In this document: positions 1-54,910 of the stretch, piece after piece
Numbering within the stretch: position 1 is the first letter of the stretch
How the letters are laid out: the number at the start of each line of letters is the position of its first letter
Origin: an uncultured archaeon
GTDB taxonomy: Archaea; Asgardarchaeota; Lokiarchaeia; Sigyniarchaeales; SOKP01
Assembly: GCA_964447495.1 (NCBI GenBank)
Contig: CAYUTF010000009.1
Location: 1 to 54,910, forward strand
DNA: 54,910 bases
Direction of reading: 5' to 3'
The notes under the pieces: generated by a model
Database searches by the model: none
What the model saw: only the letters and a program-made list of their open reading frames with translations
What the model was told of the DNA's origin: nothing
Position numbers and translations under genes: made by a program

Positions 1-465
1 AATTGATTTTTTATTTTTTTCATTATATCTTTGATGATATTCTTCTGCCCTATAAAATTCTGAAATCGGAACTATTTCGGTTACTATAGGTTTCTTATAT
101 TTGCCCAACTTATCGAGTTTTTCCTTAAATTTTAGTGCCTTTTCTCTTTGTTCTTCGTCATGATAAAATACAGCAGAACGATATTGGGTTCCAATATCCC
201 AACCTTGACGATTAAGAGTGGTAGGATTATGCATATCCCAAAAGTATTCTAAAAGTTCTTCATAAGACACTATTGAAGGATCATAGGTTACTTGAACCAC
301 TTCTGCATGACCCGTTTTATTTGTACACACATCCTTGTAAGTTGGATTCTTAGTAGTACCACCAGTATACCCAACTACAGTATCAATTACGCCTTTAACT
401 TTCCTAAATCTTGCTTCTACACCCCAGAAGCAACCTGCACCAAACGTAGCTTTTTCCATCATCAT
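1..465 (-). CDS. msrA: Peptide-methionine (S)-S-oxide reductase MsrA (3' end runs off the window)
   Basis: Not in the ORF track. Manual minus-strand translation from ATG at 465/462/459 gives [15 protein letters not shown]...GYTGG...[18 protein letters not shown]...[20 protein letters not shown]...[11 protein letters not shown], the canonical MsrA motifs. No stop before base 1. Confidence 0.95.
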
Positions 466-634
466 AATATTATAATAATAAAAAGCACATAAATTAGTAA
501 GGATAATTGCTCATAACATATTTATGACTTTTACATATATTTCTTAATGATTTGCAAGAAAATTTAAATAGTTAATAAGAAAAATTTAGTTTGGAAAGAT
601 TAAGAGTAATTTAAAAGAACTTATTTCATAGATA

Positions 635-2266
635 TTATAAGTCGTTTTTTTCTCTCAATTCACGATGTAATATTTTTCCAACTATTGTTTTAGGAATTTC
701 ATCAATAAAATCAACAAATCGGGGATATTTTTCGAATCCCATATTCTGTTTTGACCAATCAATAATATCTTGCTCAGTTGTCTTTCCTTTGAACTCATTT
801 TTTAATACAATGAATGCTTTTATATTTTCATTTCCCTCCTCATCAATGATTCCTACAACAGCACAATCATCAATGGCTTCATTATAAAATAATAAATCCT
901 CAACTTCTGTGGGATATACTGAATGGCCTTTGTATTTTATCAAATCTTTTAAACGTTCTTTGATAATAATTCTTCCATCATCATCCATTAAAGCCATATC
1001 TCCGGTTCTAAGCCATCCATCCACAATACTATCCGCAGTTTCTTTTGGTCTCTTGTAATATCCTTTCATCATCTGAGGTCCTCTGACCCATAATTCTCCT
1101 ACCTTATTTAATTCTAAGACCTTCCCATCATCGCCAACAATCTTAACATCTGTACTTGGTAAAGGCATACCAGCGGTTCCCGACTTAAAGTTATCACCAA
1201 ATGTATTTGCCGTGACTGCGGGAGACATTTCAGTTAAACCATAAACTTCTCGAACTTTTGCACCCGAAAGCTCTTCAAACTTCTTTCTCACATCATCTGG
1301 AAGTGGAGCTGCCCCACTAAAGCAAAAATTAATGCTTGATAAATCATGTTTTTCAATACCATCATAATTATTTATATTATTAAACAAAGGGGCTATTCCT
1401 GGAAAGATAGTGACCTTTGTGGATTCTATTGCTTCAATTACTTCATGAGTTTCTCGAGGATTAAACACACATGTTAAAGTATTTCCCATATGAATAACAG
1501 CATTCATAACAAAACACATATATATATGGTAAAAAGGTAAAACAGCTAAAAAGTTCTCTTCCCCTTCTCTAATTCCGCTGAGCCACGTCTTAATTTGATA
1601 TACATTTGCAACAATATTTTTATTAGTTAGCATTGCACCTTTTGGAAATCCTGTAGTGCCCCCCGTATACTGCAACATTGCGATATCTTCGGGATCAATT
1701 TTTATTTTTGGAGGATTTGGTTGTGTTTCTCTTATGATATCCTCAAAAGTGGGATCACCTCCCATAGGAAATTCTGGAGGCTCCATAGGATCCGGTGATA
1801 AATAAGGACCAAGATTACTGTAAAATTTATATTGTACTCCCGTATCTTGAATAATTGGATCTACAATGCCGTTGAAACCCTCCCATCCAATATAGATTTT
1901 AGCATCACTATCATTTAGTTGTCTTTTAACTTCTAAGCTTTTAAACAACGGAGAAAGATTAGTGACTACACCTCCTCCTTTAAGAACTCCATAATAGTAA
2001 GAGATATAGGCAGGATTATTAGTAAATTGAAGTGCTACTGTCTCTCCTTTCTTTAAACCGAGTTCAGCGAGTTTAGTGGCCGTCCGATACGCAATATCTT
2101 GCAATTGCGTATATGTTAATTGAAAACCCATAAAATTGGTGACTGCATTATTAGGAAATTTCTTAACGCTCTCTTCCAAAAAATCAATTAGAGTTTTATT
2201 TGGGATATCAATTGTTTTTGGGACATTCTCAGGCCAGTCTTTGTAATAAATCTTTTGATCTGACAT
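635..2266 (-). CDS. Long-chain-fatty-acid--CoA ligase (AMP-binding, FadD-like)
   Basis: YTGGTTGFPKG AMP-binding motif, YGLTE, GWLRTGD and C-terminal PKTIVGK. Confidence 0.9.
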   Translation of the reverse strand: MSDQKIYYKDWPENVPKTIDIPNKTLIDFLEESVKKFPNNAVTNFMGFQLTYTQLQDIAYRTATKLAELGLKKGETVALQFTNNPAYISYYYGVLKGGGVVTNLSPLFKSLEVKRQLNDSDAKIYIGWEGFNGIVDPIIQDTGVQYKFYSNLGPYLSPDPMEPPEFPMGGDPTFEDIIRETQPNPPKIKIDPEDIAMLQYTGGTTGFPKGAMLTNKNIVANVYQIKTWLSGIREGEENFLAVLPFYHIYMCFVMNAVIHMGNTLTCVFNPRETHEVIEAIESTKVTIFPGIAPLFNNINNYDGIEKHDLSSINFCFSGAAPLPDDVRKKFEELSGAKVREVYGLTEMSPAVTANTFGDNFKSGTAGMPLPSTDVKIVGDDGKVLELNKVGELWVRGPQMMKGYYKRPKETADSIVDGWLRTGDMALMDDDGRIIIKERLKDLIKYKGHSVYPTEVEDLLFYNEAIDDCAVVGIIDEEGNENIKAFIVLKNEFKGKTTEQDIIDWSKQNMGFEKYPRFVDFIDEIPKTIVGKILHRELREKNDL

Positions 2267-2524
2267 AATTATCTTTAAAATTTTTTTATTTTATATAGCA
2301 TCTATTTTCTTTGTTTTATTTTTTATAGTTTTAAAAATTTTTTAAATTGATTAAATACGAAAATAGTACTTTCTAAGGGAATAATTAAATAATAAGTTCT
2401 TCCTTTGTATTGTTTTTCATCTCTTATCAAATAGTACTTTTTATGTTTTAAGTTAAAGTTTTTAATATATAATTTTTTTAGAATGGTATAAAAGAATAGT
2501 CATACAAAATATTATATTACTACA

Positions 2525-3073
2525 TTGGTGATGAAAATAGACCGAGAAGCGGAATTTAAGCTCTGTATATTTGGTGATGGTGGAGTTGGAAAAACCACTT
2601 TAATTAAACGTTACCTTACCAAAATTTTTGAAGAGGATTTAAAAATGACGATTGGAGCAGATTTCAGCATTAAAGATCTGACTGTTGAAGGTAAAAGAGT
2701 AGTTATTAGAATTTGGGATTTTGGAGGCGAGGAAAGATTTAAAATCTTATTACCAAGTTTTGCTAAGGGCGCTAATGGCGGTATTTTCATGTTTGATACG
2801 ACCAGATATTCAAGCCTAAAAAATCTTGATGATTGGTTATCAATATTTGAAAGAAGTACCTTAGATCAACAAATTAAAATTCCTATTATAATGGTGGGAG
2901 GAAAAATTGATCTTGAAAGCAAGCGCTCCGTTGAGTTCGAAGAAGCGGAAGAATTATCAAGTTCTCATAACTTGCATGGACTTTTTGAATGTTCATCGAA
3001 AACAGGAGAAAATATAGAACAGATCTTTGAATTTATAACACGCATTATGATGAAAAATGCGAATTTAATTTAA
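2525..3073 (+). CDS. Rab-like small GTPase (Ras superfamily)
   Basis: G1 GDGGVGKT, TIGADF switch I, G3 WDFGGE, G4 GKID, G5 CSSKTG. Start codon uncertain. Confidence 0.9.
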   Translation: MVMKIDREAEFKLCIFGDGGVGKTTLIKRYLTKIFEEDLKMTIGADFSIKDLTVEGKRVVIRIWDFGGEERFKILLPSFAKGANGGIFMFDTTRYSSLKNLDDWLSIFERSTLDQQIKIPIIMVGGKIDLESKRSVEFEEAEELSSSHNLHGLFECSSKTGENIEQIFEFITRIMMKNANLI

Positions 3074-3214
3074 AAAATCCTCCAATTTTCCTTAATAGAA
3101 CTTTTAATAGAACCAATAATTTTTCTTTAGATATTTCTCTTTAGAATTATATAGGCTATGATTAAATTTTTTTGTAATTCATTTTTTAAATAATAAATTA
3201 AAATTTTTATATTT

Positions 3215-5161
3215 GTGAAGTTTATGATTAAAGATACACGTTTTACAGATGAAGAAGGAACGGTTTTAATGCTAGGAAATGAAGCAGTTGTGAGGGGATG
3301 TCTCGAAGTAGGAGTTAGTTATGTGGCACAATATCCGGGAACTCCGACAAGTGATATTGGAGAGACTTTTCAAAAATTAATAAAAGAAGAATCAGAAGTT
3401 AGTGATTTTCTGATCCATCATTGGGCAATTAACGAGGCTGTAGCTACTTCGGAATGTGCTGGTGCGGCATGGACTGGCTGTAAAGTGTTAAATCCTATGA
3501 AACATGTTGGCCTTAATGTGGCCAGTGATGCCTTGAGTGTTATAGCTTTGAATGGACCTAATCCAGGTGCAATGGTTATCCTTGTGGGAGCCGATCCTGG
3601 AAGTTTAGGTTCACATCAAGAACAAAATGAGCGATTTTATACTTGGATGTTCCATCTTCCGTGTTTTGAACCTCATACTCCTCAAGAATGTAAAGAATTT
3701 ACTAAATTAGCTTTTGAATTATCAGAAAAATTTGATACTGTATTTGAGATTCGTACAACTACTCGTAGTGCTCATTCCAGGGGATATGTAGAATTAGGAC
3801 CTTTAAAAAGAGGGGATGTAAAAGGAAAGTTTGTTAGAAACATTCCTAAATTCAATTCACTCCCTCCCCATGCTATTAACAATCATATTAGATTATATGA
3901 AAGAATTGAAGCTATAAGAAAAATCATTCCTGAGCTTAAAATAAATAAAGTTTATCCTGGAAAAAATAAGATTGGTATAATTACCAGTGGTATGCCATTT
4001 GGTTATTCTATTGAAGCTTTGCAACAACTAGGAATTAATGATGTACCCATCTTGAAATTAGGCATGATTTTCCCTCTGAATTATGAAGAAATCATAGATT
4101 TCATAAGTAATCTTGAAAAAGTGATTATAGTAGAAGAATTAGAGCCTTTCTTGGAGGTAAAAATCGCTGAAATTGCTCATAAATTTAAAATCGATGTGGA
4201 TATTATCGGTCAAGATTATCTTCCAAAATATAATGAATTTTCTACTGGACTTGTGGCAAATCGATTAGCAACAATATTTAATATCAAATCGAATCAAAAA
4301 GTAGATAAAGCAATAGAGATGTTTAATTCATATAAGGATATTATTCCTAGTCGCTTTCCAAGCTTCTGTTCAGGCTGTCCAGAACGTGCCACTCTCTATA
4401 CCATTTTAAAAGCTACTAATAAATTGGAAAACACTGTTGTTTGTGGTGATATTGGTTGTTTTGTAATGAGTTTTTTTCCCCCTCAACAATGTAGTGATTT
4501 AATTATTTGTATGTCGGGAGGTTTGAGCGCTGCTATTGGAATGTCCGAAAAGACAGATCAAAAAGTAATAGCATTCATAGGAGACTCAACATTTCTCCAT
4601 ACTGGGATGGCACCTTTAACAGAGGCAACTAATTATAACTCTAATGTATTATTATTTGTATTTGAGAATTTTTGGACGGCAATGACGGGTCATCAACCTG
4701 TCTTAGGCTTAACAGATAAGCGGTTATCAATAGAAAAAATATGTGAAGCTGTAGGAGTTCCATGGATAAGAGTTGAAGATTCTTATAATCCAAAACAACT
4801 TATTAAAACTATAAATGAAGGTCTAAATACAAAGGGGTTTAAAGTAATAATTGTTAAAAGAGAGTGTGCTCTTCAAGCTCATAGGTGGAGAACAAAGAGA
4901 ATAAAAGAACTTAGACAACAAGGGAAAAAAACGCAAGACACTTCATATTATATTGGAGGATGCCAGCTATGTTATGAATGTGCCCGTATTTTAAGTTGTC
5001 CAGCAATACGGAAAGTTGAGAAAAATGGTATAGAAGAAATGCAAATAGACCAAGAAAGATGCATTAAATGTGGTGTTTGCTATGAAATTTGTCCCAATGG
5101 GGCAATTCGAAAATCTATAATAAATTTATTAGAAGAAGAGGTGCCCTTTCGTGAACTTTGA
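3215..5161 (+). CDS. iorA: Indolepyruvate:ferredoxin oxidoreductase alpha subunit
   Basis: LGNEA, YPGTP, MKHVGLNVA, CSGCP, GDIGC, TPP-binding GDSTFLH..N and two C-terminal 4Fe-4S Cys clusters. The true start is probably ATG 3224. Confidence 0.9.
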   Translation: MKFMIKDTRFTDEEGTVLMLGNEAVVRGCLEVGVSYVAQYPGTPTSDIGETFQKLIKEESEVSDFLIHHWAINEAVATSECAGAAWTGCKVLNPMKHVGLNVASDALSVIALNGPNPGAMVILVGADPGSLGSHQEQNERFYTWMFHLPCFEPHTPQECKEFTKLAFELSEKFDTVFEIRTTTRSAHSRGYVELGPLKRGDVKGKFVRNIPKFNSLPPHAINNHIRLYERIEAIRKIIPELKINKVYPGKNKIGIITSGMPFGYSIEALQQLGINDVPILKLGMIFPLNYEEIIDFISNLEKVIIVEELEPFLEVKIAEIAHKFKIDVDIIGQDYLPKYNEFSTGLVANRLATIFNIKSNQKVDKAIEMFNSYKDIIPSRFPSFCSGCPERATLYTILKATNKLENTVVCGDIGCFVMSFFPPQQCSDLIICMSGGLSAAIGMSEKTDQKVIAFIGDSTFLHTGMAPLTEATNYNSNVLLFVFENFWTAMTGHQPVLGLTDKRLSIEKICEAVGVPWIRVEDSYNPKQLIKTINEGLNTKGFKVIIVKRECALQAHRWRTKRIKELRQQGKKTQDTSYYIGGCQLCYECARILSCPAIRKVEKNGIEEMQIDQERCIKCGVCYEICPNGAIRKSIINLLEEEVPFREL

Positions 5162-5801
5162 AGAGACCGATATCATAAATATTATAATAGCAGGGACTGC
5201 CGGACAGGGCGTGATAACTTTAAAACGATTAATAGAATTCGCCGCACAAAAATCAGGCATAAGAAGATGTTTTGGAACTGAACATCATGGATTAGCACAA
5301 AGAGAAGGAGCAATTGTAAGTCATACACGTTATCAAAAAGAACTATATATAGATGAACTTAAAAATATACAATCCCCCCTAATCTCTTATGGAGATGCAG
5401 ATTTATATATATGTATGGAACCCGTAGAAACATTAAGGCATGGGCTTTTTGCATCAAATAAAACTGCATTTGCATTAAATTCCTATTCCATTCCTGGAGT
5501 AATGATTACTGCTGGTTTAGAAGTATATCCAAATCTGAAAAAAATTGAAGTTATTTTAAGACAATACACTAAAAAAGTATATTTTATGAATGCTACTGAG
5601 CTATCTTTAAATAATTTTAATTCTAATCAATATGTAAATATAATAATGCTTGGGTTTGCCTTAATTACAGAAAAGTTGCCTTTTATAGAACTCGAGTATT
5701 ATGAAGAAGTTATTAAAGAATGGCTCAGAGAACCGGATAATAATATAAAAGCATTACACTTAGGCTTGGAAAAAGGCAAACAAATTATTAATAATATTTA
5801 A
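5151..5801 (+). CDS. iorB: Indolepyruvate:ferredoxin oxidoreductase beta subunit
   Basis: GTAGQG and HGLAQREG motifs. Overlaps the iorA stop; GAGGTG SD precedes the GTG start. Confidence 0.85.
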   Translation: MNFEETDIINIIIAGTAGQGVITLKRLIEFAAQKSGIRRCFGTEHHGLAQREGAIVSHTRYQKELYIDELKNIQSPLISYGDADLYICMEPVETLRHGLFASNKTAFALNSYSIPGVMITAGLEVYPNLKKIEVILRQYTKKVYFMNATELSLNNFNSNQYVNIIMLGFALITEKLPFIELEYYEEVIKEWLREPDNNIKALHLGLEKGKQIINNI

Positions 5802-5823
5802 TTTTCACTTGAAATATAATATT

Positions 5824-6360
5824 TTAACCTGATGTTCTTCGAATTACTTTAACTAAGCCTTTATCTCGTAATTTGCCCATCATATCTTCCACTTCAGATA
5901 AAGGTTTTTGAGCAATTTCTGCACATTGCTCAACTGTATTCATCCCATCACATACTTTCAACAATTTGAACTCTTCCATACTTAGCATGCCTAAATGAAC
6001 ACTCATTTCTGGAACTTCTTTAACAACTATTGGTATTCTTGCTTCTTTACCTGCTTCCAAAGCTTTTGCTCCAACGTCAGTAATACTTGGAGAATCCCCA
6101 AAAAAGCTTTTTACACCTGTAACATCATAATTATCGTTAATATACACATATACCTTGTGTTCTTGCCCAGATATATCATCAGGATCTTCAGGATCAGGAT
6201 AGGGATTGGAATGTGTATGTTCTTTGGTATATATTCCCATTTTAAGTCCATTAATAATCTCCTTTTTATCAAGTTTTAATGCTACCATATTCTGGCATAT
6301 ATCACACCACGCCCAAGCTTCAATTAAGCTAAAATATTTTCTTACTTTATTTTCTGGAAT
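5824..6360 (-). CDS. Hypothetical protein: N-terminal CxxC/His putative Zn domain plus C-terminal winged helix; probable ATT (or ATA 6366) start
   Basis: The frame is open upstream of the track start 6288 and encodes PENKVRKYFSLIEAWAWCDICQN. It is bounded by a TGA inside AAGGTGA. The C-terminus resembles a wHTH (LLKVCDGMNTVEQCAEIAQKPLSEVEDMMGKLRDKGLV). Confidence 0.75.
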   Translation of the reverse strand: MPENKVRKYFSLIEAWAWCDICQNMVALKLDKKEIINGLKMGIYTKEHTHSNPYPDPEDPDDISGQEHKVYVYINDNYDVTGVKSFFGDSPSITDVGAKALEAGKEARIPIVVKEVPEMSVHLGMLSMEEFKLLKVCDGMNTVEQCAEIAQKPLSEVEDMMGKLRDKGLVKVIRRTSG

Positions 6361-6614
6361 CGTTATTCACCTTTACTTTCAAGTATGATGGTTATTTTTT
6401 AGTTTTTATAAGATTATTATATTTTAATTATGTTGTTTATGAATTTAAAGTTTAATTAACTTTCCCATGATATTTTAGTGTAGAAATTAAATTTTAAATT
6501 TATTATAGAAAACCCTCTTATGGGATTTAAGTAATGAATTTAAAAACGAAAAGAATTAAAGTTATTTAATATTTTTTTTTCCATTATAGTTAATTAATTA
6601 GATAATAATTAATA

Positions 6615-6791
6615 ATGTCAAGTTATAAGAAGAATCTATGTTTTTCTTGTGGACGTCCGATTGCTCCTTATGAAGGAGCAGTTCATTTTCCTTGTCCTCA
6701 ATGCGGAGATGTCACTATTTGGAGATGTGAACGTTGCAGAACAATGGGGAACACATATAAATGCTTAAAGTGTGAATTTGAGGGACCTTAA
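6615..6791 (+). CDS. Small Zn-ribbon protein (DUF1610/HVO_2753-like), 58 aa
   Basis: Not in the ORF track. Translation MSSYKKNLCFSCGRPIAPYEGAVHFPCPQCGDVTIWRCERCRTMGNTYKCLKCEFEGP has four CxxC motifs and an EGP end. It sits directly upstream of EF-1beta, the usual archaeal arrangement. Confidence 0.92.
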   Translation: MSSYKKNLCFSCGRPIAPYEGAVHFPCPQCGDVTIWRCERCRTMGNTYKCLKCEFEGP

Positions 6792-6810
6792 ATTAATTTA
6801 TTAAGGTGAA

Positions 6811-7089
6811 GTGAAAAAGATGGGGAAAGAATTCATTGCGTTAATAGATGTTGTACCAGAAGATATAGATGTTGATTTTGAAGAGTTGATATATAAATTA
6901 AAAAACACTCTTCCTGATGTAGCGATTATTGAACGTTATGATATTATGCCCGTAGCTTTTGGATTAAAAAAAGTGAGAGTCCGAGTTAGATATCCAGAAG
7001 AATGGGGCGGAACTGATAAAGTTGAAGAATGTTTTGGAAAAGCTGAAGGAATACAAGGTATCGAAGGTATAGCTTTCTCAAAAGCTTAA
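6811..7089 (+). CDS. ef1b: Translation elongation factor 1-beta
   Basis: PEDIDVDFEEL...PVAFGLKK motif, about 90 aa. Start is GTG 6811 or ATG 6820. Confidence 0.92.
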   Translation: MKKMGKEFIALIDVVPEDIDVDFEELIYKLKNTLPDVAIIERYDIMPVAFGLKKVRVRVRYPEEWGGTDKVEECFGKAEGIQGIEGIAFSKA

Positions 7090-7161
7090 TAATTAATATA
7101 AGAATCAGTTCATCAGATTATTTATTTTTATCACTATTTTTTGTAAATTAAAAAGTCACAG

Positions 7162-9081
7162 TTAAACGATTCGTTTAAACAATTTATCCAACTCCTTAAA
7201 AGAAATAAATTTCAAAGTGGGTCTTCCATGTGCACAGTGATAAGGGTCTTTACAATATGATAAATCGATTATCAGTTTTCTTATCTCTTTTAATGTAAGA
7301 GCATCACCACCACGGATACTTCTATGGCATGCCAAATAATTAATAATTTCTTCACGAACTTCAGAAAAACTTTTATCTTTACCTATCTCAGTTACATCTC
7401 CTATGATTTCTTTAATAACGTCGGGGTTTGGTAATTTATTAATAATCGTTGGAATTTCCCTTAAAATGAAAGTATTCCCTCCAAAATGATCAAAATTAAA
7501 TCCAAGTTTCTTAAATTCCGTTAAATTTGATTGTAAAAAAAATTTTTCACTTGGAGTCACATCAATCTTTAGGGGGCTAATTAAGGTTTGTCGAATTTGT
7601 CTTGTTGTATTATATATATTATAAAAATATTCTTTTTTAACTCTTTCAGAAGCAGCATGCTGATCCAAAATATATAATCCTGCTTGCCCATTTTCATTAA
7701 TTCCTTCTAAAACGATGTAAATATTATTACTCAATTGTCCTGTAGATGAGATAAGTCGAAGCTTGGGGAAATTTTTCTTAAGGATATATTTTTCTCGTAA
7801 ATACGTTTCTGATAAACCATTTTCATTCATCTGGGTATTACTACTCTCTTCATTTAGCTTTAACTGCACGGGAGCTTTAATAGCTCTCAAAGTATCGGAA
7901 TTAACACTACTAAGAGATTTGTTTACTACTGGTTTAAGCGAGGAAATTTTTGTTTTCTCATAGTCTTGAGAAGCTTCAGTATTTTCTCCTCCACCATCCG
8001 AATCTACCGTTAAATTATCCCTTGAAATTTTAGTTGAAGGAGATATAAAATCACTTATTTCTGAAATTGTATATTTATCTTCCTTTTCTATAAAATGTTC
8101 TTTTACAAAATCTCGAATAATAGTATATACTTTATTATAAACAAATTCCTCATCTTCGAACCTGACATGTAACTTTTTTGGGTGAACATTAAAATCAATG
8201 ATAGCAGGATCGAAATGAATTTGTAATATGAAAAATGGATATCTACCTATCATTAATGTGCCTACGTATGCCTCTTGTATAGCTCTATGTAAAAGATCAC
8301 TAATTACATATCTATTATTAAGGAATATGCTTGATTGACTCCTATTATTTCTGGAAATTTGACTATGTCCTAATAACCCTTCAATTCTAATACTAGCATC
8401 TTCATAATTAATTGGTTCCATAAATTTTGCGATTTTTTTACCATAAATATGAAAAACCGTTGTTTTTAAGTCATTTGAAGCAGGACAATTTAGAATAGAT
8501 AAATTATCACTCATGTAAATGAAATGTATCATTGGATAGCATAGAGCATATCTTTGAATTATGTCGGTAATATGTCCTAGTTCTGTTGTATCTTTTTTGA
8601 GAAATTTTTTTCTCGCTGGAATATTATAGAATAAATTTTTTACTTTTATAGTTGTACCTATAGGACTTGCACTTTCATTTGTGGATATTACTTTTCCAGC
8701 TTCAATGAATAATTGTTTTCCTCTATCATTGATCTCGGTTTTAGAAATAATTTCTATTTTACTTACAGTTGCAATACTTGCTAATGCTTCTCCTCTAAAA
8801 CCAATAGAAGTAAGTATAGACAAATCATCAAAACTCTTAATTTTACTACTTGTATGCCTTTCAAAGGCAATTTCAAGTTCTTCTGGGACAATCCCAATTC
8901 CATCATCTACAATCTGAATCAATTCCTTACCAGCTTTTCGTATTATTATTCGAATTTCTTTAGCTTTTGCATCAATACTATTTTCTACTAGTTCCTTAAC
9001 TACATTTGCAGGTCGTTCTATTACTTCACCGGCAGCAATTTTTTCGAAACCAATAATTTTCTTAATTTGAGGGCGATTCAT
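7162..9081 (-). CDS. mutL: DNA mismatch repair endonuclease MutL
   Basis: IAAGEVIERP, KELVENSIDA, GFRGEAL, DFNVHP and endonuclease motifs DQHAASERVKKE, ACH, CAHGRP. Confidence 0.97.
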   Translation of the reverse strand: MNRPQIKKIIGFEKIAAGEVIERPANVVKELVENSIDAKAKEIRIIIRKAGKELIQIVDDGIGIVPEELEIAFERHTSSKIKSFDDLSILTSIGFRGEALASIATVSKIEIISKTEINDRGKQLFIEAGKVISTNESASPIGTTIKVKNLFYNIPARKKFLKKDTTELGHITDIIQRYALCYPMIHFIYMSDNLSILNCPASNDLKTTVFHIYGKKIAKFMEPINYEDASIRIEGLLGHSQISRNNRSQSSIFLNNRYVISDLLHRAIQEAYVGTLMIGRYPFFILQIHFDPAIIDFNVHPKKLHVRFEDEEFVYNKVYTIIRDFVKEHFIEKEDKYTISEISDFISPSTKISRDNLTVDSDGGGENTEASQDYEKTKISSLKPVVNKSLSSVNSDTLRAIKAPVQLKLNEESSNTQMNENGLSETYLREKYILKKNFPKLRLISSTGQLSNNIYIVLEGINENGQAGLYILDQHAASERVKKEYFYNIYNTTRQIRQTLISPLKIDVTPSEKFFLQSNLTEFKKLGFNFDHFGGNTFILREIPTIINKLPNPDVIKEIIGDVTEIGKDKSFSEVREEIINYLACHRSIRGGDALTLKEIRKLIIDLSYCKDPYHCAHGRPTLKFISFKELDKLFKRIV

Positions 9082-11983
9082 CTTTTTCTACCCTCTCTTT
9101 TAAATTAATTATAATTTTCATCGCTTCTATTGGATTTAATGAATTAATATCAAGTTTTTTTATTATATCGATTAATTCTTTTAGATTATCATCCATTACT
9201 ACTTTTTCCATAATTTTAGGTTTAAAGAAGGTCGTTTGAACATAAGCCTTTTTTTTCTTTTCTTTAGCTTTTGTATCCTGCTCCATACCTTTAGAAAATT
9301 CTAATTGAGCTTTTAATTTCTCCGCTTCAAAAGCTTTCCTTCCCAATTCTTTTTGTTTTTGAACTAATTTATCTTCGCAATCAATTAACTCATTTCGCTT
9401 TATAGATAATTCAAAACTAACTTTCTCTAACTCATTTTTCTTTTCTTTAATGAATTTATTATAATATTTGGTATCATATTCTCCATTACCATTTTCTGCA
9501 ATTGCTGCTTTAAAGGGATCTTTTTCTTCAATTTGATCTAAAATTTCAAATGCCCGAATTATCACATCATCCGGTATACCTGCTAATTTAGCGACGTGGA
9601 TACCATAAGATTTATCTGTGCTTCCCTCTTGTAGAGTTCTCACAAAATTTATACTTCCATCTTCATTCTCAATAATATCAAGATGATAATTTTTAATTCG
9701 TGGTAAATTTATCTCAGTTAGCTGATGATAATGAGTACTAAAAAGTGTTTTTGCTTTTAACTCATGAAGTTTCTCGATTGTAGCCATGGCTATACTTTGA
9801 CCATCACTTGTACTCGTTCCTCTACCAAGTTCATCAATAATTATTAAACTCGATGGAGTTGCATAATTCAATATTTTTGCTGTTTCAGTCATTTCAATCA
9901 TAAAAGTACTTAGTTTTCGAGCTAAATCATCTGAAGCCCCTATTCTAGTAAAAATTTGGTCAATAATTCCAATCTGAGCTGATTTTGCTGGTACAAAGCA
10001 TCCCATTTGAGCGATAATACATATTAAAGCTACTTGTCGGAGGAAGGTACTTTTACCTGACATATTTGGTCCAGTAATAATTAATATCTGCTCTTTTTCT
10101 GTATCTAAATAACAATCATTTGGTATGAATTTTTCAGAAAGATTAATTTGCTCAACAACGGGATGACGCCCACTCTTAATTATTATTTTATTATCATTGT
10201 TTATAATTGGGCGGCAATAATTATACTTCTCACTAATCTGAGCAAAACAGGCTAGAACATCAACATATGCTATAGTTTTCGCTGTTTCTAAAATACTTTT
10301 TGTTTGTTTTACAACTCTATCCCTTATGGTGCAGTATATTTCATATTCTAATTCATTTATTTGATCTTCGGCTTCTACAATTTTTTCTTCTAAAATTTTT
10401 AATTTGGATGTAGTAAAACGTTTTGCATTTTTAAGAGTTTGACGCTCATTATAGTCTTCTGGAATTTTGGGGATGCTTTTCAATGTGTTTAAAGTTATTT
10501 GTATATAATAACCAAGAATGTTATTATGTCCTATTTTAAGTCCTGAATTTAATTTCCATCTACTTTTTTCTTCCTTTTCATATTCAAGTATGTATTTTTT
10601 TCCATTGTTTAGAAGATCTCTTAATTCATCTATTTTATCGTTAAAGCCGTCCTTGATAATATTACCATCTTTAATTGTTGTTGAGGGATCTTCTTTAATT
10701 GAAGCATCTATTAAAGATTTAATTTCTGTGAATTCATTTATTTTATTAGTAAATTTAATTATTTCTGGAATGGATGATTTAATTAACAATGACTTAATTT
10801 TTGGGATTAATTCCAATGAATTTTTAATATTTATTAAATCACGGGCGTTTGAATTGCCCGCATAATTAGTTCGATTTATAAATCTCTCGAGATCTCCCAT
10901 TAAATTTAACTGCTCTCTCAATTCTGATCTTAAAAAAATATCATCTTTAAATTTTTGAACAATATTAAGTCTCTGATTTATCTCATTAATATCAAGAAGA
11001 GGTTGAAGAATAATTTTTTTTAATAAGCGAGTTCCCATTGGGGTGTGTGTATGGTTAAAAATAGAAAAAAGTGTGGTATCCTTTCCTCTTTCCCATAAAG
11101 ATGTAGTTAACTCTAGATTTCTTTGAGATATATAATCCAAATGAAGTACTTTATCTTCTTTTAATAAGCTGATTTTAAAAATATTAGGAATAATATCTCT
11201 CTGTGTTTCCTTTAAAAAGGCGAGTAAACCACCAGAAGCCTGAATAGCTAAACTTTTTCCTTCTAAACCAAAACCATGTAAGCTTGACAGGTTAAAATGA
11301 CGCTTAATTAGATCACTTGCTTCATTATTACTAAATACATAGTCTTCATAAGTTTTAATTAAAGCATCATTCAAATCAGTAAGAAGTAAAAAGAAATGTC
11401 CGTCCTTTTTGAGTTCTGAAGGAACAATTACCTCAACAGGATCATATTGTGAAAATAATGTAAGTATATTATCTAATGGATCATGCTCTTTTATTAAAAA
11501 CTCTGTAGTAACAAACTCTCCTGTAGATAAATCAGCAAATGCAATACCAAATCCTTTCTTTTCTTTGATAATAGAACAGATATAATTATTCTCATGTGAT
11601 TTCAGCATATCGGATTCAATTATTGTTCCCGGAGACAAGATTCGTACAACTCCACGCTTTACAATCCTTCCTTTTACAGTCGACGGATCTTCAAGTTGGT
11701 CCACCACTACAACTGTTTGTCCTAAATTTACAAGATTTTTCAGATAACTTCCAGCATGATGTGGTATACCTGCTAAAGGATATGAATCTCCTCCAATTTT
11801 TCTTCTTGTTAAAGTAATTCCTAATAAATTAGATACACGAATGGCATCATCATAAAAAAATTCGTAGAAATCTCCCATTCGATACGCAATTAAATGATCT
11901 GGATATTTCTCTTTATACCTCTCCTTTACGCTAAACCAATGTTTCATCATTGGGGTTAAATCATTTATCTTAAGGTCTTCCAT
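9062..11983 (-). CDS. mutS: DNA mismatch repair protein MutS (MutS1)
   Basis: TPMM, RMGDFYEFF mismatch-binding motif, GPNMSGKST Walker A, STFMIEM, DELGRGT, SYGIHVAKLAG. Confidence 0.97.
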   Translation of the reverse strand: MEDLKINDLTPMMKHWFSVKERYKEKYPDHLIAYRMGDFYEFFYDDAIRVSNLLGITLTRRKIGGDSYPLAGIPHHAGSYLKNLVNLGQTVVVVDQLEDPSTVKGRIVKRGVVRILSPGTIIESDMLKSHENNYICSIIKEKKGFGIAFADLSTGEFVTTEFLIKEHDPLDNILTLFSQYDPVEVIVPSELKKDGHFFLLLTDLNDALIKTYEDYVFSNNEASDLIKRHFNLSSLHGFGLEGKSLAIQASGGLLAFLKETQRDIIPNIFKISLLKEDKVLHLDYISQRNLELTTSLWERGKDTTLFSIFNHTHTPMGTRLLKKIILQPLLDINEINQRLNIVQKFKDDIFLRSELREQLNLMGDLERFINRTNYAGNSNARDLINIKNSLELIPKIKSLLIKSSIPEIIKFTNKINEFTEIKSLIDASIKEDPSTTIKDGNIIKDGFNDKIDELRDLLNNGKKYILEYEKEEKSRWKLNSGLKIGHNNILGYYIQITLNTLKSIPKIPEDYNERQTLKNAKRFTTSKLKILEEKIVEAEDQINELEYEIYCTIRDRVVKQTKSILETAKTIAYVDVLACFAQISEKYNYCRPIINNDNKIIIKSGRHPVVEQINLSEKFIPNDCYLDTEKEQILIITGPNMSGKSTFLRQVALICIIAQMGCFVPAKSAQIGIIDQIFTRIGASDDLARKLSTFMIEMTETAKILNYATPSSLIIIDELGRGTSTSDGQSIAMATIEKLHELKAKTLFSTHYHQLTEINLPRIKNYHLDIIENEDGSINFVRTLQEGSTDKSYGIHVAKLAGIPDDVIIRAFEILDQIEEKDPFKAAIAENGNGEYDTKYYNKFIKEKKNELEKVSFELSIKRNELIDCEDKLVQKQKELGRKAFEAEKLKAQLEFSKGMEQDTKAKEKKKKAYVQTTFFKPKIMEKVVMDDNLKELIDIIKKLDINSLNPIEAMKIIINLKERVEKDESPSN

Positions 11984-12103
11984 AGCATACTTCGTGGTTA
12001 TAATTAGAAATTAATTAACTTTAAGAATTAAATATAACAAGACTATTAGTTTTTAATAGAAATTTATTATGATTATTAGAAAATTAATAATCATGATCAT
12101 TAT

Positions 12104-13147
12104 TCAAATCCAACATGCAATATCTAAGGTCTCTATCCACTTTCCTGATAGATCAAATAATTCAGGTTTATATTTATAAATTTCAGCAATTGCTTCTAAA
12201 CACCCCGTCAATCTATGAGCACTTGTGTAACGATTAAATAAAAAATCTTTATTATTAAGACTAGGAATCGTATATTCTAAATATTTATGTATTGCTTGAT
12301 GAATATCGTCTTCTCTATAGCCCCCCAATTGCTTACTACATCGTAATAAAGAAAAAATGGCATCAAGATCTATACAGTATGAGACATCTCCGCCCCACAG
12401 TCCAATTTCATTTTGTAATTGGAGAGTTGAATCTATAACTTTATCAGGATAGGAGATGGGTCGTTGCATATACTCATATACCCAATAATAATGAATTGCT
12501 CCTCCTAACTCATGCTTAGTCAAGCGTTTTTTAATCTTATGATTCCAACCTAAACGCCAGAAACCCACTATAGGATCTGCTTTACTGTTAAGCCATCCAA
12601 AATACCAATCAAAAAAATTCTCATGAGGGTAATAATCTTCTCCTAGCATCGCAAAAATGGCTCCTATACCCCCACCTCGATGGGAACCAGGCCAGAGAAA
12701 TATACCCCATTCTGGAACGTTCTTAAGCCACTTTTCAACTTGTCTCTTAGAATTCAGTTTTTTAGTAATTTGGAAATCATATTTTGGAGTTGCATTTAAT
12801 AATTTAAGCGCAGAAACAGCAAAAGCACTGGCATGTTCCCATTGCCCAGTTAAAGGTGAGCGAAATTTATAATTAAAATAATCATCTTTGAACCATCCTG
12901 TTTTTGAGTCTTGATATGATTGTATTTTCTCAATCCAGGCTTCTCTATTTTCAATTTCATGAATATTAAGGTAATGCTCAATTTGATCTGGAATCGTTAG
13001 ATTAAATACCATATCGCATATACCATATAAAGAACTTTTCTTTTTTCCTCTTATAACACTGAAATCTCCCGCAATATTAGTAATTTTAAAGCTCTCTACC
13101 CAATTAAAAAAATTGTCATGAAATATATCAAGATTAAACTTGTTCAT
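12104..13147 (-). CDS. Hypothetical protein, possibly alpha/alpha-toroid (prenyltransferase-repeat-like)
   Basis: Repeated QxxxxGxW/F-like motifs (IQSYQDSKTGWF, ADPIVGFW, LQLQNEIGLW). The fold is inferred. Confidence 0.5.
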   Translation of the reverse strand: MNKFNLDIFHDNFFNWVESFKITNIAGDFSVIRGKKKSSLYGICDMVFNLTIPDQIEHYLNIHEIENREAWIEKIQSYQDSKTGWFKDDYFNYKFRSPLTGQWEHASAFAVSALKLLNATPKYDFQITKKLNSKRQVEKWLKNVPEWGIFLWPGSHRGGGIGAIFAMLGEDYYPHENFFDWYFGWLNSKADPIVGFWRLGWNHKIKKRLTKHELGGAIHYYWVYEYMQRPISYPDKVIDSTLQLQNEIGLWGGDVSYCIDLDAIFSLLRCSKQLGGYREDDIHQAIHKYLEYTIPSLNNKDFLFNRYTSAHRLTGCLEAIAEIYKYKPELFDLSGKWIETLDIACWI

Positions 13148-13205
13148 AATTATGGAAATATGGCTTGAAATAACAATACTATTAAAATAAAAAATAAAAA
13201 AAAGA

Positions 13206-15965
13206 TTATATTTTTAACACTTTTTTTTCCAAGGTTAAATCGTAAGCTTCTTTCATAGCTTCTTCATAGATATCAATCTTAAACTTATTATAAAATGGAC
13301 TTATTTTACTCCCTAATTTTGCGACTTTCCCTAAGGTTTTTGGGAAGAAACCAAGAACGGGAGTCGTCACCATCATAGCAGCTCTTTGGAACTCTTGTAG
13401 TGTGTTTGGATCGTAGCCCCCCAAGAAGCCATCAATGAATGCATAGAAGAAAATAAATATGAATATTCCTAATAAGAATATGATTGCTGTGTTAAGGATT
13501 TTATCTCCCATTGGTATTGACCAAATTATTTCTCCTAGAATATAGAGAACAATAAAATTAATAATTGCCGAAATTGCCGGAGTTATGAAAGTTTTGAAGG
13601 GATATATTTTATACTTAATGATTTTTTTCCGAACAATCAGCCATGCAATTAGATCTTTAAGCAATACTGCAGGAATATAGGCAATAATGACAAGAACCAT
13701 ATCTTTAAAAATTATGACTAATACAAACATCAGTATGGCTCTACTAGCTTGTTCAATGATCCAGACTAGCATTGCCCATCCTGTGTGTCCAGTACCTTCG
13801 AATACAGAATCGACGAGCCAAGAATAGATACCACCAACATGAAAAAGTAATAATGGTATTAAAAATTTGACTGCAGGACCTCCATATTCTTCACCAGCAG
13901 CACCTACTAAAAATTTAGCTCCTGTGGCAAAAAGAACTGATATTAAGAAAAACGCAAAATAATTACCCCATCTAAAAGCTTGATAGATATATAATTTTGT
14001 TAATGTATGCTTTTTATGAGAATATGATTCACTGTATGCACCTAAAAGAGTATTTGAATATAAAGTAACTATCTGAACAATCATCCCTAAAGTCCACGTG
14101 AGATTAAACCAGCCTAAATTATTGGAATAATTTGCCACATATATAGAGGTAATAAGCACCTGTAAAAACCATCCTATCTGCACAAAACCCTCTCCAACGC
14201 CCAGCCTCGATCCATACCGCAATGATTCTTTAATTTCCCCTTTTGAGAAATCAATTCTAAAACAAGTCTTCGGCGAAAAACCTTGTTTTTTAAAGATTAT
14301 AAATGAAATGAAAAATGTCATCCAAAAGTCAAAACATCTGGCTATTGCATATCCTATGCCTGCTCCAAGAGCTTCTCCAAATACTGGATTAGCAGCGCCC
14401 CACAAACGCCCAAGATAACAAAAAACTAATTGACCGACTAGTAGAAATACAATTTCCCACAAAATATATAAGATTAAATAATAATCTGAACGTTGCATTC
14501 CTTGAAAGGTATACATAAACACTAGAAATACTCCAGGATACTGTACGAAAGAATATACAACAAATATCCAACTCATATGAGCAAGGGGTGTATAGGGGAA
14601 TACTATTGAGCCTATAAAGCCAATTATTGTTATTTGAATTATACCCGTGAAAATCTGCCACCAAACATATATTTGTATATAGTGTATCGCTTTTTTTGGG
14701 TTTTTCACACGATACTGAGAAAAATATTTTGCGAGAGCGAAACTGGTTCCGAAATCAAACAAAATCCAAATGATTTGAAAGAAGTTATATGCATAATTAT
14801 ACCATCCTGCAGCTTGAGGATATGGTTGAATTATTTGGGGCATTATAAAGTTCGATACCAATAATTGTGGGAGAACAAGAATTAACCCAAGAAATAAAGT
14901 AAAGAGAAAACCCCCTAATTGACGATGAGCTCCAATAACTTCCCATTCCTCCTTAATATCTACTTTTTCATCACTAAATTTTTCTAATTTTTTAAGCTCT
15001 TCTGTGAATTCTTGTTGTTCTTTTTCAGCTTGGCGTTCTAGTGCTTCTATTGCAGCCTGATCTATTTCTGTCCGTGATTTTCTTTTAGTCACCACAAATA
15101 ATACAATCGCTAAAATAGAAAGAATCGCAATGATAATCCCAATTATAATTTGTTGAGTAAGATGGGGTACTGGCGAATAAGGCCATACAGGATATGTCAA
15201 GGGTGTCATTTGCATGCTCTCAAAAACAATACCATAGATAAAGTAATTGAAATAAGGCCATAATTTAAAATCTAAATTTGCTCCTTCTTCTAACCATCCT
15301 GTAAATAACAAAACGTTCCCAGATCCATATTGTTTTTCCAATAAAATAGGTCGTTGATTTGCTTCGATCTCTAAATTCTTCGATACAGGATACGCATCAA
15401 TAATTCGATCTATTGTTGAATTAAGGCTTGATTCAAGAAATATAGTCATATTTTTTACTTTTATATCTGGAGCAGAATTCCAATCGATACTTGTACTTAT
15501 AGTGTGTTCTGGATCATTTACAATACATAACATTGACTCAGTATTAACACTTTTACCTAACGTATTGTCTATTAAAAACAGTTTTTCTAATAGTGTTGCG
15601 TTATTATCTAACTCATTTCCCATAATGATGACAACAGCTCCACCAGCTTTAACATAATTAGAAATATTATTTTGTATAGCATCTGAAAGTACCGAATCAA
15701 AGATAATAACGGAATCTATCCAAGACCCAATAGAAATACTCGGCGATGTTGCTGATATCACTGATACATTAAAATCTTCCTCATCAATTTGAAGACTTTG
15801 AAGAAATAAAGCATCATTTCCCTTGCTGATCACCATTATATTCTTTTGCGTGCTAGATTGGCTATGACCAGGAGTTATCAAGAAAAATACTGCAATATTG
15901 CTTAAAATCAGGGCTACCAAACAAGTAATTAAAATTTTTGATATTTTACTATTTGATTTTTTCAT
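13206..15965 (-). CDS. Large membrane protein: N-terminal extracytoplasmic domain plus multi-TM MOP/flippase-like domain
   Basis: N-terminal hydrophobic anchor, about 240 aa soluble domain, one TM, charged linker, then many hydrophobic helices including a Wzx/MATE-like FDFGTSFALAKYFSQY segment. Confidence 0.65.
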   Translation of the reverse strand: MKKSNSKISKILITCLVALILSNIAVFFLITPGHSQSSTQKNIMVISKGNDALFLQSLQIDEEDFNVSVISATSPSISIGSWIDSVIIFDSVLSDAIQNNISNYVKAGGAVVIIMGNELDNNATLLEKLFLIDNTLGKSVNTESMLCIVNDPEHTISTSIDWNSAPDIKVKNMTIFLESSLNSTIDRIIDAYPVSKNLEIEANQRPILLEKQYGSGNVLLFTGWLEEGANLDFKLWPYFNYFIYGIVFESMQMTPLTYPVWPYSPVPHLTQQIIIGIIIAILSILAIVLFVVTKRKSRTEIDQAAIEALERQAEKEQQEFTEELKKLEKFSDEKVDIKEEWEVIGAHRQLGGFLFTLFLGLILVLPQLLVSNFIMPQIIQPYPQAAGWYNYAYNFFQIIWILFDFGTSFALAKYFSQYRVKNPKKAIHYIQIYVWWQIFTGIIQITIIGFIGSIVFPYTPLAHMSWIFVVYSFVQYPGVFLVFMYTFQGMQRSDYYLILYILWEIVFLLVGQLVFCYLGRLWGAANPVFGEALGAGIGYAIARCFDFWMTFFISFIIFKKQGFSPKTCFRIDFSKGEIKESLRYGSRLGVGEGFVQIGWFLQVLITSIYVANYSNNLGWFNLTWTLGMIVQIVTLYSNTLLGAYSESYSHKKHTLTKLYIYQAFRWGNYFAFFLISVLFATGAKFLVGAAGEEYGGPAVKFLIPLLLFHVGGIYSWLVDSVFEGTGHTGWAMLVWIIEQASRAILMFVLVIIFKDMVLVIIAYIPAVLLKDLIAWLIVRKKIIKYKIYPFKTFITPAISAIINFIVLYILGEIIWSIPMGDKILNTAIIFLLGIFIFIFFYAFIDGFLGGYDPNTLQEFQRAAMMVTTPVLGFFPKTLGKVAKLGSKISPFYNKFKIDIYEEAMKEAYDLTLEKKVLKI

Positions 15966-16066
15966 TGAAAATCGAAAATTAATTTTTTTAATATATAATT
16001 CTATTTTCTACTTAATATTTTATAAATCTTACAATCTTTCAATTCGAATTCTAAAACAAGAAGTCA

Positions 16067-16915
16067 TTATTTAATATGCTTTTCAAGCCAAACATACATA
16101 TCTTGATATACCTGAGCTCTTCCTTTTTCATTCCATAGTTCGTGTAAAAATCCGGGATATTCCTTATATTGTTTATCCTTGCTTTTTATTGCTTCATAAA
16201 ATTCTTGTGAAGCGCTTTTTTCTACTAATTTATCTTTACCCGCTTGCATAATAAATACCGGGCATAATAATTTATCAGCGTTCTCTAAAGCCCATTTCAT
16301 AGATTGTTCCAACTCTGCAGCACTTCTTAAAGAGATTGTTTCTATCTTCTTGTCATCACTGATATGTTCTCGTAGAATCTTGAGATCGCTTGTCAATAAA
16401 TTCTGATCTATAACCATACTAGTAGTTTTAGTTGGTGATAATTTTGAGAGAGGTTTAGCCAATTTTTTTCCAAGCTTTTTAGCTAAGGATAGTTCAGCTT
16501 TAAATTGTAAAAGTGGCGAAGAGACAAGTACTCCATCTAAACCTGGATGATTTATGGCAAAAATTAGACTAATTAAACCTCCAAACGAATGTCCAATTAA
16601 AAATATCTTCTTATTTCCTGCTTTTTCTTTCACGAGATCAGTAAAAAGGACTATATCTTTTTGGAGATGATCCATGCTATCGATATGGCCTGAGTAATCT
16701 CCTGTATTCCTCCAATGACCTCTTAAATCAAATGTATATACGCTATATCCTATTTCTGTTAAATATTTTGCAGGGGTCTTCATTCTGTCAGAATGTGTTC
16801 CCCATCCATGTATAGCTATAATAAATCCTTTTATTTCTTGGTCTTCTGGAGACCAGCATTGGTAAAATAATTTTCTTGTTTCTCTACCCTCAAAATAACC
16901 TGTTTGATGCAACAT
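16067..16915 (-). CDS. Alpha/beta hydrolase, monoacylglycerol lipase/lysophospholipase family
   Basis: HGWG, DLRGH, GHSFGG nucleophile elbow, and HELWNE. Confidence 0.88.
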   Translation of the reverse strand: MLHQTGYFEGRETRKLFYQCWSPEDQEIKGFIIAIHGWGTHSDRMKTPAKYLTEIGYSVYTFDLRGHWRNTGDYSGHIDSMDHLQKDIVLFTDLVKEKAGNKKIFLIGHSFGGLISLIFAINHPGLDGVLVSSPLLQFKAELSLAKKLGKKLAKPLSKLSPTKTTSMVIDQNLLTSDLKILREHISDDKKIETISLRSAAELEQSMKWALENADKLLCPVFIMQAGKDKLVEKSASQEFYEAIKSKDKQYKEYPGFLHELWNEKGRAQVYQDMYVWLEKHIK

Positions 16916-17125
16916 CTTATCTCATATCCTTTTCTGCTTTTCTAATGAACAACATTTTATAAAATTTATAATTTCTATTTTCATTTTATTTTTTGGAATA
17001 ATTTTCTCAAAGAAAATTATCATCTTCTTCAGTATATATTAACACAAAATTTTTAAAAATTGCTAAAACTTCATACTTTATAATATCATATTAACATCAT
17101 TAAATAAAAGATTTATAAGAAGCAT

Positions 17126-17713
17126 ATGACAGATAAAAATTTAATTAAGTTAGTGATCCATGGTCGAGGCGGGCAGGGAGCTGTTACTGCGTGTGAAATT
17201 TTAGCAGAAGCAGCATATCTAAGTGGAAATTTTAAAGACGTTCATGCATATCCTTCATTTGGAGCTGAGAGAAGAGGTGCTCCTGTCCAAGCATATGCTA
17301 AACTTTCTAGAACAGACACAATTTGGGATAGATCTGAGATATATCATCCTAATATTTTGATAATTTTCGACGAAAGTGTACTAGATCAAACAATTGCATC
17401 ATCTCTTGAAAATAATGGAATATTTATTATAAATTCCGATAAAGATCCAAAAACTTTAGCAAACGAATATCATTTAAATCCAAGTATCAAAATTGTGGCA
17501 GCAGATATTAGTAAGTTAGCTCTTGACAAAAATCTAACTATTGACGGCAATCCCGTTATAAATACTCCCATTCTAGGGCTATTATCTAAAGCAATCCCTG
17601 ATTTACAATTAAAAAATCTAAAAAAGGTGATTATGGATAAGTTAGGGGAAAAGTTGGGTTCATTAAACTATGAGCTTATTGAACAAGGATATAATCTAGC
17701 CAAAATAACGTGA
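17126..17713 (+). CDS. porC: Pyruvate/2-oxoacid:ferredoxin oxidoreductase gamma subunit
   Basis: HGRGGQGAVT and PSFGAERRGAPV motifs. Confidence 0.92.
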   Translation: MTDKNLIKLVIHGRGGQGAVTACEILAEAAYLSGNFKDVHAYPSFGAERRGAPVQAYAKLSRTDTIWDRSEIYHPNILIIFDESVLDQTIASSLENNGIFIINSDKDPKTLANEYHLNPSIKIVAADISKLALDKNLTIDGNPVINTPILGLLSKAIPDLQLKNLKKVIMDKLGEKLGSLNYELIEQGYNLAKIT

Positions 17714-17735
17714 TAAAAACCAAAGTACTTATCAC

Positions 17736-19985
17736 TTATACTAAGGGTAATTTTACAATAAAATTACTTCCTTTATTTCTACCTAATGATTCTGCTCTAA
17801 TTTCTCCATTATGCAAATCTATTATTTCTTTTGAAATAAATAAACCCAATCCAGTGCCTTGAATATCAATATATTCAAATTCTTCTCCTGATCTTTCAAT
17901 TTTTCCAAATCTTGTAAATAACATATCCATTTCCTTTTGCGTTAAACCAATTCCTGTATCTTTTATAGACAATTCAGCAAAATTGATCAACTTCTCAAGC
18001 TCTATCTTAATATCTCCATTAGGAGGAGTATTTTTTATTGCATTAGAAAGTAAATTCATAATCACTTGCTCCATTCTAATTCTATCTAAATCTAAAAATA
18101 AATCTTCTGGAAGGGATATTTGAATGTTAATTTTCCTCTCTTTTATCAAATACATTAATTCTTTGATTACATCTTTTATAATTGAGCTAAAATTTACACT
18201 TTGCTTTTTAAGTTCTAGCTTATTAAACTCAACGCGAGAAATATCTATTAAATTTTCAACTAAAAATCTTAATCGTTTGCCTCCTTTTTCAATTAATTCT
18301 AAAATTTCAAGTGGTTCTCTCTCAAAATTTTCTTTGTAGATATTTAAAAGAAGTTCAGATCCTCCACAAATCGAAACAAGTGGTGTTTTTAATTCATGAG
18401 ATACTCTTGAGATTAGATTTTTGCGTAAATTATCCAACTCTTTTAATTTCTCTAATTCTTTTTCAATTAAGAATTCTACCTCCTTCCTTGACCTAATATC
18501 TGTGAATATCGCTTGAACAAAAATTTCATGATGAATTTTTATAATTGAGGCTTGTAAATTAGTCCAAATTAGAGTGCCATTTTTATGTTGAATTTGAAGA
18601 TCAATCCTATGTAAATCCTCTCCCTTTATAAATTTCTGAAATGCTTCAAATATGCTTTTTATACTTTCTGAAGGTATTATTGGTAATTTGGAAAATTTTT
18701 TACCAATTAACTCTGCCCTATCATATCCAATCATTGTTTTGAGGGTTGGATTGCAATCTATAATTACCCCCTTAGAATTAATTAAAACTATGGAAAAAGG
18801 AGTATTTTCATAAAGGAAACGAAACTTTCTTTCAGACTCTTTTAATTTCTTTTCTAAATTATACTTTTCAGTAATATCAATAAAAGTTCCTTCAATTCCA
18901 GTAGGTGTTCCATCTTTATCTTTCATTAAATGAGAATTTAACTGAATAACTATTTTTTTTCTATCCTTTGTTAGTGCTTGACATATGTAATTCTTAGCAA
19001 ATCCTTTATTCATAACATCCTTAACATAATCATCACGAAGTTCAGGATCTTGCCAAAAATCAGTAACTTTTTTTCCAACCAGACTCTCCTCAATATCATA
19101 TTCTAAAATCTTATTATGAGCAGGGTTATGATTAATCATTCGACCATCTAAAGTAACTTGATAGAAACCAACATCCAAATTATTCACCATATCACGAAAT
19201 TTAGTTTCGGAATCCTTTAATTGTTCTATAGCGTTAATTCGTTCCGTGATATCCTCAGTATGGACTAAAATTAAATCTGGGGGTACAAAGCCGTAATGTA
19301 CTGACAGATGTTTTTCTTTCTTTGTACCAAAAAATTTATACTTCATCTGACGACTTATTTGTTTCTTTTGGGAAAAACAAAGCTCTAAATCATCCAAAAT
19401 ATCCTTACGATCTTTATATAAATCCAGAGCCTTATATCCTAAGAAATCTCTAACATTTCCCTGTGTAATTGTCGCAGCAGCATTATTAAAATCAATCAAA
19501 ACGACTGCATTGTTTATATACCGCCATATATATACGGGAATCGGACCCTCTTTATAAATAGCTTTGAATCTTTCCTCAGATTCCAATAGTCTCTGTTCTG
19601 CTTTTTTACGTTCAGTAATATTTTTCCCAATCCCTAAAATCGCATAAACTTCCCCTTCTTTTTTTAATGGAATACCATAAGTTTCAATATATAAGAAATT
19701 TCCATGTTTTGTATGGATTTTGTATTTACTTACTTTAGATTGTTTTCCTGTTTTTATGATCTCTTTTGTAACCCGATAAGCTCGATTTAAATTTTCTTTA
19801 TCTAACAAATCAATAAATGAAATATTACCTAAATCCTCAGATTCATAACCAAGAGCAATTAAAGTAAGATCACTAGCATCTAGAAAATTACCATTTAAAT
19901 CATTCACGTATATTAAATCTAATGAATGCTCAAATAAATCTGCATACTTCTTTCTAATCTCTTCTTTATTATACTCCATTAACAA
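17736..19985 (-). CDS. Cytoplasmic multi-PAS sensor histidine kinase
   Basis: About four PAS repeats ending in (D/N)ITE/DIR, H-box SHELKTPL, NLLSNAIK, DTGIG, GTGLGL. No TM segment. Confidence 0.93.
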   Translation of the reverse strand: MLMEYNKEEIRKKYADLFEHSLDLIYVNDLNGNFLDASDLTLIALGYESEDLGNISFIDLLDKENLNRAYRVTKEIIKTGKQSKVSKYKIHTKHGNFLYIETYGIPLKKEGEVYAILGIGKNITERKKAEQRLLESEERFKAIYKEGPIPVYIWRYINNAVVLIDFNNAAATITQGNVRDFLGYKALDLYKDRKDILDDLELCFSQKKQISRQMKYKFFGTKKEKHLSVHYGFVPPDLILVHTEDITERINAIEQLKDSETKFRDMVNNLDVGFYQVTLDGRMINHNPAHNKILEYDIEESLVGKKVTDFWQDPELRDDYVKDVMNKGFAKNYICQALTKDRKKIVIQLNSHLMKDKDGTPTGIEGTFIDITEKYNLEKKLKESERKFRFLYENTPFSIVLINSKGVIIDCNPTLKTMIGYDRAELIGKKFSKLPIIPSESIKSIFEAFQKFIKGEDLHRIDLQIQHKNGTLIWTNLQASIIKIHHEIFVQAIFTDIRSRKEVEFLIEKELEKLKELDNLRKNLISRVSHELKTPLVSICGGSELLLNIYKENFEREPLEILELIEKGGKRLRFLVENLIDISRVEFNKLELKKQSVNFSSIIKDVIKELMYLIKERKINIQISLPEDLFLDLDRIRMEQVIMNLLSNAIKNTPPNGDIKIELEKLINFAELSIKDTGIGLTQKEMDMLFTRFGKIERSGEEFEYIDIQGTGLGLFISKEIIDLHNGEIRAESLGRNKGSNFIVKLPLV

Positions 19986-20216
19986 CCCTAAAGAAGTAAT
20001 GACAACTTATTCCTTAAGTATGTCTTCTAAAAAAAATATGAAAGTGGAATATATTTATGTCTTTCTTTTTCGAAACTAATTTCCAGCAAGCTATGAAGAA
20101 TTTGTTCCAATTATATCAAAGAATAATTGCTTATTGTATTTAATCGGAAAAATTTTATTTCAAAACTAATTAATTTTTATATATATTAAGTAATTCATTA
20201 AATCATATGAATATCT

Positions 20217-20516
20217 ATGACAGATACAAAAAAAGATTATCAAAAAATATTGGGCTCTGTACAAAAACCTGTAAAAGGAGAAGCAGGGAAAACTGGTACA
20301 TGGAGTTCAAAAAAACCGGTAATAAATTTAGAAAAATGCATTCCTGCAAAATCAGGTAAGCCAAGTTGCTTTAATTGTTGGTTATATTGTCCTGAAGCGG
20401 TTATAACAAGAACAGTTCCTCCAGAAATAGATTTAGAATACTGTAAAGGCTGTGGCATTTGTATGGAGGAATGTCCTGCTAAAGCTATAACAATGGAAGA
20501 GGTGATTATAGAATGA
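20217..20516 (+). CDS. porD: Pyruvate/2-oxoacid:ferredoxin oxidoreductase delta subunit (2x4Fe-4S)
   Basis: TGTW..KPVI..EKC...CWLYCP and YCKGCGICMEECP motifs. Confidence 0.92.
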   Translation: MTDTKKDYQKILGSVQKPVKGEAGKTGTWSSKKPVINLEKCIPAKSGKPSCFNCWLYCPEAVITRTVPPEIDLEYCKGCGICMEECPAKAITMEEVIIE

Positions 20517-21778
20517 CTCTTACTGAATCAAAATCCGATAAAATAGAGAAAAAAATAAAGATTTTAACTGGTAATCATGCCGCAGCTCATGCATTTAGAC
20601 AAGCAAAAGTTGGAGTAATATCCGCTTACCCCATTACACCCCAAAGTCCAGTTGTCGAAAAGATAGCAGAATTTATTTCTAAAGGCAAATTAAAAGCCCG
20701 TTTTGTCAAAGTTGAATCCGAACACTCTGCTTTAGCCGTTTGTTGTGCCGCATCCGCAACGGGTTCACGAGTTGGTACAGCAACATCATCCCATGGTTTA
20801 ATGTATATGTATGAGATGCTCCCATGGGCTTCAGGAAATAGACTCCCTATTGTAATAAATTTAGCTACGAGAGCTACAGGAGCACCTTGGAGTGTGTGGA
20901 CGGATCATCAAGATTTTATTACAATTAGAGATGTTGGATGGATACAATTATTTTGTGAAAATAATCAAGAAATTTATGATACAAATATTCAAGCTTTTAA
21001 GATCGCAGAAGATCCAAGAAATTTTGTGCCTGTAATTGTAGGTTATGACGGTTATATTCTCTCTCACACAATGATGCCCGTCGTTTTAGAAAATCAAGAA
21101 GACATTGATGCATTCTTACCCCCTTTAAAACATCATATAAATTTATCAAATATTTCAGTGGTAAAAGGGATAGATCCTGTAACTACCCCCCATGTAAGAG
21201 ATCGAGGAGATGAAGGTACTGCTCCAGGATATTTTGAATATAGATATGCTTTACAAAAGGCTCTCGAAAATTCAATTGATATCATTAAAGAAGTTCATAA
21301 TGACTATGCTGAGAAATTTGGAAGATCTTATGGTAATGGTGTATATAAAACTTTTCGCGCTGATGATACAGATACCCTAATATTTGCTATGGGCTCTGTT
21401 GCCGCACAAACGAGAATTGCAGTTGAGAGATTAAGAGAAGAAGGATTAAAAATTGGATTAGTAAGTCTGAAATTATTTCGACCTTATCCCGCAAAAGAAT
21501 TAAGAGACTATTTCAAAACTAAAAAAAATATCATTGTTTTTGATAGAGATATAGGTTATGGATATGAAGGAGTACTCAGTTATGAATTAAAATCGGCTCT
21601 CTATAACTTACCAGATTCTCCATTTATTAAAGGCTTTATTGTTGGCTTAGGAGGAAGAGATATCACAACCGATCAAATAATTAAAGGAGTCAAAATTGCT
21701 TTACAACAAAAAGAAAAAGGGATTATTTCACATAATACTGAATTTTTAGGATTAAAATTAGATGAATTAAAATTTTAA
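20513..21778 (+). CDS. porA: Pyruvate/2-oxoacid:ferredoxin oxidoreductase alpha subunit
   Basis: GNHAAA, AYPITPQ, ESEHSA, TATSSHGL. ATGA overlap with porD. Confidence 0.93.
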   Translation: MTLTESKSDKIEKKIKILTGNHAAAHAFRQAKVGVISAYPITPQSPVVEKIAEFISKGKLKARFVKVESEHSALAVCCAASATGSRVGTATSSHGLMYMYEMLPWASGNRLPIVINLATRATGAPWSVWTDHQDFITIRDVGWIQLFCENNQEIYDTNIQAFKIAEDPRNFVPVIVGYDGYILSHTMMPVVLENQEDIDAFLPPLKHHINLSNISVVKGIDPVTTPHVRDRGDEGTAPGYFEYRYALQKALENSIDIIKEVHNDYAEKFGRSYGNGVYKTFRADDTDTLIFAMGSVAAQTRIAVERLREEGLKIGLVSLKLFRPYPAKELRDYFKTKKNIIVFDRDIGYGYEGVLSYELKSALYNLPDSPFIKGFIVGLGGRDITTDQIIKGVKIALQQKEKGIISHNTEFLGLKLDELKF

Positions 21779-21796
21779 AAAGAGGGGTGAAAAGCG

Positions 21797-22699
21797 ATAG
21801 TTAATGTTTTAGAAATTCCGGATGAAGAATTAATCTATCCTGGTACAAGAGCTTGTGCAGGATGTTCAATGGCTCTTATTTATCGTATTGCACTAAAAGC
21901 TTTAGGTAAAAATACAATTATTACAGTACCAGCAAGTTGTTTAACGGTTTTGCATGGTATGCAGGGATTTTGTACAACTAAAGTATCTGTACTCCATACT
22001 CCTTTTGCGACTACAGGTGCTTCGGCATCAGGGATTGTGGCTTCATTAGAAGATAAAGGCTTAAATGGAGATATTAATGTGGTTGCATTTGCGGGAGATG
22101 GAGGCACGGTAGATATTGGTATTCAAAGTTTAAGCGGTGCAGTTGAAAGAGGAACTAATTTTATCTTTGCATGTTATGATAATGAAGCATATATGAACAC
22201 AGGTGTTCAACGGAGCGGAAGTACTCCTCCAGGTGCATATAGCACAACTACACCAAATGGAAAGATTGGATATAAAAAAAATATGCCAAAAATAATAGAG
22301 GCTCACGGTGCACCTTATGTTGCAACTGCGATATCCTCTTACCCATTAGATATATATGAAAAATTTTCTCAAGCTAAAAAGATTTATGGCCCCAAATATA
22401 TTCATATTCTATCACCTTGTCCTCCTGGTTGGGGTTATGAACCAAAAGATTCAATAAAAATAGGAAGATTAGCAGTACAAACAGGATTTTGGCCCTTATA
22501 TGAAGTAATCGAGGGAAAATTTATATTATCAAAGGATAGTAGAAGATTTCTTGACCCCTCCAAGCGTAAACCGATTGAAGAATACTTGTCAGCTCAAAAA
22601 AGATTTCGAAATATTTCTAGCGATACTATAGAGGATTATAGGAAATATATTAATAATTTATGGATAGAAATCCAAAAACGATTAGAAGAAAAGCAATAA
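21797..22699 (+). CDS. porB: Pyruvate/2-oxoacid:ferredoxin oxidoreductase beta subunit; probable ATA start
   Basis: GDGGTVDIG, YDNEAYMNTGVQRS, SPCPPGW. The conserved N-terminal PGTRACAGC lies upstream of the track ATG (21869). An in-frame ATA at 21797 follows GAGGGGTGA. Confidence 0.92.
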   Translation: MVNVLEIPDEELIYPGTRACAGCSMALIYRIALKALGKNTIITVPASCLTVLHGMQGFCTTKVSVLHTPFATTGASASGIVASLEDKGLNGDINVVAFAGDGGTVDIGIQSLSGAVERGTNFIFACYDNEAYMNTGVQRSGSTPPGAYSTTTPNGKIGYKKNMPKIIEAHGAPYVATAISSYPLDIYEKFSQAKKIYGPKYIHILSPCPPGWGYEPKDSIKIGRLAVQTGFWPLYEVIEGKFILSKDSRRFLDPSKRKPIEEYLSAQKRFRNISSDTIEDYRKYINNLWIEIQKRLEEKQ

Positions 22700-22775
22700 A
22701 TTTATCTAATTATTTTTTCTAATATATTTTTAAAAAAAATAATAACTAACTAATTTTTACATATATTGAATATTA

Positions 22776-23561
22776 ATGCTTAAAACCTTTATATTTTATG
22801 AAGTGAAAAATAAATGGGTTGAAGAAAGCTCTCATTTACTTTATCATGATTTATGTGCATTTGTAGACGAGGAAAAAAAGGTAATATACCTATGGAATGG
22901 ACCACAGAGTACAAAAGAGAGATTAAAAAAAGGATTAGAGTCAATAAATAAATTGATTAATAATTTTCCTGGAATAAATTTTCTCATTGAAATTTATAAT
23001 AAAAAAAGTGCTCCTCAGGTTGAAGCGAGGTTAAACAAATTACTTGAAGCAGTGAAAAATAAAGATGATGTAATACACTATCAGTATTCTCATTTTTTAA
23101 CAATCCGATTGCATTTTATCTCATCAATTGTATCACTAATACTTCCTATAATCGCATTCTTAGCCTTGAGCTTTTCATTACTATGGGAAAGCGTTGGAAG
23201 CAGTTATTTAGTCTATTCTAATAATTATAATATTTGGTTATTGTTAGGAAAAATACCAATATTCATTTCGCTTATTCTTTTTGCTTTCATTTTAACCATA
23301 GCAATTTATGAATATGAAATAACAATTATTATTTTATCATCAATGAGTATTATTATTTGTATTAGTCTTCTATTATATCTTGGACAAGGTATATTTTTAT
23401 TTCAGTTTCAAGAAGGATATACAAGCGTTCTCTACTATATTGCTAAAATTGATATATACATATTTTTAATCGTCACTGGATTATCAATTGCTATTTTTGA
23501 AATACCAAACTTTATGAAAACTATAAGTTTCATATTTACTTATAAAAAGTTCATTCTCTAA
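22776..23561 (+). CDS. Gelsolin-like domain fused to about 4 transmembrane helices
   Basis: N-terminal FVDEEKKVIYLWNGPQST resembles the gelsolin-repeat core. The C-terminal half has four hydrophobic stretches. Confidence 0.6.
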   Translation: MLKTFIFYEVKNKWVEESSHLLYHDLCAFVDEEKKVIYLWNGPQSTKERLKKGLESINKLINNFPGINFLIEIYNKKSAPQVEARLNKLLEAVKNKDDVIHYQYSHFLTIRLHFISSIVSLILPIIAFLALSFSLLWESVGSSYLVYSNNYNIWLLLGKIPIFISLILFAFILTIAIYEYEITIIILSSMSIIICISLLLYLGQGIFLFQFQEGYTSVLYYIAKIDIYIFLIVTGLSIAIFEIPNFMKTISFIFTYKKFIL

Positions 23562-23648
23562 ATGATAACCTCTAATTTCATCAACAAATTTTAGTAAATT
23601 TGGTAAGAATAATAAATCTTAAAAGAAGTAAAAAAAAAATATTATCAT

Positions 23649-24530
23649 ATGGCTGAGGCTGCTAAATTACTTTTAGATATTGAAAAAGAAGATTTACGAA
23701 TCCTAATGGCTATTGAAATAGGTATGAGAAGATCTGAATATGTTACGGTTCAAAATATCAAGTTTTATTCCAGATATCCAATGGAAGAGACTCTCTATAG
23801 AATAAAAAATGTACATAAATTAAACATGATAATTCGAGATTCTTCATCTTATGAAATAAGTTATACATTAAATTCATTAGGATACGATCTTCTAGCCCTT
23901 CATTCTCTCGTTGAAAAAGGTAAAATAAGTCAATTAGGACCTTTAATTGGAAAAGGAAAAGAATCAGATGTGTATAGCTGTATGGATGATGATCATAATA
24001 TTTTTGCATTAAAAATTTATAGAATGGGAAGAACAAGCTTTAAAAATATTAAAAAGACTCGCAATTTGATCAAGAATAGAAAGCATTTATCTTGGTTATA
24101 TATAAATCGATTAGCGGCAAAGAAAGAATTTGAGGCGTTAAAAAAAATATATATACTTAAACTAAACACGCCTAAACCAATAACCTATAACAGACACATA
24201 GTTATTATGTCATATTTGAGAGGAAAGGAATTGGTTTATTATAAGGAAGTAGATAATCCTCGTAAAATTTTTAAAAATATTGTTAATCAGATACGATTAA
24301 TTTATAAAAAGGCAGGTATAATACATGGGGATTTAGGTGAGTTTAATATAGTAATAGATGAAAAAGGGAATATTTTGATTATCGATTGGATACAGTGGGT
24401 TTCGAAGAATCATCCTAATGCTAAAGCTTTGCTAGAGCGTGATATTACTAACATATGTGAATATTTTAAGAAAAAATTTAAACTCGATATAAATACTACA
24501 GATGTTATACAAACATTTTATAAAAATTGA
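23649..24530 (+). CDS. rio2: RIO2 atypical Ser/Thr kinase
   Basis: N-terminal wHTH ending in GYDLLAL, IGKGKESDVY, GRTSFK, HGDLGEFNI, IIDWIQ. Confidence 0.93.
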   Translation: MAEAAKLLLDIEKEDLRILMAIEIGMRRSEYVTVQNIKFYSRYPMEETLYRIKNVHKLNMIIRDSSSYEISYTLNSLGYDLLALHSLVEKGKISQLGPLIGKGKESDVYSCMDDDHNIFALKIYRMGRTSFKNIKKTRNLIKNRKHLSWLYINRLAAKKEFEALKKIYILKLNTPKPITYNRHIVIMSYLRGKELVYYKEVDNPRKIFKNIVNQIRLIYKKAGIIHGDLGEFNIVIDEKGNILIIDWIQWVSKNHPNAKALLERDITNICEYFKKKFKLDINTTDVIQTFYKN

Positions 24531-24534
24531 ATCG

Positions 24535-25140
24535 TCATTTTTCATTCTTAAAAATATGCCCCTGCAGAATAAAATCTTCTAAATGGGGAACATCATAGAT
24601 TTCATAATTTTCTATCTTATATTGTACTAATTTATTAAATTTCGCGATAGTCACTTTTTTTTTTAAGATTGAGAGTACAATTTCAATATTGTTTTTTCCT
24701 ACTCTAATTAAATTATCTAATCCCTCCTCAAAATCGTAAAGATTTTGGAAAGCAGTAATCGAAAAAATCTCATCGAATATATTCTTTCGAAATGGAAGAT
24801 ATTCCAGATCAGCAACTATTAAATGAATATGTTGAGATATTCTCGAATAACTCAATTTTAACTTGAACATTTTTAACATATTCCTTGATATATCTGCTCC
24901 TACATAATTCCATTTCAATCGAGTAATCGTTCTCACACATTTTAAGGCAAAATCAGCAAGCAAACCAGTTCCGCAACCTGCATCCAGAATTATTTTTTCT
25001 CTAAAGATATATTCTTTTAAAAAAGTTCTAAATTTATTTGATTGAATCTCATGGTATCGCTTATCATAATATTGAAATGAAGAATTATATTTTTCGATAA
25101 TTTGTCTTTTTTTATCTATATGAATAGTATTGGTTTTCAC
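24535..25140 (-). CDS. Class I SAM-dependent methyltransferase
   Basis: LDAGCGTG, DISRNML, ADLEYLPF. Confidence 0.85.
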   Translation of the reverse strand: MKTNTIHIDKKRQIIEKYNSSFQYYDKRYHEIQSNKFRTFLKEYIFREKIILDAGCGTGLLADFALKCVRTITRLKWNYVGADISRNMLKMFKLKLSYSRISQHIHLIVADLEYLPFRKNIFDEIFSITAFQNLYDFEEGLDNLIRVGKNNIEIVLSILKKKVTIAKFNKLVQYKIENYEIYDVPHLEDFILQGHIFKNEK

Positions 25141-25274
25141 TAAAATTACTCCAACTAAATTAAAAACTTAATAAGCGAAATTTAACCGATAATAAGGTTT
25201 TAATTCAAAAAAGTTTTTCTTTAAATTATCTTTTTAATAATAATAATAATTATTTTTTTAATTAAGGTTTTAAT

Positions 25275-25538
25275 ATGTCAAGTAGAAATAGCAATCAACA
25301 GAAATCAAAAAACCCATTGCACATTTTACAGAATGCTATGGGATCAATCATTATCTTAAGGTTAAAGGATGGAACAGAATATAGAGGATTATTAAAAGAA
25401 ATTGACGCTTACATGAACATGATCATAGAAGATTGTACAGAAATCATGGATGGGAGTCCTGTAGCCAAATATAATGAAATATTTATCCGTGGGAATAATT
25501 TACTATTTATCAAACCTGATGCTTCTCAAATCATGTAG
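25275..25538 (+). CDS. Sm-like (LSm) RNA-binding protein
   Basis: Sm1 LKDGTEYRGLLKEIDAYMNM and Sm2 IFIRGNN. Confidence 0.95.
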   Translation: MSSRNSNQQKSKNPLHILQNAMGSIIILRLKDGTEYRGLLKEIDAYMNMIIEDCTEIMDGSPVAKYNEIFIRGNNLLFIKPDASQIM

Positions 25539-25562
25539 AATTAATAATAAAGTTGAAAAGTT

Positions 25563-25994
25563 ATAAAGACTTCCCTCAAGCTTATTTCTGTTATTGGTTA
25601 TGGAACGTTCATTACTAAGGGATATTGGAAAAAAGCATCTCATACAGAAGTTTGCTTAGTTAGAAATTATACCCGAATTTATCCTACTGAATTTTGGTAC
25701 CCTGTTGTTTTACCATCGAGAGATTCTTTTTGGGCATTAAAATTTGAGGTTCGTCCTGATCAATTGAAAAAATTAGATAATTATGAGGGAGTGCTATCGT
25801 GTATTTTTAAACGGGTTAAAACACAAATATTATTAAAAAAGGAAATAAGCCAATCTGCCTATATTTATATCCCTACTACTGAATTTATAAAAGTAAATGG
25901 TTTGCATCTCGAATTGGATAAAAATGATAGATGGAAAGAGGAGATTAAAAAATACCCAAAAATTGTGCGTAAATTCCCTGAATTGATACTCTGA
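25563..25994 (+). CDS. Gamma-glutamylcyclotransferase (AIG2-like) family protein; probable ATA start
   Basis: The frame of track ORF 25764 is open for 67 more codons upstream. It encodes the family N-terminal motif ISVIGYGTF and later LDNYEG. No ATG/GTG/TTG occurs before 25764. Confidence 0.8.
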   Translation: MKTSLKLISVIGYGTFITKGYWKKASHTEVCLVRNYTRIYPTEFWYPVVLPSRDSFWALKFEVRPDQLKKLDNYEGVLSCIFKRVKTQILLKKEISQSAYIYIPTTEFIKVNGLHLELDKNDRWKEEIKKYPKIVRKFPELIL

Positions 25995-26891
25995 TTATTC
26001 CACGAGTTTGGCTATAACTTCATTATTTCTAATTATAGCATAAGATGCGGGATTTTTGCTATATTTACCTCTATAATTTTCTGAAGAAAATATAGATAAT
26101 AAGTGCTTATCAAAAAACCACTTATAACCACTTGGGAACATTTCATGAGATCTAATTAAATAACTAAGATTATTGGCATTCATAAATTCGGTAAATACAT
26201 CTTCTCCAAAAAATTGGATTCCCTGTCCTCTATAACTTTTCTCAAAGCCAGATAAACACTCTTTCGGGTCATTCCATAAGATATGATATAACCCACTATT
26301 TAAATGTTTTAGAACCATATGTCTTTCTCTAGATGCACACCCTTTTAATTTTCTAATCAGCTCAAAATCTTCTGGAATTCCACCATGTAAACATAAGATA
26401 CGGTTGTTAACAATAGCACAATAAGGTAAAACTTCATATAATGCTAATACCTCGTTAAAACGCTCTTTATCTTTAAACTTAGACGTAAATTCTTTGAAAA
26501 AACCATAATATTCGTTCATTTCTAAAGTTTCATGATTTCCTCTTAGAAGATAATATTTTTTTGGATTTAAAATCTTTAGGATTAAGAGGGATATAAAACA
26601 TTCTAACTGCTTTTCCCCTCGATCAACAATATCTCCTAAGAAAATTACAAATTTCGGATTAGTGTTTTCAATAATTTCCAATATTTTTCTCAAAGAATCA
26701 AAATTTCCATGAATATCGCCTATGACGTAAACCTCATGATCATTTTCAGTGACCTCTAATTCCAAGCATGTATTTTCGTTACCAATTATATCGCTTGCTT
26801 TGCATAAAATATCTGAAATATCCGTAATTTTTAATTTTGGTATTCTATTAGGATTAATAAGTAGTTCTTCTAAAATATCGCTGTCAATCAA
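25995..26891 (-). CDS. PPP-family Ser/Thr protein phosphatase
   Basis: GDIHG, GDIVDRG, RGNHE, HGGI, LWNDP, IRSHE. Confidence 0.93.
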   Translation of the reverse strand: MIDSDILEELLINPNRIPKLKITDISDILCKASDIIGNENTCLELEVTENDHEVYVIGDIHGNFDSLRKILEIIENTNPKFVIFLGDIVDRGEKQLECFISLLILKILNPKKYYLLRGNHETLEMNEYYGFFKEFTSKFKDKERFNEVLALYEVLPYCAIVNNRILCLHGGIPEDFELIRKLKGCASRERHMVLKHLNSGLYHILWNDPKECLSGFEKSYRGQGIQFFGEDVFTEFMNANNLSYLIRSHEMFPSGYKWFFDKHLLSIFSSENYRGKYSKNPASYAIIRNNEVIAKLVE

Positions 26892-27026
26892 GAGAATTTA
26901 TCAAATTTAAAATATTATTCTTTCTTTGTAATTTTAATTAAGATTTTTTAAAAATATTGTCTCTAATATTTAAAACTAAAAATACAAATTTTAGATATAA
27001 ATAAAATCTCAGAAAAATAAGTAATT

Positions 27027-29066
27027 TTGAATTATATGACTAAAAATCCTAATAGTGTGCTCAACTCCTTTTTAAATGAAATTATTGACAAATTTGAAAA
27101 AGAAATAATCGAACGCAAAAATACTACTCAAAATTTAGGTATTATTTATACACCTCAAAACATAGCAGATTTTATTGTGGAAAATGTTATTAGTCTCTAT
27201 ATAAGTGAATTTTTAAAAGACAAGCAACTCATCCAGAATAATTTAACTTTTATTCAATTACATTCTAAATTAAACTTATTTCCTAAGAAATTAAGAATGG
27301 TTCTAATAGAATCATTGAAAAATATTAAGATTTTAGATCCTGCTTGTGGGTCTGGAATATTTTTAGTAGCTACATGTAAAATTCTTTACGAATTCTATAA
27401 AAGATTAGAGCTAGTGAATGATGAGCATGAGATTAAACAATTTATCATAGAAAATAATATATACGGAATAGAAATAGAAAATAATGCTTCAGAGATTTCA
27501 AAACTAAAGCTTATAAACTGGTTATACTCTTCAAAAGGGAATATTAATTCTAATCATATAGATTTACATAAATATAATCTAAAAAATATAAATATCCTAA
27601 TTCAATCGTTTAACATTAAATTGAATATCCATACTATAGATTATTTACTTGAATTTAATTCAAGAGATTTTGATATTATTCTTGGAAATCCTCCATACGT
27701 AGAAAATAAGAAAATCTTCGATAAAAATTACAAAAAAGAATTGAAAAGTAAATATAGATCAGCATATCGCTTATTTGATATATCAATCCTATTTATAGAG
27801 AAATCATTAAAGATCTTAAACTCTAATGGATGTATTTCATTTTTAACCACAAATAAATTTCTCTCAGCTGAATATGGTTTAAGAATTCGCGACATTTTAT
27901 TAAGAAATGTTGAAATAAAAGAAATTATTAACTTATCATCTATTCCCATTTTTCATAGAACTTCGGTATATCCTGTTATATTAACTCTAAAGAAGCAAAT
28001 CCCCAATTATTCTAATAAGATAAAAATTACCAATCTTAAAAGTATTAATGAAATAGTAAAACAAAAAATGAGTAATCTTTCATATAAATATATCAATCAA
28101 ATTGATATACAAAATCTTCCTGGGAAGGTAATTCCACTTTCCCATAATATAACCGTTGTAAACGAATTATATAAAAAGCTTAAGCAATTTTCCGAAGTAT
28201 TTAATGATTTAGAAATCATATACAGACCCTTTGGCTTTATTCATTGGGTAAATAGTTTTGAAAACGTTTCTAAAGAAAAGAAGTCCGATAAAGATCTATT
28301 ATTAATTGGGACTGGAAATGTCGCAAAGTATTACTTAAAATTCGAAAAAAGAATAAAATTAGCTAAAAAAAATATTTCTATTTCATATTTCAATTATAAG
28401 AGAGAATTTAGTGATATTTGGAAAAAATTACAAGGAGAGAAGCTAATTTATAGAGAAATTGCTCAAGAATTGACTTGGCTATATGACCCAGGGAATTTTG
28501 TGAATATTACAGGCCTCTATTTCGTACGAATTCCTTCCTTATCAACAGAAAACCTCTTTTCTTTACTTGCAATTTTTAATTCAAAATTGATGAATCTTGT
28601 TTTTAGTACTCTTTTTAGCACACTTCACATGTCAGGAGGATATATGCGATTTAATGGTATATTCATTAAAAGATTACCAATGATTAATAATTTGAATAAA
28701 CCCTTGGCTCGATTAGGAATGATTTTACAGTTTTTAAATCAATTTAAATATGAAATCCAAACAATGGGAAATTCTGAATTGTTAAAGTATTTCAAAAATG
28801 AAAATGTAGAGAAGCAATTGATTTTTTATGAGAATTTAAGTAATAGCTTAGTATATCAATTATTTCTTCCAAAAGAATCCAATCACTTGTTCAATAAAAT
28901 AATGAAATCAGAAGATTGTATTCCGAGTATAAAATTTAAATTTTTTGATAACTTTTATACTAATCTCGAGGATAACACTTATACAAACGAAGAAATAACT
29001 AAAAATTTAAGGGAAATCAATAAATCTTATCTTGAATTAAACAAGTCTTTAAAACTAATTAAATAA
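27027..29066 (+). CDS. N6-adenine DNA methyltransferase (gamma class, Eco57I/TaqI-like)
   Basis: YTP, motif I DPACGSGIFL, motif IV GNPPY and a TaqI-C-like target-recognition region. Confidence 0.85.
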   Translation: MNYMTKNPNSVLNSFLNEIIDKFEKEIIERKNTTQNLGIIYTPQNIADFIVENVISLYISEFLKDKQLIQNNLTFIQLHSKLNLFPKKLRMVLIESLKNIKILDPACGSGIFLVATCKILYEFYKRLELVNDEHEIKQFIIENNIYGIEIENNASEISKLKLINWLYSSKGNINSNHIDLHKYNLKNINILIQSFNIKLNIHTIDYLLEFNSRDFDIILGNPPYVENKKIFDKNYKKELKSKYRSAYRLFDISILFIEKSLKILNSNGCISFLTTNKFLSAEYGLRIRDILLRNVEIKEIINLSSIPIFHRTSVYPVILTLKKQIPNYSNKIKITNLKSINEIVKQKMSNLSYKYINQIDIQNLPGKVIPLSHNITVVNELYKKLKQFSEVFNDLEIIYRPFGFIHWVNSFENVSKEKKSDKDLLLIGTGNVAKYYLKFEKRIKLAKKNISISYFNYKREFSDIWKKLQGEKLIYREIAQELTWLYDPGNFVNITGLYFVRIPSLSTENLFSLLAIFNSKLMNLVFSTLFSTLHMSGGYMRFNGIFIKRLPMINNLNKPLARLGMILQFLNQFKYEIQTMGNSELLKYFKNENVEKQLIFYENLSNSLVYQLFLPKESNHLFNKIMKSEDCIPSIKFKFFDNFYTNLEDNTYTNEEITKNLREINKSYLELNKSLKLIK

Positions 29067-29237
29067 ATGATTTGTCTAAATACAAATATTCTGATGTAAT
29101 ATAATATCAAAAGATTTTAACGAAAATTGCCCTTTTGCCCCTTAACACGATAATTTACAAATTAAAAAAAATAATAAATTCTAAATTTCATTGTAGTAAT
29201 TTGATCTTATATTAAATTCTTAAAAAAAATAAATAGT

Positions 29238-29570
29238 GTGATGAAATTTATGGCAAAGAAAAAAACTCAAACAAAACCTCCTGATGAAGATGAGATTCCA
29301 GATGGCAAAGTTGATGAAGAAGGAGAAGAAATATTAGATTTGTATGACGAGAATGATAATCTCGATGATGACCTTGACTATGATCTTAATCAAATTGATG
29401 ACGAGATGCTAGCAGATGAAGATGAAGATGAACAATTTGGATATGAAATAAGTGAAGTTGAACAATTAATGAGAAAATTGAAATGTGCTCCCTGCCCCGG
29501 AAGTTCTAGTAAAGCCACTTGCAAAGTGCGTGATGATTTTGGATGCCCACCAGATAAAGCGAAAAAATAA
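29238..29570 (+). CDS. Small highly acidic protein with a C-terminal 4-Cys cluster
   Basis: D/E-rich centre and CAPC...C...C tail. Purine-rich, gene-like sequence. Start is probably MAKKK. Confidence 0.7.
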   Translation: MMKFMAKKKTQTKPPDEDEIPDGKVDEEGEEILDLYDENDNLDDDLDYDLNQIDDEMLADEDEDEQFGYEISEVEQLMRKLKCAPCPGSSSKATCKVRDDFGCPPDKAKK

Positions 29571-29638
29571 AAGGAATAATATTGTTAATTAGATTATTTA
29601 TTTTTATTATTTTCTAAATTTATTTTTTTAATGTTTAT

Positions 29639-30649
29639 TTGATGATGATTTCTAAGAACTTAAAAAGAGCAATACTAATTTACGTAGACATAATAGTGAG
29701 TATGCTTATATGGAATATTAATCAAAATATTTTTGGTAATCCTTTATGGATATGTTTTATATTATCAACTACTACATTCTTAATTATTTTCACTCCATTT
29801 GAAATATATTGGAATTTTAGAGATTTCTGGTTTGATAGATGGACTGAATTTTATCCAAAAGACCTAACTATCACAAGAATTCAGATAGAAGTTACGAGTG
29901 AGCACAAAAAAAAATATAAAAGTTTGAGCGCTCTTTTAATTTATTCTCAAGAAAAAGAGAAAATCCAATTAAAAAATTCAATTGTAGTCATCTGTCACGG
30001 ATTTTCAGATTCTAAAGAGACACTTCAGAACTATTATTATCCTTTAGCTTATAATGGATATATAGTACTTACTTATGATGCTAGAGGAACAGGCGCTTCA
30101 AAAAAATTAGGAAGGAGGGGTCAGTTTTTGAAGCGAATTGATGATTTTAAAAAAGTAATTGAATGGATAAAATCAAATAAAGATTTCAGAAATAAGAGAA
30201 TTTTTAGTATTGGCTTTAGTATTGGTGCAATTACAGTATTATCTGGAGGCTTTCAAAATACTGCTATTGAGAAAATTATCGCAATATCTGCTATGTCATT
30301 TTATCGGAAAAATTTGCCACGGTATAATCCGTTAGTTATGTTTAATTACTTTTTAAAAGGGGTAAAATTATTCCCCAACGAAGATGAGAATCGAAAACTA
30401 TCACCATATCTAATTGTTGAAGATCTAAAAAAAAAAATTAATGAAGAGCAATGGAAAAAGTTAGCTTTCAGAGTAATGATTATCCATAGCAGAAATGATC
30501 GGATAATTAATTTTAGAAATTTTGAAGAAAATAGTACGATATTAAACTTACATGAGAATAATACAATCATTTTGAAAAAAGGTGGGCACACTCATAAGAA
30601 AAATGAGCTTGCTCTTGTTGGATCATCTTTAGAATTTTTAGACAGATAA
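29639..30649 (+). CDS. Membrane-anchored alpha/beta hydrolase
   Basis: Two N-terminal hydrophobic helices, CHGF, YDARGTG, GFSIG, D and GGH. Confidence 0.82.
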   Translation: MMMISKNLKRAILIYVDIIVSMLIWNINQNIFGNPLWICFILSTTTFLIIFTPFEIYWNFRDFWFDRWTEFYPKDLTITRIQIEVTSEHKKKYKSLSALLIYSQEKEKIQLKNSIVVICHGFSDSKETLQNYYYPLAYNGYIVLTYDARGTGASKKLGRRGQFLKRIDDFKKVIEWIKSNKDFRNKRIFSIGFSIGAITVLSGGFQNTAIEKIIAISAMSFYRKNLPRYNPLVMFNYFLKGVKLFPNEDENRKLSPYLIVEDLKKKINEEQWKKLAFRVMIIHSRNDRIINFRNFEENSTILNLHENNTIILKKGGHTHKKNELALVGSSLEFLDR

Positions 30650-30726
30650 ACCTTCATTTTGATATTTTATCGAACTTTAAATAGTTTCTTGCTGAAAAAG
30701 TTTTAAATTACTCTATTTACATTATC

Positions 30727-30912
30727 ATGGTTTTCTGCCAAATATGTAAGAACGAGATCGAAATCGAGAAGATAGATAAAACATATCAAATATCTCTAGG
30801 AAATATTATTAATAAGAAATTTCTTGGGAAAGAGACCTATTACTTTCATATTGATTGTCTAAATGATAATTTATCTCATAATAAACTTAAGGCTATTATG
30901 CTTATCCAATAA
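30727..30912 (+). CDS. Small putative Zn-finger protein (CxxC...HxxC)
   Basis: MVFCQIC...YFHIDC. It fills the intergenic gap. Confidence 0.65.
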   Translation: MVFCQICKNEIEIEKIDKTYQISLGNIINKKFLGKETYYFHIDCLNDNLSHNKLKAIMLIQ

Positions 30913-30954
30913 TATTTTTATTATGATATAGTAAAAAATTTTAAGATAAAGAAG

Positions 30955-32160
30955 TTATAAATAAAGATACCCTTGATGATTTCCTTTCGTACTTAATCTT
31001 AAACTTCCTAGTAATATCTTTTTAATCTTCTTCTGCTCTTTATATCCAAAATCAGAGTATAATAATATATAATTTTTTTCTACATTAATAACAAAGAGAA
31101 GCCCTAAATTAATCATTTTTGAATCTTCAGTCAACAATGATATAATAACATAATGATAAGGTAAGTTGATTAAATCATTGATGTTTATCTCTTGCTCAAT
31201 AGTTCTTTTAGAATCTTTGTCATAATCGTTTTTAATAAACTTAATGTTATTTAGAGGAATGGATATTTTCCTAAAATTTTCTAATACTTTAGCAAATTGA
31301 CTTTGTCGCAAAAATCTTCTTTCATCTTTATCTTTGTCGTAGAAATATTTATTTTTTTCTTTTATTAAAAAAATCTTACGGTGTTTTGACTTTGAAGCAG
31401 ATTTTTCAATGGTCTTCAATTCTTCAATTTCATCATCATGAAATATAATTAAAATATCTGGGTCAACTATATCAATAAAAAAACTCTTATATATTATCCC
31501 TGCTTCAGTTTTTATCCAACCATCAGTATCTATGAGTATATATCTTGAATTTGGATGATTTTTAAAATAACTTTCAATAAGATCTTTGCATGCTTGTGCT
31601 ATAATAAACTTATAATTAGATTTTGGAAATGTACTTCCTATGAAAACAGTATCTTCTTTTCCTATATCTGCGCTCGAAACTATATAATCCTTTATCTCGC
31701 CAATATTAATAGTAGTGGGAAGATACATAATCTGTTGACCCAAATCAGAATCAAGATATCCTCCCTTTATACCGTCATTTAAGAAATTATTAGCCAAATA
31801 TTTAATAAGGGTAGTTTTACCACTGCTTATTCCAAGGACCATTACTTTTAAAGGTGTTCCATCGTCATTCTTTCGCATTTGATTTATTAATGTATCTTTA
31901 ATTGTAACCCATTCATCAGTAATTGTATTTTCCTCAATCAGATTGATATTATTACTATCTGACGTATAAACTTCAATCCTTGACGATTCTAAAGCATAGA
32001 GAGGGTAATTATGAGCGCTAGGGACGATAAGACTCTTATCACTTTCCTTATTTTGTGCGCTAAAGATTTTACCGAAAACATCAATTTTACCTTCTAATAT
32101 GTTTACTCTAGAAGGACCTTTAACCAATAATGTATAACCCTTTTCAATATCTTTAATCAT
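30955..32160 (-). CDS. Clp1/Grc3-family polynucleotide 5'-kinase
   Basis: TLLVKGP N-domain, SGKTT, DSDLGQ, IDTDGW, ERRFLR lid. Confidence 0.85.
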   Translation of the reverse strand: MIKDIEKGYTLLVKGPSRVNILEGKIDVFGKIFSAQNKESDKSLIVPSAHNYPLYALESSRIEVYTSDSNNINLIEENTITDEWVTIKDTLINQMRKNDDGTPLKVMVLGISSGKTTLIKYLANNFLNDGIKGGYLDSDLGQQIMYLPTTINIGEIKDYIVSSADIGKEDTVFIGSTFPKSNYKFIIAQACKDLIESYFKNHPNSRYILIDTDGWIKTEAGIIYKSFFIDIVDPDILIIFHDDEIEELKTIEKSASKSKHRKIFLIKEKNKYFYDKDKDERRFLRQSQFAKVLENFRKISIPLNNIKFIKNDYDKDSKRTIEQEININDLINLPYHYVIISLLTEDSKMINLGLLFVINVEKNYILLYSDFGYKEQKKIKKILLGSLRLSTKGNHQGYLYL

Positions 32161-32259
32161 AGCATACTCAATTTTTAATTTAATAATAATTTAAAAATCT
32201 AATACTTGCTCACATTTTATACTTATTAATTAAAAGAAATATACTTTACTTTTCTAAAT

Positions 32260-32703
32260 TTAAATCTGCAATTCATAAATATGAAGCACATTTTCAAACC
32301 CCAGTTTGATAAATAATTTTTTAGCAATATCATCAACATCTGGTCTAATAGCTAACCTTATTGAGTGAATATGATTGCTCTTAGAATAATCTATTATATT
32401 CTTTATGATTTCTTCCCCTATTCCAATTCTTCTTTTTGTTTCTTTTACGATTAGATTTGAAATGTACCCTAAACGGAAACCCTTAATGGAATTTTGGACA
32501 GTAAAATATGCTATACCAAGTATTGTTGTATTATCGCGATCTAAAGCAATTAATACCTCAGAATTAGAATTTTTTTCCAAATGTTTTTCTAGATCTTTTT
32601 TCCATAATACTTCATCAAATTCTTGGTTATTAATCTTACAGAGACTCTTCATCAAAGCTGTCATTTCATTTATATCTTTATATGTGAATTCTCTTATTAT
32701 CAT
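32260..32703 (-). CDS. GNAT-family acetyltransferase
   Basis: LIV...RRIGIG acetyl-CoA motif and LFIKLGF. Confidence 0.85.
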   Translation of the reverse strand: MIIREFTYKDINEMTALMKSLCKINNQEFDEVLWKKDLEKHLEKNSNSEVLIALDRDNTTILGIAYFTVQNSIKGFRLGYISNLIVKETKRRIGIGEEIIKNIIDYSKSNHIHSIRLAIRPDVDDIAKKLFIKLGFENVLHIYELQI

Positions 32704-32770
32704 TGCTTTTTAAATTAGAAATTTCAATAACATCAATAAGTTTACTTTAATTTAAATTAATGATTAATTT

Positions 32771-33532
32771 TTAATCTTTTTTAATTATTCCTTCTATAAA
32801 CTTAATAATTTCAGAAACAATTATGTTATGATCTGGAGAGTCTAATATCGGATGATCATTATTTTCTAACCAAATTTTCTTTTTATTGAGTGATTTTACC
32901 CGATAATAAATATAATCTATACTTTTTTTTTTAATTTGTCTATCCTTTCGACCTTGAAGTAATAGTACAGGACTTTGTATCTCTGGTAAAATCTCCCTCA
33001 TTTGTTTAATTAATTCTTTTACTTTACCCACAATATTAATTGGAATTTTATCGTAACCAACCCATTTTCCATTTGTATCGCGCTTGAATTGATCAGATTC
33101 AATAGCATGATATTTAACAAAAATATTTAATAGGGGAGCGATTAAAGGTCCGATTCCTCTAATCCCTATTGGTGCACTAATCGCAAAAATGCCATTAATT
33201 TCATGAGATTTAGCAATTATGAAAGGTAATACTCCTCCTATGGAATGACCGCCAACTATTATTACATCACATTTATCCTGAATAAATTTAAACTCTTTTT
33301 CTAAACTCTCTAACCAATCCTTCACTTTAACTTTATGCAATTGTTCTGGATGGGTACCAAACCCGGGTAAGAGAGGAATGTAAATAGAGTATCCTTTTTG
33401 GTTAAAAATATCTTTTGCTATATATTTAAGGTCAGCACAGGTTCCACCTCCAAAACCGTGTAGCATCATAATACCAATTTTATTTCCCTCAAAATAAAAA
33501 GGACCTGCCCCTGGTAAAATATTTTCTCTCAT
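32771..33532 (-). CDS. Carboxylesterase (alpha/beta hydrolase)
   Basis: LHGFGG, LPGFGT, GHSIGG, QGRKD, H. Confidence 0.88.
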   Translation of the reverse strand: MRENILPGAGPFYFEGNKIGIMMLHGFGGGTCADLKYIAKDIFNQKGYSIYIPLLPGFGTHPEQLHKVKVKDWLESLEKEFKFIQDKCDVIIVGGHSIGGVLPFIIAKSHEINGIFAISAPIGIRGIGPLIAPLLNIFVKYHAIESDQFKRDTNGKWVGYDKIPINIVGKVKELIKQMREILPEIQSPVLLLQGRKDRQIKKKSIDYIYYRVKSLNKKKIWLENNDHPILDSPDHNIIVSEIIKFIEGIIKKD

Positions 33533-33572
33533 ATTCTTTCTGTAAATCTTTTATTTTTATGTGAGGGTAAAT

Positions 33573-34115
33573 TTACCGTTTCATTTTCTTATAACAATCA
33601 ATACACATTTTACTTCCTTGGTAATCCATTAATCTCGAACTCATAGTAGCTTCTTTGCAGATCTCACAAGGAATTGAATCCTCAATTTGAGCAAAACTAG
33701 GTGGATTAAATTCAATCTCCTTAATATCAAAAATATCTTCGGGCTTGCTGTTTAATAGTTTTTGAATTCTTTCTTCTTTACTTAGATTCTTTTTCTCTTG
33801 AAAAAAAGACTTATATGCTAATCTCACAGCTTTTTGTGTTTTTCGATTATAAAAAGTGTAATTATTTTTACCATAATCATTAAAAATAAGATTTCCCTTT
33901 CCAAATGTACAACCAAGAAGTACTTGTATTGCATCAACACTGCAATTGTTATTTTCAACAATAGCGACAATCTCCTCGTTCGGAGAAAAATGAAATCCAT
34001 GGTCTAAAGCGTATTTTGCTGCTAAAGTTCCTATAGCCACACCAGGACATAAATGCCCATGAAAGATCGATGCTTTTTTCATTAATTCACTTATTTCCAT
34101 CAGCATTACCCACAA
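33573..34115 (-). CDS. FmdE/FwdE-family protein with C-terminal Zn finger
   Basis: FHGHLCPG, CSVDAIQVLLGCTFGKGNL, CEIC...CIDC. The true start is probably a downstream ATG. Confidence 0.9.
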   Translation of the reverse strand: MWVMLMEISELMKKASIFHGHLCPGVAIGTLAAKYALDHGFHFSPNEEIVAIVENNNCSVDAIQVLLGCTFGKGNLIFNDYGKNNYTFYNRKTQKAVRLAYKSFFQEKKNLSKEERIQKLLNSKPEDIFDIKEIEFNPPSFAQIEDSIPCEICKEATMSSRLMDYQGSKMCIDCYKKMKR

Positions 34116-34180
34116 AATTCTGAACTTAAAGAATTTAATTATATTATTTATATCATAATTTAAATATATTTATTATAGTC

Positions 34181-34666
34181 ATGAAATTTCTAGTAGATGC
34201 AATGTTAGGAAAACTTGTACGGTTTTTACGGATTTTCGGGTATGACACTGTGTATGCAGATGATCTAGAAACTTATTTTGATATGAGCCCAGTATCAGAT
34301 GATAAACTGGCTGAATACGCAGAAAAGGAAAACCGAATCATAATCACTAAAGATTTGCCTTTTCATAACAAGCTCCGAGCTAAATCTGTATATTTAAAAG
34401 GAGAAGGGGTTTATAATTATCTAAATCAACTTAAACAGAAATTGAATTTAGAATATAATTTTAAAATAAACGTTGCACGATGTTCATTATGTAATAGTGA
34501 TTTAGAAATAGTTCTGAAAAAATCAGATATAAAAGATAAGGTTCTTAATGAAACCTACAATAATTACGATGAGTTTTATCAATGTACTAATCCGAATTGC
34601 AGAAATATCTACTGGAATGGCCCACATATAGTTGATATTCTAAAGAAAATTAAAAGGAAACAGTAA
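34181..34666 (+). CDS. Mut7-C RNase (PIN) domain protein
   Basis: KFLVDAMLGKLVRFLRIFGYDT, RCSLCN, C..C..IYWNGPH. Confidence 0.9.
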   Translation: MKFLVDAMLGKLVRFLRIFGYDTVYADDLETYFDMSPVSDDKLAEYAEKENRIIITKDLPFHNKLRAKSVYLKGEGVYNYLNQLKQKLNLEYNFKINVARCSLCNSDLEIVLKKSDIKDKVLNETYNNYDEFYQCTNPNCRNIYWNGPHIVDILKKIKRKQ

Positions 34667-34678
34667 AAGGGCTAAGTA

Positions 34679-34906
34679 TTATTTTTTAAAATAAGTATCC
34701 TTAATTTCTTGGAATTTCTGCTTTGTTTTGATCATATCTTCAGTACAATTACCTTTCTGATACATTGCATAAGCTTGATTAAGTAATTCAAGAGTTTTTT
34801 TATATTCTTTATTCTTAAAATGATTTTCCGAAAGTTCTACTAGATAATCTCCTTTTTTTTTATAAAATTCAAGAAACTGTGCTGATGTGTCTATCTTTTC
34901 ACTCAT
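34679..34906 (-). CDS. Small TPR-like helical protein
   Basis: KKGDYLVELSENHFKNKEYKKTLELLNQAYAMY helical-hairpin pattern. Confidence 0.55.
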   Translation of the reverse strand: MSEKIDTSAQFLEFYKKKGDYLVELSENHFKNKEYKKTLELLNQAYAMYQKGNCTEDMIKTKQKFQEIKDTYFKK

Positions 34907-34993
34907 TGTGTTTTACATTCACAATTTTTTAACTTATATAATAATAATAGAACTTCTTAATAATAATGTTAATTATAATTTCTAAAATCATAA

Positions 34994-36430
34994 TTAACTA
35001 ACTTTTTCACGGAAAGATTTCATATCAACAATTTTTTTATTTAAACGAGATTCTTCAGCGGCAAACGCCATTAAATGACTTTCAAGGATTTCAAAGGCAC
35101 TTGTCAATGAATAATCTTTGCGCCGTTCTATTACTGCTTTTAAGAAGGCATCAATAAGAAGGAAATCACCACCTCCATGACCAGATCTACTAACTTGTAG
35201 TTTATGACCGTGAATGATTTTTTTTTTCCCCGATAGATGATCATATAGAGTAATGTTTTCATAACCATCATGAGTATAAAATTCACCCTTTAATGTTGCT
35301 TTTGTACCATCGATTCTTATGGTTCTTCCTTCCCGTTCACTGAAACCGTGCATCGTTAAATTGGCCGTAGTTCCATTTTCAAACTCAATCGCAACTAACT
35401 GATGATCCACTACATCATTATCACATTTATATACACATCTCCCATAACGACTTGTGCTAAGAATGCGCTTTTTAGTATTATCACTATAATCTTCAGTACT
35501 TTCCTCGGGTCGTCCTGAATATAGAGGTTCAACGGGCCATTCTTTCCAATATCTCAACCGTTTAAATATTGGAACCATTTTCGAAAGAAGTGTAAGCGAT
35601 TTAACATGATGTTTTCTCAGTTTTGCTAAAAATTTAATTCCCTTCTTGTTGCTATTCATCATAATTTGAATTATGGGAATTATATCTATGTAGATTCTAG
35701 GAGCGTAATAGATGCAATGCCCTTCAATGGGACATCCCTCAACACAATAATCTGGTGCATCTTTTGGAGCATTTTCTCTCCTGAAATGCGTTAAAGTGCC
35801 AAATGAGCTGACACTTTTTGGTTTTGATCCAACCATATAATACAATAGATCTAAATCATGACAACATTTAGCTAAAATCATGGGAGATGAGTTTGAAACA
35901 TTATTCCAATTTCCCCGTACAAATGAGTGTGCCATATGATACCAAGAAACATTTTCTCGATGTGTGATATTAATGACATCTCCAAGCGTTCCCTCATTAA
36001 TGACCTTAAAAATGGTAGAAAAGAAATTTGTATATCGCAAAACATGGCTAATCCCCAAGATATTCTCAGAATTTTTTGCTATATTTGTGATTTTAATGCA
36101 CCCTTCCAGAGTATGCGCCATAGGTTTCTCTAACAGTACATCATATCCCCTTTTAAGAGCATTAATAGCAGGTTCAATATGCAATTGATCTTGGGTGCAA
36201 ATAAAAGCAATATCTGCTAACTTTTCTTGTTGCAGTATCTCTTCCCAATTTTTAAAGCATTTATCTTCAGGAATGTGGTGTAAATTGGCAAATTTTTTCC
36301 TTCGATAGTCTATTGGTTCTGCTACAGCGATAAAGTTTAACCTCTCAGGATAATTTAATGCATATTCTCCGTAAACAGTCATTCCTCTATCTCCTGCACC
36401 AATTAATATAGCATTTAAGGTTTTATTCAC
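34994..36430 (-). CDS. Gfo/Idh/MocA-family oxidoreductase
   Basis: GAGDRG, LLEKP, HSFVRGNW, AKCCHDLD, GHGGGD. Confidence 0.9.
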   Translation of the reverse strand: MNKTLNAILIGAGDRGMTVYGEYALNYPERLNFIAVAEPIDYRRKKFANLHHIPEDKCFKNWEEILQQEKLADIAFICTQDQLHIEPAINALKRGYDVLLEKPMAHTLEGCIKITNIAKNSENILGISHVLRYTNFFSTIFKVINEGTLGDVINITHRENVSWYHMAHSFVRGNWNNVSNSSPMILAKCCHDLDLLYYMVGSKPKSVSSFGTLTHFRRENAPKDAPDYCVEGCPIEGHCIYYAPRIYIDIIPIIQIMMNSNKKGIKFLAKLRKHHVKSLTLLSKMVPIFKRLRYWKEWPVEPLYSGRPEESTEDYSDNTKKRILSTSRYGRCVYKCDNDVVDHQLVAIEFENGTTANLTMHGFSEREGRTIRIDGTKATLKGEFYTHDGYENITLYDHLSGKKKIIHGHKLQVSRSGHGGGDFLLIDAFLKAVIERRKDYSLTSAFEILESHLMAFAAEESRLNKKIVDMKSFREKVS

Positions 36431-37554
36431 TCGCTTAATTCACCTTTATCCTTTAGTATAGAAGGAATTATTCCTTCTTTAAGTAAGTAATCGACTAATA
36501 CTATTGCAGTAATAGACTCCACAACAATAACTGCTCTTGGAACGATACATGGATCATGTCTCCCTTCAATTTTAATGGTATCTTCTTTCATAATTTCTAC
36601 ATTTACTGTTTTTTGTGCAATTCCAATAGAAGAAGTTGGTTTAACCGCTACAGTAAATTCAATTGGCATTCCAGTTGATATTCCTCCTATTATCCCTCCT
36701 GCATCGTTTTTTGAGGTTTTAATTTTATTATCCACTAATATCCAAGGATCATTATGTTCAGATCCTTTCATCTGTGCAGCTTTAAAGCCCTTTCCAAACT
36801 CAATCCCTTTAATTGAAGGGATTGAAAAAATAGCTTTACTAATATTAGATTCAATACTATTAAAAATAGGACCACCAATTCCGGGGGGAAAATTAGACAC
36901 AATACATTTAATCGTTCCCCCGATAGAATCTTGAGCGTCCTTAACTTTTTGAATCTGATCTTCCATTTTTTTTGATAAACCAGAATCTAGTGATCTAACA
37001 GAACTGCTCTCTCGTTGAGTTAACATTTTTTCATGAGCATCACTAGAATATGTTTTCTTATCAATAATATTTCCAATACTTTTGGTATAAGCAAAAACGG
37101 TAATGTCGTTTCTTTTAAGAAGCTGTTTAGCTATTGCCCCCGCCATAACAAAACTCGCTGTCATTCTTCCTGAAAACCTACCAGACCCTCTATAATCAGC
37201 AAAACCGCCATACTTTTTTAAGATTGAATAATCAATATGAGAAGGTCTTAATTTATTTTTTATATCCTCGTATCCGACACTATCTATATCCCTATTTTTA
37301 ATAATTAAACACACTGGGGCGCCGGTTGTAAAATTATTAAACACTCCCGACAAGATTTCTACCTCATCAAGTTCCTTACGTGAAGAAGAAAATAGAGATA
37401 TTCCAGGTTTTCTCATATTTAACTCATTCTGTATATAGTTTTTATCTATTCTCAATCCTGCCGGTATCCCGTCCACCACAACCCCTATTAAATTACCATG
37501 ACTTTCTCCAAATGATGTAATTTTGAAGATCAATCCAAAAGTATTATCTCCCAT
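36427..37554 (-). CDS. aroC: Chorismate synthase
   Basis: FGESHG, RPSHID, SGRMT, KPTSSI, GRHDPC. Confidence 0.96.
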   Translation of the reverse strand: MGDNTFGLIFKITSFGESHGNLIGVVVDGIPAGLRIDKNYIQNELNMRKPGISLFSSSRKELDEVEILSGVFNNFTTGAPVCLIIKNRDIDSVGYEDIKNKLRPSHIDYSILKKYGGFADYRGSGRFSGRMTASFVMAGAIAKQLLKRNDITVFAYTKSIGNIIDKKTYSSDAHEKMLTQRESSSVRSLDSGLSKKMEDQIQKVKDAQDSIGGTIKCIVSNFPPGIGGPIFNSIESNISKAIFSIPSIKGIEFGKGFKAAQMKGSEHNDPWILVDNKIKTSKNDAGGIIGGISTGMPIEFTVAVKPTSSIGIAQKTVNVEIMKEDTIKIEGRHDPCIVPRAVIVVESITAIVLVDYLLKEGIIPSILKDKGELSE

Positions 37555-37748
37555 AAAATGTACCTTTTAATCGTCTTATTAAGTATCGAAACAAGGCTAG
37601 TTTATTTAAGAATAAATCAACATTTGACTTTAAATTATTCCATTCTCTTAAATAAAATATAAATAATATTTGTGAAATAAGATTATATTCTTAGAATTCT
37701 TTTATTTTAAATTAACTTAGTACCTAATAATCAATTAGACAAAGTAAA

Positions 37749-39077
37749 ATGAATTTAAAAATTTCTCCTACCTTAAGTTTGAATGGTACCATAGATGCTC
37801 CGAGTTCAAAAAGTTATTCTCATAGAGCATTTCTAGCTGCTGCTTTAGGGAAAGGAATTTCAATAATTAAAAAACCGCTTACCTCTGGTGATGTAGCAGT
37901 AACTATAGAACTACTCCAAAAGTTGGGAGTTAAAATGGTAAAAGAATCTGATGATGTATATGTTGTTGTAAGAGATGAAAACTCTTTTCAATCCCAAAAA
38001 GAAGTATTAGATTGTAAAAATTCTGGTACTACTATTCGATTTTTGAGCGTATTATCTCTATTAATTGATGATGGGCTTTCGCTTACAGGGGTGTTTCTAA
38101 AAAAAAAGCGCCCGATTCTGCCACTTTTGGAAGCACTAAAAGATTTAGGCGCAGTATATCATCTAGAAGGATATAACATTTCAGTTAAACGAGTCAATAA
38201 AAGATGTAAAACACTTCAAATTCCAGGAAATATCAGCTCACAATTTCTCTCTGCATTATTAATGGTCTGTCCCATTTTACACTGTGAAAATACTTGTTTT
38301 ATAACCATTAACACCACATCTCCATTAGTATCATATCCGTATATTCAAATTACTAAAGAGATTCTAAATTCATTTGGGATTGAAATTCAAGAAACAATAA
38401 ACCAAAATGGTACGTTAAATTATCTTATTAGTTGTGATCAAAATTATAGACCTCAAGTTTATGAAATCCCGGGTGATTTTTCTTCTATAGCCTTTTTTAT
38501 AGCAGCTTCAGTTTTATCGCCAGAAGATTCAAATATTACAATTCGGAATCTTAATTTCCAGAAACCTCAAGGAGATAGACAAATAATTACAATTTTAAGA
38601 AAGATGGGCGCTCAGATTTATATAAATGAAGACAAAAATGAACTTACTATTAAAGGAAATATTAAGAAATATCCTTTACACGGTACTGAGATCGATTGTA
38701 AAGATATTCCGGATTTATTTCCGATCTTATCTATTATTGGAGCTTGTGCAAAAGGGAAAACGCTATTGTACAATGCTTCTCATCTAAGATATAAAGAGAG
38801 TGATAGAATAGCTATAGTAAGCCGAGAATTACAGAAATTAGGTGTGAAAGTAAAAGAAGAACACGATACATTGATAATATATCATAGTGAAACTCTTAAG
38901 GGGTCCAAAATAAATCATGAGAATGATCACAGAATTGCTATGTCATTTACAATAGCTGCTTTATGTGCAAATTCTGATTCTCAAATAAACAATATTGAAA
39001 TAATTAATGATTCATATCCAGATTTCTTATCTCATTTAAAACAATTAGGTGCAAATATTGAATACGATAAGGTTTAA
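37749..39077 (+). CDS. aroA: 3-phosphoshikimate 1-carboxyvinyltransferase
   Basis: SKSYSHR, NSGTTIR, SSQFLSALL, PGDFSS, KESDR, DHRIAM. Confidence 0.96.
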   Translation: MNLKISPTLSLNGTIDAPSSKSYSHRAFLAAALGKGISIIKKPLTSGDVAVTIELLQKLGVKMVKESDDVYVVVRDENSFQSQKEVLDCKNSGTTIRFLSVLSLLIDDGLSLTGVFLKKKRPILPLLEALKDLGAVYHLEGYNISVKRVNKRCKTLQIPGNISSQFLSALLMVCPILHCENTCFITINTTSPLVSYPYIQITKEILNSFGIEIQETINQNGTLNYLISCDQNYRPQVYEIPGDFSSIAFFIAASVLSPEDSNITIRNLNFQKPQGDRQIITILRKMGAQIYINEDKNELTIKGNIKKYPLHGTEIDCKDIPDLFPILSIIGACAKGKTLLYNASHLRYKESDRIAIVSRELQKLGVKVKEEHDTLIIYHSETLKGSKINHENDHRIAMSFTIAALCANSDSQINNIEIINDSYPDFLSHLKQLGANIEYDKV

Positions 39078-39090
39078 AATATTTTTATGA

Positions 39091-39507
39091 TTACCTAAAC
39101 GATTTTTGTCTCCTTGCTCTTGCTTTCTTTCCCCCAAAATGTTTGGGTTCAATTCTTCGAGAATCACCAGAAAGCAAGGCTTCATCATATTCTCTAAAAG
39201 TTTTCTCAATTGTTTTCGTCCCAACAAACTTATTAATCGATTTTGCTATAGCTATCCGAACAGCTCCTGTTTGACTCATTTTGCCTCCTCCTTTTACAAC
39301 CACTTCAATATCGCATTTCTCAACTTTCGGATGGTTAATTAACTCAATTACTTCCTGTATTCTATATCTAGCGATTTCTGGCTCATAAAAATCTAAAGGA
39401 ACATTGTTAATTTTTATCTGCCCTTTTGCGGGATATGAAAGTACAGCTCGAGCAATAGCCGATTTTCGCTTTCCTGACGATTGAACATATTTAGTTTTTT
39501 CAGACAT
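39091..39507 (-). CDS. rps9: 30S ribosomal protein S9 (uS9)
   Basis: GKRKSAIARA, GGG and C-terminal ARARRQKSFR. Confidence 0.97.
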   Translation of the reverse strand: MSEKTKYVQSSGKRKSAIARAVLSYPAKGQIKINNVPLDFYEPEIARYRIQEVIELINHPKVEKCDIEVVVKGGGKMSQTGAVRIAIAKSINKFVGTKTIEKTFREYDEALLSGDSRRIEPKHFGGKKARARRQKSFR

Positions 39508-39514
39508 TTTTTAA

Positions 39515-39985
39515 TTAAGCCTCAATTTCACTTTTATTCCAACCTAATCGAGCGCATAAATTTTCTAAAGTAATAAATTTATTATAATAAGAAAGTCTAT
39601 TCTTATCAGCATTATAAATTTCCAGCGGATTTAATTTTTGATATCGTTTTTGAAATCTCTCCGGTATTCCACCAATATATACATGAATCCGCTTATAAGC
39701 GTCTTTTCCACGATATTTCTTTCGAGGTAACATTTTCTTTATTACGTTTCTCATAAAAGTATCGGGTCTTCGCGGCCAAAATGGACCTTTTCGTGGATTT
39801 GTAGCAGTACTTATGTTCAATTTCGCTAAATACGTTTCATGAATATTACCTTTTGTACCACTAATTATTGCATCTTTAGCATTTATTACGACAATATTAT
39901 ATCCTAATAAGGTCAATTTCGCAATTTGACTACAAAAGCGACCTAAAATCTTATTCGTGGCGTCTATCAATTGGTATTCTAACAA
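39515..39985 (-). CDS. rpl13: 50S ribosomal protein L13 (uL13)
   Basis: IDATNKILGR, NPRKGPFWPRRP, MLP. Confidence 0.96.
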   Translation of the reverse strand: MLEYQLIDATNKILGRFCSQIAKLTLLGYNIVVINAKDAIISGTKGNIHETYLAKLNISTATNPRKGPFWPRRPDTFMRNVIKKMLPRKKYRGKDAYKRIHVYIGGIPERFQKRYQKLNPLEIYNADKNRLSYYNKFITLENLCARLGWNKSEIEA

Positions 39986-40017
39986 AATTTTTGCACCTTG
40001 TATCTATTTTTATCAAA

Positions 40018-40374
40018 TTAATAAAAGATTTTGATATTTTTTCCTTCTGGATTTTGTTGAAGCAGCTCATCAATAGATATTACTTTACTGCCCGAATCCT
40101 CTATCTTTTGTTGTGCTGATTTTGAAAACTCTAAACAAGCTATAGTAATTTTATGATCTAAATCTCCATTTGCTAATACTTTACCAGGAATTACTATAAC
40201 ATCATTTTCTTTAGTTTTTTTATTTATTCTGTACAAATTAGCTTCTATTCTCCCACTTCTGGCCCCTGATAGTTTTTTTGAGATTTGTTTCCAAATTCTT
40301 CTCTTTGTTTTCCATAAATCTCGAATCAGTTTTCTAGTATAATAATTACTTGGTCCTGTAATTCGATGGCTCAT
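40018..40374 (-). CDS. rpl18e: 50S ribosomal protein L18e (eL18)
   Basis: NLYRI, VIPGKVL, FSKSAQQKI. Canonical position between rpoD and rpl13. Confidence 0.95.
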   Translation of the reverse strand: MSHRITGPSNYYTRKLIRDLWKTKRRIWKQISKKLSGARSGRIEANLYRINKKTKENDVIVIPGKVLANGDLDHKITIACLEFSKSAQQKIEDSGSKVISIDELLQQNPEGKNIKIFY

Positions 40375-40450
40375 TTTAGATACTATAACTCTTATCGTTT
40401 ACTAATATGAATTCTAAAATTTTTGATATTTTAATAAATTTTTGATCTAA

Positions 40451-41290
40451 TTATGATTCTATTTCGAGTTCCTCAAGTTTAGTCATAAATTCTTCGATTT
40501 TCCCATTAAAAATCTTAAAGGTTTCTTTAATAAGTATATCAAATGGTAAAACTCCATCACTTTCAATAGAAAAGATATATGCATCTTTTTTATGGGAGAG
40601 TTTAATTTTTCCGTTTGAATTATGTTCACATGAATTACATAGAGTACAGCTTTTCCAATAGTCTTCCTTTAGTTCTAAAGTTTTCTCATTTTTAGATGAA
40701 TATAAATCTTCTGGACATGTTTTTACAATAAGATTAATTTCCTCTGGATCTGTTATTTCTTTTTCATTAAATTCTATAATGGGAAGATATCTAAATGCTA
40801 CATTTGAAACAGCTTGCCATTTAGCATGATCTTTAGCCTTACCTAGAATTGCATAGGCTTCAATTATGACTTTATCCTTTTTATCTATTTTAACAATAGG
40901 TATTTTTGGATGAACAGGGATTATCTTTGGATCATTAGAATTTAAATCTCCAGAATAAATTTCTAATGGATTGTTTGTTGTATTAGTAATTTCACATGTT
41001 AATGATACTTGACACATTGGACACCCATAACCCCCACAATCGCAATCTTGGGGTAATTTATATACTGACAAATCGGTTTTAAGAGGGATTAATCCTAATC
41101 TATGCGATATAATCTCATCATAAAGAGGGCTATCATTTTTAAGAACTATTACTTCATCAATTGCCATAACGGGTATTTCCGTTAAAATGATTCTCCTCAA
41201 AGCATTTACCATTTCAATAGATACATCCTCAATAATAAAGATTAGATTATACTCTGATTTTTCTAGTACTTCAAGCTTCAATGGGCTCAT
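40451..41290 (-). CDS. rpoD: DNA-directed RNA polymerase subunit D (Rpo3)
   Basis: NALRR, EIPVMAIDEV, DEIISHRLGLIPL, HAKW. Confidence 0.96.
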   Translation of the reverse strand: MSPLKLEVLEKSEYNLIFIIEDVSIEMVNALRRIILTEIPVMAIDEVIVLKNDSPLYDEIISHRLGLIPLKTDLSVYKLPQDCDCGGYGCPMCQVSLTCEITNTTNNPLEIYSGDLNSNDPKIIPVHPKIPIVKIDKKDKVIIEAYAILGKAKDHAKWQAVSNVAFRYLPIIEFNEKEITDPEEINLIVKTCPEDLYSSKNEKTLELKEDYWKSCTLCNSCEHNSNGKIKLSHKKDAYIFSIESDGVLPFDILIKETFKIFNGKIEEFMTKLEELEIES

Positions 41291-41396
41291 AATTTCAAAA
41301 AACTCGAAATTTTTTTTCTATAATTTGAATATTATTTGAAATATGCTATTTTAGATAAATTTTTCTGTTCTAGCTTAAAAAATAGGATAAAAAGAA

Positions 41397-42725
41397 TTAA
41401 AATAATTTAAAATACTCATATGCTTTATTCCCTTCTTGAAAACAGTATTTGATCTCTTGAAAGTCTTTTCGAAAATCAATTACTTCTTGTTTAATTTTTT
41501 TAGGGTCCTTTTTATCGATAATAATCTTTTTCATGAATTCTGCTATATCTTGCATATCACTTTTTCCCATACCGAGCCTTGTTACTTCAGAAGTTCCAAT
41601 CCGCAAACCTCCAGGATTCTCATAATGTCTTCCTTCAGCGAGATCTCGTGGAAGCAAATTCCTATTTAATATAATATTGCTTGATTCTAGTAATGCTTCA
41701 ATATCTCCTCCAAGACCTATAGATTTTGCATGATCTGCAATATCGACGACAATTTGATGTGATTCGGTAAACCCTTTATGTTCCATTAATACCGTCAACC
41801 CCCTTTCATTAAGAGCTTGACCTAGTGCTTTTGCATTTTCTATAACATTTTTATGATATACTTTGCCAAACTCAAGCATTTCAGCTAACGCTATTGCTAA
41901 TCCTGCAACATTATGTAAATGATGGTTTGAAAGAAGGGCTGGAAACGCACACGACCTTAAAGTATCGATTAAGTCTTCCCTATTCGAGACTAATGTGCCA
42001 TGTTGAGGACCTGGTAATGTTTTGTGGGTACTCATCGTCATTGCATCTGCACCTTCTCTTAAAGGATCTTGAAAGTATCCAGATCCAATTAATCCTGCAA
42101 CGTGAGCAGCATCATATCCAACATAAGCTCCAACTTCCTTGGCAACTTCACTAAGCTCTTTTACAGGGTGAGGAAATAGAAAAACAGACCCTCCAAAAAG
42201 TACTAATTCTGGCTCGAATCTTCTAATAATTTTGGCAGATGCATCTATATCAAGGTTCATCTCATCATTATCAAACGCAAGATACTCAATATTCAAACCT
42301 CTTGTCGTGCCTGCAGTTCCAAAAATCTCTCTTCCACTTTTTGCGAATCTTGGTCCATGTGATATATGTCCGCCTCTAATAATAGACATGCAACACATTT
42401 TTCCATTATTATCCGATGTAAACGCATTATACATTGCTAAATTTGCCACAACTCCGGAAATAGGTCTTACATCCGCATGTATACATTTGAAATATTCTTT
42501 CGCAAGTTCCATACAAATATCTTCTACTTGATCAATATATTTACATCCAGCATACACCCTTTGCCCTGACCAACCTTCAGCATAACGGTGGCTAAAATCA
42601 CACAAACATGCTTCATCAACGGCAGGACTCGTTATATTTTCAGAAGCGATAAGTGGTATTGATTTTTGGAATAAATCATGGTGTTCCATTAATATTTTTC
42701 TGATCTCTTCGACTTTCTTTTTCAC
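41397..42725 (-). CDS. glyA: Serine hydroxymethyltransferase
   Basis: LIASEN, YAEG, GGHISHG, DAAH, PLP-lysine STHKTLPGPQ, GLRIGT. Confidence 0.96.
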   Translation of the reverse strand: MKKKVEEIRKILMEHHDLFQKSIPLIASENITSPAVDEACLCDFSHRYAEGWSGQRVYAGCKYIDQVEDICMELAKEYFKCIHADVRPISGVVANLAMYNAFTSDNNGKMCCMSIIRGGHISHGPRFAKSGREIFGTAGTTRGLNIEYLAFDNDEMNLDIDASAKIIRRFEPELVLFGGSVFLFPHPVKELSEVAKEVGAYVGYDAAHVAGLIGSGYFQDPLREGADAMTMSTHKTLPGPQHGTLVSNREDLIDTLRSCAFPALLSNHHLHNVAGLAIALAEMLEFGKVYHKNVIENAKALGQALNERGLTVLMEHKGFTESHQIVVDIADHAKSIGLGGDIEALLESSNIILNRNLLPRDLAEGRHYENPGGLRIGTSEVTRLGMGKSDMQDIAEFMKKIIIDKKDPKKIKQEVIDFRKDFQEIKYCFQEGNKAYEYFKLF

Positions 42726-42835
42726 TTTAAATCATTTAGTTTTATAATATTTTGAATTATTAAATTTAAAATAAAATGGCAATTTTTTTAAATCTTTTTG
42801 GTAAAAAATAAGATTAGTTAAATTAATACCCAAAT

Positions 42836-43771
42836 TTATCTTTTAGATTTTTCTAAAATAAGTCGAGCTTCAAATAAATTTAACTTCTTTCCCGCCTTTT
42901 GTTTTTCTAAAGCGGTTGCTAATTTATCTTGTTTTAATTTTTCGAGATCTTCATTTCTCTGATTGTTTGCATTATGATACTTTTTAGATTTTTTGGATGA
43001 TGATTTGTATTGCTTCTTACCTTTTGAAAATTTCTTCTTTTGGTTCATTAATCCCAAGAATTTATCATGAAATATATCAGCAGATTTTTTATTGTCAATT
43101 AATTCTTCCTCAATTCTCTTTTTTTTTTCTTTTAAATCATTTATGATTTGGTAAGATTCTTGCATCTTTGAATGGTAATTTTGGGATTTATTTGACCATT
43201 TATTCAACTGCTCATAGATTTTGTTTAAATTTATTTTAATGATTTGGATTTTTCTCTCTATTTTAAATGTGTAAGAATTTTGTTGTTTTGTTAAATATTC
43301 TTGTTTATTTTGCGCTAATTCTTTAATTTTGTCAATAATAGAATTTTCCTCAGAAATATTTAGATTTTCGGTTTCAATAATTCGTTCTAATCCTTCAATC
43401 TTTCGTTCAATTTGTTTGATTGAAAGAAATTTATTTTCTATTTTACCGTTTTTATTTGTTCCTTGTAAATCTTTCTTTTCTTCAATGCTTTTATCAAGCA
43501 TTTTCTTATATTCAATTTTTTTATCTTTTAATTTTCTTACTTTCTCATTCCAATAATCTCGTTTCTTTTTATAATCGTCTTTAGCTAATTTTAGATATTT
43601 ACTGACTTCTGTATCTATATCTTGCAATTGGTTAATATAATCTTTAGTTTTACCATTCAATTCGTCTCTTTTTTTCCTAAATTCCTCGATCTGAGTCTGA
43701 AGTTCTTGAAACGAGATTCTAGAATTTTGAGGGGAATTTAATTTCTCGCTACTCATATAAAAAGGCATCAA
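42836..43771 (-). CDS. Archaeal coiled-coil protein (COG1340-like)
   Basis: Heptad-rich K/E/Q sequence with KRDELN, ERIIETENLNISEEN and C-terminal GKKLNL. Confidence 0.7.
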   Translation of the reverse strand: MMPFYMSSEKLNSPQNSRISFQELQTQIEEFRKKRDELNGKTKDYINQLQDIDTEVSKYLKLAKDDYKKKRDYWNEKVRKLKDKKIEYKKMLDKSIEEKKDLQGTNKNGKIENKFLSIKQIERKIEGLERIIETENLNISEENSIIDKIKELAQNKQEYLTKQQNSYTFKIERKIQIIKINLNKIYEQLNKWSNKSQNYHSKMQESYQIINDLKEKKKRIEEELIDNKKSADIFHDKFLGLMNQKKKFSKGKKQYKSSSKKSKKYHNANNQRNEDLEKLKQDKLATALEKQKAGKKLNLFEARLILEKSKR

Positions 43772-44006
43772 AGAGTAATTATATAATAATCGATATCATC
43801 AACGATTATTTATTTCAATTTTACATTTATTTTATATTTTTTGTAAAAAATTGTAAAGAAACCTCTAAAATTCTCTTTCTTTACTTTTTTGTAAATACGC
43901 ATAACTGAAGTTCTTGTCTAAAATATTTAAAAAAGTTTGAAAACAATTAATTTTCGTAAAAAATTTAACAGTTATAAGATATTTAGACAATATAGAGTTA
44001 CTATAT

Positions 44007-44891
44007 ATGGTAGTAAGAATGACTTCTGAGCTAATTAATGAAAATGATTTGGTATATCTTGTATATGATAACAGAAGAAAATGGTTAATTACTGTTAAAA
44101 AAGGAGAAGCATTTCATACAAATAGAGGTTATATAGAATTTAACGATCTTATAAATATTCCTTTTGGTTCTGTAATTTTTTCTAAACCATTTGATACTCA
44201 AGGATATAAATTTTATGCCCTTAAGCCATTACCTTCGGATTATATCCTTCATATGAGTAGAAAAACTCAAATAATATACCCTGAAGATGCAGGGTTAATA
44301 TTATTATATGGCGGTATTAGTCCAGGATGTAGGATATTGGAGGCAGGATGTGGTTCGGGAGCGCTTACTTGTATATTAGGGAATTATGTAAAACCTAACG
44401 GCCATGTTTATTCTTTTGATAATCGTGAATCTAGTCTTAAAAGAGCTAAAATGAATATTAATAAAGCTCAACTTGACGAATATGTTACAATTCAATATGC
44501 AGACATTTTAAAAGATGATTTACAACTTCAGGCAATTGATACAATTGTACTGGATATAGCAGAACCATGGGATGCTGTTACAAAAGTTAAAAATTATTTA
44601 AAACTAAGTGGAATCCTTGTATCTTTCTCACCAACTATAGAGCAAGTTAAAAAAACCACGTTTGAATTGAGAAAGAATGATTTTTTTGATATTAACACTT
44701 ATGAACTAATAAAAAGAACAATGCAAGTTAAAGAAAATGCTACAAGACCTCAAGTAAGGATGATTGGACACACGGGATATCTAACATTTGGCAGAAATAT
44801 TAAAAACACGATTAACCCATATCGGGAAAGAAAACCAACTGAAAATGAAATATTTGATCTTAATGACATGCCTCTCCGAGGAGAATTTTAA
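44007..44891 (+). CDS. trmI: tRNA (adenine57/58-N1)-methyltransferase
   Basis: FHTNRG, RKTQIIYPED, EAGCGSG, LDIAEPW, PTIEQ, RMIGHTGYL. Confidence 0.94.
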   Translation: MVVRMTSELINENDLVYLVYDNRRKWLITVKKGEAFHTNRGYIEFNDLINIPFGSVIFSKPFDTQGYKFYALKPLPSDYILHMSRKTQIIYPEDAGLILLYGGISPGCRILEAGCGSGALTCILGNYVKPNGHVYSFDNRESSLKRAKMNINKAQLDEYVTIQYADILKDDLQLQAIDTIVLDIAEPWDAVTKVKNYLKLSGILVSFSPTIEQVKKTTFELRKNDFFDINTYELIKRTMQVKENATRPQVRMIGHTGYLTFGRNIKNTINPYRERKPTENEIFDLNDMPLRGEF

Positions 44892-44901
44892 TACTAAATA
44901 A

Positions 44902-45333
44902 TTAAAAACCTTTCAATTTCATACCAGTCTGCATTTCTTTCTTTTTCTTAAATCGCTGAGTTTTAAAGTAATGCTTTTTCTTTTCAGGCAAAATGTCAAT
45001 ATACTTTCGCAAGATATCTTCCACATATTCTTTTGTTTCTTTCTGTGGAATTTTATTAGGATTTGTTAAATAATCCAATATTTCCTTATCTTTAACATCT
45101 GGAGATAATCCTAAATTTTTAATAGGAATATGGAATGAATGAATAAACCAACCAGACACTTTCTCATCATGGGCTATAACTCTTAAAATATTATTTCCTT
45201 CTTTTTTTATTTTAATATCGAGAATTTTTTTCCCAGGACGGACAATAATGCTGGCATATTCGGGAATTTTATTTTTTGGATCATGAATTTTTTTAAAAAA
45301 TTCCTTTAATTTTTCATTCATTTTTCGTTCCAA
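44902..45333 (-). CDS. Hypothetical basic protein
   Basis: 143 aa ORF filling the gap. No motif recognised. Confidence 0.6.
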   Translation of the reverse strand: MERKMNEKLKEFFKKIHDPKNKIPEYASIIVRPGKKILDIKIKKEGNNILRVIAHDEKVSGWFIHSFHIPIKNLGLSPDVKDKEILDYLTNPNKIPQKETKEYVEDILRKYIDILPEKKKHYFKTQRFKKKKEMQTGMKLKGF

Positions 45334-45419
45334 TTTATTATATTGCTGAAATATATATAGTTTAAAGTAATATGACTAAATAATTTTATTATAAACAATT
45401 TTATTAAAATATATGAATT

Positions 45420-45842
45420 ATGACTGTTGAATTTCATAGCTTTGAATTACAAACAAAAGCATATTGCGATGTCATTAATATAACCACTCAAGTCCAAAAT
45501 GCTATTAAACGCAGCAAACTAACAAGTGGAATTGTTAATGTTCATGTAGCGGGGTCCACTGGAGCAATATCAACTACTGAATTTGAACCAGGATTGGTAC
45601 AGCATGATATACAACACTTTTTAGAAAAAATCATTCCATATAACCGTGAATATGAACATCATAAAACTTGGGGAGATCTCAATGGTGCTGGCCATTTAAG
45701 AAGTTTTCTCATAAAAACATCTCAAACATTTCCATTTAAGGATAAGAAATTACTGTTAGGGACATGGCAACAAATTATCTTCTTAGAAAATGATGAAAAA
45801 TCTCGTAGACGTCAAATATACTTAACACTTATAGGAGATTAA
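45420..45842 (+). CDS. YjbQ/UPF0047 family protein
   Basis: NIT..V, GSTGAI, EPGL, NGAGH, LGTWQQI. Confidence 0.92.
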   Translation: MTVEFHSFELQTKAYCDVINITTQVQNAIKRSKLTSGIVNVHVAGSTGAISTTEFEPGLVQHDIQHFLEKIIPYNREYEHHKTWGDLNGAGHLRSFLIKTSQTFPFKDKKLLLGTWQQIIFLENDEKSRRRQIYLTLIGD

Positions 45843-46048
45843 TGCTGCAATACAAAAAATTGGCTAAAATCTTTCATAAGTATGCTATATATCTCTCTAC
45901 GATGAATGTCCGTCATTTTTAATATAGTAAAGTAATTATCCTGTGTTTTATTCTTGAATAACGGTATTTTCCTTACCAAACCATTGAATTCTTTCTTCTG
46001 AATTATTTGAAATTTCAAATTTTCATAGAAATGATTTTCATGATCCAT
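45839..46048 (-). CDS. Hypothetical microprotein, paralog of 46231-46461
   Basis: Aligns by eye with the neighbouring ORF. GTTGTGA SD-like element lies before the ATG. Confidence 0.65.
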   Translation of the reverse strand: MDHENHFYENLKFQIIQKKEFNGLVRKIPLFKNKTQDNYFTILKMTDIHRREIYSILMKDFSQFFVLQH

Positions 46049-46230
46049 TTTTTCACAACTCTCTTTTTCTTTTAATTTAATTGAATTATCATGTATTTTA
46101 TTAAAAAAAGAGAATGTTATCTATAAGCCATAGATATATTATTCAAGTAATATATAAAGAAGAATTGATGAGAATAAAAATTAGTTTAAAAGAAAGATGA
46201 ATTTAGATTTAGATTATTGTTATTGAATAA

Positions 46231-46461
46231 CTATTTCTCAATTAACTTATTAAATTCGTGAACTAAAAGGGTATAAATATCTCTTCGCCTCACATCCTCA
46301 AAATTATCTATCATCTTGAGAATTTTAAAATTACTATCTTCTAATTTTGCATTGAACATTGGAATGTTTTTAATTAAATGATCTGACTTAAATTTCCGAT
46401 TAATTTGAAATCTTAAGTACTCTACAAACCTGTTTTCATTTTCGAACAAACTTATCCCCAA
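46231..46461 (-). CDS. Hypothetical microprotein, paralog of 45839-46048
   Basis: Shared motifs EN.F...L.FQI, IP.F, F.ILKM.D, RR.IY..L...F. Confidence 0.65.
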   Translation of the reverse strand: MGISLFENENRFVEYLRFQINRKFKSDHLIKNIPMFNAKLEDSNFKILKMIDNFEDVRRRDIYTLLVHEFNKLIEK

Positions 46462-46755
46462 TCATAATTAGGTATTTAAAAAGATTAGGCTCAAATTTGA
46501 TTAAAAAAACGATATATCATTGTTGTATTTTTTAAGTATTTTTCAAGTATTATAACAAAGTTTTACTTTCTTCAATGATAATGATGATTGATAGCGTTCA
46601 AATTAAAATTTGAATCAATGTAACTATCATTAGACTAAACAACATAAGGTTATAAATAATGAATTTCTCTTTCTAATAAAAAATTTCATTACTTTTTTAA
46701 GATTAAATAAGAGAGTAAATTACAATAAGAATTTCATAATAAATGTTTTTAATCA

Positions 46756-47691
46756 GTGAAAAATATGGACGATCTCATAAAAATTATTATCGCAGGATTA
46801 GATAATGCTGGAAAGACTTCAATCCTAACCGCTTTAGATAAAAAGTATGATTTTCGTAAAGACATTATTTCACTCACCCCAACGATTCGCGTGGAATATC
46901 ATGCCACCGAGTTTTTGAGAAACCGAGTTGTCTTTTGGGATATGGGTGGTCAGGAAAAATACAGGGAAATTTATGAAAAAAAACAAGATATCTATTTTTC
47001 AGGAACAGATCTGTTACTTTTTGTCATCGATATCCAAGATACAGAGAGATTTGATACAACGCTTGAATATTTAGATATGATTCTTCAGAATTTTTTAAAA
47101 CAGAAGCTTGAAGTCCCCTTAATTATTACTTTTCATAAATTTGACCCCGATATACATGATGCTGAGAAAATTATATTAGCCGTTAATCAATTACGGGAAA
47201 GAATTATTAATAAATACCATATGTTTAAGATATTATTTCAGCAAACTTCAATATACGATATTATTTCTATAGTTCAATTAATCTCTTATGGATTATCTGT
47301 GTTTGATGAAAAATTCTTTGAACTTTCTACCTTATTAGAAAATTACTTAGAAGAATTCAAATGCAAATCTCTAATTTTATTTGATAAAAATGGAATTATT
47401 ATCAGTGAATTTTATAGCAGTATAATCGAGCCTCAAATTTATATTGAATTTTTAGAATCTATTAAAGAACATCTTTTTCTTTTAAAAAGGATGCAAGAAG
47501 AAGAATATGAAGCAGCCTGCAATTTTTCTACCATTGGAAATGAGCTATTATCCTATCTACATAAAATAGAAATTGGTGGGCAGTCATTTTTTACTTCTGT
47601 AATCATCCAAGAAAATTACAAAGATGCGTTTCTTGAGAAGTTTTCTGATTTTCTTATTGATTTAAGAGCGTTATTAGAACCTTTAGTTTAA
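46756..47691 (+). CDS. Arf/Rag-like small GTPase with C-terminal roadblock/longin-like domain
   Basis: GLDNAGKTS, PT, WDMGGQEKYR, G4 HKFD, TSIYD. C-terminal SLILFDKNGIIISEF segment. Confidence 0.85.
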   Translation: MKNMDDLIKIIIAGLDNAGKTSILTALDKKYDFRKDIISLTPTIRVEYHATEFLRNRVVFWDMGGQEKYREIYEKKQDIYFSGTDLLLFVIDIQDTERFDTTLEYLDMILQNFLKQKLEVPLIITFHKFDPDIHDAEKIILAVNQLRERIINKYHMFKILFQQTSIYDIISIVQLISYGLSVFDEKFFELSTLLENYLEEFKCKSLILFDKNGIIISEFYSSIIEPQIYIEFLESIKEHLFLLKRMQEEEYEAACNFSTIGNELLSYLHKIEIGGQSFFTSVIIQENYKDAFLEKFSDFLIDLRALLEPLV

Positions 47692-47710
47692 ATGTAACCC
47701 CTTCTAACGC

Positions 47711-48871
47711 CTAAACTTTTTTTAATTTGTCCGAGATAATTTTTTTTAGATCAATCTTCTCTTTAATTAGGTACTGATCTAAGATATCTTTTGCTTTTTC
47801 TCTTTTTTCCTGGTGTACTTTGAGAAATTTATTGATCTTCTGTATAAGATTATTCTTACACTCTCCACATAAAAGGTCCCCTGCGATACATCTTGATTCA
47901 ATAGTCTTAAGCTCATTATCATCTAATGTAAACAGCATGAAATGATATTTGAAGACTGAGCATATTGAAGGATTGCCTCCCAGTTCTCTTTGTAGTTTTG
48001 CATTAGCTTGCCCGCCTGTAAATGCATTATTCACCTTTTTCTTGACTTCTTCTGGATTGTCGGTTGTAAATATTGCGGTATTCTCTATAGATGCGGACAT
48101 TTTGCCGCCTTGCTGAAGACTCGGGAGGAAAATACATTGAATGGAAGCGGGTTTGAAATATCCAAGTTTTGGTAAAACATCTCGGGATAGTCTAAAGTGA
48201 GGGTCTTGATCTACGGCATGTGGAATTAAGCAGGGGATATTTTTCCCCTCTATTAAGCTTTTAATTATGGCAGGAACTGTTTGAATACTAGTATAAAATA
48301 TCTGCCCTACATTAGCACTATTATCTAAACCAAAGGTTGCTTTAATCGTAGAATAAGTAATTTTTTTTGCGATCTTTAAAGCACTCCGATAAAGTGTTCC
48401 AGCAAGATCAATATCTGAAAAGATAAAAGTCTTCTTCGGATCAAAACCTAATGCAATAATATCTAATGCATTATCATATGAGTAATTATATGCCTCTTCA
48501 TATGAAAGCGATTGATTGAATAGAAATTTCTCATCATCTGTTAACTGAAACCATAATTCCACATTAAATTTATCTTGAAGCCATTTAGTAAAAATCCACG
48601 GCATGACATGACCTAAATGAACATTTCCAGAAGGTCCCCTTCCAGTATATAAATAAAAAGGATTTCCTTTTCTATATTCATCTAAAATCCACTTAAAATC
48701 TCTGTGAGCGAAAAAAATTTTCCTTGTTAGAAAGGGATGAATCTCTTTTGTAATCTCCTTAATATAAAATAAGAGTTTTTCATCAATAGGTTCGATGCCA
48801 AACTCTTTAATAAGTTGTTCATAATCAATTTCTCCAGAAACCTCCCATGGAGTAACAATAAAGTCAGGCAT
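47711..48871 (-). CDS. trpS: Tryptophan--tRNA ligase (archaeal/eukaryote type)
   Basis: VTPWEV, YTGRGPS, HLGH, DQDPHFR, KMSAS. Confidence 0.97.
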   Translation of the reverse strand: MPDFIVTPWEVSGEIDYEQLIKEFGIEPIDEKLLFYIKEITKEIHPFLTRKIFFAHRDFKWILDEYRKGNPFYLYTGRGPSGNVHLGHVMPWIFTKWLQDKFNVELWFQLTDDEKFLFNQSLSYEEAYNYSYDNALDIIALGFDPKKTFIFSDIDLAGTLYRSALKIAKKITYSTIKATFGLDNSANVGQIFYTSIQTVPAIIKSLIEGKNIPCLIPHAVDQDPHFRLSRDVLPKLGYFKPASIQCIFLPSLQQGGKMSASIENTAIFTTDNPEEVKKKVNNAFTGGQANAKLQRELGGNPSICSVFKYHFMLFTLDDNELKTIESRCIAGDLLCGECKNNLIQKINKFLKVHQEKREKAKDILDQYLIKEKIDLKKIISDKLKKV

Positions 48872-49132
48872 ATTATTGAATCACATTAAATTTTCATTTT
48901 TGTAATGTTCTATGAATTTAACAAAAATCGTAACATTACTATATTAATATAAGAAATATAGGCACCATAAAAAATGTTAATATAATTTAAGAAAATAAAC
49001 TATTAGCAGATTAATTATTCCTTTCTAAATTCGCTTATAATTTAGAGATAGTTTCGGTTTTTTGATAATAGAAATTTTGCTTCTTACTATAGAAATATAA
49101 CTTTTATAATCAGAAGTTATAATACTCTTACT

Positions 49133-49549
49133 TTGTGTGATATTAATATTATGAGTGCAAAAAATATTGATGATGATAGTGTATGGCAAGAAAAATTAAC
49201 AAAGGAACAATATAGGGTACTTCGAGAGAAGGGAACTGAACCTGCTTTTACAGGTAAATATTGGAATAACCATGAGAAGGGAATTTATAAATGTGCCGCA
49301 TGTGGTGCTCCGTTGTTTGATTCTGAAACAAAATTTGAATCAGGAAGTGGATGGCCTAGTTTTTATGCTCCAGTCGATAATGAGAAAGTTGAGAGCAAAA
49401 AAGATTTAAGCCATGGCATGGTACGTACAGAAGTATTATGTAAGAACTGCAAAAGCCATTTGGGACATGTATTTAAAGATGGTCCAAAACCAACAGGATT
49501 ACGATATTGTATCAACTCCATTTCCTTAGATTTTAAACAAGAAAAGTAG
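49133..49549 (+). CDS. msrB: Peptide-methionine (R)-S-oxide reductase MsrB
   Basis: [37 protein letters not shown]. Likely start is ATG 49151. Confidence 0.96.
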
Positions 49550-49587
49550 TTCTTATATTTATTGTATTACTCCTTTTTTTATTTAAT

Positions 49588-50049
49588 TTATAAACCAATT
49601 ATCGAAGAAGAATTTTTATATTCTTTTAACACCATGTTAGAAATGGTTTTAGTAACATGATCTTTTTCATTGATTTTCCTAATAAACTTATGAACGTCTT
49701 CTGATTCTTTAAATCTACAGATTAAACAAGCGGATTGTTCTCCAGTCGTGTGAAAAACGGAACAAACTTCTGGAATGGTACTAATTTCTTCTAATATTTT
49801 TGTCGTATACTTCCCATCAATTTGGATACGGATTAAAAAAGTTAGTTTATACCCTAATTTCTCATTATTAAGATTTACAGTATACCCTTCAATAATTTTA
49901 TTTTTTTCCAATTTATTCAAACGATTATGAATTGTACCAATTGAGATGCCTAATTTGTTATTTATTTCTCGATAAGAAGTTTTTGCATCCTCCTGCAAAA
50001 TTCGAATTATACCTCTATCAATATCATCAAGTGTTTTTTCTTTTTTCAT
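49588..50049 (-). CDS. Lrp/AsnC family transcriptional regulator
   Basis: LDDIDRGIIRILQEDAKTS wHTH and RAM domain with HTTGE. Confidence 0.93.
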   Translation of the reverse strand: MKKEKTLDDIDRGIIRILQEDAKTSYREINNKLGISIGTIHNRLNKLEKNKIIEGYTVNLNNEKLGYKLTFLIRIQIDGKYTTKILEEISTIPEVCSVFHTTGEQSACLICRFKESEDVHKFIRKINEKDHVTKTISNMVLKEYKNSSSIIGL

Positions 50050-50133
50050 ATTTTGATCAGCTTAAGAATTTAGTATACAAATAGAGAACAATATTTATTA
50101 TATTGAAAATCATTTATAACTTTTATTTGAAGT

Positions 50134-50146
50134 TGAACAATTTTCA
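50134..50146. promoter_or_regulatory. Putative Lrp-family operator (TGAACAATTTTCA)
   Basis: Imperfect palindrome TGAA-N5-TTCA in the divergent Lrp/thermosome intergenic region, with related copies nearby. Confidence 0.45.
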
Positions 50147-50256
50147 GTTCCTAAATTTGATTTATAATATAATGATCTCTAAATCACAAAATTTATTTTT
50201 TATAAAAAATAATAATTTTCTATATAATCAATTGAACAATATTAGTTGAATAAAAT

Positions 50257-51843
50257 ATGTCAGTACCTATATTGATATTAAAAGAAGGGACAGAAGAGAC
50301 AAAAGAAAAAGAAGCTCGAAATCAAAATATCAATGCAATTATAGCTATTACAGAGACTGTTAGATCTACCTTAGGACCTAAAGGTATGAATAAAATGTTG
50401 GTCGATTCAGTAGGAGACATAACGATTACAAATGATGGCGCTGAAATTCTTAAGAATCTTGATATTGAAAACGTAGCGGCAAATATGATGGTAAATATCG
50501 CAAAAGCAATTGACGAAGAAATTGGTGATGGAACCACTAGTGCTGTGATTTTTTCGACCGCCTTATTATCAAACGCTTTAGAACTAATAGAACAAGGTAT
50601 ACATCCTAAACCAATCACACATGGATATAGATTAGCAAATGATAAAGCATTGGCAATAATAAAGGATATTGCTGAAGAGATCTCTGAGGGCGATGATGCT
50701 ATACTGCAAAACATAGCGAGAACCGCCATGAATTCTAAGGATGTAGTAGGAATAAAAGATTTTTTTGCCAATTTGGCATTAAAAGCTATTAAGAATATAT
50801 CAGAGAAAGATGGAAATACTTTTTCTAAAGTTGGAAATGTCAAAATCGTGAAAGCACCTGGAAAATCGCTAAAAGAGTCTGAATTAATCAATGGCGTCTA
50901 CATTCAAAAAGAAAAAGTCCATAGTTCCATGCCCAGCATTATAAAAAATGCAAAAATTGCTGTGATCAGGAAAAAATTAGATGTGGTCAAAACAGAATTT
51001 GACGCCCAAATTAGAATTACAAGTCCAGGAGATATTCAGAAATTTTTGGATCAAGAAGATAAAATGCTTTTAGACAGTCTTCAGATCTTTAAAAATTTAG
51101 GTGTGAATATGATTGTAAATAGTCAAGACATTTCAGATAAATTTGGAGCTTATTTAGCAAGAGAAGGTATTGCAGCAATTAAAAATTTAGGCGATGAAGA
51201 CATTAAATCGGTATCCAAAGCAATTGGAGCTAATAGAGTCGATGATCTAAAAACTCTTAGTCAAAATGATTTAGGATTTGCTCAAACAGTTAAATTCGAG
51301 AAATTAGATAAAGATGAATATACACAATTCCTAGGATGTAAAAATCCAAAATCTGTTACAATTGTGTTAAAAGGTGGTTTAGACAAAATTCTTAGCACAG
51401 CTGAAATCACCTTACATGATGTTCTTTCTGTAATATCCAAAACGATGGATACAAAAGCAGTTGTTGCTGGGGGCGGTGCTATTTATCTTGAACTTGCAAA
51501 AAGATTAAGAGAATATGCGAACCAGATTAGCGGTAAAGAACAATTATCAGTTAACGCATTTGCAGTAGCTCTCGAGGAAATCCCTAAAACACTTATAAGA
51601 AATGCGGGATTAGATGAAATTGAAAACATTACCGAATTGCGAGCAGCACATAAATCAGATAATGATAAATGGATTGGTATCGATACTATCACCAATACGA
51701 TTGCTGACAACTATGCTAAAGGCATCGTTGAACCTGCAGCATTAATTAATCACGTCATAAAATCGGGAACAGAATTAGCAAACCTAATTTTAAGAGTAGA
51801 CAGAATAATTAATGCAAAATCATCTAAACCCAGTGGAATGTAA
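50257..51843 (+). CDS. Thermosome (group II chaperonin) subunit
   Basis: STLGPKGMNKM, TNDGAEIL, GDGTTS, GGGA, VEP, ILRVD. Confidence 0.96.
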   Translation: MSVPILILKEGTEETKEKEARNQNINAIIAITETVRSTLGPKGMNKMLVDSVGDITITNDGAEILKNLDIENVAANMMVNIAKAIDEEIGDGTTSAVIFSTALLSNALELIEQGIHPKPITHGYRLANDKALAIIKDIAEEISEGDDAILQNIARTAMNSKDVVGIKDFFANLALKAIKNISEKDGNTFSKVGNVKIVKAPGKSLKESELINGVYIQKEKVHSSMPSIIKNAKIAVIRKKLDVVKTEFDAQIRITSPGDIQKFLDQEDKMLLDSLQIFKNLGVNMIVNSQDISDKFGAYLAREGIAAIKNLGDEDIKSVSKAIGANRVDDLKTLSQNDLGFAQTVKFEKLDKDEYTQFLGCKNPKSVTIVLKGGLDKILSTAEITLHDVLSVISKTMDTKAVVAGGGAIYLELAKRLREYANQISGKEQLSVNAFAVALEEIPKTLIRNAGLDEIENITELRAAHKSDNDKWIGIDTITNTIADNYAKGIVEPAALINHVIKSGTELANLILRVDRIINAKSSKPSGM

Positions 51844-51996
51844 ATAATTATATTATCTTTTTTCTTTCTATTTTTATTCATTATTCTACTTTTAAACTAT
51901 TTGAAGCAGTGGTAATTTTATGATAATGTTTTTAATTTTTTTCGCTTTTTTATCTATATTCATAAAAATACCCATAAAGAAGTAAAATCGATAAAA

Positions 51997-53889
51997 ATGA
52001 ATTCAATAATACGAATGAAAACTTACTTAGATGACAAAATTTTGTCTGTAAGTGACTTTGAAAAACTTTTAGCTTTAAATAATGATGCAATCACAAGCAT
52101 TATTACTAGATTTATAGATTTATGCAAACCCAGTAAAATAAGGGTAATATCTGATTCTGAAGAGGATATAAAATATGTTAGAAATAAGGCTATTGAATTG
52201 AATGAAGAGATGAGGCTAAAAGTTGAAGGTCACACTATACATTATGATGGATTTTACGATCAAGCAAGGGATAAAGAAAATACGAAGGTTTTAATTCCTA
52301 AAGGTAATTATGCTAGCCCCTGGATCAATACAATAGATAGGGATGAGGGTCTAGTAGAGATATTAGACATTATGGATGGATGTATGAAAGGAAAAGAATG
52401 TTTAGTTCGTTTCTTTTGTCTAGGGCCAATAAACTCTAAGTTTACCATTTGTGCGCTACAACTCACAGATTCATTTTATGTTGCTCATTCAGAGGATCTT
52501 TTATATCATGTAGGGTACGAGGAATTTAAAAAGTTAAATGGTTCAGATGATTTTTTTTACTTTGTGCACTCTGCTGGAGAACTTACAGAGGGTATTCCTG
52601 TAACCAAAAGCGTAAAAGATAGAAGAGTCTATATTGATTTATCAGAACGAAGAGTCTTATCTTGTTATAATCAATATGCAGGAAATAGTCTGGGTTTAAA
52701 GAAATTAGCCTTACGTTTGGGTATTTATAAAGCTAATAACGAAGATTGGCTTACAGAGCATTATTTTATTTTAGGAGTACACCCTAAAGGAAAAAATCGA
52801 ATATCTTATATGTGTGGAGCTTATCCAAGTGCTTGTGGAAAAACATCAACCGCAATGTTACCTGACCAAACAATAGTAGGTGATGACATTGCCTATCTTC
52901 GAGTGTGGGATGATGGGTATGCTCATGCTGTGAATATTGAGAAAGGAATTTTTGGAATTATTAAGGATGTAAATCCTCAAGATGACCCTGTTATTTATGA
53001 TGCCCTTACAACCCCCAGAGAATTAATTTTTTCTAACGTTCTGATAAAGGATGGTAGCCCCTATTGGATTGGTATGGGAAAAGAGCATCCAAAAAAAGGA
53101 TTTAATTATTCTGGAGATTGGTTTGAAGGGAAAAAAGATAAGAATAGTAATCTTATTCTCCATGCTCATCCAAATGCCCGATATACTATAAGATTGAGCG
53201 AACTTGCAAATGTTGATTCCATGCTAGAAGATCCAAATGGAGTTCCAATTGATGGGATTTTTTATGGAGGACGAGATTCAAATACAATGCCTCCAGTTTT
53301 AGAAAGTTTGGATTGGGAACAAGGTATTTTTTTAGGTGCGAGTATTGAATCTGAAACCACCTCCGCAACATTAGGAACCGTAGGAGTAAGAACAGCAAGC
53401 CCTATGGCTAATTTAGACTTCTTAGTAGTCCCCTTGGGAAAATATTTGATAAATCATCAAAAATTTGGTAATAGTTTAATTCACACTCCCAAAGTTTTTG
53501 CAACAAATTATTTTCTAAAAGGCAAAAATGGCAAATATCTAAATGGTATCTTAGATAAAAAAGTATGGGTTATATGGGCTGAAGGAAGAACTAAAGGAGA
53601 TTATAAGGCAATAACTACCCCAATAGGTTACCTTCCTCTCTACAAAGATTTGAAAAGGTTGTTTGAACTTGAATTGAACAAAACCTATTCGAAAGAAGAA
53701 TATCTTGAGCAATTCACTGTTCGCATAACTCAATTATTAGAAAAATTGGAGAGAGTTGAAAAAATGTATAAAACCGAAAAGAATATTCCTCAATTTTTCT
53801 GGAACATATTATATCAACAAAGAAAGGAACTTACTGACTTAAAGAAAAAGTATGGTAAGACTAATATTTTACCTGAAGAACTTTTATAA
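51997..53889 (+). CDS. pckG: Phosphoenolpyruvate carboxykinase (GTP)
   Basis: YAGNSLGLKK, AYPSACGKTSTAM, VGDDIA, HPNARY, GGRD. Confidence 0.94.
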   Translation: MNSIIRMKTYLDDKILSVSDFEKLLALNNDAITSIITRFIDLCKPSKIRVISDSEEDIKYVRNKAIELNEEMRLKVEGHTIHYDGFYDQARDKENTKVLIPKGNYASPWINTIDRDEGLVEILDIMDGCMKGKECLVRFFCLGPINSKFTICALQLTDSFYVAHSEDLLYHVGYEEFKKLNGSDDFFYFVHSAGELTEGIPVTKSVKDRRVYIDLSERRVLSCYNQYAGNSLGLKKLALRLGIYKANNEDWLTEHYFILGVHPKGKNRISYMCGAYPSACGKTSTAMLPDQTIVGDDIAYLRVWDDGYAHAVNIEKGIFGIIKDVNPQDDPVIYDALTTPRELIFSNVLIKDGSPYWIGMGKEHPKKGFNYSGDWFEGKKDKNSNLILHAHPNARYTIRLSELANVDSMLEDPNGVPIDGIFYGGRDSNTMPPVLESLDWEQGIFLGASIESETTSATLGTVGVRTASPMANLDFLVVPLGKYLINHQKFGNSLIHTPKVFATNYFLKGKNGKYLNGILDKKVWVIWAEGRTKGDYKAITTPIGYLPLYKDLKRLFELELNKTYSKEEYLEQFTVRITQLLEKLERVEKMYKTEKNIPQFFWNILYQQRKELTDLKKKYGKTNILPEELL

Positions 53890-53940
53890 ATAGATATAAT
53901 AATTGAATTAAATTATTATAAAATAAGAATTAAAAGTTAG

Positions 53941-54573
53941 GTGTCAAATATGGCTGGTGAAATTACATATTCTGTGGCAGAATTTAATACCATAATCACA
54001 ATGTTAGGATGTTTATGTGCAACTGTACAATTATCTACGGGATATTATGCTGCATATAAAAAGAAAAAAATGGGCTTATTAAAAACTAATGACATACTAT
54101 TTCGGGCTCATAGAGCTTTTGGAGGATTCGCAACTACCCTATATTTTTTAGGTTTATTTGCAGGTTTAACAGGATTTATTGGAGCCCTTATTTTTAATAT
54201 TCCCCCGTTTGAAGGATCTGATCTAAGCTTTATCATTCATGTATGGCCCAGTTTTGCAGTATTGATTGTTATTACCTACAAAACATATCTCTCCTACTTT
54301 AAGAAACCTTCCATATACAAAAAGGGGAAATGGTTAGGAATCGCAACCTTTATTGCTTGGGCATTTACCTGGATTACATCTGCTTTTTCATATTATATGC
54401 GGACACTCCCAACAAATCCTCAACATGAACCCCCAACATATCTTCTACCGATTCAATTGTTATGGCTTCAAATTTCGCTCCCTTTTCTGATAGGAGCGTT
54501 AATTGGATATTTCATTTTACGATCCGCAGATAAAATAGAAAGGAAAAAAGCAGAAGGAAAAGTAAAAAAGTAG
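53941..54573 (+). CDS. Integral membrane protein (about 5 TM) with intramembrane His
   Basis: Hydrophobic helices with FRAHRAFG and IIHVW. Confidence 0.65.
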   Translation: MSNMAGEITYSVAEFNTIITMLGCLCATVQLSTGYYAAYKKKKMGLLKTNDILFRAHRAFGGFATTLYFLGLFAGLTGFIGALIFNIPPFEGSDLSFIIHVWPSFAVLIVITYKTYLSYFKKPSIYKKGKWLGIATFIAWAFTWITSAFSYYMRTLPTNPQHEPPTYLLPIQLLWLQISLPFLIGALIGYFILRSADKIERKKAEGKVKK

Positions 54574-54583
54574 ACCATAAACA

Positions 54584-54910
54584 CTATATTAGTAATTTCA
54601 TTCCTTCTTTTACTTTAAAAGTTCTTTTTAGTCTATCAATTTCAATAAAACGCTTAATTTCGAGATTGTTAAGTAAATCCCTCATTTCAATATTGTCTTT
54701 GTCGAGTTTCTCTGCTAATCCTTCTATATCATTTTCATATGCCTTTAAAATCTCAATTAAGGAGGAATAATTATCATAAATCTGATTTACAATATATTTT
54801 AGTGCTTCTTCTAAATTATCCCCGGTCCTCGTGCTACATGGGAATATAATCGAGTCCTCAGTGAGATAATTTTGAGATCGGACCACCTCAGAATGGCGAG
54901 CCCCAGCAAT
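54584..54910 (-). CDS. C-terminal part of a small GTPase fused to a winged helix (5' end outside the window)
   Basis: The frame is open to base 54910 (IAGARHSEVVR...). G5-like PCSTRTGDNLEEAL is followed by wHTH-like LAEKL...LLNNLEIKRFIEID. Confidence 0.6.
   Translation of the reverse strand: MAGARHSEVVRSQNYLTEDSIIFPCSTRTGDNLEEALKYIVNQIYDNYSSLIEILKAYENDIEGLAEKLDKDNIEMRDLLNNLEIKRFIEIDRLKRTFKVKEGMKLLI

Follow-up and report, generated by a model that had tools for sequence, protein, structure and literature searches.

The porDAB locus and the 5′ end of porB

The window analysed here, i.e., the whole stretch of 54,910 nucleotides from an uncultured archaeon of the Lokiarchaeia whose population lives in salt-marsh sediments, carries genes for the subunits of a 2-oxoacid:ferredoxin oxidoreductase. 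The partner genes of porB are porD and porA, located directly upstream, and an open reading frame (ORF) with a gamma domain at 17126–17713. The genes and the features relevant to the porB start are as follows.

17126..17713, plus strand: porG-like gamma subunit gene (POR domain); PF01558 at 17168–17692, 108.2 bits, above the cut-off
20217..20516, plus strand: porD, delta subunit, 2x[4Fe-4S] ferredoxin-like; TIGR02179, 84.6 bits versus the cut-off of 60.05, and Pfam ferredoxin domains
20513..21778, plus strand: porA, alpha subunit; Pfam POR_N and PFOR_II; stop codon TAA at 21776–21778, in the frame of porB
21782..21790, plus strand: Shine–Dalgarno-like motif GAGGGGTGA; the TGA at 21788–21790 within the motif closes the porB frame
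21797..21799, plus strand: ATA, proposed initiation codon of porB; homologous to the canonical starts of 36 out of 36 congeners read
21797..22699, plus strand: porB, beta subunit of the POR/VOR-type 2-oxoacid:ferredoxin oxidoreductase; 300 codons and a stop
21854..21865, plus strand: CAGC (CXGC) motif, TGT GCA GGA TGT; residues 20–23 counted from ATA
21869..21871, plus strand: first canonical start, ATG (MALIYR...), used by the public gene call (276 aa, ORF 21869..22699)

An antisense histidine kinase gene separates the porG-like gene from porDAB. The porD gene starts with ATG, its stop codon overlaps the start of porA (ATGA), and the region upstream of porD is an AT-rich stretch in which a ribosome-binding motif is absent; hence, porB is the third cistron of a unit of its own.

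Judging from sequence similarity, porB clearly encodes a POR/VOR-type beta subunit. The C-terminal thiamine-diphosphate-binding domain is recognized by PF02775 (5.7e-19, 68.8 bits versus the cut-off of 21.9). In NCBIfam, the VorB-like profile NF008818 (387.2 bits) and the PorB profile NF008819 (361.4 bits) both score below the cut-off of 405, and for this reason we name the enzyme POR/VOR-type, with no choice made between pyruvate and 2-ketoisovalerate. The nearest solved chains are the PFOR beta subunit 9bt4_C (PDB, 2.5e-69) and the oxalate oxidoreductase beta subunit 5c4i_C; the PG.R.CAGC motif of PorB aligns with both of them, as do the GDG and NEAYMNTG segments, and the P..C and PCP.GW segments are also conserved in the alignment to solved beta subunits. 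The third and fourth cysteine ligands of the proximal cluster are presumably those typical of this family. The other two, which bind the proximal [4Fe-4S] cluster, belong to the CXGC motif (PMC5020499), and an earlier note on the window had ascribed this function to it.

The letters in the porB frame are TAA (21776) AAA GAG GGG TGA (21788) AAA GCG ATA (21797) GTT AAT GTT TTA GAA, and the translation across the porA end reads LKF*KEG*KAIVNVLEIPDEELIYPGTRACAGCSMALIYR. The earlier note, made from the sequence alone, had described this frame as closed by the porA TAA and by a TGA inside the Shine–Dalgarno-like motif, had placed the Fe–S ligand segment upstream of the ATG at 21869, and had found an ATA, with no ATG, GTG or TTG before 21869, six bases after the motif. 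All of this is borne out by the sequence: both stops are read there, the CAGC codons precede the ATG, no ATG, GTG or TTG occurs in the porB frame between the TGA at 21788 and the ATG at 21869, and ATA begins six bases past the last A of GAGGGGTGA. The N-terminal part of a full-length protein would include the segment VNVLEIPDEELIYPGTR, and position 4 of 300 of the NCBIfam profile pairs with residue 3 counted from ATA (residue 5 counted from the codon after TGA). Since the CAGC codons lie 5′ of the ATG at 21869, a PorB starting from this ATG would lack both CXGC cysteines.

A run of 27 codons with no canonical start is not rare by chance at 31% G+C. What takes the porB case beyond chance is that a conserved N-terminus with two ligand cysteines precedes the first ATG and that ATA aligns with the ortholog starts without gaps.

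Start codons of porB orthologs and the reality of the ATA

All 41 other genomes of the genus were searched, and for 36 the codons around the porB start were read (full loci in 22, a partial copy in G004, and 13 further genomes); outside these 36, two genomes (G044, G055) matched with no locus returned, and three (G006, G049, G052; completeness 87, 88, and 79%, respectively) gave no match at the threshold. The codon aligned to the porB ATA is canonical in all 36 congeners, being ATG in 23, TTG in 12, and GTG in one. The closest species (G041 and G046, 89–90% identity) have GAGGTGA, six bases, and then ATG GTx AAT GTT TTA GAx, so that the start codon of the window differs from theirs by G to A, while the ribosome-binding site and its spacing are the same. 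The sequence comparison demonstrates that the ancestral ATG of porB turned into ATA by a G-to-A substitution in this species, with the ribosome-binding site and the spacing kept. Most orthologs have a second Met at codon 5, replaced by Leu in the window and its sisters; because of this Leu, porB of the window has no fallback start nearby.

The alignment of porB 5′ ends, proposed in the earlier note as a check, places the ortholog starts at the ATA position and not at MALIYR. The public protein collection contains the exact PorB of 276 aa, and the reading of 300 aa is absent from it; in the public cluster at 90% identity (23 members), 13 of the 15 members listed are full length, beginning with MVNVL (12) or LVNVL (one). 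One cluster member (P0009), from a different lineage and 88.8% identical to the window, is also called with 276 residues.

The ATA itself is reproduced by independent assemblies. In run X1, possibly the source sample, a contig of 3314 bases at depth 18.4 spans 21400–22200 and shows 0 differences from the window. Three further runs gave contigs that match the window exactly over 21548–21806 (X2), 21615–21818 (X3), and 21792–21942 (X5); in these, ATA lies 7, 19, and 5 bases from the contig ends, respectively, the depth is 3.3–3.6, and the samples may share one campaign. No other letter at 21797–21799 is reported in the contigs of the four runs, and, in particular, the ATG for which the earlier note had suggested looking is not seen in them, the comparison being with assembled contigs. 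A second X2 contig (21820–22119) represents a strain variant with seven differences, six synonymous and one non-synonymous (G91E). Among metagenome contigs, no conspecific copies were found, nothing being closer than 84%.

Putative weak start codons in the genome and the genus

A possible wider use of weak starts was studied by a census of the host genome (3.81 Mb, 31.3% G+C) with thresholds chosen during exploration. The census set comprised 2966 stop-to-stop ORFs of at least 150 codons, considered in the part at least nine codons before the first canonical start, and the five-base words GGAGG, GAGGT, AGGTG, and GGTGA were sought 4–10 bases upstream of each codon; the count made with no ORF-position filters was dominated by motifs inside genes and is left out. 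At the spacing of six bases, near-cognate codons were found in 22 cases versus 14 for other codons, compared with 37 versus 132 at the other spacings (Fisher p = 8.7e-6). Before canonical starts, the GGTGA-type motif is enriched at 4–9 bases, with the spacing mode at 6–7.

The motif with an in-frame TGA allows for a sharper comparison. Among ORFs of at least 150 codons, 65 belong to the GGTGA class, and 21 of these have ATG, TTG or GTG six bases downstream. In 24 out of 65, none of the first five codons is a canonical start, and here the codon six bases on is ATT in nine cases, ATA in five, and CTG in one. ATT and ATA combined thus account for 14 out of 24 codons at the six-base position versus seven out of 96 at the four neighbouring positions (Fisher p = 1.8e-7). 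In the GTGA class, with no G before (113 ORFs, 32 with no early canonical start), the six-base codon is ATT in seven cases, ATA in three, ATC in five, and ACG in one. In the controls, i.e., ORFs after TAA (945), TAG (223), and other TGA (307), the frequency of ATT and ATA is flat, approximately 4–9% at all five positions. Weak codons at the six-base position constitute 15 out of 36 starts after GGTGA and 16 out of 61 after GTGA; the chance share of these 31 weak codons, estimated from the flat control frequencies, is approximately nine. The five cases of ATA six bases after GGTGA are porB, the NiFe hydrogenase large subunit, a P-type ATPase, a response regulator, and a membrane protein, and among them a domain begins ahead of the first canonical start in porB and the hydrogenase alone.

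Protein domains provide a separate line of evidence. The test set consisted of 35 ORFs with a five-base motif 5–7 bases before ATT (20), ATA (nine), CTG (three), ATC (two) or ACG (one); 34 of them were scanned with Pfam from the weak codon, and porB was judged by the alignment to its NCBIfam profile. A domain before the first canonical start, beginning near profile position 1, was found by Pfam in 15 out of 34 ORFs, three of these being marginal by 3–4 residues, and with porB the count is 16 out of 35; of the other 19, ten have domains only further downstream and nine have no match, so that these 19 do not bear on the question. In the NiFe hydrogenase large subunit, with the start at GGTGA, six bases, and ATA, NiFeSe_Hases covers residues 37–120, and the first canonical start is codon 94. 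Other examples are Usp from residue 2 (canonical codon 48), ABC_tran from residue 19 (codon 46), Flavodoxin from residue 4 (codon 99), Ras from residues 8–9 in two genes, ApbA from residue 3, and the zinc ribbon of TFB from residue 22 (codon 30). As controls, 25 ORFs were picked randomly out of 38 in which these motifs precede a codon that is not near-cognate; at most one out of 25 fits the tested codon as the N-terminus (p = 3.5e-4 versus the test set), and in four or five the domain runs through the tested codon. The latter include one SelD-like gene containing an in-frame TGA, as well as three ORFs in which ATT either follows the upstream stop directly or lies six bases past a weaker motif of the GTGA or TTTGA type.

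Weak codons also occupy start positions in related species, although the congeners are related and the counts across them are hence not independent. In TFB, the conserved start before SSWN is weak in all 23 congeneric loci read (ATT in 18, ATA in four, and ATC in one); in one of the ATA cases (L234) the N-terminus is diverged and a ribosome-binding site is not apparent, and in four loci an in-frame GTG lies inside the upstream ribosome-binding motif. In the P-type ATPase, five out of 21 loci have an in-frame GGTGA followed at six bases by ATA (the genome under study and L197), ATT (L196) or ATC (L212, L213), the other loci having ATG, TTG or an ambiguous start, and one of them running to the contig end. 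For the hydrogenase, 18 loci of the same genus were compared, with identity of 45–54%, so that possibly not all of them are orthologs; the start position is ATA in the genome under study, ATT in L183, and GTA in L182, where no canonical alternative occurs in the 25 codons shown. In L186, TTA is at the start position, with an in-frame GTG upstream, and the remaining loci have ATG, TTG or GTG at the position or beside it.

Initiation of porB and its alternatives

Taking into account the ortholog starts, the genome-wide enrichment of ATT and ATA, and the domain test, it is likely that porB is translated from the AUA at 21797, and these data thus favour the proposal of the earlier note that a core metabolic enzyme is translated from this codon. 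Pairing of 16S rRNA with the ribosome-binding site would place the small ribosomal subunit, and initiator Met-tRNA (anticodon CAU) would pair with AUA despite the mismatch at the third position, being held by the ribosome-binding-site duplex. This would yield a full-length PorB of 300 residues in which the CXGC ligands of the proximal cluster are retained, with output probably below that of an AUG start. A contribution to porB initiation may come from ribosomes that finish porA at its stop codon, 18 bases upstream (reinitiation); Huber and colleagues reportedly described such reinitiation by terminating ribosomes in 2019. The ATA would be tolerated as the lineage appears to use AUU, AUA, AUC, and some CUG starts on many mRNAs with a ribosome-binding site of this type, and, as a part of the same reading, the ATG-to-ATA change is probably recent.

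As for the tRNAs, a short-motif search yielded a predicted candidate for an initiator-type tRNA gene on contig C27, intron-bearing and with the anticodon CAT; ARAGORN, run with and without the intron search, reported no initiator tRNA. A tRNA-Ile with the anticodon TAT is present, and therefore AUA is an ordinary Ile codon in elongation.

The main rival to the AUA start is a recent loss of the start, i.e., the ATG-to-ATA change may have abolished, or nearly abolished, PorB synthesis, porB being a young pseudogene or a strong hypomorph and another oxidoreductase covering its function. A single transition in ATG is the simplest null mutation, ATA is observed in this species only (none of the 36 congeners), and there are candidates to take over: a paralogous oxidoreductase beta gene with an ATG start (contig C12 of the host genome, G000, 50% identity) and further POR-family genes elsewhere in the genome. 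Signs of decay were sought, and none was found, in the frame, which is open over 300 codons in an AT-rich genome, and in dN, which falls within the orthologs' range. Against 21 orthologs (L026, cut by a contig end, was dropped), dN of porB is 0.096–0.150 with the mean of 0.120, versus 0.093–0.137 for the others, and no non-synonymous excess is detected, dS being saturated and the comparison having no power for a very recent loss; where dS is computable, dN/dS is 0.04–0.08. The identity of the sequence in contigs of four runs and the predominance of synonymous changes in the strain variant (six versus one) also argue against a loss. Finally, ATA stands at start positions of other genes in the genome and the genus, and on this ground the change to ATA is more likely to have lowered PorB synthesis than to have abolished it. 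We thus consider a start loss rather unlikely.

Two further alternatives retain the frame and move the start. Initiation could take place at ATT 21815 or ATC 21833, both in frame, giving a PorB shorter by six or 12 residues, respectively, with CXGC retained; this genome does seem to employ AUU and AUC as starts, but the two codons lie 24 and 42 bases past the ribosome-binding motif, far from the 4–9 bases at which starts cluster, and the ortholog starts coincide with ATA, all of which makes this option highly improbable. An equally small probability is assigned to the start at ATG 21869, the first canonical start and the choice of the public call, yielding a protein of 276 residues that lacks the first 24: such a product would have neither of the CXGC cysteines of the proximal cluster (PMC5020499), inspection by eye reveals no ribosome-binding motif in the preceding 40 bases, and the N-terminal segment is present in 36 out of 36 orthologs and in 13 of the 15 listed cluster members.

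An error of sequencing or assembly with ATG as the true codon would be conceivable in a metagenome-assembled genome, which is the source of the window, but it is extremely unlikely, since the X1 assembly and the contigs of three further runs reproduce ATA with no ATG variant.

Three other explanations were rejected. Selenocysteine at the TGA 21788 is contradicted by the TAA 21776: this stop ends the frame four codons upstream of the TGA, and the interval holds no start. A PorA–PorB fusion by readthrough would have to pass two stops (TAA and TGA), and in the orthologous loci that were read porB has its own start just after a ribosome-binding motif. A deletion of ATG leaving a preceding ATA, suggested by one locus (L020) alone, does not hold, as both sister species align with no gaps, ATG against ATA. 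As a side observation, the organism has tRNA-Sec and a SelD-like gene with an in-frame TGA.

Relation to known systems and implications

Initiation at codons other than AUG, GUG, and UUG is known from several systems, and translation of porB from AUA would resemble each of them in part. In Escherichia coli, infC and pcnB start with AUU. As would be the case for the porB ATA, initiator tRNA there reads a near-cognate AUH codon whose third position is mismatched; however, these codons are conserved regulatory devices of few bacterial genes, whereas the porB ATA is derived and found in one species. In eukaryotes, near-cognate initiation occurs at CUG, ACG, AUU, and AUA. Here the common features are that initiator tRNA accepts codons with a single mismatch and that the factors are homologous (aIF1/eIF1, aIF2/eIF2), whereas eukaryotes rely on scanning from the cap and on the Kozak context, and for porB the codon would be selected by a ribosome-binding site at a fixed spacing. 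In mitochondrial genetic codes, AUA serves as methionine and as a start codon, and, as proposed for porB, is the first codon of genes; the mitochondrial case is, however, a change of the genetic code, and in the genome considered here AUA is an ordinary sense codon throughout the frames.

The closest bacterial parallel comes from Staphylococcus aureus, in which infC, ccpN, and citZ start with AUA via extended Shine–Dalgarno pairing, at approximately 10–30% of the AUG level (PMC13009471). In these genes, as in porB, AUA lies behind a strong and well-spaced ribosome-binding site, and citZ, encoding citrate synthase, likewise belongs to core metabolism, its AUA being present in one strain lineage (PMC13009471) and the porB ATA in one species. 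The differences are that S. aureus is a bacterium, studied by ribosome profiling and reporters, with fidelity depending on IF3 (PMC13009471), whereas porB is archaeal (aIF1, aIF1A, aIF2) and known from sequence; also, the genome considered here seems to have a far higher frequency of weak starts. In bacteria, the use of weak AUH codons as starts after a strong ribosome-binding site is established.

Among Asgard archaea, a “rare ATT start codon” has been proposed for the tubulin gene atubA (PMC13394414). Both atubA and porB have a conserved N-terminus 5′ of the annotated ATG and a ribosome-binding site plausibly spaced to AUH; on the other hand, atubA is from Heimdallarchaeia, and the proposal concerns ATT in one gene, is based on a fold model, and comes with no genome-wide treatment (PMC13394414). 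In a 2020 review of archaeal translation, the start codons named are AUG, GUG, and UUG only (PMC7531240). In ribosome profiling of Haloferax, approximately 30% of putative alternative start sites were near-cognate and were set aside there (PMC7261190). We found no systematic account of starts other than AUG, GUG, and UUG in the literature searched on Asgard and other archaea.

The porB ATA taken alone is a derived weak start in one species, of a kind already known, and the wider pattern of apparent weak starts in the genome is the more interesting result. It can be read as follows: start codon choice in the genus is unusually permissive when a ribosome-binding site is present, with AUU, AUA, AUC, and some CUG and ACG being ordinary starts for approximately a quarter to a third of genes with the six-base site (TFB, NiFe hydrogenase, small GTPases, and porB), and with species freely swapping AUG, UUG, AUU, AUA, and AUC at a given start position. 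We see this generalization as evenly poised between being right and being wrong.

If it is true, many Asgard proteins in public databases would be truncated at the N-terminus. The public PorB call is 24 residues short, with two cluster ligands missing; gene finders do not accept ATT and ATA as starts, and the annotation fault probably affects dozens of genes per genome in the group, e.g., those of small GTPases, TFB, and tubulin, which figure in arguments on the origin of eukaryotes. A lineage in which AUU and AUA starts are common would also be a natural system for studying how the stringency of start codon selection is governed by aIF1, aIF2, and the small subunit of the Asgard type. From the evolutionary point of view, porB may present this process under way, with ATG in both sister species, ATA here, and the site and its spacing kept.

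Possible starts of the hydrogenase and peptidase genes

Two genes on one contig (C32) of the window's genome, G000, have putative starts other than ATG, GTG and TTG:

G000:C32:19706, + strand: NiFe hydrogenase large subunit (locus L120/L174), ATA six bases after AAGGTGA
G000:C32:2459, + strand: peptidase M28 protein (locus L167), putative GTT start six bases after GGTGA

The first canonical start of the hydrogenase lies 93 codons beyond the putative ATA start, and in congeners the start position is occupied by TTG, ATG, ATT (L183), GTA (L182, in the congener genome G017) or TTA (L186). In the peptidase, the first canonical start lies 85 codons past the GTT, which is followed by a typical N-terminus, basic and then hydrophobic. 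GTT of L167 and GTA of L182, each with two mismatches to AUG, are possible starts.

Other genes that may extend upstream of canonical starts

In three further genes the Pfam domain begins ahead of any canonical start, and the window itself holds a candidate ORF:

G000:C41:2791-3309, - strand: rubrerythrin
G000:C59:4612-5811, - strand: FAD-binding oxidoreductase
G000:C122:2966-3856, + strand: radical SAM gene
window 5827-6360, - strand: ORF of 178 codons, putative ATT start six bases after AAGGTGA

Each of the first three has an ATT that either directly follows the stop codon upstream or stands six bases 3' of a motif of the GTGA or TTTGA type. In the window ORF, AAGGTGA includes an in-frame TGA, and the first canonical start comes 24 codons beyond the ATT; since the Pfam scan of this ORF gave no match, its ATT start stays putative.

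tRNA genes and a candidate selenocysteine codon

G000:C27 near 5091, - strand: initiator-type tRNA gene candidate, anticodon CAT, intron after the anticodon loop (missed by ARAGORN on G000)
G000:C80 12510-12582, - strand: tRNA-Ile, anticodon TAT
G000:C55, just upstream of 12101, + strand: AIR-synthase-family (SelD-like) gene, locus L155

The frame of the SelD-like gene runs on upstream through an in-frame TGA, after which comes S-C-K; this TGA fits a candidate selenocysteine codon, and tRNA-Sec is present in G000.

The por-family genes and a second short PorB

window 17126-17713, + strand: gamma-subunit gene (ORF and POR domain match)
window 17736-19985, - strand: PAS/histidine kinase gene, 749 residues (ORF)

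The kinase gene lies, on the opposite strand, between the gamma-subunit gene and porDAB; a further gamma-domain match, the second in the window, is found at 5199-5771.

A second public PorB call of 276 residues starting with MALIYR, P0009, belongs to the same public protein cluster as the window's PorB; it comes from a different lineage and is 88.8% identical to the window protein. Its nearest full-length relatives begin with MVNVL. In P0009 the canonical start may have been lost independently.

Follow-up and report, generated by a model that had tools for sequence, protein, structure and literature searches.

Sequence evidence for Shine-Dalgarno-led near-cognate start codons in a genus of Asgard archaea, and a GGCT-like gene with a disrupted start

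In bacteria, infC (encoding IF3) and the E. coli gene pcnB start at AUU, and such a weak AUU codon behind a ribosome-binding site (RBS) sets expression or feeds back on it. Standard gene callers, to our knowledge, allow ATG, GTG and TTG only. The eukaryotic initiation factor eIF1 autoregulates through the poor start context on its own mRNA (PMC6237735, in the sections of that paper available), and the Asgard tubulin gene AtubA is assigned a 'rare ATT start codon' with an RBS in the accessible part of its report (Sci Adv 2026, PMC13394414). Proteogenomics of Deinococcus deserti (PMC2830850), according to excerpts of the study, revealed that non-canonical initiation codons are used in an unusual way there. 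Belinky et al. 2017 (PMC5622118) state, in the portion of the article available, that non-AUG starts go with a stronger Shine-Dalgarno (SD) sequence; AUU and CUG starts were 'few' there and were excluded, and 1 of 61,358 AUG starts had switched to AUU. Ribosome profiling of Haloferax, as described in the available passages, yielded about 30% near-cognate alternative sites, which were set aside (PMC7261190). In our search of the literature, which had supplements (possibly with start-codon tables) outside its scope, we found no systematic account of AUU, AUA or CUG initiation in Asgard archaea.

The window analyzed here, a stretch of 54,910 nt, is contig C9 of the 3.81-Mb metagenome-assembled genome of a Lokiarchaeia-type Asgard archaeon (G000, hereafter the source genome; 223 contigs, 31.3% GC, 98% complete). 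Its archaeal origin fits the thermosome, Sm, RIO-type and TFB genes present; no Rfam matches were found in the window. The original prediction was that three window genes share an SD-TGA element followed by 6 nt and AT(A/T). The literal pattern is indeed present in all three, at GGTGA 21786-21790 with ATA 21797, at GGTGA 6371-6367 with ATT 6360 and at GTTGA 25552-25556 with ATA 25563, but at the last of these, a GGCT-like gene, the AGTTGA proved to be the remnant of a TTG start rather than an SD, as detailed below. The same AGTTGA element had been said to precede the thermosome ATG; it does so at 50244-50249 (+ strand), with a gap of 7 nt instead of 6 before the ATG at 50257-50259. Near four further window genes ATG is absent and GTG or TTG is evidently used (24535-25167, 25995-26897 and 39515-40003 on the minus strand, 5133-5801 on the plus strand). 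Across source-genome ORFs of at least 200 codons, the first NTG (ATG, GTG or TTG) is ATG in 1548, TTG in 434 and GTG in 235.

Stop-to-stop ORFs were built over the whole source genome by a home-made rule, with no gene finder. Among closed ORFs of at least 150 codons (n = 2804), 136 have 30 or more codons between the stop upstream and the first NTG, and 46 have 60 or more. Many of these start-less 5' zones score as coding, and by eye they open with GGTGA, 6 nt and ATT or ATA. The SD consensus of the source genome, GGAGGTGA, ends 6-7 nt ahead of the start, and a 5-mer of this consensus at a spacing of 5-8 nt precedes approximately 6% of first NTGs (189/3217), a low rate in agreement with reviews that describe, in their accessible text, SD sequences as rare in Lokiarchaea (PMC12993045, PMC7531240). 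A simple table of the codons following GGTGA was non-decisive, since ATT and ATA together accounted for 18/80 codons at 6 nt yet for 15/81 at 15 nt, and it was therefore replaced by a zone test. This test covered 3220 non-shadow ORFs of at least 100 codons, and scored all in-frame codons that lie 8 or more codons ahead of the first NTG for a 5-mer of GGAGGTGA at an aligned spacing of 5-8 nt. ATT (22/790) and ATA (11/604) ranked first and second of all codons in their association with such an SD, followed by CTG (3/56) and ACG (3/67), on an all-codon background of 96/12035. The excess was significant for ATT and ATA pooled (33/1394 vs 63/10641; OR 4.1, p = 3.4e-9) and for the five near-cognates pooled (43/1782 vs 53/10253; OR 4.8, p = 1.6e-12). 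At the background rate, chance would account for approximately 9-10 of these 43 sites. The spacing of the ATT and ATA codons peaked at 6 nt (19 sites), and first NTGs numbered 64 and 66 at 6-7 nt.

These results support near-cognate, SD-associated initiation as a systematic feature of the source genome, and here the prediction of a relaxed, SD-driven choice of start codon was borne out by a test that was positive, frame-specific and peaked at 6 nt. It could be argued that the ATT/ATA signal is an artefact of composition or annotation, or a product of assembly errors or pseudogenes, with the true starts elsewhere: ATT and ATA are abundant codons, the ORF rule was our own, and peaks of the type 'NNTGA + 6 nt + first NTG' arise partly by construction, as the first NTG after an in-frame TGA (GTTGA + 6 nt + NTG is frequent, 24/124, and so are the AGTGA and GATGA versions). 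We consider this hardly credible, because the out-of-frame controls were flat (2/564 and 1/557 for ATT; 6/702 and 0/211 for ATA), because two equally AT-rich genomes (G032 and G038) had no effect of such strength, and because Pfam domains begin 5' of any NTG in 20 of 42 candidate ORFs, the weak codons align with NTG starts of orthologues, and ATT or another ATH codon is kept across 15-21 species in aIF1 and TFB.

The 43 SD-led near-cognate sites fall in 42 ORFs of the source genome. A Pfam match (E <= 1e-5) was found in 29 of these, the match being uninformative in 9 of the 42, and 13 were without a match. Homology 5' of the first NTG had been proposed as the check on the idea, and it is there: the Pfam domain starts before the first NTG in 20 ORFs (13 with ATT, 5 with ATA and 2 with CTG), with domains that include Ras-type P-loops, a Rossmann GxGxxG motif, the TFB zinc ribbon, flavodoxin and NiFe hydrogenase. 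CTG occurs behind a strong SD at C14:17108-17584 (+), C2:56109-59114 (-) and C35:19984-20871 (+) of the source genome; in a flavodoxin, whose first NTG lies 98 codons after the CTG, and in an HMA-domain P-type ATPase, the Pfam domain precedes any NTG. Two further ORFs, C126:4393-4944 (-) and C25:16433-16987 (-), were rejected as weak starts. They open after a TGA within ...VCR-TGA-G(V/I)N..., which is typical of HdrA, and judged by eye they are probably cases of selenocysteine read-through of TGA in HdrA-type genes.

Two of the candidates are the first two window genes. The 2-oxoacid:ferredoxin oxidoreductase beta-like gene (21782..22699, +) carries the SD GAGGGGTGA at 21782-21790, followed by 6 nt and ATA at 21797-21799. 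This ATA aligns with ATG (14), TTG (7) or GTG (1) in 22/22 congeners, all of them behind GGAGG/GAGGTGA-type sites, and the first NTG of the source-genome copy occurs 24 codons downstream, past the conserved YPGTRACAGC. As judged from the alignment, ATA 21797 sits on the predicted start codon and is species-specific. The second gene (5824..6371, -), conserved but without a Pfam match, has GGTGA at 6371-6367, 6 nt and ATT at 6360-6358, and its orthologues open with (M/V/I)PENKV. The position of the ATT is ATT in congener G019 and ATA in G017, both behind AAAGGTG; in the other 21 readable congeners it is ATG (19) or GTG (2), mostly without an SD, one locus being masked. Across these orthologues (L117-L139), a strong AAAGGTG is seen with ATT, ATA or GTG starts, and ATG starts are mostly without it.

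Other weak starts are shared by the whole genus. The TFB gene of the source genome (C6:6313-7278, +) has an ATT start after GGTG and 6 nt, and the start position in 21/21 congeners, likewise after GGTG + 6 nt, is ATT (17), ATA (3) or ATC (1); in other families, ATG is present at this position in 5/7 loci. The GTG within the SD is itself in frame. In 16 congeners it is directly followed by TAA or TAG, forming a start-stop pair, and in 4 congeners there is no following stop, such that the GTG could be the start there.

The gene for the fidelity factor aIF1 (SUI1, PF01253; C27:4913-5251, +) has no canonical start in the source genome. Here, as in 15/15 full-length congener orthologues, an in-frame TGA located inside a conserved AAAGGTTGTGA immediately precedes the ORF. 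A conserved ATT occurs three codons past the TGA, corresponding to AAAGGTTGTGA + 9 nt, and no NTG is found before codon 18-109. The aligned start is ATA in genus g5 (2/2), and TTG, GTG or ATG in other genera. Directly upstream, a conserved TTG-TGA makes an in-frame start-stop pair. Inspection of the aIF1 protein for substitutions able to loosen fidelity yielded no candidate: the clade has only 4 fixed differences (F/L, I/V, A/Q and D/E), near the zinc knuckle, and the core motifs are unchanged. A second SUI1 paralogue, in which ATG or GTG is available, was observed in the source genome (C23:10825-11214, +) and in G005 (L266); among the 41 genomes searched with PF01253, it is restricted to these two.

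The original prediction had extended relaxed initiation to the lineage as a whole, which holds for the genus and was not carried further by the other families sampled. In the congener G017, for which 734 kb out of 3.8 Mb were sampled, SD-led codons comprised 7/114 ATA and 3/9 CTG, and the five near-cognates together were enriched (13/305 vs 14/1687, p = 5e-5); together with TFB (21/21) and aIF1 (15/15), this supports a habit of near-cognate initiation that is predicted to be at least genus-wide. No significant enrichment was detected in three genomes of other families, a comparison of limited power that covered 1.6 Mb at 0.4-0.8 Mb each: 4/364 vs 11/2144 in G032 (800 kb), 2/182 vs 4/961 in G038 (400 kb), and 1/189 vs 24/2605 in G033 (400 kb, 54% GC). 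With G032 and G038 pooled, the counts were 6/546 vs 15/3105 (OR 2.3, p = 0.08). Individually convincing near-cognate cases are present in the genomes of other families, without a significant excess at such power. No 16S rRNA was found in the source assembly, and 3' ends were taken from relatives instead; 5 congeners, as well as G032 and G038 from 2 other genera, share GGATCACCTCC as the 3' end of their 16S rRNA. The aragorn listing of the source genome holds one tRNA-Met(CAT) and a tRNA-Ile(TAT). The full set of initiator, elongator and Ile2 CAT tRNAs was not recovered by aragorn in this genome, perhaps owing to introns or assembly gaps.

The third window gene, the GGCT/AIG2-like ORF (25557..25994, +), spans 145 codons from stop to stop. 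It begins 18 nt past the Sm/LSM gene that adjoins it upstream (25266..25538, +; Pfam LSM PF01423, E = 8.7e-21; TAG stop at 25536-25538). The two share a frame, and five stops in the gap rule out read-through from the Sm gene. Positions 25548-25571 read TAA AGT TGA AAA GTT ATA AAG ACT, in which the TGA at 25554..25556 closes the GGCT frame upstream and the TAA at 25548-25550 is likewise in frame. As had been claimed, no canonical start precedes the GYGT motif (25596-25607): the earliest in-frame ATG, GTG or TTG is the TTG at 25764-25766. Within the ORF this TTG takes position 69, and it lies 67 codons past ATA 25563 and 56 codons past GYGT. In-frame NTGs make up approximately 4% of coding codons, so that 69 NTG-free codons would occur in approximately 6% of reading frames; their absence alone is therefore unremarkable, and the weight rests on homology 5' of the first NTG.

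Such homology is evident. The ORF scores 25.8 bits on the GGACT profile (PF06094; E = 1.7e-5), for which the cut-off is 22.8, and its residues 15-117 align on profile positions 4-111 of 120; the alignment with its orthologues begins at residues 3-11, and GYGTF and EGV are invariant in 21/21 sequences of the genus, including the source genome. A YG(S/T) N-terminal motif and a conserved acidic catalytic residue are what we take to be the marks of the GGACT/AIG2-like family. By profile and motifs, the ORF qualifies as a member of this family with putative enzyme activity, keeping G-Y-G-T and E-G-V and differing from it in its low score and disrupted start.

The leader sequence was recovered from several sequencing runs. 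In Logan contigs of DNA runs X1, X3 and X4 and of RNA-library run X10, a stretch comprising at least 25469-25571 is present without a single difference or gap, one of the four runs possibly being the source sample. Because the independent assemblies of the four runs agree, the leader can be taken as real, and an assembly error at the A4 run or at the ATA is ruled out. The RNA-library evidence is a single 151-nt contig (25469-25619), which proves neither transcription nor translation.

Alignment to relatives explains the AGTTGA. In a MAFFT alignment, a TTG at 25553-25555 (context AAAGTTGA) is matched to the in-frame TTG start of 20/20 congeners, which has an AAATTGA-type context; it is this out-of-frame TTG, and not the ATA, that the congeners' start aligns with. 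The distance from the TTG to the GGT of GYGT is 36, 39, 42 or 45 nt in the 20 congeners vs 43 nt in the source genome, a net +1. The additional nucleotide lies somewhere between the A4 run that follows the TTG (25556..25559) and approximately 25569, such that the TTG now opens a 21-codon ORF of its own (25553..25618, +; TAA at 25616-25618), +1 out of the GGCT frame. From its homology to the congeners' TTG, the AGTTGA is an old start codon overlapping a new in-frame TGA and has no SD role; the ATA behind it is thus no third example of the SD-led class. In line with this, no 5-mer of GGAGGTGA was found upstream of the ATA, and the GTTGA has one internal mismatch to GGTGA. Among the weak starts of this genome, that of the GGCT gene is the least secure example.

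The body of the gene shows little sign of decay. Its divergence is ordinary when compared with two reference genes (ratio 1.04, range 0.87-1.15), and of the columns without variation among the 20 congeners only 2 have changed in it, both changes being unique to it. The gene was not found in 4/24 congeners in the genome search, and in a contig of run X1 (record 4) that resembles the window at approximately 92%, 121 unrelated letters between 25531 and 26030 take the place of 498 bases: there, the end of the Sm gene runs on to the downstream phosphatase gene and the GGCT region is replaced. As 25532-26029 is replaced in this contig, a related strain lacks the gene, and the two observations together mark GGCT as dispensable in relatives. 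No closer relative of the gene that could date the frameshift was found, the best identity in the genome search being 61% and the metagenome scan returning 18 loci, all at no more than 58% over the full gene; two short metagenome fragments have 74% identity over 34 residues.

Two explanations stand opposite each other: a rescue start at ATA 25563 keeps the gene weakly expressed, or the gene has been inactivated recently. The ATA (25563..25565) is located 6 nt past the TGA. As the first in-frame near-cognate codon after the stop, in a genome in which ATA starts are supported elsewhere, it would be the most likely rescue start. We give slightly less than an even chance to the possibility that a minority of ribosomes start there and produce full-length GGCT at a low level. 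The ancestral TTG 25553 would have been retained, and a net gain of 1 nt in the ~15 nt that follow would have put it out of frame; ribosomes arriving at the site, or re-initiating past the Sm stop, would mostly take the TTG and make a 21-residue peptide, and the minority initiating at ATA 25563 would yield a little full-length protein from a gene body that is still intact and conserved. Against this, the genomic support for ATA and ATT starts covers SD-led sites only, and GGCT has no SD; in addition, the TTG, a better start codon 10 nt upstream in another frame, should compete.

Fresh inactivation, in which a 1-nt insertion after the TTG has left the ATA unused and the frame open merely for lack of time, is doubtful in our judgment but a serious contender. 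It draws on the now displaced TTG that is conserved in every congener carrying the gene, on the missing SD ahead of the ATA, on the 4/24 congeners in which the gene was not found and on its absence from the contig of the related strain. It has to contend with 145 codons that are still open in a genome of 31% GC, with the retention of nearly all invariant columns at a rate of divergence that is not accelerated, with a genome that demonstrably tolerates ATA and ATT starts, and with an in-frame near-cognate codon directly after the shift. As to the objection that the three window cases might be pseudogenes or assembly errors, the genes at 21797 and 6360 are clean; at GGCT an assembly error is excluded, and the gene may be a fresh null allele.

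Two further routes to a full-length or nearly full-length product appear improbable. The start may lie at one of the in-frame ATT codons downstream, 25584-25586 or 25593-25595, both 5' of GYGT, giving the short N-terminus of the distant orthologues L029 and L030, which begin just 2-4 residues ahead of GYGT. ATT is the best-supported near-cognate in the source genome, yet neither codon is preceded by an SD-like sequence and both are farther from the Sm stop and the relic start context; we regard this as improbable. More improbable still is initiation at TTG 25553 followed by a +1 slip on the A4 run, a possible slip site (AAA A), where tRNA-Lys would move from AAA 25556-25558 to AAA 25557-25559 with GTT as the next codon. 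The re-pairing would be perfect and would land exactly in frame 0, and the context of the TTG is retained. Unprogrammed ribosomal slips are rare, however, and the marks of a programmed +1 frameshift were not found at GGCT: in 20/20 congeners the TTG is in frame with the gene and no shift is needed, such that nothing is conserved, AAA is followed by AGT, the TTG frame presents no slow codon or stop, and no stimulatory element is seen.

For the SD-led genes, the reading that we prefer, and consider probable, is that the genus initiates a minority of its genes, numbering dozens, at AUU, AUA and CUG behind a strong SD, with GGCT a separate case. A strong SD duplex (GGAGGUGA with the 16S 3' end GGAUCACCUCC) would hold the initiation complex with the weak codon approximately 6 nt downstream, and the complex so held would allow Met-tRNAi to pair despite a third- or first-position mismatch, as suggested by existing knowledge on how bacteria and archaea initiate translation. 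Evidence for this use of weak codons comes here from the statistics of SD association, from domains that begin 5' of canonical starts and from the alignment of candidate codons with NTG starts of orthologues. By the same comparisons, some of the predicted weak starts are species-specific substitutions of ATG, TTG or GTG, and others, including those of TFB and aIF1, are genus-conserved. Since the conserved set includes the fidelity factor itself, expression of these genes may be tuned, kept low or made sensitive to aIF1.

A more far-reaching proposal, which we offer tentatively and think rather unlikely, is that the genes with AUU, AUA or CUG behind a strong SD, several dozen at the least, make up one regulon, with TFB, metabolic enzymes, small GTPases and aIF1 among its members, and that their output would depend on the level of aIF1. 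aIF1 would limit its own synthesis through its conserved AUU, as an archaeal counterpart, of independent origin, to the bacterial infC and eukaryotic eIF1 loops, and the same tolerance would let frameshifted or start-less genes such as GGCT persist at low expression.

If the proposed starts are real, standard gene callers would cut short or overlook 20-40 proteins or more in each genome of this genus, including one basal transcription factor and one initiation factor, and would thereby distort the Asgard proteomes that are used for reasoning on the origins of eukaryotes. It would also place a control of start-codon stringency in archaeal relatives of eukaryotes, with aIF1 at AUU and weak codons co-occurring with strong SDs. 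For GGCT the stakes are small, as this is a predicted dispensable enzyme with a damaged start.

The closest parallel is infC, in which, as for aIF1 throughout this genus, the gene of a fidelity factor itself starts at ATT. infC and pcnB, however, are bacterial and involve IF3 and two or three genes, whereas the case described here involves aIF1/SUI1 and dozens of genes, and its autoregulation is a proposal. The resemblance to eIF1 lies in homology: aIF1 is its homologue, and if the aIF1 mRNA carries a weak initiation signal, the same negative feedback would, by analogy, result, with an AUU codon and an SD-like element taking the place of the Kozak context. Like the genes discussed here, AtubA is an Asgard gene that was annotated too short and has an upstream ATT at a plausible RBS distance; it is one gene of another Asgard family, mentioned in a methods-section remark that, in the part of the article available, comes without statistics, genus-wide conservation or a link to aIF1. 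D. deserti shares the use of non-canonical starts at the level of the organism, missed by gene callers; it is a bacterium whose starts, according to the excerpts of that study, were proven by N-terminal proteomics. The association of non-AUG starts with stronger SDs in the available text of Belinky et al. is mirrored in the orthologues of the window's ATT gene, among which a strong SD goes precisely with the ATT, ATA and GTG starts, with the difference that AUU and CUG starts are common enough in this genus for statistics. Near-cognate initiation of this kind is thus known from infC, pcnB and Deinococcus deserti; what is new is its scale, its dependence on the SD and its link to aIF1 in an archaeal genus.
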